Assembly: GCA_017450465.1 (NCBI GenBank)
Contig: JAFSUW010000036.1
Span: 781 to 32,780 of the forward strand
Length of the DNA stretch: 32,000 nucleotides
Reading direction: 5' to 3'
DNA from: Clostridia bacterium
GTDB taxonomy: Bacteria > Bacillota > Clostridia > TANB77 > RGIG9151
Part shown: piece after piece, positions 1-32,000 of the stretch
Layout of the letters: every line of letters begins with the position of its first letter
How positions within the stretch are numbered: the first letter of the stretch is position 1
Program-made: the position numbers and the translations under genes
Notes under the pieces: generated by a model
Told to the model about the DNA's origin: nothing
Seen by the model: the letters and a program-made list of their open reading frames with translations, nothing else
The model's database searches: none

Positions 1-614
1 GTTTTTATCATAGATGCAAACTCTGCATAAGTTGTAGCATTAAATTCTTCTACTTTTATATATCCTATATTATCTTCTAAAATATCTAGCGAGCAAGAAT
101 CTACTTGCACTTGCCTTCTTTCAAGTGATACTTCATACTTTTCAGCACCACGTCCAAATGTTATTTTAACAAATGTGCCTTCTGGGCCTCTGATTACTGA
201 TGCTGCTTTAGATGTGCTCCATCCAACAACGCTTTCACCTTCTACAGCTAGAATTCTATCTTGTGGCAATACTCCAGCATTCTTTGCAGAAGAATTGTTA
301 AAAACCTGATTTACATTTATATAGCCATTTAAGCTTTCCATTTTTATTCCTATGCCTACATATGTACCACTAACAGCTTCTTCAAATTCGCTTGCTTCTT
401 CTTTATTATAATAAACTGTGTAAGGATCCAAACTGTTGAACATTCCCTTAATTGCTGCTTCCTCTAATTCTTCATCTGTTAAATCTTTATAGTATAGTTC
501 TTGAAGCATTTGCCTAAATAAATCTATAGTATGTGTATCAAACTCTGCAAATGATACACTAAACAATATGCTAATACTTAAAACGACACTTACTAACGTC
601 TTTAATCTTTTCAT
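1..614 (-). CDS. S41 family C-terminal processing peptidase (CtpA-like), N-terminal part; the C-terminus lies beyond the left window edge
   Basis: An open minus-strand frame runs off the window edge, so it is absent from the ORF track. Hand translation from the ATG at 614..612 gives MKRLKTLVSVVLSISILFSVSFAEF (signal peptide). It continues with ...TYVGIGIKM...NSSAKNAGVLPQDRILAVEGESV..., a PDZ-type segment typical of Ctp/S41 peptidases. A GAGGG SD lies about 7 nt upstream. Confidence 0.8.
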   Translation of the reverse strand, partial: MKRLKTLVSVVLSISILFSVSFAEFDTHTIDLFRQMLQELYYKDLTDEELEEAAIKGMFNSLDPYTVYYNKEEASEFEEAVSGTYVGIGIKMESLNGYINVNQVFNNSSAKNAGVLPQDRILAVEGESVVGWSTSKAASVIRGPEGTFVKITFGRGAEKYEVSLERRQVQVDSCSLDILEDNIGYIKVEEFNATTYAEFASMIK

Positions 615-632
615 TGTTGTTCCCTCTTTCTT

Positions 633-652
633 GGCCGATGTAGGCATCGGCC
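633..652 (-). repeat. GC-rich hairpin repeat, copy 1 (GGCCGATG-N4-CATCGGCC) in the recJ/S41-peptidase spacer
   Basis: A perfect 8-bp stem with a 4-nt loop in an otherwise AT-rich spacer. Nearly the same element, with the shared flank CATCGGCCAC, recurs at 14222..14241. Confidence 0.6.
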
Positions 653-676
653 ACTACTGTTTTAGTTATACTTTTA

Positions 677-2908
677 TTATTGCATATTATATTTTACATA
701 TTCTGCTTTTTCATATAAATACCTTGTAACAATTTTTTCTAATGCTAAATTTTTCTTTCTCTCTTTTTCTACAAATTCAAAATATAAATCATTGCCGATA
801 ACTTTATAATCAATATATCCTATTTGAGATAAAAATTCAACAAAAGTTAAGACAAAACTATCATCAATATTTAAGGTTTCTGCTACCTTATTTATACTTG
901 CTAGTCCGCTTTTATTAGAGATTATATATTTTATATATCCCAAAAAAACTTTTGTAAAATAATTTATTTCATAGTTTTGTGCATATGAATAATTTAATAT
1001 TACTTTACTTGCTTTTGTTTTTTCCATAATCTCTTTAAGCCGTTTATTATTCCTTGGTAGCGAATATAAAATCACTTCTTCAGATAAACCTATATTCTCC
1101 AAGTTACATGTAGGAAGATTTGGCTTAAAAGAAATTGGTCCCTCATAAAAAATTGTTGCATCCTTATATTCTCCAACAAGTTCTTCAATCGGTTTATCTT
1201 GTGCCTTTATAAAAATTGCCTTTACACTGTGGTTTTCAGCGTTACTTTCTAGGATATCATCTATCTTTAGTTTTAACTCATTTGCTCCTTTATAAGTATC
1301 TCTATAAATTGAATAAGAAATATCCATATTTTTGTTGGTATAATCTACTGGCTCTCCATTCCAAATAACTGCATTTATGTGGTCGCCATTTTTATCTTCT
1401 AAAACTAAAAAGTGATGAAAAACAGAAGTTGCTCTATCAGAAATAACATTTTGTTCAAACGAACAAAATCGTGGTGGCATAAATGCTTCTCCAAAAGGTG
1501 AAAGTTTCTCTATCGCTTCAAATGTTTCTTCATTTATATCTGATAAATTTAATTCCATATCAACATCTATGGTTTTTTCTGCTTTCTCGCCAAAGTATAT
1601 ATCTGCATAACTTTCGATATCTTTTGTAAATGCTTCTAATCTATCTTTTTTTAATGAAAGTCCTGCTGCACCCGAATGTCCACCAAATTTGATTAAGTTT
1701 TTATCATTTTTGGATAAAACGTCATAAATATTAATATCATTAGTTGAACGTGCGGACCCAACAACCGTTTCATTATCTTCAGATAAAGTAAGTATTATTG
1801 TTGGCTTATCATACTGTTCGCAAATCTTTCCTGCAACAATCCCTAGTATCCCATGATGCCACGAGTCACCATATATAACTAATATCTTTTTATTTTTCTT
1901 TACGTTTTCTACAATATCAGTTGCTTTTTCAACAATTTCTTTTTGAATATTTTTTCTATCAACATTAAAACTATCTATTTCCTTTGCTATTTCTAGTGCT
2001 TCATCTAAACTATCAGACAAAAACATTTCAACAGGAATTCTTGCACTATCCATTCTTCCCGCCGCATTTATTCTAGGAGTTATTTGAAACCCAATATCAT
2101 CTTCCGTTAAGTTTTCTATGCCGGCAATCTTAAGTAGTGCCTTAACTCCAACACGTTCTGGATTTTGAAGTAATGGAAAGCCCTGTTTAAAAAGATACCT
2201 AGACTCATTTATAAGTGGCATTACATCGGCTATTGTTGATAGTGCTACTAAATCTAAATAATCATCTGCACCATCTTTACCTAATTTTTCATATAATACT
2301 TTTACCAAATAATATGCTGTTGCACATCCTGATACAGCACGTGCTTTATGCCCTTCTGGTAAAAGCTGCAAGTTTATAACTACATCTGCATTTGGAATAC
2401 TTTCACCTACTGTGTGGTGATCCGTTAAAACTACAGTCATACCAAAACTTTTCGCTAAATCAATTTCATCAAAATTAGCAATACCGCAGTCGCATGTAAT
2501 TATGATATCTACATTTTCTTCATGCAGTTTTTTTACAACATCTATGTTCATACCATATCCTTCAGAAAATCTATCTGGCACATGATATAAAACATTTGCA
2601 TCTAACTTACGAAGTGCATCAACTAGTATTGTAGTCGCAGTAACACCATCAGTATCATAGTCGCCATAAACCGCAATTTTTTTATGCTCGTTTATACCCT
2701 CAATAATTATACCTACTGCCTTATCAATATCCGGAATATCATTTGGATTAAATGGTGAATAAGTAGAAATGTCTAGTATATTCATTGCTTCTTCATACGT
2801 TGTAATACCACGATTAAAAAGCATGCGAGCCAAAAACTCGTTACCATCACATGCTTTTAACACTTCTTTAGGGATTTTTTTGTTTCTATTTATTATATTA
2901 AATCTCAT
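677..2908 (-). CDS. recJ: single-stranded-DNA-specific exonuclease RecJ
   Basis: 743-aa ORF with DHH-family motifs (VYGDYDTDGVTAT, ITCDCG, LTDHHT) and the DHHA1 motif GGHSGAAG. GAGGA SD 7 nt upstream of the ATG. Confidence 0.93.
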   Translation of the reverse strand: MRFNIINRNKKIPKEVLKACDGNEFLARMLFNRGITTYEEAMNILDISTYSPFNPNDIPDIDKAVGIIIEGINEHKKIAVYGDYDTDGVTATTILVDALRKLDANVLYHVPDRFSEGYGMNIDVVKKLHEENVDIIITCDCGIANFDEIDLAKSFGMTVVLTDHHTVGESIPNADVVINLQLLPEGHKARAVSGCATAYYLVKVLYEKLGKDGADDYLDLVALSTIADVMPLINESRYLFKQGFPLLQNPERVGVKALLKIAGIENLTEDDIGFQITPRINAAGRMDSARIPVEMFLSDSLDEALEIAKEIDSFNVDRKNIQKEIVEKATDIVENVKKNKKILVIYGDSWHHGILGIVAGKICEQYDKPTIILTLSEDNETVVGSARSTNDINIYDVLSKNDKNLIKFGGHSGAAGLSLKKDRLEAFTKDIESYADIYFGEKAEKTIDVDMELNLSDINEETFEAIEKLSPFGEAFMPPRFCSFEQNVISDRATSVFHHFLVLEDKNGDHINAVIWNGEPVDYTNKNMDISYSIYRDTYKGANELKLKIDDILESNAENHSVKAIFIKAQDKPIEELVGEYKDATIFYEGPISFKPNLPTCNLENIGLSEEVILYSLPRNNKRLKEIMEKTKASKVILNYSYAQNYEINYFTKVFLGYIKYIISNKSGLASINKVAETLNIDDSFVLTFVEFLSQIGYIDYKVIGNDLYFEFVEKERKKNLALEKIVTRYLYEKAEYVKYNMQ

Positions 2909-2938
2909 TTGTTTTTCCTCACTAATTTTTGAATAAAT

Positions 2939-3460
2939 TTAACTAAGCACTATTTCCTTTACCAACCTACCCTCTAATGTTTTTAATGAAATCTTTTCTT
3001 TATCTATTACTATGTAACACCTAAGGTCTGTTCCTCGTGGTCTACCAAGTGAGCCAGGGTTTCCAAGTATTTTCCCATTTACCTCTTGTAGCATTGGTAT
3101 ATGCGTATGTCCTTGCAAAAATATCTCTCCACAATTTTCTGGCAAATTTATTGTGCTATAGTAATGACCGTGTGTTACTGTTGCTATTTTACCATTTACA
3201 AATAAATTATCTAAATCAAACGTTTCAAAGTTTAACATTTCAATAAAATCCCAACTATCACAATTGCCACGTATCACTTCAACTTTAGGATTTAATTTAT
3301 TCAGTTCTTCACTTATTAACTCATTAGAATTTCTACTCGTACTTGAAGCTGTATCCCCAAGTAGCACCAAATAATCTGCTTTTTCATTATTAAATGAAAC
3401 TAATGCTTCATTAAATCTATCTACATCACCATGAATGTCAGATATAAACATATATTTCAT
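2939..3460 (-). CDS. YfcE/MJ0936-family metallophosphoesterase
   Basis: 173 aa with calcineurin-like phosphoesterase motifs: FISDIHGD, LLGD, GNCD, THGH, GHTH. Confidence 0.8.
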   Translation of the reverse strand: MKYMFISDIHGDVDRFNEALVSFNNEKADYLVLLGDTASSTSRNSNELISEELNKLNPKVEVIRGNCDSWDFIEMLNFETFDLDNLFVNGKIATVTHGHYYSTINLPENCGEIFLQGHTHIPMLQEVNGKILGNPGSLGRPRGTDLRCYIVIDKEKISLKTLEGRLVKEIVLS

Positions 3461-3477
3461 TGTAATTCGCCTCTACA

Positions 3478-4359
3478 TTATTCAACAGTTATTAATTCAT
3501 ATTCGCGAGTTCCAAAGCCCAAATCAGCAGCTGCTTCTATTGTATGAACACCATGACGTGAATTTACTCTTTCTAAGAAGTGTTCTTTACCTGGATCATT
3601 TGATGCATTTACTAAATCTATACATGCCTGATCTATTGCAACAGGGTCAAGACTTGCAAGTATTCCGATATCTTTCATACAAGGGTCTTCTGCAACCGCA
3701 CAACAATCACAGTCAACACTCATATTACACATTATATTTATAAATGCCATATTACCATTAAAATGTTTTACAACCGATGACGCAGCATCTGCCATTGATT
3801 CTAAAAATAAGTCCTGTTTAGGTAAATCATTCCACAAATTGTATTGGTCCGTTGTTCTACCAGCTGAATGTATATAACTTTTTCCAGCTGTTGATGCACA
3901 ACCAATAGAAAGTTGTTTTAAAGCTCCTCCAAAGCCACCCATAGGATGCCCCTTAAAGTGTGATAAAACAAGCATTGAATCATATTTCTCAATATTCTTT
4001 CCAAAATAATTTTTCTTAATAACTTTTCCATTTGGAATTTCTACTTCAATATCTTCTTTTTCATCCATAATATCTACATCAAAATATTTTGACCAACCAT
4101 GATTTTCTATCAATTTCTTGTGTTTTTCAGTTGTATTACGTTCTCCTCCATATGCTGTATTACATTCAACTATAGTTCCATTTACATGCTTAACCATTGG
4201 TATCATAAAATCCGGGCGAAGATAATTTTGATTACCTTCTTCACCTGAATGTACCTTTACCGCTACTTTGCCTGGCAATTTTTTATTTAAAACCTCATAC
4301 ATTTTTACTACATTTTCTGGAGTAATTTCTTTACAAAAATACACTTTTGCTTTTTCCAT
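3478..4359 (-). CDS. DUF362 domain protein (Cys-rich, probable Fe-S/metal binding)
   Basis: 293-aa ORF with a strong GAGGAGG SD. The Cys cluster VDCDCCAVAEDPC and the overall composition recall DUF362 proteins. The family call is from memory, not a search. Confidence 0.6.
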   Translation of the reverse strand: MEKAKVYFCKEITPENVVKMYEVLNKKLPGKVAVKVHSGEEGNQNYLRPDFMIPMVKHVNGTIVECNTAYGGERNTTEKHKKLIENHGWSKYFDVDIMDEKEDIEVEIPNGKVIKKNYFGKNIEKYDSMLVLSHFKGHPMGGFGGALKQLSIGCASTAGKSYIHSAGRTTDQYNLWNDLPKQDLFLESMADAASSVVKHFNGNMAFINIMCNMSVDCDCCAVAEDPCMKDIGILASLDPVAIDQACIDLVNASNDPGKEHFLERVNSRHGVHTIEAAADLGFGTREYELITVE

Positions 4360-4440
4360 AATAATACCTCCTCATCATTTGTATTTTTAATATATCATAA
4401 TTTATTTTTTTATACTATATTTTTTTTAACAATTTGTTGT

Positions 4441-4465
4441 AAAAAAAGGAGCACTCTAGTGCTCC
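4441..4465 (-). terminator. intrinsic terminator of the Zn-ribbon/HExxH two-gene operon
   Basis: Minus-strand RNA GGAGCAC-UAGA-GUGCUCC followed by UUUUUUU. The stem overlaps the stop codon of the 602-aa ORF. Confidence 0.75.
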
Positions 4466-6264
4466 GCTACATTACTTTCTCTACTTTTTCTACTATGACA
4501 TGCTACATTATATTTTTCTATTACACTTTTTATTGTATCACTTGTTTTTATCTTAAGCTCCTCTGGAATCTTATCCAATTTGTATAAACCAATAACTTTA
4601 TCATCAATACATACATCATCGGCAACCAAGCCAACCGCATAAGAATCATATATATCTATTGGTGGTGGTTCCTCAAGATAGTACTTAAAATACGACTTTT
4701 TTAATATATAAAATTCATCTTTTAGTTTAGTGTCATCTAAACTTATTAAAAAGTTTTTTACATTTTTAGGAGCTTTAACTTTTTTAAGTAACAATTCTAT
4801 AACCCTATTAAAATCTTCTACCTGGGTTTGCAAGCATTCAAATCCTGAACTAAAAACATTAGTAATATAAAGTTTTTTTCTATTTTTCAAATCTTGTTTT
4901 GCTGTACCATTTATTACACTCTGTTTAAACTTCTTCCCTGGTTCAGAAAAAATAAGAGAAAATAAATCTTCTTTTAATTTTATAAAACTTTCTAATGTCA
5001 TTTCATTTGAAAATCCGTTTATCTCTTTTTGAATATCTTGTATTTTTAACTTTAATTTCATTAATTCACTTTCTGAATCTTTTAAAGCTTCATCACATTT
5101 ACCTTCGCACCTATTAATTAATGTATAATTTTTATCCTCATTTTTATAGTATTCTTCTTGTATCATCGAGGACGCAGAATAAAAACTATATAACTCGGGC
5201 ATTAAATGTATAAAAGGGAATGAATTACCCGAAATCCAAATTTCTAACACTTTTTTTGATAATCCATTTCTTTCAAACAATAAAAACAATTCATAAAATC
5301 TAGAAGAAACTGAAAAATATGACCATTCACTTTTATTTGGTACAAAAGGTTTATTATAATACATATTTGAAACATACGAATCTCGGTCATCAAACGATAA
5401 TTCATTTTTATCATATGCAAAAACATCTTCATAACTCTTAAAAAATGCCCACTGAGATAATAACTCTACAACACCTTCAGAATTAATCCCAAGTGAATGT
5501 AACATTTCATGCATCAAAATTTGAATCCTATTTCTTGATGAAGTAGGGTTTACTCTTATCAAATTCGATAAATGTTGATATACTCCTGCAGTCGTATTGG
5601 GTAATCTTTTATCTTCTTTATACCTACACTTAATTAATTTTAGCACTTGCTCTTTTTTTAAGTTATAAACTTTTGTTAAAATCTTTATTGAAATTTTTGC
5701 GTCTTCTTGTAATTCTTCTTGACAATTGGGAAGTTTTTCATCATCTTTATTATTATAAATCTCCCAAAAAATATGCATATCTTTATACTTTTCTACAATT
5801 CCATTAATTCTATCTTGCCAATCTAATATATCAAATTTTTCAGTTGCTCTTTTTACACCAAACATCGCCATGTATTCTACAAAAGAGTCTAAATTTATTT
5901 CCTTGCCTAACATTGCTATAAATTTTAGGTGCCTATCTATGCACTTATAAAATGCCTCTATCAAATTATAATCTGTTTTATCTTCCAAACTTTTTGGCGG
6001 ATCTTGTGTTAATTTTATGAGTTCAGGAATATAATCTTTTTCGCCTATAGCATGAAGTGCTTGCATTAAAATATCTGACATAAGCGGTTCTTCTAAAGTA
6101 TTGTTTAACCTCATTGTAGCCGCCATGCCATTATCTGATATTTCACTATATGTATTTATTAAATTTTTAAAATAGCCACTTTCAAGAATAGTCGAAATTT
6201 GTTCTTCTGAAAGTGGCATTTGTGTTTTTAATAATTCTAAAGTTTCAGTAATCCTATAATACAT
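4456..6264 (-). CDS. hypothetical 602-aa cytoplasmic protein with one HExxH zincin-like motif (ILMHEMLHSLG) and a central coiled-coil-like segment
   Basis: Long ORF with an AAGGAG SD 5 nt upstream; that SD overlaps the stop codon of the upstream gene. No signal peptide or TM segment is visible. HEMLH is the only recognisable catalytic-type motif. I recognise no family. Confidence 0.55.
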   Translation of the reverse strand: MYYRITETLELLKTQMPLSEEQISTILESGYFKNLINTYSEISDNGMAATMRLNNTLEEPLMSDILMQALHAIGEKDYIPELIKLTQDPPKSLEDKTDYNLIEAFYKCIDRHLKFIAMLGKEINLDSFVEYMAMFGVKRATEKFDILDWQDRINGIVEKYKDMHIFWEIYNNKDDEKLPNCQEELQEDAKISIKILTKVYNLKKEQVLKLIKCRYKEDKRLPNTTAGVYQHLSNLIRVNPTSSRNRIQILMHEMLHSLGINSEGVVELLSQWAFFKSYEDVFAYDKNELSFDDRDSYVSNMYYNKPFVPNKSEWSYFSVSSRFYELFLLFERNGLSKKVLEIWISGNSFPFIHLMPELYSFYSASSMIQEEYYKNEDKNYTLINRCEGKCDEALKDSESELMKLKLKIQDIQKEINGFSNEMTLESFIKLKEDLFSLIFSEPGKKFKQSVINGTAKQDLKNRKKLYITNVFSSGFECLQTQVEDFNRVIELLLKKVKAPKNVKNFLISLDDTKLKDEFYILKKSYFKYYLEEPPPIDIYDSYAVGLVADDVCIDDKVIGLYKLDKIPEELKIKTSDTIKSVIEKYNVACHSRKSRESNVAEH

Positions 6265-6273
6265 ATTTACTCC

Positions 6274-6660
6274 TTACAATAGAAAAGAACTAATAAATAG
6301 TAGACCTGCCATCATTGCCATGCTTTTGCTAATTTTCTTCTTAGCGCTAAGCAAGTTTATTAAAAATATACTAGCTACTATTAAACCCACTACAAGTAAG
6401 AAATAATGCATTGTAAATAAGAATAAATCAAGTGGTTCCATTGTACTTGTGAGTAAACATATAACTACATAAGTAAGTAAAAGTGGTACCAAAAATAGAT
6501 TTGTTACTAAAAATGGTACTATTACAACTGATTTTAATAAAGAAAAATCAAGAATTTCTTCATACTCATATTCCTCTTCTTGCGATATTTTTTCACCGCA
6601 AACAGGACAATACTTAAAAGCCTTATCGTATATTGTTACATGGCACTTGCTACATTTCAT
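6274..6660 (-). CDS. zinc-ribbon membrane protein (N-terminal CxxC...CxxC ribbon, acidic linker, about 3 TM helices)
   Basis: 128 aa. MKCSKCHVTIYDKAFKYCPVCGEKI provides the four Cys residues. This is followed by QEEEYEYEE and then hydrophobic helices. Only 9 nt separate it from the next ORF. Confidence 0.6.
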   Translation of the reverse strand: MKCSKCHVTIYDKAFKYCPVCGEKISQEEEYEYEEILDFSLLKSVVIVPFLVTNLFLVPLLLTYVVICLLTSTMEPLDLFLFTMHYFLLVVGLIVASIFLINLLSAKKKISKSMAMMAGLLFISSFLL

Positions 6661-6727
6661 GCTACAAACCTACTTTCATCAACTTTTAAAAATTTTGCTT
6701 CTTTTGTATTGTGAACGAATAGAGTAT

Positions 6728-6756
6728 ATTATATCACATAATTTTGATTTTGTGTA
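6728..6756 (-). promoter_or_regulatory. putative extended -10 promoter of the Zn-ribbon/HExxH operon
   Basis: The minus strand reads TACACA-N17-TGATATAAT (TGn-TATAAT). It sits between the dnaJ terminator and the Zn-ribbon ORF. Confidence 0.4.
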
Positions 6757-6785
6757 GTATTATTATGTAAATTTTACTTTTTGGA

Positions 6786-6815
6786 TAAAAAATATGCGAA
6801 TGTTTTTCGCATATT
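6786..6815 (-). terminator. intrinsic terminator after dnaJ
   Basis: Minus-strand RNA AAUAUGCGAA-loop-UUCGCAUAUU followed by UUUUUU, 4 nt after the dnaJ stop. Confidence 0.8.
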
Positions 6816-6818
6816 TTC

Positions 6819-7976
6819 TTATTTGAATATCTCTTTCATCGCATCAAAAAACGATTTACGATTATCATATACGTCATCTGTACAACTTGCTGCAAATTTA
6901 CTAAGTAACTCTTTTTGTTCACGATTTAACCGCTTTGGTACTTCTACTTTTACTGTAAAGTACAAATCACCAACACCATAACCATTTACATTCTTTATTC
7001 CTTGACCTTTTAACCTAAACTTCGTACCGGTCTGTGTACCTTCAGGAAGTGTAAATCTTACTTTTTTATTAAGTGTTGGAACTTCTATTTCAGCGCCAAG
7101 CGCTGCCTGTGCAAATGTTATTGGAATATCGCACATAAGATTATCTTGTTCACGCTTAAATATTTTGTGTGGTTTTACTAAGATTATTACATATAAATCT
7201 CCATTTGGTGCACCCTTTTCTCCTGTTTGTCCTTGACCACGAAGAGAAATAGTCTGACCATTATCTATTCCAGCTGGTATATCTATTTTTACTTTTACCT
7301 TTTTCTTTACAAAACCCGTTCCTTTACATGTATCACATGGTGTTTCTATTATTTTGCCCTCACCATGACATTCTTCACAAGGTCTACTTGTAGCAATTCT
7401 TCCTAATATAGTATTTTGGAAGCTTTGAACTTGGCCACTTCCGCCACACTTTGTACAAGTTTTAGTATTTGTTCCTGGTTTTGCACCTGTTCCATTACAT
7501 GTACCGCATTTCTCACGTCTATTTAATTCTATAGTTTTCGAAACTCCAAATGCTGCTTCTTCAAAAGTAATCTCCATCTGTATCTTTATGTTTTCACCTT
7601 TTCGGTGACCATTCGATGATGTACGTCTACCGCCCATACCGCCATCAAAAAATGCTTCAAATATATCATTTATTCCGCCAAAGCCACCAAAATCAAATCC
7701 CGCAGCATTAAATCCTTCAGCGCCACCACTAAAACCATTAAATCCATTAAAACCTCCTGGTTCTGCGGTACCAAATTGATCATAATTTGCTCTTTTCTTT
7801 GGATCACTTAATATCTCATATGCTTCATTTACTTCTTTAAACTTTGCTTCTGCTTCCTTATTTCCAGGGTTTAAGTCTGGGTGATATTTTTTCGCAAGTT
7901 GTCTATATGCTTTTTTTATGTCATCATCTGTAGCAGATTTAGTGAGTCCTAAAACTTCATAGAGGTCTTTTGCCAT
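6819..7976 (-). CDS. dnaJ: molecular chaperone DnaJ (type I: J domain, G/F region, four CxxCxGxG repeats)
   Basis: [17 protein letters not shown] motif, a Gly/Phe-rich linker, and the repeats [24 protein letters not shown] and CDTCKGTG. Confidence 0.97.
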
Positions 7977-8004
7977 ATTTCCTCACTCCTAAATTTTCTT
8001 TACT

Positions 8005-8031
8005 TGAAAACGGGCGAACCATAGTTCGCCC
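8005..8031 (-). terminator. hairpin/partial terminator in the dnaK-dnaJ spacer
   Basis: Minus-strand RNA GGGCGAAC-UAUG-GUUCGCCC followed by GUUUUC. The short U-tract suggests attenuation rather than full termination. Confidence 0.5.
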
Positions 8032-8062
8032 CTACAATGTTTTCAAGATATTTGTAACAAAA

Positions 8063-9919
<1,857 letters not shown>

Positions 9920-9937
9920 TTATTCCCCCTCTTAATT

Positions 9938-10450
9938 TTAGTTGGCTACTTTAACCATACTATGTCTAATTATTCTATCTTTTAATCTATACCCCTTACG
10001 GAGTTCTTCAACAATAATGCCTTCTCCAACTGAATCGTCATCGACATGCATTACTGCATCATGCAACGCTGGGTCAAATTTTTCGCCAACTGTCTTTATC
10101 TCTTCCGCACCAAGTTTTATAAGTACGTCATTAAATTGACGATGTATCATATTTATACCATCACGCCATGCCTTTGAAACTTCATCATCTCCTTTAGTAT
10201 TAATACTCTTTTCTAAATTATCCATTACAGGCAAAAATTCTCCTATTATTTCTGAAGATATTAAAGAATAAAGTGATTCTTTATCCTTTGCTGTCCTCTT
10301 TCTATAATTATCAAAATCGGCCATAACACGTTGAAGCTGTGCATAATATTCTTCTGCTTCTGGATTTGATTCTGTATTTGCCTCAGTAGGTTGTATAGGA
10401 GCTTCACCTATGTTTTCGGCTTCATTTACATTATTGTTGGTTTCTTCCAT
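9938..10450 (-). CDS. grpE: nucleotide exchange factor GrpE
   Basis: 170 aa with DNYRKR and FDPALHDAVMHV motifs. It lies between hrcA and dnaK. Confidence 0.95.
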   Translation of the reverse strand: MEETNNNVNEAENIGEAPIQPTEANTESNPEAEEYYAQLQRVMADFDNYRKRTAKDKESLYSLISSEIIGEFLPVMDNLEKSINTKGDDEVSKAWRDGINMIHRQFNDVLIKLGAEEIKTVGEKFDPALHDAVMHVDDDSVGEGIIVEELRKGYRLKDRIIRHSMVKVAN

Positions 10451-10464
10451 TATTATACCTCCCC

Positions 10465-11160
10465 TTAATTTTTCTTTTCACGTTCTTCTAATTCTAGCAA
10501 ATAGTTTATATAACTCATAACTTTGCTATAATCCATTCTTTTTGGACCAATTACTGCAATTTTGCCTTGATCCTGATATCCAAAAGTTATTATACTATAA
10601 TCTTTTACTTCGTCAAATAAATTTTCATCGCCTATCTTAATGGTTACTCCATTATCAAGATAGCTGTCTAGTATTTCTTTTATTAAATCTTCTTCTTCTA
10701 AAAGATACATAAATCTTTTTAGCTTTTCGATATCTCTAAATTCAGGATAATCAAAAACATTATTTCTGCCATATAAATATATATTATCTTCGTCAGCAGA
10801 AATTGCCGTATAGTGAGTTAAATATGATAAAATCTTTGAAACACTATCAATTGGATGTGCTTTATTTCTTATTTCTTCAACACTATTTTCAAATGCTTCA
10901 TCAACATTATCATTATAATTCATTATACTATCCACATAGTACCTATAACCTAAATCTGAAGGAACTCTACCAGAAGATGTATGTGTTTTCTCAATTAAAC
11001 CAAGTTCCTCTAACGCGGCCATTTCATTACGAATTGTGGCTGAACTTAAGTCAAGTTCATACCGTTCAACGATTATTTTCGAGGCAATAGGTTCTGCGAA
11101 TCTAACGTAGTCTTCAATTATCGCTTGTAAAATACGTTTTTTCCTATCATCAAGAAACAT
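10465..11160 (-). CDS. hrcA: heat-inducible transcription repressor HrcA, unusually short form (about 231 aa)
   Basis: The N-terminal winged helix matches HrcA: SATIRNEMAALEELGLIEKTHTSSGRVPSDLGYRYYVD. The C-terminal IAVIGPKRMDYSKVMS motif also matches. The start is set at the second ATG (11160) because the GAGGA SD is only 1 nt from the first ATG (11166). A CIRCE operator lies upstream. Confidence 0.85.
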   Translation of the reverse strand: MFLDDRKKRILQAIIEDYVRFAEPIASKIIVERYELDLSSATIRNEMAALEELGLIEKTHTSSGRVPSDLGYRYYVDSIMNYNDNVDEAFENSVEEIRNKAHPIDSVSKILSYLTHYTAISADEDNIYLYGRNNVFDYPEFRDIEKLKRFMYLLEEEDLIKEILDSYLDNGVTIKIGDENLFDEVKDYSIITFGYQDQGKIAVIGPKRMDYSKVMSYINYLLELEEREKKN

Positions 11161-11180
11161 ATTCATTCCTCTTCCCTAAA

Positions 11181-11207
11181 TTAGCACTCTTTTTAATCGA
11201 CTGCTAA
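11181..11207. promoter_or_regulatory. CIRCE operator (HrcA binding site)
   Basis: TTAGCACTC-N9-GACTGCTAA has one mismatch to the consensus inverted repeat TTAGCACTC-N9-GAGTGCTAA. It lies between the putative promoter and the hrcA start. Confidence 0.9.
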
Positions 11208-11218
11208 TTTCAATTAAA

Positions 11219-11247
11219 AAAATATCACTAATACATATTAATGTCAA
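11219..11247 (-). promoter_or_regulatory. putative sigma-A-type promoter of the hrcA-grpE-dnaK-dnaJ operon
   Basis: The minus strand reads TTGACA-N17-TATTTT with a TGA extension immediately before the -10. It sits directly upstream of CIRCE. Confidence 0.55.
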
Positions 11248-11338
11248 TAGATTTTAGTAATATTTTAAAAAAAATTATAATTATATAAATTGTTGTTTGT
11301 AAAAGAAAATGTTACAATACAAAAGTAGGAGGAAACAT

Positions 11339-13045
11339 ATGTTAAAAATAAATAATTTCTTAAAATCAAATAAGGGTTTATATACTATTATTGCTCTTTT
11401 ATCAGCCATAGCTTTTATAAGTATATATGGTACAAAAATACTAAATCCTACTTATGTAGATTGGCTCTTTCAAAATGAAGATCTAACGCAACATTACCTT
11501 GGATGGAGAGCATTTCGTGAAAGTGCGTGGCATTTTCCTATCGGTATGATTGATACTTTAGCTTATCCAAATTTAACTTCTATAATATTTACCGACTCAA
11601 TTCCTATAATGGCAATTTTCTTTAAAATGATTTCAGCTTTTTTGCCTTCTAATTTTCAATACTTCGGATTTTGGGGAATTTTGTGTTTTATTTTGCAAGG
11701 CATTTTAACAGCAAAAATAGTAAAAAAATATACAAATAATAATATCGCAATTATTCTATTTAGTATATTATTGACTTTTACACCTGCTATGATATTTAGG
11801 ATGTATTATCATTCCGCATTAGCTGGACAATGGGTTATTTTACTTGGGCTAAATATTATTTTTAATCATAAGGATTATTCTAGTGCTAAAAAAGCACATA
11901 TTTATATAGCATTATTGGGCGCTTTATCTGCTTTTATTCACATATACTTTGTTTTAATGAATGGTATTATACTTATTGGATTTTGCATCCTAAATTTTTT
12001 AAATAAAAAACACATAAAAGAAATTATATATTACCTTGTTACTTATTTAATGGCAGCTACTGCATCAACCGCTCTACTCGGCGGATTTTATTCCGGAACA
12101 ATAATGAGTGATTTAGGCCTAGGTAAATATAGTCTTAACTTAAACAGCTTTTTTAACCCAATCGGATGGTCATGTATTATACCACCACTTCCTCTATATA
12201 ACGATTTGCAATATGAGGGCTTTGCATATCTAGGAATTGGTGCGATTATTTTACTAGTACTCTCATTAATTTGGCTAATAAAATTTTATGACTTAAAAAA
12301 ATTATTCTTTAATAACTGGAGAAAAATAGTATCACTTTTTATAATAATGCTTATATCTCTCATAATGGCTTTATCACCAACAATAAGCTTTTTTTCACAT
12401 TCAATATCAATACCTATTCCAAATATTATTACTAAACTGTGGGGAATATTTCGCGCTTCTGGTAGAATTTCGTGGCCTATAATCTACATTATAGAAATCA
12501 GCTCTTTTATCATAATATCTAAAAAAATTACAGGAACAAAAAAACTTATTGCCATAGCATTAGTTATTCTTGCTATTCAAGTTTTTGACCTACATAAGAC
12601 AACTACTAATATTTATGATGAATTTAATGACAAAAAAACATATGTCACTGAATTAAAAAACGTAGAATTTTGGGATACAATTGCTAAAAACAAAACTATT
12701 GAACATATTGCAATGGGTGCACTCCCTACAAGAACATTTTTGTTTTCACTCACCGACTGGGCATTAACTAATGACAAAACATTAAACAATTTTTATTTTG
12801 CGCGAGAACTATCTGATGATATGTTATTAGAGGGGAATATGGCATTTGTGGAAGTACCGGAAAATTACATTTTTATTTTCCCAAGAATAAACCAAAAAGG
12901 TGCTCTTTTTATCCCTTTATACTATGAACTAGAATGCAATCTACATTATTACCTTATTGACGATACGTTAATAGGATACGTTAATGAAATTGACGGTTTT
13001 ACAGAAATACACGAATGCGATTTTGCAAATTTTATAGAAAAATAA
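11339..13045 (+). CDS. large polytopic membrane protein (about 12 or more TM helices plus a C-terminal soluble domain); possibly DUF6311/GT-C-like
   Basis: The start is moved to the ATG at 11339, 7 nt after an AGGAGG SD; the track start at 11309 has no SD. The hydrophobicity pattern and the motif HYLGWRAFRESAWHFPIGMI...TDSIPIMAIF recall DUF6311-type proteins. That family assignment is unverified. Confidence 0.6.
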   Translation: MLKINNFLKSNKGLYTIIALLSAIAFISIYGTKILNPTYVDWLFQNEDLTQHYLGWRAFRESAWHFPIGMIDTLAYPNLTSIIFTDSIPIMAIFFKMISAFLPSNFQYFGFWGILCFILQGILTAKIVKKYTNNNIAIILFSILLTFTPAMIFRMYYHSALAGQWVILLGLNIIFNHKDYSSAKKAHIYIALLGALSAFIHIYFVLMNGIILIGFCILNFLNKKHIKEIIYYLVTYLMAATASTALLGGFYSGTIMSDLGLGKYSLNLNSFFNPIGWSCIIPPLPLYNDLQYEGFAYLGIGAIILLVLSLIWLIKFYDLKKLFFNNWRKIVSLFIIMLISLIMALSPTISFFSHSISIPIPNIITKLWGIFRASGRISWPIIYIIEISSFIIISKKITGTKKLIAIALVILAIQVFDLHKTTTNIYDEFNDKKTYVTELKNVEFWDTIAKNKTIEHIAMGALPTRTFLFSLTDWALTNDKTLNNFYFARELSDDMLLEGNMAFVEVPENYIFIFPRINQKGALFIPLYYELECNLHYYLIDDTLIGYVNEIDGFTEIHECDFANFIEK

Positions 13046-13080
13046 AGAAGATGGTCTTATTAACCATCCTTCTTTTTTTA
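13046..13080. terminator. bidirectional intrinsic terminator shared by the membrane-protein gene and alr
   Basis: AAGAAGATGGT-loop-ACCATCCTTCTT followed by TTTTT on the plus strand. The reverse complement is also followed by a T-rich run. It sits between convergent stop codons. Confidence 0.75.
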
Positions 13081-13084
13081 TCAT

Positions 13085-14179
13085 TTAGTTTTCACATTCT
13101 CTTTCTACCCTTTTGCCAATACCCGCAATTATCTCATAATTTATCGTACCGGCTAATGCTGCTAAGTCTTCTACTGTGACTAATTCATTGTCAAACAAGT
13201 ATACCTTATCGCCAACTTTTACATCTATATTCGTAACATCTACCATTATCATGTCCATGCAAACGGTTCCTACTACTTTTACCTTTTGGCCATTTATAAC
13301 TACTTCTGCTTTATTTGAAAAACTGCGTCTATATCCATCAGCATAGCCAACAGGTACTACCGCTATTTTTGATTTTTTATTAGTTACAAATGTTTTATTA
13401 TAACTAATAGCACTACCTTTTGGCACTTCTTTAATATATGTTACTTCTGATACCCATTTTTCAACGGGCTTTATATCTATTCTCCCTTTTATGCTTTCAT
13501 CTGGATAATACCCATACAAAATCAAACCTGGTCTTACTAAGTCATAATTTGCTTCAGGATAATTAATTATAGCAGCACTATTTGAAGCATGTGCTTTTAC
13601 ATTTAATCCATAAGATTTTACAATTTCTATCGCTTTATCAAACTTTTCTATTTGATTTAGTGTATATTCGTCATCACAATCACTACAAGTAAAATGAGTA
13701 TATATGCCATCTAATTCTATGTTCTTTAGCGTTAAAATGTATTTTACTATATCTTTTACATTATTTAATAAAACACCATTTCTACCAGCACCTGTATCTA
13801 CTTCTAAGTGGATTTTTATGGTCACATTTTTCTTTGATGCAACTTCGTTTAATTTCATTAAAAACTCTTTATCACAAGCTCCACAAATTAAATTATTACT
13901 AACTATAGTTTCTATATCCTCTTTAGGTGGTTGATTTAGTATTAGTATGTTTAAGTCATTATTTAAACTACGAATATTACTACCTTCTATAGCATTTGCT
14001 ACCGCAACATATTCTATGTTGTTTTTTAATAGTGTATCAATCAATTTACATACCCCATTACCGTACGCATCTGCCTTTACTACTGCTATTATTTTGGTAT
14101 TTTTATTTATTTTGCTTTTTATTTGGTTTATATTATGTGCAAAATTCGTAAGATTTATCTGTAATTTTGATGTACTCAT
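13085..14179 (-). CDS. alr: alanine racemase
   Basis: 364 aa. It has the PLP-lysine motif AVVKADAYGNG and the C-terminal VPVGYADGYRR and GTVCMDMIMVD motifs. Confidence 0.93.
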   Translation of the reverse strand: MSTSKLQINLTNFAHNINQIKSKINKNTKIIAVVKADAYGNGVCKLIDTLLKNNIEYVAVANAIEGSNIRSLNNDLNILILNQPPKEDIETIVSNNLICGACDKEFLMKLNEVASKKNVTIKIHLEVDTGAGRNGVLLNNVKDIVKYILTLKNIELDGIYTHFTCSDCDDEYTLNQIEKFDKAIEIVKSYGLNVKAHASNSAAIINYPEANYDLVRPGLILYGYYPDESIKGRIDIKPVEKWVSEVTYIKEVPKGSAISYNKTFVTNKKSKIAVVPVGYADGYRRSFSNKAEVVINGQKVKVVGTVCMDMIMVDVTNIDVKVGDKVYLFDNELVTVEDLAALAGTINYEIIAGIGKRVERECEN

Positions 14180-14221
14180 ATATCCTCCTAGCTAAATTAT
14201 ATGATATTTTAAAAAATTTAT

Positions 14222-14241
14222 GACCGATGTTTTCATCGGCC
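14222..14241 (-). repeat. GC-rich hairpin repeat, copy 2; probably also the terminator after the PilZ gene
   Basis: Minus-strand RNA GGCCGAUG-AAAA-CAUCGGUC followed by AUAAAUUUUUU. The one arm difference from copy 1 is a G-U wobble in the minus-sense RNA but an A-C mismatch in the plus sense. Confidence 0.6.
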
Positions 14242-14255
14242 ACATTTACTATTAA

Positions 14256-14588
14256 TTATTTTACAAAAAACATTATTTCTGACAAATTAGTAAGTTGACT
14301 TTCTTTTAAATTAGCAAATTCTACAGCATATGAATTAATACCTTGTCCCATTTCAGTTCTTCTTTTTATAACGCCATCAAGATTTAAAACATTATCTTTA
14401 AGTTTGTTTCTAATAGTAAGAACTGCATGTATATCTTCATCTATATCAAATGTAGCTGGAGAAGTAAATTTCATTCCACCTGCTGATATATCTGTTAAGC
14501 CAATTTCATACCAGTTTTTCTTATCAGTAGTTACATTAAACATTCCGACTGGATTGTCATATCTTTCAAATCTTCTTTTATTACTCAT
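14256..14588 (-). CDS. single-domain PilZ protein (predicted c-di-GMP receptor)
   Basis: Both canonical PilZ motifs are present: RRFER (RxxxR) and DISAGG (D/NxSxxG). The start is set at the ATG at 14588, 8 nt after AAAGGA. Only 19 nt separate it from the carD-like stop. Confidence 0.8.
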   Translation of the reverse strand: MSNKRRFERYDNPVGMFNVTTDKKNWYEIGLTDISAGGMKFTSPATFDIDEDIHAVLTIRNKLKDNVLNLDGVIKRRTEMGQGINSYAVEFANLKESQLTNLSEIMFFVK

Positions 14589-14607
14589 AACTACCATCCT
14601 TTCACAA

Positions 14608-15096
14608 TTATTCTTTCTCTATGCCTAACTTTTCGTCAATAAGAGCCTCTACTTCTTCCTTTGTCCCTTGTTCTGCTAAAATAAGTTCACTTACTAGAAT
14701 TTGTTTTGCACTATTGTAGAGTTTCTTCTCACCTGCAGATAGACCTTTGTCAGAATTTTTGTGAGCAAGATTTTTAACTACTTCTGCAACTTCTAATATA
14801 TTTCCGCTCTTAATTTTGTCCATATTTTCTCTATAACGCTTGTTCCAATTTGCATTCATAGCACTTTGTTCGCCTGATAATGCATTTAAAACACGATCAG
14901 CGTCTTTATATTTTATAACTTCTCTTAAACCTACTTTTAATGCATTAGCAGTAGGTACCATAACTTGTATATCACCAACTGGCATTTTCATTATGTAGTA
15001 TTTTTGTTTTTGACCTAAAATCTCGCGTTCCTCGATAGATTCTATGACACCCGCGCCGTGCATCGGGTAAACTACTTTATCACCTATATTGAACAT
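14608..15096 (-). CDS. CarD/CdnL family transcriptional regulator
   Basis: MFNIGDKVVYPMHGAGVIESIEE is the typical CarD N-terminal RNAP-interacting domain. The start is chosen at 15096, 10 nt after a GGGGGG SD. Confidence 0.85.
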   Translation of the reverse strand: MFNIGDKVVYPMHGAGVIESIEEREILGQKQKYYIMKMPVGDIQVMVPTANALKVGLREVIKYKDADRVLNALSGEQSAMNANWNKRYRENMDKIKSGNILEVAEVVKNLAHKNSDKGLSAGEKKLYNSAKQILVSELILAEQGTKEEVEALIDEKLGIEKE

Positions 15097-15147
15097 ATTC
15101 TTCATGCCCCCCAACGTTTAATATTATAACACGAAATTTGAATTTTG

Positions 15148-16209
15148 TCAAAACCTAATATCAAAAAGTGTTTGCTCCCTCATTCTTTTTAAACCATCGC
15201 TTATATTTTTAGCACGAATTTCACCTATTCCATCGACATCATCAAGCTCTGTTATGCTTGCATTCATAATGCCTTGAAGGTCTCCAAACTGTGATACTAA
15301 CTTATCTATTATGAAACTTGGCATACGAGGTATCATAGAAAGAACTCTATAACCTCTTGCCTTAATTAGCATATCTGATTGTGTAACACCAGAATATCCT
15401 AAAATTTTTGATAAATAATTTGTATCATTTAGCTCTGTATATGTCAAATCTTTTATGCCTAATTTTGCATTTTCTACGTCCTTTTCGTCACCTTTTATAT
15501 AATCCCTTACAATTAACTCTAAGTCAAACTTAGTATCGCCTATAAGCTCATTTAACTGCATTTCCACTAGTCTACTCTCATCACCAAGTTCGTAAATGTA
15601 ACGTTCTACCTCTGTTGCAATTTTTAATACCATCTCTATTCTTTGAATAGCGCTGCACACATTTTCTAGAGTTACCATGTCTTCAAATTCTAGAGCATTT
15701 AAGTTATTCATAACTCCATCAAGTGAAGATTTATATTTTTCAAGTGTCTGAAGTGCCTGGTTAGCACGTGTTAATACAACGCCTGTATCAGGAAGTACAT
15801 ATCTTTGGCTGCCTTTAAAAAGCGTTATTACGTTTCTTCTTTGAGATATACTAATTACGAGTTCACCTGTTTGTTTTGCTACTCTTTCAGCTGTTCTATG
15901 CCTTGTTCCAGTTTCTGTTGTTGGAATATTACGCTCTGGCGTAAGTTGTGCATTTGCATATAATATTCTCTTTAAGTCTTTACTTACAACTATAGCGCCA
16001 TCCATTTTTGCAAGTTCATATAAAAGTGCTGGTGAATAATCTTGATTTACTTCAAAACCACCATCTACAACACTTAAAACTTCTTTTGAATCTCCTACCA
16101 CAATAAGTCCACCAGTTCTTGCTTTTAAGACATTTTCAAGTCCCTCTCTAAAGCTTGTCCCAGGTGCAATAATTTTTAATACATCGATTACTTCTTTATC
16201 TTCCCACAT
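15148..16209 (-). CDS. disA: DNA integrity scanning protein DisA (diadenylate cyclase)
   Basis: 353 aa with DAC-domain motifs DGAIVV and GTRHRTAERVAKQTG. The C-terminal HhH region contains VDGIGEIRAKNI. Confidence 0.95.
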   Translation of the reverse strand: MWEDKEVIDVLKIIAPGTSFREGLENVLKARTGGLIVVGDSKEVLSVVDGGFEVNQDYSPALLYELAKMDGAIVVSKDLKRILYANAQLTPERNIPTTETGTRHRTAERVAKQTGELVISISQRRNVITLFKGSQRYVLPDTGVVLTRANQALQTLEKYKSSLDGVMNNLNALEFEDMVTLENVCSAIQRIEMVLKIATEVERYIYELGDESRLVEMQLNELIGDTKFDLELIVRDYIKGDEKDVENAKLGIKDLTYTELNDTNYLSKILGYSGVTQSDMLIKARGYRVLSMIPRMPSFIIDKLVSQFGDLQGIMNASITELDDVDGIGEIRAKNISDGLKRMREQTLFDIRF

Positions 16210-16239
16210 GATAAGTAAGCTCCTTTCAGCTTAATATAA

Positions 16240-17595
16240 TTAAACTATTATTTCCTTTACAAGATCACTCAAATTATCTGCTTCGATTATTTCTATATTA
16301 AAATTATTGTCTATATTTTTTAAATTATTTTTAGGTATAACGCAATACTTAAATCCTGTTTTCTCTGCTTCGTAGATCCTTTTTTCTATAAAATTAACGT
16401 TTCTAATTTCGCCTGTAAGCCCAACTTCACCTATTATGACTCCGCCTGGCTTTATCGGCTTATTCTTAAAACTAGACACTATCGCAAGTATAACTCCTAA
16501 ATCTACAGCAGGTTCGTTTATTTTTACGCCCCCTGCTACATTTAAGTAAATATCTTGATCATACAGCATAAACCCAGCTTTTTTCTCCAAAACTGCTGTA
16601 AGAAGTGTAACCCTGTTATAATCAACTCCCGTAGACATTCTTCGTGGCATACCAAATGGAGTTTTACTACTTAAAGCTTGTATTTCAACAAGCATTGGCC
16701 GTGTTCCTTCCATCGTGCAAACAACAACAGAACCCGGCATTGATTTATCTTTTGATAAAAATAACTCAGATGAATCTTTTACTTCTACCATACCTTCTGT
16801 TTGCATTTCAAAAATTCCAATTTCGTTTGTAGAACCAAATCTATTCTTTACTGCTCTAAGTATTCTATACGAGAAAGAACTTTCGCCTTCTAAATACAAA
16901 ACCGTATCAACCATATGCTCCAAAACTCTAGGTCCTGCAATGGCTCCTTCTTTAGTAACATGACCAATAATAAGTGTTGTAATGCCGCGTTTCTTTGCTA
17001 TTTCCATAAACTTCGCTGTAACACTACGAACTTGTCCTACACTTCCTGCGGTGCTTTCCATTGTTGGATCATACATAGTTTGAATTGAATCTATAACAAG
17101 TAGTTGCGGCGCACATTCATCGATACGCGATTCTATGTTTAACATATCTGTTTCGCCAAGGAATAGTATTTTGTTGCTATTCACTTTTAAGCGTTCAGCA
17201 CGCATTTTTACTTGGCTACCAGATTCTTCACCCGATACATATAAAATTTTACCATCAATATTTATTTTGTCACACATTTGAAGAATGAGTGTAGATTTTC
17301 CAATACCAGGGTCTCCACCAACTAGTGTTAAAGAGCCCTTCGTAAGTCCACCACCTAAAACATGATTAAACTCATGAAAACCGGTATCAAATCTATATCC
17401 TTCTTCTATTGCAATATCCGAAAGCAAAACTGGCTTTACACTTTCTGAGGCAACTTTTTTTTCGTTACCTTTTGAAACTACTACTTTTTCTTCAACCATA
17501 GTATTCCATTCATTACAAGCTGGGCATTTACCTACCCACTTTGCTGATTCATAACCACAATTATTGCAAAAAAACACAGTAGTTGATTTTGCCAT
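16240..17595 (-). CDS. radA: DNA repair protein RadA/Sms
   Basis: Zinc finger CNNCGYESAKWVGKCPACNEW, Walker A GDPGIGKST, the KNRFG motif and a Lon-like C-terminal domain. Confidence 0.96.
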   Translation of the reverse strand: MAKSTTVFFCNNCGYESAKWVGKCPACNEWNTMVEEKVVVSKGNEKKVASESVKPVLLSDIAIEEGYRFDTGFHEFNHVLGGGLTKGSLTLVGGDPGIGKSTLILQMCDKINIDGKILYVSGEESGSQVKMRAERLKVNSNKILFLGETDMLNIESRIDECAPQLLVIDSIQTMYDPTMESTAGSVGQVRSVTAKFMEIAKKRGITTLIIGHVTKEGAIAGPRVLEHMVDTVLYLEGESSFSYRILRAVKNRFGSTNEIGIFEMQTEGMVEVKDSSELFLSKDKSMPGSVVVCTMEGTRPMLVEIQALSSKTPFGMPRRMSTGVDYNRVTLLTAVLEKKAGFMLYDQDIYLNVAGGVKINEPAVDLGVILAIVSSFKNKPIKPGGVIIGEVGLTGEIRNVNFIEKRIYEAEKTGFKYCVIPKNNLKNIDNNFNIEIIEADNLSDLVKEIIV

Positions 17596-17615
17596 ATTTT
17601 ACTCCTTCTTAAAGA

Positions 17616-19532
17616 CTATTTACCCTTCTTTATTAATTTATCTAATACAATGATAAACATTGCATGTGACCAAGAAAGTTGCATAACCCATGCTGGATTG
17701 CCATTAAATTTATCTACCTGTTCTGGTAAGAAGCCAAGATTCGTAGCATGCTTTACTGCCCACATAAATAATTCTTTGCCTCTTTCCAAATCTCCTGCTT
17801 CTATGTAATATAGCGAAAGCCAAAGCGTTGATATAACCCAAGGATTTCCGCCTATATATGAATCACCTTCATAACGTCCATATCCACCAGATGGGAAACC
17901 ATCTAAGTGTTCTTCTATCGATTTTACAGTTTTCTTTATTTTATCATCTTTTACATCAAACACATCAAAGGGAACTACAAGACCAAGCAAGCTAATATCA
18001 ACTGTTGGGTCTTTTTCTGCTACTGGTACTTTATAGTTAAATTTATTAGCATTTAATTCAACTGTTGGACAATTCCACCAGTTAAGTCTTGTACGCGTAC
18101 CACGCAAAAATCTTTTCATCTCGTCACTCCAAAGATGTGCAGCGATTGCTTTTTTTAGTTTATCTGCTTCGCTTTCCCAATGCTCTGCAAGTGGTATTTC
18201 GACATTTAATTCGCGCGAAGTTTTTGCTGCCGCGATTAAAGCACCATATACGGATGCTGCAGAATATGTATGTTCACCAAAACGTTCTTCCCATATGTCA
18301 TATGATGCATTTGGTAAACCAGTTTCGGGATCTATAAATCCTGTTAAGAAATTAGCAGCCTTCTTTACTGTTCCCCACATTTCTTCTAAGAAATTTATCT
18401 TCTTCGCATATCCATAGTGTTCCCAAATACCATATATTATTGATGAAACTTCATCTACTTGTACTCCCCAAGAAGGTGCAAGACGTCCATCTAAATAATA
18501 TCTTTGCTGCCACTTCCCATCAAGTAATTGTGCTTTTTTAGCCCAAACTGTATAAAACTTTTCTGCTTCTTCATACATACCACATATATCAAATGCTTTT
18601 GTTATAAATACTCCATCTCTTGGCCAACAATAGCCGTATCTACCACATCTAGTAAACTTCTCATCTATTTCTGAAGCAGCAAGTATCGCTCCTGTATCTT
18701 TATTAGTAAATAACGCAAATGTAAGTAACGATTTTATATATATGTCATCTACTTTTTCATTATTGGTTACAAATTGCTTTTTCGAAGCAAAATACTCACT
18801 CCAATATTTCTTTTCTTTTTCCACTAAATCAACTATTTTTTCTCTTTTTACGTTTGCAAACATATCTATACTTTCATGAATATCTTTCGAGAAGCAGAAA
18901 AATAAATTAAACTCAAGTTTATTCTTACCGCCGCACTCACCAAGGCACCACTTTGCTGCAGTATCCGAAGTCATAGATATATCATCTTTACCATATAAAG
19001 TATCTTCTGTAGTAGCTGCTTTTGCATTTTCACCAAACTGGAACCCAGTCATAGCAGAATTTGAACCAATTGCTATAGCTGATTCTTTATTATAAATAAC
19101 TATTGACTCAGTTTCAAAATCCATAATACTACTTCTAATGTTCATAGAATCAGTAACAAAATCTGTATGTAAAAATGCATCTATATAAAAGTTTTTATCG
19201 CCCATACTCTCGATTTTATAATTTCTGACTAAAATATCTCTGCCATTTGTCACAAAGTCCCTTTGGTATACTTTAAGACCTATGTCAGAGTTTTCAAATG
19301 TTGTAACTAATATATTTGAATTTGGCTCATAATACTGTTCTGTATACCAGAGATTATCGTTCAAAAATTTAGTCGGTGTATTATCCAACTTAAAACCAAT
19401 AGATATACTATTTATCTGTTGATAATAATCTGGTTCTGGCCAAAAAATTCTATTCAATTCTCCTTTGTCAGTAAAGGTTGCAAGCAACTTCCCGTTGCCC
19501 GTTATTCCATGGTTAAAATAAGTTCTACCCAA
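17616..19532 (-). CDS. glycoside hydrolase family 15 protein (glucoamylase/glucodextranase/trehalase-like), no signal peptide
   Basis: About 638 aa with an N-terminal beta-sandwich and a C-terminal (alpha/alpha)6-type region: YGYCWPRDG, DIWEERFGEHTYS, WSHAMF. The start is probably the TTG at 19532, 9 nt after GAGG. The track GTG at 19547 overlaps that SD. Confidence 0.8.
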   Translation of the reverse strand: MGRTYFNHGITGNGKLLATFTDKGELNRIFWPEPDYYQQINSISIGFKLDNTPTKFLNDNLWYTEQYYEPNSNILVTTFENSDIGLKVYQRDFVTNGRDILVRNYKIESMGDKNFYIDAFLHTDFVTDSMNIRSSIMDFETESIVIYNKESAIAIGSNSAMTGFQFGENAKAATTEDTLYGKDDISMTSDTAAKWCLGECGGKNKLEFNLFFCFSKDIHESIDMFANVKREKIVDLVEKEKKYWSEYFASKKQFVTNNEKVDDIYIKSLLTFALFTNKDTGAILAASEIDEKFTRCGRYGYCWPRDGVFITKAFDICGMYEEAEKFYTVWAKKAQLLDGKWQQRYYLDGRLAPSWGVQVDEVSSIIYGIWEHYGYAKKINFLEEMWGTVKKAANFLTGFIDPETGLPNASYDIWEERFGEHTYSAASVYGALIAAAKTSRELNVEIPLAEHWESEADKLKKAIAAHLWSDEMKRFLRGTRTRLNWWNCPTVELNANKFNYKVPVAEKDPTVDISLLGLVVPFDVFDVKDDKIKKTVKSIEEHLDGFPSGGYGRYEGDSYIGGNPWVISTLWLSLYYIEAGDLERGKELFMWAVKHATNLGFLPEQVDKFNGNPAWVMQLSWSHAMFIIVLDKLIKKGK

Positions 19533-19688
19533 AAAAATCAGCCTCACTTTTCATTTGTAATAATTCACTATATATATTACATAAATTTACGAAAAAAATC
19601 AAGCCATTTTTAGATTATTGGACAGTTTATTTAATATTTAAATTATTGATTTTAATATTAAAAATAATTTACCTAAACATTACTATTC

Positions 19689-19717
19689 TTGACATCTACA
19701 CTAAAAAAATATATTAT
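19689..19717 (+). promoter_or_regulatory. putative sigma-A-type promoter of the GT2-mgtC-murA block
   Basis: TTGACA-N17-TATTAT, about 40 nt upstream of the GT2 start. Confidence 0.6.
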
Positions 19718-19758
19718 ATATAAGTATAAGTTTAATTATTGCTGAAAGGGAGATTATA

Positions 19759-21018
19759 ATGCCTGTTATACAAAAAGGTGTTTTATACTTTTTAAGTGCA
19801 TTCTTTCAAATTATTTTGTTAATACTCGGAATATATTTTTTTGTTATACAAATTGTTGGTTGGATAAAAAGAAAAGAAGTTCCTTCTTCTAGTTTTAAGC
19901 CAGTCAAAAAATTTGCTATGATAGTCGCAGCGCACAACGAAGAAATGGTTGTCGGAGAGCTGATTGACAGTTTGGTTGCTATGGATTATCCAAAAGAATT
20001 ATATGATGTTTTTGTTATTGCAGATAATTGTACTGATAGGACAGCTCACATCGCGGGAAAACATGGTGCTATTGTTCTTGAAAGAAATAATAATATTGAA
20101 AAAGGTAAAGGTTTCGCACTTAAATGGGCTTTTGATAAGATTTTCAAAATGGACAAGAATTACGATGCTTTTTGCATATTTGATGCAGACAATTTAGTAA
20201 GTCCAAATTTTCTTCTTGAAATGAATAAACAAATGTGTAGAGGATATCGTGTAATTCAGGGCTACATAGATAGCAAAAATCCTTTTGATTCTTGGATGAC
20301 CGCTTCTTATTCTATCGCATTCTGGACTGCAAATAGACTATACCAACTACCTAGATATTACCTTGGTATGTCATGTGGTTTATGCGGTACGGGATTTTGC
20401 GTGGAATCTAACATCATAAAAGAAAAGGGTTGGAACGCTACATGTCTTACTGAAGACCTTGAATTTACAATGAAACTTGCTCTTGATAACATATATGTTG
20501 GCTGGGCTCATGATGCTATAGTATACGATGAAAAACCACTAACATTAAAGCAATCTTGGAATCAGCGTATTAGATGGATGCAAGGATATGCAGAATGTAC
20601 AGGAAGATTTTTTGGTAGCTTATTGCATAAAGCTATAAAAGAAAAAAATTTGGTTGCATTTGACTGTGCTACATATCTTTTGCAACCACTTAGAATAATA
20701 GTTTTTGGAATAATTACAATACTTGCCTACTTCCAATTTTTCCATCCACAAGGTAATGTGTTCCAAATGAATTACATCATTCCAAACTATATTTGGGCTA
20801 TCTTAATCGTTGCACAATTTTTATATGGTCCATTAATAATTATGTCTGAAAAGAGATTTAATTTTAAGGTATTATTATCTTATATAATTTATCCTTTCTA
20901 CAACCTAACTTGGGTACCAATTACTTTAATCGGTGCCTTACATTCAGACAAAAAAGAATGGAGTCATACATTACATACAAGAAATATTGACATTAGTGAA
21001 TTAAAAAAAGTAGAATAG
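19759..21018 (+). CDS. membrane-embedded family 2 glycosyltransferase, processive synthase type (D, DxD, TED, QxxRW)
   Basis: 419 aa. It has an N-terminal TM helix, then AAHNEE, FDADN, TEDLE and QRIRWMQG (the Q-x-x-R-W motif), and about 4 C-terminal TM helices. GGGAG SD. Confidence 0.8.
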   Translation: MPVIQKGVLYFLSAFFQIILLILGIYFFVIQIVGWIKRKEVPSSSFKPVKKFAMIVAAHNEEMVVGELIDSLVAMDYPKELYDVFVIADNCTDRTAHIAGKHGAIVLERNNNIEKGKGFALKWAFDKIFKMDKNYDAFCIFDADNLVSPNFLLEMNKQMCRGYRVIQGYIDSKNPFDSWMTASYSIAFWTANRLYQLPRYYLGMSCGLCGTGFCVESNIIKEKGWNATCLTEDLEFTMKLALDNIYVGWAHDAIVYDEKPLTLKQSWNQRIRWMQGYAECTGRFFGSLLHKAIKEKNLVAFDCATYLLQPLRIIVFGIITILAYFQFFHPQGNVFQMNYIIPNYIWAILIVAQFLYGPLIIMSEKRFNFKVLLSYIIYPFYNLTWVPITLIGALHSDKKEWSHTLHTRNIDISELKKVE

Positions 21019-21054
21019 GTTTGCACTAAAAATACTTATTTGGGGAGGATAAAA

Positions 21055-21750
21055 ATGCTAAATTTCTTCACAATGCTAAATTCAACTACTGAATTTCACT
21101 TAATTGTACGATTACTTTTAGCAGCACTGTTTGGTGCTCTAATAGGAATAGAAAGGGAACATGCAAAACGTCCCGCCGGACTTAGAACTCACGTTTTAGT
21201 TTGCGTCAGTGCATGTCTTGTAATGCTAACAGCAGAGTTCATTTCAAAATTTGGTTACTCTCCATATGATATAACACGGCTCGGTGCACAAGTAATTAGC
21301 GGTATTGGTTTTTTAGGCGCCGGAACTATTATACGAAATGGTAATACTGTAAAGGGCTTAACTACTGCAGCAAGTCTTTGGGCGGTTGCCTGTGTAGGTC
21401 TTGCAACAGGTATTGGCTTTTACATGGGTGCTACTCTTGCTACTGTCGTAATATTCTTCGTACTCACATATTTTAAGACTTTTATTGAAGGTCCTTATAC
21501 TCACAATACTACCGAAGCAGTATCAATTAAATTCGCATATTCAGAGGATTTACTCGACAAAATAAAAGCTATTTTTTCAGAAAACAAAATTATTATTAAC
21601 AACATTAAATTAAAATCCGATAAAGAAAATGTAACAAATGCAACGCTAGTTTTAACTATGAATGAAGATACAAATTTAGTACCTATTTTTGAAAATATTT
21701 ATAACATTGATGGAATATATGAAATAGAAAGTAAAAGCATAGAGGAATAG
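21055..21750 (+). CDS. mgtC: MgtC/SapB family membrane protein with a C-terminal ACT-like domain
   Basis: GIEREHAKRPAGLRTH and GIGFLGAGTI motifs. The start is set at the ATG at 21055, 6 nt after a GGGGAGG SD. Confidence 0.8.
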   Translation: MLNFFTMLNSTTEFHLIVRLLLAALFGALIGIEREHAKRPAGLRTHVLVCVSACLVMLTAEFISKFGYSPYDITRLGAQVISGIGFLGAGTIIRNGNTVKGLTTAASLWAVACVGLATGIGFYMGATLATVVIFFVLTYFKTFIEGPYTHNTTEAVSIKFAYSEDLLDKIKAIFSENKIIINNIKLKSDKENVTNATLVLTMNEDTNLVPIFENIYNIDGIYEIESKSIEE

Positions 21751-21763
21751 CGAGGTCATAAGT

Positions 21764-23026
21764 GTGGAAAAATTTATTATAAATGGTGGAAAACCCTTAA
21801 AAGGTGAAGTAAATATTTGTGGCGCTAAAAATGCCGCCATTGCAATACTCCCTGCAATTCTTTTGGTTAAAGGAACTTGCAGAATAGAAAATTTGCCAAA
21901 CATAAGTGATGTAAAAAAATATATAGAAGTATTGCAAGAGCTAGGTGTAAAAATAACTTACGAATCACCTAACGAAATTTTTGTTGAAAACACAGAAGTA
22001 AATTCAACAAAATGTTTATTTGAAAAATGCAGGAAAATGCGTGCTTCTTATTATTTACTTGGTTCATTGCTTGGGAGATATAAATCTGTCGAAGTTCCAT
22101 TCCCTGGTGGATGCGATTTTGGAACACGTCCGATAGACCAACATATAAAGGGCTTTACCGCTTTAAATGCGCAAGTAACTCTCGAAGATGGTATTATAAA
22201 AGCCAATGCCAAAAAGCTTGTCGGCACATCAATTTACTTGGACGTAGTTAGCGTTGGTGCTACTATAAATATTCTTCTTGCAAGCGTACTTGCAGAGGGC
22301 ACAACATTCATTGAAAACGCTGCTAAGGAACCACATATAGTCGACCTTGCAAACTTCTTAAATGCAATGGGTGCAAATATTAAAGGAGCCGGAACCGATA
22401 CTATAAAAATACAAGGTGTAAAAGAACTACCAGGAAATACAGCTTATTCAATCATACCAGACCAAATAGAAGCTGGCACATTTATGATTGCGGCAGCTGC
22501 AACTGGCGGCGATGTAATCGTAAAAAATTGCATACCAAAACACTTAGATTCACTTACATCAAAATTAATCGAAATGGGCATTACTGTTGAAGAAATGGGC
22601 GATTCCATACATGTAAAATGTGACAAGCGTCCTCAAAAAGCAACAATAAAAACATTACCTTATCCTGGCTTTCCAACAGATATGCAACCTCAAATGGCCG
22701 TTTTACTTTCAATTGCAAATGGCACAAGCATACTAACCGAAGGGGTTTGGGAAAATCGTTTCCAATATGTAAGTGAACTTCAAAAATTAGGTGCAAATAT
22801 TCGCATAGAAGGTCGTTCTGCAATAATTGAAGGCGTAAAAAACTTAACTGGTTCATTTGTAAATTCACCAGATTTAAGAGGTGGCGCTGCACTTATTATA
22901 GCAGGGCTTGCCGCAAAAAATGTTACAGAAGTTTATAACCTAGACCATGTTGATCGTGGATATGAAAATTTTGAACAAAAATTAAAGAATTTAGGAGCAA
23001 AAATCGAAAGAGTAAAAGTTGAATAA
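21764..23026 (+). CDS. murA: UDP-N-acetylglucosamine 1-carboxyvinyltransferase
   Basis: 420 aa. GEVNICGAKNAAIAILPA at the N-terminus, the active-site Cys loop PGGCDFGTRPIDQH, and FPTDMQPQ. GTG start with a GAGG SD. Confidence 0.95.
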   Translation: MEKFIINGGKPLKGEVNICGAKNAAIAILPAILLVKGTCRIENLPNISDVKKYIEVLQELGVKITYESPNEIFVENTEVNSTKCLFEKCRKMRASYYLLGSLLGRYKSVEVPFPGGCDFGTRPIDQHIKGFTALNAQVTLEDGIIKANAKKLVGTSIYLDVVSVGATINILLASVLAEGTTFIENAAKEPHIVDLANFLNAMGANIKGAGTDTIKIQGVKELPGNTAYSIIPDQIEAGTFMIAAAATGGDVIVKNCIPKHLDSLTSKLIEMGITVEEMGDSIHVKCDKRPQKATIKTLPYPGFPTDMQPQMAVLLSIANGTSILTEGVWENRFQYVSELQKLGANIRIEGRSAIIEGVKNLTGSFVNSPDLRGGAALIIAGLAAKNVTEVYNLDHVDRGYENFEQKLKNLGAKIERVKVE

Positions 23027-23053
23027 CAAAAGATAATATAAGGGGTTTTAGTT

Positions 23054-23809
23054 ATGCTAAAGATGTTACCACTGTTTAGTAGTAGTAAAGGAAATAGTAC
23101 ATATATAGAATCTGAAAACACGTCTTTATTAGTAGATCTTGGTGTAAGTTGCAAAAGAATCGTCGATGCACTTACTGAAAATAAAATAAATCCTGCTTCA
23201 ATCGAAGCAATTTTAATAACTCATGAACATAGTGACCACATAAAAGGAATAAAGGTATTTGCAAATAAATACTCTATTCCTGTTTTTGCTACAGAAAAAA
23301 CTTGGACAAAATTAGATTCTCTTGAGATTAGTGAATCTTATAAAAATACATTCACGCCTGATAAAGATTTTACTATTGGTGATATTACTGTTTCACCATT
23401 TTCTACCCCACATGACGCAATAGACCCATGTGGATTTAGTTTTTATAAAGGAAAAGATAAAGTAACAATAGCAACAGATTTAGGCCATATAAACGACTAT
23501 CTACTTTCAAAAATGATAGAAAGTAATAAAATTTTACTTGAATCAAACCATGACATAGATATGCTAAGAACAGGCCCATATCCATGGCAACTAAAACAAA
23601 GGATACTCGGAAACTTTGGGCATTTATCAAATGCTTTAACCGCCAAAACTGTTGAATACCTAATAAAAAATGGCACAAAAGACTTTGTCCTTGGCCATTT
23701 AAGTGAAGAAAATAATTTTCCTGAACTTGCACTCGAAACTGTACGAAGTAGATTAAAAATGCAAGATATTAATATTTCAGATATCTCTTTAAGTGTTGCA
23801 AAACCATAA
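23054..23809 (+). CDS. MBL-fold metallo-hydrolase (YycJ/WalJ-like)
   Basis: 251 aa with THEHSDH, the beta-lactamase-fold HxHxDH motif. The N-terminus resembles YycJ: SSSKGNSTYIESENTSLLVDLG. Confidence 0.8.
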   Translation: MLKMLPLFSSSKGNSTYIESENTSLLVDLGVSCKRIVDALTENKINPASIEAILITHEHSDHIKGIKVFANKYSIPVFATEKTWTKLDSLEISESYKNTFTPDKDFTIGDITVSPFSTPHDAIDPCGFSFYKGKDKVTIATDLGHINDYLLSKMIESNKILLESNHDIDMLRTGPYPWQLKQRILGNFGHLSNALTAKTVEYLIKNGTKDFVLGHLSEENNFPELALETVRSRLKMQDINISDISLSVAKP

Positions 23810-23810
23810 C

Positions 23811-24203
23811 TTAATGATATAACTTAAGTAAAAAATATACTCCAACAAAAAATGAAACGATCTCTCCAAAAAACAGAGACGTTTTTATTTTGTCTCCTCT
23901 TCTTCTGCATCTTTTGAAACTTATCATAAGTAATGTAAAACTTAACACAAATATAACTATTGAAAAATTTAGGGCTAATTTTGCAAAATCTAGCTCCATA
24001 TTCTGCTTTGTAATGTATTTTAGATTACTAACCCCAACCTTTGCTTTTTGGCACATAGCAGTAAGTATAAGTAGTATTCCCCATACAAAGTAACTAAATA
24101 AATTAACAATATTTAAAATAAAATCATTACCTTTTCGCCTATTTTTTATAACACAATCTTCTACTTGTGAATCTAATGAATCTATAAGTTTTTCATCTAC
24201 CAT
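23811..24203 (-). CDS. small hypothetical membrane protein (about 3 TM helices)
   Basis: The ORF sits immediately downstream of the SLH gene (gap under 20 nt). The start is set at the ATG at 24203, 9 nt after GGGGGA. I recognise no family. Confidence 0.5.
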   Translation of the reverse strand: MVDEKLIDSLDSQVEDCVIKNRRKGNDFILNIVNLFSYFVWGILLILTAMCQKAKVGVSNLKYITKQNMELDFAKLALNFSIVIFVLSFTLLMISFKRCRRRGDKIKTSLFFGEIVSFFVGVYFLLKLYH

Positions 24204-24221
24204 TTTCAAAAATCCCCCGTT

Positions 24222-24764
24222 TTAATTTCCTTTCATTTCAACATCCATGCTATTTACAAGCATAATCGAAACATTTCCTCTTGTCATTTTTTCGGATGCC
24301 TCAACCGAAAAGCCTTTATCTAATTTTAAATTTTCTGCCATAGATGTAACATTTGTTGGCCAAACGCCTTCCATATCTTCTTTATAACCTAAAACTCCAA
24401 CTAAAATTGCTGAACATTCTGCATAAGTTACGTTGTTAGAAGGCCTAAATGTAGTATCACCATAGCCACTTATAATGCCTCTTGTAGCCAGTGCCATAAC
24501 ATTTTTGTATGCCCAGTGATTATTTGGCAAATCAGAAAAATCTTCTACCGCAAAACTCTCCTCGTTGTCAATAGAAAGCATTTTGGCTATGAGTGTACAA
24601 AATTCAGCACGAGTAATATCTCGCTCTAAACCCAAAGTACCATCAGGATATCCAGACATAAGTTTCATTGTAACTAATATATTGGCTGCCTCATCTTCTG
24701 TGTAACTAAAAGAAAATGAGAATAATAAACAAAATATAAGCAATATAGAAACGATTTTTTTCAT
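24222..24764 (-). CDS. secreted S-layer homology (SLH) domain protein
   Basis: 180 aa. Signal peptide MKKIVSILLIFCLLFSFSFS. Two SLH-like repeats are present: ITRAEFCTLIAKML and VTYAECSAILVGVLG, together with GYGDTTFRP. GGAGG SD. Confidence 0.75.
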   Translation of the reverse strand: MKKIVSILLIFCLLFSFSFSYTEDEAANILVTMKLMSGYPDGTLGLERDITRAEFCTLIAKMLSIDNEESFAVEDFSDLPNNHWAYKNVMALATRGIISGYGDTTFRPSNNVTYAECSAILVGVLGYKEDMEGVWPTNVTSMAENLKLDKGFSVEASEKMTRGNVSIMLVNSMDVEMKGN

Positions 24765-24784
24765 AAGTATTCCTCCATATTGTT

Positions 24785-24813
24785 ATATTATATTTATCGA
24801 CAAATAAAGTCAA
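24785..24813 (-). promoter_or_regulatory. putative own promoter of the SLH operon
   Basis: The minus strand reads TTGACT-N17-TAATAT (or N15-TATAAT). It lies between the upstream strong terminator and the SLH SD. Confidence 0.5.
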
Positions 24814-24841
24814 TATAATATTTTTTCCTATATTTTTATTT

Positions 24842-24877
24842 AAAAAACGAAGAGAGATAAAGAACTTATCTCTCTTC
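24842..24877 (-). terminator. strong intrinsic terminator closing the riboswitch/ncRNA unit
   Basis: Minus-strand RNA GAAGAGAGAUAA-GUUCU-UUAUCUCUCUUC (12-bp stem) followed by GUUUUUU. Confidence 0.85.
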
Positions 24878-24961
24878 ACTCTTTTTTGGACGGCATTTTC
24901 TTGCCAAGAAATCACTAGACTTCTTACGGTGTTTTTAGTTAGATATATTAATATTAACTAC

Positions 24962-25192
24962 AGGGACTTATAACATCCCTCCTCCCTATTAAATTGTACC
25001 ACGCACCTTGATGTAGTGTCATCTACGGTCAACCCATCGGGACTCGCTAGGGTCTTGCACCAGATACATGATTTATATCCGAAAGAGCCGTATATACAAC
25101 TCCTTTAAGTTTCATTTACAACTTTCTCACCATCCGCCATCTGGGAATTCAAGTAGCCCCCTTCCTCCCTAGACCTCGGCTAGCGTCAAGCT
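24962..25192 (-). ncRNA. unclassified G+C-rich structured RNA downstream of the c-di-GMP-I riboswitch
   Basis: About 47% G+C by hand count in AT-rich surroundings, and G-skewed on the minus strand. It has no ORF longer than 15 codons. The long-range inverted repeat 25171..25187 / 25041..25055 gives 13 bp. An inner helix pairs 25139..25144 with 25060..25065. Local hairpins lie at 25107..25124 and 25084..25103; the second contains G-U pairs only in the minus sense. It sits between two minus-strand terminators. Confidence 0.55.
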
Positions 25193-25231
25193 AAAACAAA
25201 ACTCCGTTTCAGGGTACACCTAAAACGGAGC
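25193..25231 (-). terminator. intrinsic terminator serving as the expression platform of the c-di-GMP-I riboswitch
   Basis: Minus-strand RNA CUCCGUUU-loop(13 nt)-AAACGGAG followed by UUUUGUUUU, about 20 nt after the aptamer. Confidence 0.75.
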
Positions 25232-25247
25232 TAAAATTCAACTCTCA

Positions 25248-25337
25248 GTTTTCGGCAACCCGGCTTCCATAGTCTTACGACGTTAGGTCCGTAGCTTTGC
25301 GTCCCAACCTTTCGATTGGTTTGCCCTTTCGGATTAT
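25248..25337 (-). promoter_or_regulatory. class I c-di-GMP riboswitch aptamer (GEMM-I)
   Basis: The minus-strand RNA reads AAUCCGAAAGGGCAAACCAAUCGAAAGGUUGGGACGCAAAGCUACGGACCUAACGUCGUAAGACUAUGGAAGCCGGGUUGCCGAAAAC. This reproduces the GEMM-I signature as known from Vc2. The matching parts are GGGCAAACC, a GAAA-capped hairpin, GGGACGCAAAGC, a CCUAA/UAUGG tetraloop-receptor-like pair around a GUAA hairpin, and AGCCGGGUUGCCGA. Confidence 0.88.
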
Positions 25338-25343
25338 ATTTTA

Positions 25344-25372
25344 ATTATACACTTTGTTTACATAAATGTCAA
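25344..25372 (-). promoter_or_regulatory. consensus sigma-A-type promoter driving the riboswitch
   Basis: The minus strand reads TTGACA-N17-TATAAT, with both hexamers perfect. The -35 overlaps the NUDIX stop codon. The predicted TSS lies a few nt before the aptamer. Confidence 0.7.
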
Positions 25373-25887
25373 TATGTTTTTAAAAAATTTTTCCAAAATT
25401 CTGTATAAATTTTAACATATTCCCAAATTTTCGCTGTATAAAAGAATTCTCCAGCATCTATTAGGGCTTCTATTTCATCAACTGTAAACCAATTTACATC
25501 CTCTACTTCACTTTTTTGCAATACAATTTTCGAAAAGTCTACTTTTTTATGAATTGCGTAAGAAAAAATCCAATATGAATTAACTGCTAATGCCCTACTT
25601 AAATAAATAACATCTCTACGAGAAAAATTTAATCCAAGCTCCTCTCTACACTCACGTATAACTGTTGTTTCTGGTCTCTCGCCAGCAATCGTTCCACCAC
25701 TTGTAGCTGCCCATTTCCCTGGACCACTTTTTAATGTTGAAGCACGTTTTTGCAACAATATCCTTCCATTATTAATTATCCATGCATTTACTGCTAACCT
25801 ATATTGACCTTTTTGTAATCCTACCCCCCTTATTATGATGTCTCCAGTTTTTTTACAGAATTTATCATAAACATCAAACTTTTCCAC
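25369..25887 (-). CDS. NUDIX hydrolase
   Basis: Nudix box GGTIAGERPETTVIRECREELGL (GX5EX7REUXEEXGU). The start is probably the GTG at 25887, 8 nt after a GGAGG SD. The track ATG at 25905 has no SD and lies inside a hairpin arm. Confidence 0.85.
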   Translation of the reverse strand: MEKFDVYDKFCKKTGDIIIRGVGLQKGQYRLAVNAWIINNGRILLQKRASTLKSGPGKWAATSGGTIAGERPETTVIRECREELGLNFSRRDVIYLSRALAVNSYWIFSYAIHKKVDFSKIVLQKSEVEDVNWFTVDEIEALIDAGEFFYTAKIWEYVKIYTEFWKNFLKTY

Positions 25888-25937
25888 GTCTAATACCTCC
25901 AGCATCAGTATTTAAGTTTTTACCGCTGATGCCACTT

Positions 25938-25966
25938 ATTTTATACCAAACGATCATATTTTGCAA
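25938..25966 (-). promoter_or_regulatory. putative promoter of the NUDIX gene
   Basis: The minus strand reads TTGCAA-N17-TAAAAT. Confidence 0.4.
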
Positions 25967-25997
25967 CAAAAATTTACTATTAAAAATATCAATGCTC

Positions 25998-26026
25998 TTG
26001 ACATAACACTTAGGATCCCTTATTAT
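25998..26026 (+). promoter_or_regulatory. orphan near-consensus promoter on the plus strand
   Basis: TTGACA-N17-TATTAT, pointing into a 130-nt gene-free spacer. Confidence 0.5.
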
Positions 26027-26033
26027 TGTTTCT

Positions 26034-26130
26034 CATTTCAATGCCTTTAATAAGCCGCAAGTGGTTGATATAATTGTTGTCAGTTACCCCCGTCCCTTGT
26101 GACAAGAGTGTCCCTACTGACCACTTTTTA
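26034..26130 (+). ncRNA. candidate small RNA (about 95 nt) with a C-rich single-stranded loop
   Basis: It starts just after the orphan promoter. A nested stem pairs 26059..26063 with 26122..26126 and 26079..26084 with 26116..26121. The stem encloses ACCCCCGUCCCUUGU and a GACA-AGAG-UGUC hairpin. It ends in ACCACUUUUUA. No SD-preceded ORF is present. Confidence 0.3.
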
Positions 26131-26133
26131 GGC

Positions 26134-26156
26134 AAAAAAAATGGACTTTCGTCCAT
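26134..26156 (-). terminator. intrinsic terminator after the second zinc-ribbon membrane protein gene
   Basis: Minus-strand RNA AUGGAC-GAAA-GUCCAU followed by UUUUUUUU, 1 nt after the stop codon. Confidence 0.8.
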
Positions 26157-26157
26157 C

Positions 26158-26679
26158 TTATTGCATCTGATTTAACATATCACTAAATTCTCCTGAAGCA
26201 ATCATTTCTGTCACAGCCGTCATATACCAAAAGTATATGGCAAACATTATTACTGACAATGCTATTAATGATATTCCAAAGGATCTTCTATCACTATCAT
26301 CATATGTTAAGAAGAATACACCAAAAAAAGCTCCCAAAACTTGTCCGAATACAGGCAACATCGAAATTGCTGTTAAAAATACCTTTACACCATTGGGTAA
26401 TAACTTTGTGTATTCAAGCGTATGTCTTACTTCTGCTTTATATATATAGTCTTTTACTTCTTTCCCTGGCAAGTTAGTATGTTCAATATCATTTTCAATG
26501 TTTGCTGTTTCATCTATTATATTCGCAGCTTGAACATTTTGCTCAGTAGCTGCTACAACAACTGGTTCTTCTTCTGTAACTATTTCAGATTTTTCTGTAA
26601 GTACGGTATTACAAAAAGGACATTTTTGTGTCCTAACATGCAATTTCTCCTTACAGTTTTCGCATATTTTGTATTCCAT
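26158..26679 (-). CDS. zinc-ribbon membrane protein (CxxC...CxxC ribbon, acidic linker, 2-3 TM helices)
   Basis: 173 aa. MEYKICENCKEKLHVRTQKCPFCNT provides the four Cys residues. Hydrophobic helices follow in the C-terminal half. AAAGGAAG SD. Confidence 0.6.
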   Translation of the reverse strand: MEYKICENCKEKLHVRTQKCPFCNTVLTEKSEIVTEEEPVVVAATEQNVQAANIIDETANIENDIEHTNLPGKEVKDYIYKAEVRHTLEYTKLLPNGVKVFLTAISMLPVFGQVLGAFFGVFFLTYDDSDRRSFGISLIALSVIMFAIYFWYMTAVTEMIASGEFSDMLNQMQ

Positions 26680-26693
26680 GTCTTTCTTCCTTT

Positions 26694-27461
26694 CTATATA
26701 CCAATAATGTTATATCCATTATCGACAAAAAGACTTACACCTGTGACACTACTTGATAGGTCGCTAAGGAAAAATACTGCTGCGTTTCCTACATCAGTTG
26801 GTGTAACAGATTTTCTAAGTGGAGATTTCCTTTCTACTACTTCATATATATTGTCAAAATCATTTATTACCTTTGATGATATGGTCTTAATAGGACCTGG
26901 CGATATAGCATTTACTCTTATACCTATAGGGCCTAATTCATTTGCAAGATACTTAACATTTGCTTCTAATGCTGCTTTTGCAGCACCCATTATATTATAA
27001 CCTGCCATTACTTTTTCAGCACCATAATAACTAAGTGTTACTATGCTACCACCATCTATCATTAAATCTTTGGCATATTTTGAAACTACTATTAATGAAT
27101 ATGCACTTATATCCATTGCGTGCGAATAACCTTCACGAGTAGTGTAGATAAAGTTATTTTTCATATCTTCTTTATTAGCATGCGCTATACAATGTGCCAC
27201 TCCATGAAGTACTCCCACTTTTTCCTTTATTTCATTAAAAAGATTCTCTATTTCTAAATCACTTGATACATCACATTTTATAAGTATTGGATTATTGAAA
27301 TCTTTTGTGAGTTCTTTTACATTTTTTTCATCTTTGTCTGTTTCATAACTTATAATAAGACGTGCACCATGTGCATCAATGCATTTTGCAATCCCCCATG
27401 CAATACTTGACTTATTTCTTAAACCCATAAGTAGTATATTTTTGTTTGCTAAATTTTGCAT
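26694..27461 (-). CDS. fabI: enoyl-[acyl-carrier-protein] reductase FabI (NADH)
   Basis: 255 aa. It has the GLRNKSSIAWGIAK N-terminal motif, the catalytic SYYGAEKVMAGYNIMGAAKAALE (Y-x6-K) motif, and ISPGPIKT. Confidence 0.92.
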   Translation of the reverse strand: MQNLANKNILLMGLRNKSSIAWGIAKCIDAHGARLIISYETDKDEKNVKELTKDFNNPILIKCDVSSDLEIENLFNEIKEKVGVLHGVAHCIAHANKEDMKNNFIYTTREGYSHAMDISAYSLIVVSKYAKDLMIDGGSIVTLSYYGAEKVMAGYNIMGAAKAALEANVKYLANELGPIGIRVNAISPGPIKTISSKVINDFDNIYEVVERKSPLRKSVTPTDVGNAAVFFLSDLSSSVTGVSLFVDNGYNIIGI

Positions 27462-27473
27462 AACCCGCCTCCA

Positions 27474-28520
27474 TTAAACCATTTTTTCCATTATTTCTGT
27501 ATCAAAGCTATAAGTTAATACATCTTCTCTAGAAATTAATCCTTTCTTATACAAGGTCATTAAGTCTCCATCCATTGTCTGCATTCCAAAACGTGTACCT
27601 GTTTGTATCATGTTATCTATTTGATGTGTTTTACCTTCTCTTATAAGGTTTGCTACTGCGTGTGTGCATATCATTACTTCAAATGCAGGAACTCTTCTAT
27701 CACGATTTGGTATTAACTGTTGTGTTATTACGGCTTGTAAAACAGATGCAAGTTGTACCCTTACTTGTTGTTGCTGTTCGCCTGGGAACGAATCGATTAT
27801 TCTATCAATTGTTTTTGCAGCACCCATTGTGTGTAATGTACCAAATACCAAGTGCCCTGTTTCAGCAGCTGTAAGAGCTGTTGAAATGGTTTCATTATCT
27901 CTTAACTCACCAATTAAAATTACATCTGGGTCCTCTCTTAACGCAGAGCGAAGTGCGTTAGCAAAACTTTTTGAGTCTATTCCTATTTCTCTTTGATTTA
28001 CTAAACTATTTTTATGCTTATGCATATATTCTATAGGATCTTCAAGCGTGATTATATGCGAACTTCTATTTTCATTTATAAGATTTACCAAAGCAGCAAG
28101 TGTCGTAGATTTACCACTACCTGTTGGTCCTGTAACTAGTATCATCCCTCTTTGTTTTTGCCATAAATCTACTACTACTTCAGGTAAGCAAAGTTCCTTT
28201 ACGTCTGGGATCTCCATTCCTATTAACCTTATAGCTATAGCTATAGAACCTCTTTGCTTATAAATATTTGCTCTAAATCTTCCTTTGTTTGGAATAGCAA
28301 AGGAAAAATCGACTTCACCTTTTTCTTCTAACATTGCTTTTACATCATTATATTCAAAAATTTCATCTGCAATATCTGCTGTATCTTTAGGAGTCAAATC
28401 AGGAGAAGCAAGTCTTGTAATTTCTCCTCCTGCTCTTATTGCAGGTGGTGCACCTACCGTAATATGAATATCTGAAGCATCACTTCGTAGTGCCTCTTCA
28501 ATTATATCTAGTAATTTCAT
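27474..28520 (-). CDS. pilT: type IV pilus retraction ATPase PilT
   Basis: 348 aa. ASDIHI, Walker A GPTGSGKST, ITLEDPIEY, LREDPDVILIGELRD, GHLVFGTLHT, and the AIRNLIREGK-like VANLIREGK. Confidence 0.9.
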   Translation of the reverse strand: MKLLDIIEEALRSDASDIHITVGAPPAIRAGGEITRLASPDLTPKDTADIADEIFEYNDVKAMLEEKGEVDFSFAIPNKGRFRANIYKQRGSIAIAIRLIGMEIPDVKELCLPEVVVDLWQKQRGMILVTGPTGSGKSTTLAALVNLINENRSSHIITLEDPIEYMHKHKNSLVNQREIGIDSKSFANALRSALREDPDVILIGELRDNETISTALTAAETGHLVFGTLHTMGAAKTIDRIIDSFPGEQQQQVRVQLASVLQAVITQQLIPNRDRRVPAFEVMICTHAVANLIREGKTHQIDNMIQTGTRFGMQTMDGDLMTLYKKGLISREDVLTYSFDTEIMEKMV

Positions 28521-28548
28521 TTGTATCCCCCTTATCTATAATAATCAA

Positions 28549-30237
28549 TTATTCTTCTACATAAGCAATTCTTATTAATTCATCTATTGTTGTTTTACCT
28601 TGAGCTACAAGTTTACTACAGCTCCTCCAAATTGTGCTTAAACCTTCACGCATTGCAACGAATTTTATTTCATCTGTCGTTGCACCACGCGTTATTAACT
28701 GCCTTATATTGCTCGAAATAGGCATTACTTCAAAAACACCAATACGTCCAGAATAACCTGTATTATTACATGCTTTACAACCTACTGGTTTATAGAAATG
28801 TACATCCGATTTATCGAATAAATCTAGACATCCATATTCTTTTTCAGTTGGCTCATATTCTTGTTTACATTTATCACAAAGTCGTTTTACAAGTCTTTGT
28901 GCAACTACGCCATTTAATGCTGTTGCAAGCAAGAATGGCTCTATACCCATATCTATAAGTCTTGCTATTGTTGATGGAGCATCATTGGTGTGAAGTGTAC
29001 TTAAAACTAAGTGTCCAGTAATAGCGGCACGTACTGCGATATTTGCCGTTTCCGAGTCTCTTATTTCTCCGACCATTATTATATCTGGGTCCTGACGTAA
29101 GAAAGTTCTAAGAACGCTTGGAAAATCTACGCCCGCCTTTACATTAACTTGTACCTGGTTTACACCTTGAATTAAGGATTCTATAGGATCTTCTACCGTT
29201 AGTATGTTAACATCTTCTTTGTTTAATTCACGAAGTGTTGCATAAAGTGTAGTTGTTTTACCACTACCTGTTGGTCCTGTAACCAAAATTATACCATTTG
29301 GACTTTTTAATATTTCATCATAAACCCTCATGTCTTCTGGCAAGAGACCTATTGAATTTTTATCTTTTGTTAAACCGCTTTTATCATTTACCCTTAATAC
29401 TACTTTTTCACCATACATTGTTGGAACGGACGATATACGTAAGTCGTATTCTGCATTTTCAAGCTTAAAGTTTGCTCTACCATCCTGAGGTCTACGACGT
29501 TCTGCTATATTCATTCCGCCTAAAATTTTTATTCTTGTAATCATTGCTGGCAATATTCTTAAGTCAATTTGCGATATTTCTCTTAAACTTCCATCTACTC
29601 TGAAACGTACTCTTGCTTTCTTCTCATATGGCTCTATATGTATATCTGATGCCCTTGACCTTACTGCCTGCTCAAGTATTGAGTTAACCATCTTTACGAT
29701 AGGCGCATCAATATTTGCCTCTTCAGTAGAAGCTGCAATAGCTTCTTCTTCCTCACCTAATTGATTCTCTTTTTTATATTCTTCAACAGCATCTTGAACG
29801 ACTTCTTGTCCAAAGAACCTATTTATTTCTTTTGTTATTTCACGCTGAGAAGCAAGAACTGGAACAATTTTTAACTTTGTATACAAACTAAGGTCATCGA
29901 TAGCTACAATATTAGTAGGATCTTCCATTGCCACAACTAATTTATCGCCTTCGAAGTTAATAGGAATCATACAATATTTATAAGCAAGAGCCTGATTAAT
30001 CTTCATAACCGCTTCAAGATTTATATCATAGTTCTCTAAACTTATAAACTCGATACCTAAACGTTTTGACAATGTTTTATATAAATCATTTTCAGATAAA
30101 TAGCCAGATTCTACTAGTATTTCACCAAGTTTTTTGTCCATTTTACGTTGAAGTTCTAAGGCTTCTAAAACTTGTTGTTCAGTTATTAAACCTTCATCTA
30201 CTAGTAATTCACCTAATAGCTTCTTCGTTCTGCCCAT
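28549..30237 (-). CDS. pilB: type IV pilus assembly ATPase PilB (GspE family) with an MshEN-like N-terminal domain
   Basis: Walker A GPTGSGKTT, VEDPIE, LRQDPDIIMVGEIRD, GHLVLSTLHT, and the tetracysteine motif CDKC...CKAC. The N-terminus is KKLLGELLVDEGLITEQQVLEALELQ followed by KKLGEILVESGYLSENDLYKTL. The start is set at the ATG at 30237, 6 nt after a GGAGGAG SD. Confidence 0.9.
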   Translation of the reverse strand: MGRTKKLLGELLVDEGLITEQQVLEALELQRKMDKKLGEILVESGYLSENDLYKTLSKRLGIEFISLENYDINLEAVMKINQALAYKYCMIPINFEGDKLVVAMEDPTNIVAIDDLSLYTKLKIVPVLASQREITKEINRFFGQEVVQDAVEEYKKENQLGEEEEAIAASTEEANIDAPIVKMVNSILEQAVRSRASDIHIEPYEKKARVRFRVDGSLREISQIDLRILPAMITRIKILGGMNIAERRRPQDGRANFKLENAEYDLRISSVPTMYGEKVVLRVNDKSGLTKDKNSIGLLPEDMRVYDEILKSPNGIILVTGPTGSGKTTTLYATLRELNKEDVNILTVEDPIESLIQGVNQVQVNVKAGVDFPSVLRTFLRQDPDIIMVGEIRDSETANIAVRAAITGHLVLSTLHTNDAPSTIARLIDMGIEPFLLATALNGVVAQRLVKRLCDKCKQEYEPTEKEYGCLDLFDKSDVHFYKPVGCKACNNTGYSGRIGVFEVMPISSNIRQLITRGATTDEIKFVAMREGLSTIWRSCSKLVAQGKTTIDELIRIAYVEE

Positions 30238-30451
30238 CGGTCTCCTCCTCTTTCTCATACTTTTTATCGGCTTTTTTTATTATTACTTAACAACTTTTTT
30301 GTTTTTTATTGTAAATTTAAACTTTATTTTTTTCCTTATTTACAGTAATATTTTTAAAATTATAATTAATTAACATTTAGTAACCAAAAAGCATTTTATA
30401 GTAAAGAGAAGATTTAACGTATTATTTTCAAAATCTTACAAAATTTTATAC

Positions 30452-30480
30452 TTTTCAAAACCAAAATATATGTGTATAAT
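30452..30480 (+). promoter_or_regulatory. putative mecA promoter
   Basis: TTTTCA-N17-TATAAT, about 55 nt upstream of the mecA start. Confidence 0.4.
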
Positions 30481-30536
30481 GTAACTAACATAGTTATCCG
30501 TACTATTCGATTAATCTACTTAAGGAAGGTGATTTT

Positions 30537-31175
30537 ATGAAAATTGAGAAAATAAATGATGACAAAATTAAAATTACATTATCTGCTAAAGATTTAGCAG
30601 ATAGAAATCTAGATTTTCAGTCGCTTCGCTATAACTCAAAAGAAGCCCAAACTTTGTTTTGGGATATGATGAAACTTGCAGAAACCGAACATGGATTTAA
30701 AGCAGCAAATTGTCAATTATTCATTGAAGCTGCATCAATTATGAATGGAAACTTCATAGTAACAATAACAAAAATGCATGATGTACCTGCATTAAATGGT
30801 GAGCGTAGCTTAAAAGCAAAGGCAATACCCGCCTCATTAAAAGTAAAAAGAAAAAATACTTCATACTCTCAAAACTGTATTATAAAGTTTAGCTCTTTTG
30901 ATAGTATTATTGATGCAATAAGGCAAAATTCACTTCCTACTAAAATTACTTCTAGTCTTTATGAATATAACAATGAATACTATTTAGTAATAAAGCCAAA
31001 CATTGTTCAAGCGAATGAATTTAAGCGACTTATTATATTGTTTTCGGAATTCGGTGAAATTTGTTATGATTTTAAGTACACAGAAGGAATTATTACCGAA
31101 TATGGAACGCCTATAATACTAAACACTGCTATATTTGAATTAAATAAAAGCTTAACAAAAAACGTGTGTGAATAA
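30537..31175 (+). CDS. mecA: adaptor protein MecA (ClpC adaptor)
   Basis: 212 aa. The N-terminus MKIEKINDDKIKITLSAKDLADRNLDF is typical of MecA. AAGGAAGG SD. Confidence 0.8.
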   Translation: MKIEKINDDKIKITLSAKDLADRNLDFQSLRYNSKEAQTLFWDMMKLAETEHGFKAANCQLFIEAASIMNGNFIVTITKMHDVPALNGERSLKAKAIPASLKVKRKNTSYSQNCIIKFSSFDSIIDAIRQNSLPTKITSSLYEYNNEYYLVIKPNIVQANEFKRLIILFSEFGEICYDFKYTEGIITEYGTPIILNTAIFELNKSLTKNVCE

Positions 31176-31190
31176 TCACACACGTTTTTA
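31161..31190. terminator. bidirectional terminator between mecA and upp
   Basis: AACGTGTGTGA-ATAA-TCACACACGTT is an 11-bp stem flanked by T-runs in both orientations. It overlaps the mecA stop codon. Confidence 0.8.
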
Positions 31191-31202
31191 TTTACTTAAA
31201 AT

Positions 31203-31832
31203 TTACTTAGTACCAAATAATCTATCTCCTGCATCTCCAAGACCTGGCACAATATAGCCATTTTCATTTAGTTTTTCATCAAGTGCTGCACAAAAGATGT
31301 GTACATCTGGATGATCCTCGTTTATTTTCTTTATTCCTTGTGGTGCTGCAATTATGCACATGAGTTTTATATTTTTTACTCCACTCTTCTTTGCAAGTTT
31401 TATTGCAGCTGATGCCGAACCACCAGTTGCAAGCATTGGGTCTAAAATAATGATATCCCTTTCTTCTACATCCTTAGGGAATTTGCAATAATATTCAACA
31501 GGTTCTAACGACTTTTCATCCCTAAATAACCCTATATGTCCTACCTTTGCAAATGGCATTAAACTAAGTATTCCATCAACCATTCCAATTCCTGCACGAA
31601 GTATAGGAACAATTCCTACCTTTTTGCCTGACAACATATTAACTTTTGCTTTTGATATAGGAGTTTCAATCTCCACCTCTTTTAATGGTAAATCACGCGT
31701 TGCTTCATACCCCATAAGCATTGCAATCTCTGTAACTAATTCTCTAAAATCTTTAGTATTTGTGTTTTTGTCACGTAGCATCGCTACTTTGTGTTGAATC
31801 AAAGGATGATCAAAAAGTGTTACATTGGTCAT
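31203..31832 (-). CDS. upp: uracil phosphoribosyltransferase
   Basis: 209 aa. [16 protein letters not shown], the PRPP loop [12 protein letters not shown], and [16 protein letters not shown]. Confidence 0.96.
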
Positions 31833-31985
31833 TACACATTACCTCCTAATCTATTTTTTATATTTTATAATAATTTACAATGTTTTTCAAGAAAACAAAT
31901 TATTGTATAATTGATTTCAAAATGCTATTATTTAATTAAGGAATTTGAAAAAATGTATCTATCTTTACTTAAAGGAGGAAGTCGT

Positions 31986-32000
31986 ATGTACGCAACTTTG
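31986..32000 (+). CDS. first five codons (MYATL) of an unidentified gene truncated by the window edge
   Basis: The ATG lies 6 nt after an AAAGGAGGAAG SD. Too little sequence remains to identify it. Confidence 0.35.

Follow-up and report, generated by a model that had tools for sequence, protein, structure and literature searches.

A c-di-GMP-I riboswitch that probably controls a conserved structured noncoding RNA in an uncultured clade of Clostridia

The window, the whole stretch of 32,000 nucleotides analyzed here, derives from an uncultured gut-type Clostridia bacterium. Its minus strand contains a compact unit consisting of the promoter P1, a c-di-GMP-I (GEMM-I) aptamer, the intrinsic terminator T1, a segment without open reading frames (ORFs), and a second terminator, T2. 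A NUDIX gene lies upstream of the unit, and an operon encoding a secreted S-layer homology (SLH) domain protein and a membrane protein lies downstream (Table 1).

Table 1. Features of the riboswitch unit and of the adjoining SLH operon, in positions of the window
Feature	Position	Strand	Description
Promoter P1	25344..25372	-	TTGACA-N17-TATAAT, sigma-A
c-di-GMP-I (GEMM-I) aptamer	25251..25335	-	RF01051, model positions 1-87
Expression platform	25193..25250	-	Linker (GAAAACUGAGAG...), then intrinsic terminator T1
Terminator T1	25232..25193	-	14-bp stem (25232..25200), then UUUUGUUUU
ncRNA domain 1	25114..25196	-	Outer stem enclosing a long inner hairpin; predicted fold
Hairpin H2	25082..25106	-	AAAGGAGUUGU / ACGGCUCUUU; 10/10 pairs, invariant
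Domain 3	24998..25072	-	Long irregular hairpin, tip CCCGAUGGG
3' domain	24892..24997	-	Invariant purine-rich junction UUAAUAGGGAGGA, then hairpins H4 to H7
Hairpin H4	24980..24962	-	Within 3' domain
Hairpin H5	24960..24936	-	Within 3' domain
Hairpin H6	24925..24906	-	Within 3' domain
Hairpin H7	24905..24892	-	Within 3' domain
Terminator T2	24842..24891	-	A-rich lead-in, 12-bp stem (24877..24849), then GUUUUUU
Promoter P2 (SLH operon)	24785..24813	-	TTGACT-N17-TAATAT; outside the riboswitch unit, marks its downstream boundary
SLH operon	23811..24764	-	SLH-protein gene and membrane-protein gene
Secreted SLH-domain protein	24764..24222	-	180 aa; Pfam SLH, E = 1.8e-23
Membrane protein	24203..23811	-	130 aa; second gene of SLH operon

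The original prediction, made by reading the DNA, had listed a perfect promoter, a GEMM-I aptamer at 25248..25337, an intrinsic terminator at 25193..25231, a closing terminator with a 12-bp stem at 24842..24877, and a separate -35/-10 and Shine-Dalgarno (SD) sequence for the SLH gene after this terminator; all of these elements were recovered. P1 agrees with the consensus in 12 of 12 positions, and promoters with 11 to 12 matches occupy the same place in L005, L020, and L025, the three homologous loci extending that far. Its transcription start is predicted near 25337, and its -35 hexamer shares bases with the NUDIX stop codon (25369). RF01051 matches the minus strand at the predicted place over the full-length model, with 84.6 bits (E = 1.5e-15), where the gathering threshold is 35 bits. 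The aptamers of the four other unit-carrying lineages reach 77 to 82 bits, and the mean pairwise identity among the five is 95%. The sequence agrees with the model at every upper-case consensus position, for example, in GGCAAAC and GACGCAAAGC. In the ligand pocket, a G in place of an A distinguishes binders of c-di-GMP from those of c-AMP-GMP, and for this position the crystal-structure numbering was mapped approximately. The aptamer is a bona fide GEMM-I aptamer with its own promoter and terminator.

T1 was located by a terminator scan, which also found equivalent terminators in the homologues. The same scan assigned T2 to the plus strand because this element is symmetric, its stem being preceded by an A-tract and followed by a U-tract. 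T2 is found at the same place in all five lineages despite a sequence identity of 63%, with four compensatory pairs, and transcripts of the unit presumably end here. Farther downstream, P2 is conserved in L005, L007, L020, and L025, and a TTGACT -35 hexamer is found equally far from the SLH start codon in the riboswitch-less loci L019, L011, L015, and L017. These comparisons support P2 as a dedicated promoter of the SLH operon that is older than the riboswitch unit. The pair of SLH and membrane-protein genes is kept in all loci.

The interval between the two terminators spans ∼320 nt and is ORF-less. It had been described as ∼230 nt of G+C-rich structured sequence (24962..25192), of which the composition and the structure stand and the length does not. 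The G+C content is 44 to 48%, compared to 21 to 37% in the flanks, and the segment folds better than 100 of 100 shuffled sequences (z = -4.9). The conserved structured RNA measures ∼315 to 340 nt (∼315 nt for the stretch from roughly 25196 to 24880) and is continuous into T2. As had been expected, the window lacks any ORF with a convincing start codon and SD sequence between the terminators, and none is conserved on either strand of the segment in the five lineages. SD-like sequences are present (AAAGGAG and GGGAGGAGGGAUG); the first is not followed by a suitably spaced start codon, and the AUG following GGGAGGAGGG opens short frames (2 to 9 codons), which vary from lineage to lineage. The homologous loci contain no intact ORF in place of the segment, and a decayed or hidden ORF was rejected since no ORF is conserved among them.

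No Rfam family matches the segment of the window at the gathering threshold or even at an E value of ≤10 (Rfam 15), and in the homologues none does at an E value of ≤1; only chance matches on terminator hairpins appear. A ribozyme had been named as a possible product; no match to a group I intron (Intron_gpI) or a small ribozyme is found at an E value of ≤10 in 24700..25450, nor to a group I intron or other ribozyme at an E value of ≤1 in the homologues. The downstream segment as a conserved, structured, noncoding RNA, and not a decayed gene, is thus a supported reading of the aligned loci.

Several other identities were considered for the segment and rejected. ARAGORN found no tRNA-like element. 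In a CsrA-sponging small RNA of the CsrB/RsmY type, GGA motifs should be overrepresented and lie chiefly in the loops of hairpins; the RNAs contain 7 to 9 GGA motifs each, compared to 5.8 to 6.9 expected from composition (P = 0.10 to 0.38). The segment is without the flanking inverted repeats of an invertible switch such as those of flgB and cwpV in Clostridioides difficile. A promoter-like sequence inside the segment, at 25022..24993, is probably a chance occurrence because it is missing from L005 and L020. Pairing in antisense or in trans was also considered, with the 5' untranslated region (UTR) of the SLH gene and 28 regions of translation initiation in the window as possible targets; the duplex energies all fall inside the null distribution, and no target or partner emerged.

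The predicted fold of the RNA is composed of several domains. Domain 1 has an inner stem of 9 to 13 bp, with a conserved G-rich apical part (GAAGGGRGG..CUUG), inside an outer stem; the 5' arm of the latter begins within the U-tract of T1. This architecture is predicted in all five lineages despite a sequence identity of 60% and is built from four distinct inner-arm sequences, one of which is shared by L020 and L025. The 3' arm of the invariant hairpin H2 is also complementary to the 5' flank of the aptamer, and a long-range helix of 12 nt between the aptamer 5' flank and H2 (AUCCGAAAGGGC / GCUCUUUCGGAU) is predicted with pair probabilities of 0.17 to 0.96. Domain 3 comprises 28 pairs with 96 to 98% of cells paired, two compensatory pairs, and six wobble-compatible one-sided changes. 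The 3' domain contains blocks of 20 and 33 nt that are invariant in the five lineages, with 93 to 100% of cells paired. For the core as a whole, 96% of cells are paired, compared to 42 to 49% when the partners are slid, and the core helices show 13 wobble-compatible one-sided changes. Compensatory pairs number six over the whole structure and only two in the core, the structure of which was derived from the same five closely related sequences.

Five diverged lineages of a single uncultured clade of Clostridia, represented by the window (L001), L005, L007, L020, and L025, carry the complete unit. Aptamer and downstream segment are conserved as a unit, with the SLH operon downstream and, wherever the contig extends that far, NUDIX upstream, so the conservation that the original prediction had proposed to look for is found. 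The core RNA between the terminators is ∼87% identical among the five lineages. The flanking genes show lower nucleotide identities of 71% (SLH), 68% (membrane protein), and 57% (NUDIX), with third-position identities of 55%, 54%, and 43%, respectively; the amino acid identity of NUDIX is 45%. At the level of sequence comparison, the segment is shown to be under purifying selection as an RNA. Searches of GTDB genomes, metagenomes, viral contigs, plasmids, and phages revealed no homologues outside the clade. A relaxed 26-nt pattern from the RNA gave 0 matches in 185,579 GTDB species genomes, where the partner membrane protein was not found either; the metagenome scan found the same organism again and nothing else; and viral contigs, plasmids, and phages contained no match to the RNA. 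With the RNA alignment as the query, nhmmer detected diverged copies neither in the loci of the sister clade nor at other places in the window.

The arrangement of aptamer and T1 suggests how the two could be coupled. Folds of the transcript truncated before the 3' arm of T1 give, in all five lineages, a predicted antiterminator formed by the aptamer 3' strand GGGUUGCCGAAAAC together with the T1 loop and 5' arm. In the proposed mechanism, polymerase would initiate at the consensus promoter P1 and transcribe the aptamer first. With c-di-GMP bound, the aptamer would retain its own 3' strand (GGGUUGCC), the antiterminator would be unable to extend, and T1 would end the transcript at ∼140 nt. At low c-di-GMP levels, the 3' strand would be free to pair with the 5' arm and loop of T1, leading to read-through, synthesis of the ∼340-nt multidomain structured RNA, and termination of the ∼495-nt unit at the constitutive T2. 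As the read-through product would end at T2 without an ORF, the regulated product would be a noncoding RNA, made mainly at low c-di-GMP levels. The OFF logic, with termination at T1 in the ligand-bound state, has moderate support from the modeled folds; its direction is insecure because a partial antiterminator can still form in constrained folds in which the Rfam aptamer helices are enforced. We favor, with a probability of roughly 0.6, a c-di-GMP "OFF" attenuator through which low c-di-GMP levels would permit synthesis of a stand-alone structured noncoding RNA. The riboswitch precedes a conserved folded RNA and not a protein gene, and the second messenger c-di-GMP thus probably controls the production of an RNA. 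This RNA would most likely work through its fold, either as the partner of a protein or as a regulator in trans.

A further proposal is tentative. The ∼340-nt RNA, whose synthesis would be permitted by low c-di-GMP levels, may be the first representative of a new class of large bacterial noncoding RNAs with a complex fold; it could serve, for example, as an RNP scaffold, as a second aptamer, or as a catalyst. Its fold may also be coupled to the aptamer through the helix between the aptamer 5' flank and H2. If this is true, the full-length molecule is a c-di-GMP-responsive allosteric RNA and more than a simple attenuator with its cargo.

The alternative that survives best, although unlikely, takes the ∼320-nt RNA as a second cis-acting element in a composite long leader of the SLH operon, either an orphan riboswitch, for example, the "SLH motif," or a protein-binding attenuator, with T2 as its expression platform. 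SLH expression would then be gated by two inputs, GEMM-I and the second element, with P2 adding a basal level. In each of the five lineages, the SLH operon immediately follows the unit, and transcription past T2 into the operon may occur. c-di-GMP riboswitches commonly control surface proteins and often reside in long leaders (PMC3649979, PMC11218506), tandem riboswitches each with its own terminator are well known (PMC9481103), and the SLH motif candidate is located upstream of SLH genes in Clostridia (PMC6429828). Against a composite leader, inspection of the alignment reveals no lineage-conserved alternative pairing between the RNA and the arms of T2, which vary while the upstream RNA is invariant, and every lineage has a canonical strong terminator at T2. 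Between T2 and the SLH gene lies P2, which predates the unit, and the SLH orthologues of the sister lineages work without any such leader. With an older promoter of the operon just downstream of T2, a role of the RNA as the SLH leader is unlikely.

Quite improbable is a c-di-GMP-binding RNA in which the aptamer buffers or sponges the second messenger and the downstream part only stabilizes or localizes the transcript. It has a precedent in merRNA of Bdellovibrio bacteriovorus, a 445-nt noncoding RNA that contains a GEMM-I riboswitch without a conserved downstream ORF, shows massive expression from an attack-phase promoter, and has been read as a c-di-GMP reservoir (PMC3627812). The perfect consensus of P1 suggests high expression, and the predicted 12-nt helix, with its probability of up to 0.96, could couple folding of the aptamer to the rest of the RNA. 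However, a sponge needs no regulated terminator directly after the aptamer, the short transcript ending at T1 already includes the aptamer, and the downstream RNA is conserved in its junctions and loops, more than a stabilizer would need.

Also quite improbable is T1 as the real terminator of the NUDIX gene, with the riboswitch modulating the 3' end of this mRNA and the RNA beyond T1 serving as a conditional 3' UTR. Such an extension would fit the lack of a terminator between the NUDIX stop codon and the aptamer, the overlap of this codon with P1, and the position of NUDIX as the upstream neighbor in all unit-carrying lineages whose contig extends that far, but a lineage-conserved, perfect consensus promoter lies immediately upstream of the aptamer, and NUDIX evolves fast while the RNA is 87% identical. 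Finally, a decayed gene or a small-protein gene can be dismissed as highly improbable: small membrane proteins controlled by GEMM-I in C. difficile provide examples (bioRxiv 10.64898/2026.06.10.731418; PMC3649979) and the two SD-like sequences exist, but no small ORF with an SD sequence is conserved, the frames differ in every lineage, and the hairpins keep pairing across lineages and covary in domain 1, which is unexpected of a pseudogene.

If the noncoding RNA is indeed the regulated product, the unit would extend the range of c-di-GMP signaling. To our knowledge, nearly all c-di-GMP riboswitches act on protein-coding targets (flagella, pili, and adhesins), and a conserved case in Clostridia with a large structured RNA as its product would add an RNA layer to second-messenger signaling in Gram-positive anaerobes. 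The RNA would form a new orphan family whose own riboswitch hints at the condition in which it is needed, namely, low c-di-GMP levels. The unit is compact with both promoters and terminators defined and can be directly synthesized and tested in vitro, although its host is uncultured.

The original prediction regarded this architecture as possibly undescribed, which does not hold given the precedents of Bdellovibrio merRNA (PMC3627812) and of riboswitch-controlled noncoding RNAs for other ligands. The SLH motif described by Stav et al. in 2019 is a riboswitch candidate upstream of SLH genes in Clostridia and other groups, with c-di-GMP as the suggested ligand (PMC6429828). By description only, the present RNA resembles it as a structured RNA upstream of an SLH-domain gene; in contrast to the motif, described as a leader element, it is separated from the SLH gene by a terminator and a promoter. 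Identity with the SLH motif would favor a cis-regulatory reading. As a control, the corA motif from the same study (PMC6429828) gave no Rfam match upstream of Escherichia coli corA, and the motifs of that study, including the SLH motif, are therefore apparently absent from Rfam 15.

The c-di-GMP-I riboswitch Bc1 of the Bacillus cereus group has a long expression platform with two terminators 28 bp apart in the leader of the downstream genes (PMC11218506). The present unit likewise has GEMM-I followed by two intrinsic terminators ahead of a downstream gene, but here ∼320 nt separate them, a conserved structured RNA occupies the interval, and a separate promoter comes after the second. In C. difficile, a c-di-GMP-II aptamer is coupled to a recognizable group I intron, and this intron processes the neighboring ORF's mRNA (PMC9481103). 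Both cases combine a c-di-GMP aptamer with a large structured RNA in a Clostridia genome; the present aptamer belongs to class I, no group I match is found at an E value of ≤10, and no ORF adjoins within the unit.

In Enterococcus and Listeria, an adenosylcobalamin (B12) riboswitch controls the noncoding RNAs EutX and Rli55, respectively. The ligand leads to a short transcript, and in its absence the full noncoding RNA is made, whose ANTAR-binding hairpins sequester EutV. Here, too, an aptamer and a terminator would decide on the completion of a downstream noncoding RNA, and no ORF conserved among the five lineages lies between T1 and T2 on either strand. The ligand differs, and no ANTAR-type partner motif is evident in the RNA of the unit.

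By architecture alone, the unit is also similar to merRNA, with a 5' c-di-GMP-I aptamer, a transcript of 400 to 500 nt, no conserved downstream ORF, and a lineage-restricted distribution. In contrast to merRNA, it belongs to a different phylum and carries a putatively regulated terminator between the aptamer and a strongly conserved multihairpin RNA, and the downstream RNA therefore looks like the regulated product. In that case, the unit would be a second, independent example beside the never-resolved merRNA of Bdellovibrio.

The unit on the minus strand is most likely, to judge from predicted folds, a c-di-GMP OFF attenuator gating a structured ncRNA of ∼340 nt that is lineage specific and under strong selection. 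This ncRNA most likely has its own terminator and lies, by its sequence context, in front of the SLH operon but separate from it. The observation is real and conserved in five lineages. A reading of the minus strand at 24100..25700 shows all five elements of the original prediction: promoter P1, the c-di-GMP-I (GEMM-I) aptamer, terminator T1, the structured RNA, and terminator T2. The expected match to RF01051 far exceeds the gathering score of 35 bits.

Features of the riboswitch unit, its surroundings, and riboswitch-less homologous loci
Feature	Position	Strand	Details
NUDIX hydrolase gene	25905..25369		Upstream of unit
P1	25372..25344	Minus	TTGACA-N17-TATAAT; promoter scan, 12/12 matches
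c-di-GMP-I aptamer, RF01051	25335..25251	Minus	Full-length; Rfam, 84.6 bits, E = 1.5e-15
T1 (stem)	25232..25200	Minus	Intrinsic terminator; 14-bp stem, UUUUGUUUU tail
T2 (stem)	24877..24849	Minus	Terminator; 12-bp stem, A-rich lead-in, GUUUUUU tail
SLH-domain secreted protein, 180 aa	24764..24222	Minus	Downstream of unit
Membrane protein, 130 aa	24203..23811	Minus	After SLH gene
PilB and PilT	27474..30258	Minus	PilB with N-terminal MshEN c-di-GMP-binding domain; PilT adjoining
Three tRNA genes	L011 3471..3712		Upstream of SLH operon; riboswitch-less locus
Three tRNA genes	L013 2904..3173		Upstream of SLH operon; riboswitch-less locus
Three tRNA genes	L015 2581..2861		Upstream of SLH operon; riboswitch-less locus
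Three tRNA genes	L017 3622..3892		Upstream of SLH operon; riboswitch-less locus

The absence of a plausible open reading frame (ORF) between the terminators is upheld, with no credible start in this interval of the window and no ORF shared by the five lineages on either strand. AUG codons after the SD-like GGGAGGAGGG open frames of 2 to 9 codons, which differ between lineages. The segment has zero Rfam matches even at an E value of ≤10, shows a G+C content of 44 to 48% versus 21 to 37% for the background, and has a predicted fold 4.9 standard deviations better than that of dinucleotide-shuffled sequences. It is structured, as predicted, but not confined to the proposed 230 nt: the structured RNA spans the whole T1-T2 interval (∼25196..24880). 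A promoter-like ATGACA-N18-TACAAT with an extended −10 TG, located inside the ncRNA at 24993..25022 (minus strand), would begin an RNA of ∼130 nt where the purine-rich UAGGGAGGAGGG block lies; it is probably a chance occurrence because L005 and L020 lack it, although L007 and L025 have it.

Homologous loci (designated L001, L005, and so on) come from an SLH-protein search, which yields a compact family of ∼180-aa orthologues whose contigs were fetched. Conservation as a unit, a check proposed with the original prediction, is borne out by complete units in five diverged lineages (the window, L005, L007, L020/L021, and L025/L026), whose SLH proteins share 63 to 73% mutual identity; the unit of the window recurs identically in L001 to L004 and L024. 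The order P1, GEMM-I, T1, RNA, T2, P2 (the promoter of the SLH operon), and SLH is found in all five. Pairwise identity averages 95% in the aptamer and 87% in the core RNA, which contains invariant blocks of 20 and 33 nt. The flanking genes show 71% (SLH), 68% (membrane protein), and 57% (NUDIX) nucleotide identity, with 55%, 54%, and 43%, respectively, at third codon positions. The segment is a selected, folded, noncoding RNA.

The strongest structural evidence for a folded RNA is the predicted 5′ domain, with its differing arms and constant architecture. The first 80 nt past T1 are only 60% identical, yet all five lineages fold them into a 9- to 13-bp inner stem within an outer stem, with a conserved G-rich apex. 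The inner-stem arms are GGUCU-A-GGGA/UCCC-AGAU in the window, CUGAUUAGAU/AUCUAGUCAG in L005, CAGUUCG-A-GGU/ACC-G-CGAAUUG in L007, and CAAUUCUAG/CUAGAAUUG in both L020 and L025. The RNAalifold model of the core comprises hairpin H2, a 75-nt irregular hairpin, hairpins H4 to H7, and T2, with 96% of cells paired versus 42 to 49% when partners are slid by 1 to 3 columns. Six two-sided pair changes occur in the whole structure, of which the core holds two and T2 four, together with 13 one-sided, pairing-preserving changes in core helices. The observed covariation measures are reached by 7 to 8 of 500 shuffles and, with five sequences from which the model itself was built, are supportive of the core structure rather than proof. 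The sequence UAGGGAGGARGG occurs twice, 183 nt apart, once toward the apex of the 5′ hairpin (25160..25171) and once in the invariant junction that precedes H4 (24977..24988); a pairing of the first G-run with the 3′ GCCGUCC is also proposed by RNAalifold, but no covariation is seen for it.

T2 keeps its location in all five lineages despite 63% sequence identity. The separate SLH promoter claimed after T2 is confirmed as TTGACT-N17-TAATAT (TAAGAT in L025), ∼30 to 70 nt past T2 in all unit-bearing lineages, followed after ∼20 to 30 nt by the SLH SD and start codon. TTGACT at an equal start-codon distance in L019, L011, L015, and L017, all lacking the riboswitch and RNA, shows P2 to be the SLH operon's ancestral promoter, with the riboswitch-RNA unit as a separate cassette upstream of it. 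Both riboswitch and RNA are absent from more distant lineages (SLH 45 to 56% identical), where the SLH gene follows either a set of three tRNA genes or a short spacer of the ordinary kind; in L017, tRNA genes, a terminator, the TTGACT element, and SLH follow one another. The slot ahead of the SLH operon repeatedly hosts stable-RNA genes. L015 and L016 carry an extra 251-aa ORF between the tRNA genes and SLH (2995..3750), with no Pfam match and no ncRNA similarity by nhmmer. A relaxed pattern of the RNA was not found in 185,579 GTDB species genomes, nor was the RNA found in viral contigs, plasmids, and phages; a metagenome scan recovered only the same organism, and the fetched loci contain no diverged copy.

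The window is of core chromosomal character (recJ, hrcA-grpE-dnaK-dnaJ, alr, disA, radA, pilB, and pilT), with a DnaK that is 100% identical to a protein recorded at NCBI under "MAG: Clostridia bacterium" and ∼78% identical to that of the closest cultured Clostridia. The MshEN domain of PilB indicates that the organism uses c-di-GMP; PilB/PilT are encoded ∼2 kb upstream of the unit, and the RNA-based receptor therefore has a protein-based c-di-GMP receptor for type IV pili beside it. The NUDIX stop codon lies inside the P1 −35 hexamer (25369..25372). No terminator separates this gene from the aptamer, and therefore T1 may also end the NUDIX transcript, making its 3′ end c-di-GMP dependent. In the membrane protein (130 to 143 aa among homologues, always after SLH), two hydrophobic segments flank the basic motif KRCRRRTDKIK, which is invariant; the protein matches no Pfam family, and pattern searches of GTDB species genomes reveal no relative.

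Folding of transcripts truncated before the T1 3′ arm indicates the direction of the switch. In all five lineages, these folds contain a hairpin that joins the aptamer 3′ strand plus linker (GGGUUGCCGAAAAC) to the T1 5′ arm and loop (GUUUUGGUUACCC; GUUUUAGGUGUACCC in the window). The predicted competition of aptamer and extended antiterminator for GGGUUGCC corresponds to an OFF-switch arrangement, in which ligand binding would let T1 form. Enforcing the Rfam aptamer helices still permits a shorter antiterminator, GCC.GAAAAC.. paired with CUCCGUUUU, at an energy difference of only 3.4 kcal/mol, and for this reason the probability of OFF logic is put at roughly 60 to 65%.

The size, multidomain fold, and junction conservation of the RNA resemble large structured ncRNAs that act through their fold more closely than short seed-pairing sRNAs; a protein-binding or other structure-dependent trans function, with the RNA made at low c-di-GMP, is favored on these grounds. 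A long-range helix may also be functionally relevant. At 11 of 12 positions, the 5′ flank of the aptamer, AUCCGAAAGGGC (25334..25323), complements GCUCUUUCGGAU (25088..25077, minus strand), the 3′ arm of H2. Across the five lineages, partition-function folds of the full-length RNA give this helix mean pair probabilities of 0.51, 0.96, 0.17, 0.95, and 0.86. Its formation would dismantle the aptamer, open H2, and expose an SD-like AAAGGAG. Both arms are invariant, leaving covariation uninformative, and the chance of such a 12-position match is roughly estimated at a few percent. Complementarity to the SLH 5′ untranslated region and 28 start regions of the window shows no outlier, and no tRNA-like element is found in the RNA. 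A CsrA sponge is unsupported, as GGA motifs are not enriched, and an invertible switch fails for want of flanking inverted repeats around the segment.

Control of ncRNAs by AdoCbl riboswitches is established (EutX/Rli55). In Clostridioides difficile, small proteins often follow GEMM-I elements, an arrangement excluded for this unit. The c-di-GMP-II/group I arrangement (PMC9481103) differs in its ribozyme, to which the unit has no match. In the long platform of Bc1, from the Bacillus cereus group, two terminators lie 28 bp apart, both within a leader (PMC11218506), unlike T1 and T2. Another riboswitch candidate, the SLH motif, numbers 80 members from Synergistaceae, Clostridia, and Negativicutes; ∼60% of them lie upstream of SLH genes, and c-di-GMP was suggested as the ligand (PMC6429828). 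The corA motif from the same study has no Rfam 15 match upstream of E. coli K-12 corA (5000..5500 of locus L027), so the candidates that Stav et al. 2019 described, the SLH motif among them, seem absent from the library used, and the negative Rfam result leaves room for SLH-motif membership. The RNA is probably a new family. The Bdellovibrio merRNA, a 445-nt GEMM-I riboswitch RNA with no conserved downstream ORF, proposed as a c-di-GMP store (PMC3627812), is a precedent that makes the claim of an undescribed architecture, a class I aptamer with a stand-alone RNA, too strong. The unit most likely belongs with the riboswitch-regulated ncRNAs, a kind already known.

Follow-up and report, generated by a model that had tools for sequence, protein, structure and literature searches.

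The window, as we call the whole 32,000-nucleotide stretch of DNA analyzed here, carries on its minus strand a unit composed of a promoter, a c-di-GMP riboswitch, an intrinsic terminator, a conserved folded RNA of ~350 nt without protein-coding capacity, and that RNA's own terminator (Table 1). Genes for FabI and a zinc-ribbon protein stand beside the RNA, and the next gene on its strand, outside the unit, encodes a protein with an SLH domain.

TABLE 1 Features of the minus-strand unit and the next gene (positions in the window)
Feature	Position	Strand	Description
Sigma-70 type promoter	25344..25372	-	TTGACA, 17 nt, TATAAT; 12/12 consensus matches
c-di-GMP-I (GEMM-I) aptamer	25251..25335	-	Rfam RF01051, 84.6 bits (gathering score 35), model positions 1-87 of 87
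Aptamer 3' strand GGGUUGCCGAAAAC	25248..25261	-	Candidate antiterminator; alternative partner 25226..25212 (terminator 5' half and loop)
Riboswitch intrinsic terminator	25191..25232 (hairpin 25232..25200)	-	14-bp stem, 5-nt loop, UUUUGUUUU tail
5' hairpin domain	25128..25190	-	Lineage-specific stem; conserved G-rich tip motif AAGGGGGCUAC at 25163..25153; includes first purine tract
Four-way-junction core	24951..25115	-	Covariance model R1, 146 bits
P1	25111..25108 with 24959..24956	-	Closing helix of core
H1	25105..25096 with 25091..25082	-	Core hairpin
J2	25081..25073	-	Core junction strand, CGGAUAUAA
P3	25072..25056 with 25015..24998	-	Long helix of core
H3	25050..25023	-	Apical hairpin of core, GAUG loop
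J3	24997..24981	-	Core junction strand
Second purine tract, SD-like	24976..24988	-	UAGGGAGGAGGGA; 5' half single-stranded in J3, 3' half is the P4 5' strand
P4	24980..24975 with 24967..24962	-	Core hairpin
AU-rich single-stranded linker	24926..24955	-	UAAUAUUAAUAUAUCUAACUAAAAACACCG; predicted unpaired
S1 hairpin	24925..24906	-	AAGAAGUC-UAGU-GAUUUCUU
S2 hairpin	24905..24892	-	GGCA-AGAAAA-UGCC
ncRNA terminator	24842..24877 (hairpin 24877..24849)	-	12-bp stem, GUUCU loop, U tract
Next gene (outside RNA unit)	24222..24813	-	Promoter-like site 24813..24785 (TTGACT-17-TAATAT); 180-aa SLH-domain protein 24764..24222

An earlier interpretation of this DNA from its letters alone (the sequence-only reading) had singled out a 231-nt segment, 24962-25192, as an orphan structured RNA of the minus strand, about 47% G+C and strongly G over C. 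Its account of the composition was borne out: the segment has 46.8% G+C, with 70 G versus 38 C, flanks of 24-26% G+C, and a window of 32% overall. All of the strings that it had listed, comprising four helices, both purine tracts, a mini-ORF of 15 or 11 codons, and AUG-UUA-UAA, were located at their coordinates on the minus strand. A structured minus-strand RNA is likewise upheld, with a minimum free energy (MFE) of -70.5 kcal/mol and z = -2.05 for the minus-strand fold (2 of 200 shuffles were equally good) versus z = +0.73, i.e., no better than shuffles, for the plus strand. The segment is no orphan, as the c-di-GMP-I aptamer ends 59 nt upstream and the riboswitch terminator abuts it, with a U tract that reaches into the segment. 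The chosen limits also cut through the unit, since the conserved RNA spans ~25197..24842.

We collected homologs, as the sequence-only reading had proposed, and found the entire promoter-riboswitch-terminator-RNA-terminator unit in seven lineages of uncultured Clostridia (the window, L008, L003, L014 [same as L015], L016, L040, and L042), so that its conservation extends beyond a single strain. The six further lineages were reached via contigs carrying FabI homologs 68-79% identical to that of the window, which is itself 100% identical to a protein annotated as "Clostridia bacterium." The RNA always lies beside the FabI and zinc-ribbon-protein genes, and a covariance model of its core detected a single copy per locus. 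Same-species contigs match the window exactly, apart from a G-to-A change in purine tract 1 on one of them. FabI clades at ~60% identity do not contain the RNA. Pattern scans of larger collections were also performed. Genome contigs, in a collection that does not include the window's own genome, yielded 16 matches to CCCGATGGG-N30-60-AGGGAGGAGGGA: by organism, 15 are non-Firmicute, mostly metagenome-assembled genomes of other phyla, and one is a Bacillales isolate, Marininema halotolerans (L024). The two matches re-scored with the core model (L018 and L024) did not match it. Metagenome contigs scanned with TAGGGAGGAGGGAT-N5-8-GTCCCT returned one chance match in coding-looking sequence (L038) and one same-species contig (L039), none of the six matches among viral contigs was recognized by the core model, and a blastn search of plasmids and phages was negative. 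On present data, the RNA family is narrow and belongs to one uncultured Clostridia clade. A NUDIX protein encoded in the neighborhood has almost no relatives on record.

The riboswitch itself is well preserved. Its promoter hexamers are kept in all six homologous loci long enough to include the promoter, and RF01051 was found at the equivalent position in L003, L008, L011, L014, and L016, with homologous loci scoring 61.6-82 bits. The terminator is also conserved across lineages, with G-C to A-U changes in its stem, and terminator-like sites as a whole are more numerous than expected (4 found versus 0.8). The 3' strand of the aptamer could alternatively pair with the 5' half of this terminator. 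Such an antiterminator duplex has a predicted energy of -14 to -16 kcal/mol in all seven lineages, as compared with -7 to -9 kcal/mol for shuffled partners, and in L008 and L003 the MFE structure of the complete leader is the one in which CCGGGUUGCCGAAA pairs in this way. Both elements of an expression platform, a terminator and an alternative pairing of an aptamer strand, are therefore present.

From this arrangement, we infer that the riboswitch works as a c-di-GMP OFF switch. With c-di-GMP bound, the 3' strand (CCGGGUUGCC) would stay within the aptamer, the first terminator would form, and only a short riboswitch transcript would be produced. At low c-di-GMP, the same strand would pair with the terminator 5' half, polymerase would read through, and the full RNA would be made. 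Class I c-di-GMP riboswitches of Clostridioides difficile are transcriptional OFF switches (PMC11477304). Both strands of the antiterminator are almost invariant and hence display no double compensatory change, so that the riboswitch may instead follow an ON logic.

Downstream of the first terminator, the RNA begins with a hairpin that is long in six lineages and has a different stem sequence in each of them. Its arms match within lineages (mean duplex energy of -14.5 kcal/mol versus -6.4 kcal/mol for arms taken from mismatched lineages), and its tip follows the consensus AAGGGGG(C/A)U(A/G)C. In fact, conservation of purine tract 1 is limited to AAGGGGG (AAGGGAGG in L003). L042 does not have this domain and instead carries GAAGGGGGUUAC at the P4 position. 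Purine tract 2 is identical in six of the seven lineages and reads UAGGGAAGGGGG in L042, and six lineages share the linker motif (A)AUAUAUNUAACUAAAA. The invariant junction strands of the RNA include UUCGGAUAUAAA and ACAAUUUAAUAGGGAGG. The ncRNA terminator is preceded by an A tract and can thus also be read as a terminator of the plus strand. The purine tract could also pair with the pyrimidine strand of H1 (CUCUUUC), and RNAalifold selected this pairing; two mutually exclusive folds are therefore possible. A hairpin AACUU/GAGUU that RNAalifold put in place of H1 was rejected, as it fails in L042. A promoter-like site was also observed within the core (25022..24993), where it overlaps conserved RNA sequence.

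Covariation supports the predicted G-tipped 5' hairpin, the four-way-junction core (25115..24951), and the two 3' hairpins with their terminator. Single-sequence MFE folds return the H1/P3-H3/P4 architecture in six of the seven lineages, with P1 in four of these six, and the core covariance model aligns all seven at 128-185 bits. In the core alignment, which was fitted to that model, 89.8% of cells are paired versus ~40% in controls with partners slid 1-3 columns, and 13 pairs changed on both sides versus no more than 5 in the slid controls (0 of 500 shuffles were equal), although these counts, drawn from seven lineages of a single narrow clade, reflect few independent events. The sequence of P3 differs in every lineage while its complementarity is kept, with duplexes of -12 to -18 kcal/mol within a lineage and approximately -9 kcal/mol across lineages. 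H1 changes from A-U to G-C in L014, and from A-U to G-C and G-C to C-G in L042. For the 3' domain (S1, S2, and terminator), we used a hand-made alignment with gaps entered as N, in which 97.7% of cells are paired and 14 pairs are double-changed (0 of 500 shuffles). Three pairs of S1 alternate between A-U and G-C among the lineages, S2 was invariant in this analysis, and 11 of the 12 pairs of the terminator stem have changes on both sides.

These data also allowed us to evaluate the four helices drawn by the sequence-only reading. All four are complementary in the window, and only the fourth (GGAGUUG/CGGCUCU, 25103..25084) is conserved: it corresponds to H1 and is kept through compensatory changes. 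The other three, i.e., the long-range pairing GACGCUAG..GGUCU/AGACC..GUC, CCAGAU/AUCUGG, and AAGUU/AACUU, are 61% paired across homologs in a five-lineage alignment, a figure that includes the window's own 100%, and 111 of 500 shuffles did equally well. The long-range closing helix fails in particular, with a pairing energy of -15.2 kcal/mol in the window and of -6 to -10 kcal/mol in other lineages. The 5' strands of these three helices lie in the non-conserved, variable stretch of the hairpin stem, which is missing in L042, and their 3' strands (AGACCCUAGCGAGUC and AUCUGG) are parts of the conserved local helices H3 and P3.

Could the segment be a protein-coding relic? The sequence-only reading had named a coding-gene remnant as a result that would overturn it, and had itself considered a leader-peptide device. 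Our analysis uncovered no conserved ORF on either strand across the lineages. The ORF of 15 or 11 codons after tract 1 sits in non-conserved sequence. Tract 2 is followed by an AUG, which L016 replaces by AUA and L042 lacks, and the ORF that it opens ranges from 2 to 13 codons. One frame across the conserved tract, NLIGRRDV, recurs in several lineages, with starts and stops that differ in each, because the underlying nucleotides are invariant. We rejected a leader peptide or small protein, since a 1-nt indel between L003 and L008 breaks the NLIGRRDV frame, the mini-ORFs lack conservation, and the frame is shifted by indels between close relatives. It is exceedingly improbable, and already largely refuted, that the segment is a decayed coding-gene remnant or a type I antitoxin RNA opposite a small toxin gene. 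The recurring NLIGRRDV frame would fit the former, and the type I antitoxins gated by c-di-GMP-I riboswitches in C. difficile (PMC11477304) would be a precedent for the latter. However, the shared peptide stems from invariant nucleotides without third-position variation, and the variation that exists is concentrated in compensatory stem changes. ORFs on the opposite strand (16-48 aa) vary from lineage to lineage and have no hydrophobic character, and no toxin ORF was found opposite the RNA. A prophage context was not found either.

A scan of the segment against Rfam, which had also been proposed, revealed no described family that fits. With Rfam 15 at gathering thresholds, the only match at the unit from a scan of the whole window was the riboswitch. 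For the window, L014, and L042, scans of the region at E <= 10 gave only scattered, inconsistent, sub-threshold matches, and Intron_gpI was not among them. No Rfam ribozyme or riboswitch model, including group I and II introns, twister, hammerhead, pistol, and hatchet, matched in these three lineages, and a tRNA/tmRNA search found none. A group II intron was considered and dropped, as GUGCG (25006..25002) is not conserved (GUUACG in L008) and no Rfam intron model matches; the likeness of H1 to the base of group II domain V was dropped as well, with AGU in place of the AGC triad and the upper stem missing. Among the possibilities raised by the sequence-only reading, that of a new ncRNA is strengthened, as the RNA is without an Rfam match even at E <= 10 and is conserved and covarying in seven lineages. 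Our data therefore describe a well-supported new ncRNA family, absent from Rfam, in an informative regulatory context. The SD-mimic decoy or sponge of the sequence-only reading may apply as well; purine tract 2 is highly conserved and is partly paired in a hairpin.

The genes that follow the RNA differ among lineages. In the window and L008, the SLH-protein gene lies downstream on the RNA's strand, ~80 nt past the ncRNA terminator, whereas L014 and L016 have the SLH block inverted and several kilobases (~6 kb) off, on the opposite side. In L014 and L040, a convergent gene of the tRNA-synthetase family follows the RNA, and nothing comes after it on the same strand. In L042, a flagellin gene lies 245 nt beyond the RNA and has its own sigma-D-like promoter, TAAA-N16-GCCGATTA. 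Because the next gene is convergent in two lineages, the predicted RNA is a stand-alone ncRNA rather than a leader, and this comparison of loci shows it to be independent of the downstream gene. An alternative that makes the RNA the long 5' leader of the SLH gene, acting in two stages with the second terminator as a regulated attenuator, would draw on the same-strand arrangement in the window and L008, where some read-through effect may occur, and on the fact that surface proteins are often under c-di-GMP riboswitches (PMC11477304). We regard it as very improbable given the distant SLH gene or convergent genes in L014, L016, and L040 and the separately promoted flagellin gene in L042. Furthermore, a rearrangement breakpoint falls between the ncRNA terminator and the SLH promoter, the promoter-like site of the SLH gene is conserved in L008, and the ncRNA terminator has a perfect 12-bp stem with A/U tracts and no alternative pairing that we could see.

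Collectively, the unit has one promoter, two terminators, and no conserved ORF, as would be expected, at the sequence level, of a single transcript. Our comparisons show a riboswitch, both predicted terminators, and a conserved RNA with covarying structure and a noncoding nature; transcription, termination, and read-through of the unit are deduced from its sequence. We consider it likely that a c-di-GMP OFF riboswitch gates a ~350-nt trans-acting structured ncRNA of a new family, all within one minus-strand unit. The full RNA would comprise the AAGGGGG-tipped hairpin, the four-way junction, the SD-like GGGAGGAGGGA that is half contained in a hairpin, the AU-rich linker, and the two hairpins, and it would act in trans and not on the neighboring gene. 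Its invariant junctions, two displayed G-rich SD-like motifs, and AU-rich linker suggest a binding platform, possibly for a protein or a pyrimidine-rich RNA. Its most likely use would be to sequester a protein or pyrimidine-rich RNA that recognizes purine-rich SD-like sequence, and low c-di-GMP would thereby be coupled to a post-transcriptional response. Action in trans on a protein or RNA partner is postulated less firmly than the OFF logic.

We consider it unlikely that the RNA represents a new functional class, either an RNA that antagonizes a translational regulator or the ribosome's anti-SD, or a new aptamer or ribozyme that forms a tandem with the riboswitch. If it did, low c-di-GMP would act post-transcriptionally on motility or surface genes via an RNA intermediate, and an antagonist would be the first such RNA in Clostridia under direct second-messenger control. 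The tandem version, in which the core would be a second ligand-sensing aptamer or small ribozyme that makes a two-input device with the c-di-GMP riboswitch, much as the c-di-GMP-II aptamer of C. difficile is joined to a group I ribozyme, rather than a passive binding platform, is quite unlikely in our view. It would account for the invariant junction and internal-loop nucleotides amid freely varying stems, a pattern typical of aptamers and ribozymes, for the SD-like tract and AUG half buried in P4, and for the two exclusive folds open to the H1 pyrimidine strand; a riboswitch-ribozyme combination is also known (PMC11477304). Nevertheless, such a device would have no ORF to control, as the AUG is missing in two lineages, the ORFs are not conserved, and L014 and L040 have nothing on the same strand after the RNA. 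In addition, the 3' terminator looks unconditional, and the region has not even a weak match to an Rfam ribozyme or riboswitch model.

A more specific version of the explanation that we favor, a riboswitch-gated ncRNA acting in trans, is a CsrA-type sponge: at low c-di-GMP, the RNA would titrate CsrA and free flagellin translation. Conserved GGA motifs are predicted to be unpaired or apical at CGGAUAU (J2) and GGGAGGAGGGAUGU (J3/P4), and GGGGGAUGC is found at the 5' hairpin tip in three lineages. The leader of the flagellin neighbor in L042 contains AAGGAGG and a hairpin whose loop displays AAGGAU, and it resembles the CsrA-regulated hag leader of Bacillus subtilis. In C. difficile, flagellin is controlled by FliW and CsrA (PMC8523840). 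However, a flagellin neighbor was seen in one lineage only, half of the main purine tract is base-paired, and the known CsrA antagonist of Firmicutes is a protein, FliW (bioRxiv 10.1101/2020.07.02.184341). Moreover, GGA motifs are not enriched, with 5-8 per RNA versus 6.5-8.0 expected from dinucleotide shuffles (a fraction of 0.59-0.94 of the shuffles reached the observed count), which argues against a CsrB-like multi-site sponge; sponges of the CsrB/CsrC type are described with 13-22 GGA motifs (PMC6546359). We thus view the CsrA version as improbable.

A c-di-GMP riboswitch is normally read as a switch for an adjacent protein-coding gene, and the regulated product here is a large, conserved, folded RNA itself. 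If this RNA acts in trans, it would add an RNA relay to c-di-GMP signaling in Gram-positive anaerobes and allow many targets per riboswitch. Given its narrow, uncultured clade, experiments will need a host or a heterologous system.

Several known systems share parts of this design. RCd11 and RCd12 of C. difficile also place a class I riboswitch and terminator before a noncoding RNA rather than an mRNA (PMC11477304), but they are prophage antisense antitoxins of type I pairs with a second, stronger promoter, whereas the RNA described here has a complex, covariation-supported fold. The c-di-GMP-II aptamer-group I ribozyme of C. difficile, in which a ribosome-binding site is at stake, likewise sets an aptamer directly before a large structured RNA (PMC11477304). 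The aptamer in our unit is of class I rather than class II, an intrinsic terminator intervenes, no group I intron model matches, and no ORF lies downstream for which a ribosome-binding site might be put together. With the Firmicutes ncRNAs raiA/ModT, OLE, and ROOL, the RNA shares a length of several hundred nucleotides, multi-helix junctions, invariant loops, independent transcription (predicted in our case), and a function not evident from sequence. It differs from them in its seven-lineage distribution and its placement under a riboswitch, and Rfam gave no match to any of the three.

The closest parallel in logic is provided by EutX of Enterococcus faecalis and Rli55 of Listeria monocytogenes, sequestering sRNAs with an AdoCbl riboswitch that are full-length at low ligand (PMC8237595). 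As in those sRNAs, the predicted transcript opens with a riboswitch and has no ORF; as we propose here, ligand would cause early termination, the full-length RNA would be made only at low ligand, and its 3' part would be a structured platform acting in trans. Structured effector RNAs gated by a riboswitch are rare, and the unit would then add a second case to EutX/Rli55. The ligand is c-di-GMP here and AdoCbl there, and the payload is unrelated and larger, with a four-way junction and G-rich displays in place of the dual hairpin bound by EutV. An ANTAR substrate is a pair of hexaloops. On inspection, S1 has a 4-nt loop (UAGU or UCGU), and the S2 loop is 4-6 nt long and not conserved (AGAAAA, CAAAA, GUGAG, GUGAA, or AAUA), so that no dual-hairpin platform of the EutV type is seen. 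The RNA therefore stands outside the EutX/Rli55 family and represents the same kind of device only.

Immediately 3' of the structured RNA, the lineages that carry it differ by a genome rearrangement. In the window and in lineage L008, the SLH-to-GH15 gene block lies directly 3' of the RNA, whereas in lineages L014 and L016 the same block is inverted and located upstream of mecA, with the breakpoint falling between the terminator of the RNA and the SLH promoter. The terminator itself has an A tract 5' of its stem and a U tract 3' of it, and our terminator scan also called it as a plus-strand terminator. Given both features, we postulate from its sequence that it could be bidirectional, stopping transcription from either side. 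A different gene occupies the 3' side in L042, the most divergent lineage, where we found a flagellin gene (Flagellin_N, E = 6.9e-46) with a sigma-D-like promoter (TAAA-N16-GCCGATTA), and whose leader contains an AAGUUC-AAGGAU-GAACUU hairpin and an AAGGAGG Shine-Dalgarno (SD) sequence. We take this leader to resemble that of B. subtilis hag, which CsrA controls.

Within the RNA, purine tract 1, which lies in the 5' hairpin, reads UAGGGAGG in the window and UAGGAAGG in L002, a contig of the same species from another sample, and this change is the sole difference between the two over ~470 aligned bases. The G-rich tip of this hairpin in the window (UAGGGAGGAAGGGGGCUAC) is very similar to the tract at the position of core helix P4 in L042 (UAGGGAAGGGGGUUAC); duplication of a module may account for this pair of purine motifs. 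L042 has a second occurrence of UUUAAAUAGGGA immediately 5' of the 3' hairpin S1. Immediately upstream of purine tract 2, the conserved core contains a site resembling a promoter (ATGACA-18-TACAAT, with TG in front), from which, if it is active, a short RNA would start near the SD-like tract; alternatively, the site may be no more than conserved RNA sequence with a chance likeness to a promoter.

On the other side of the RNA unit, a 173-aa protein is always encoded between the unit and fabI. A zinc-ribbon family and DUF4013 are its only matches, both weak, and its gene stays beside fabI even in clades without the RNA. Three contigs (L011, L012, and L013) of a single lineage (FabI P0008), each from a separate sequencing run, end ~114 nt past this gene; in L011, the one scanned for riboswitches, the break lies inside the c-di-GMP-I aptamer. 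This recurrent assembly break could reflect repeated sequence or strain variation at the locus.

Coordinates of features in and around the RNA unit
Feature	Sequence	Position	Strand
173-aa protein gene	Window	26158-26679	-
5' hairpin tip	Window	25153-25171	
Tract 1 variant	Window	25167	-
Core promoter-like site	Window	24993-25022	-
Terminator	Window	24842-24890	
Rearranged region	Window	24780-24850	
Rearranged region	L014	4977-5900	
Rearranged region	L016	4999-5745	
P4-position tract	L042	~4115-4135	
Flagellin gene region (promoter and leader)	L042	4335-4640	
Contig end	L011	11346-11418
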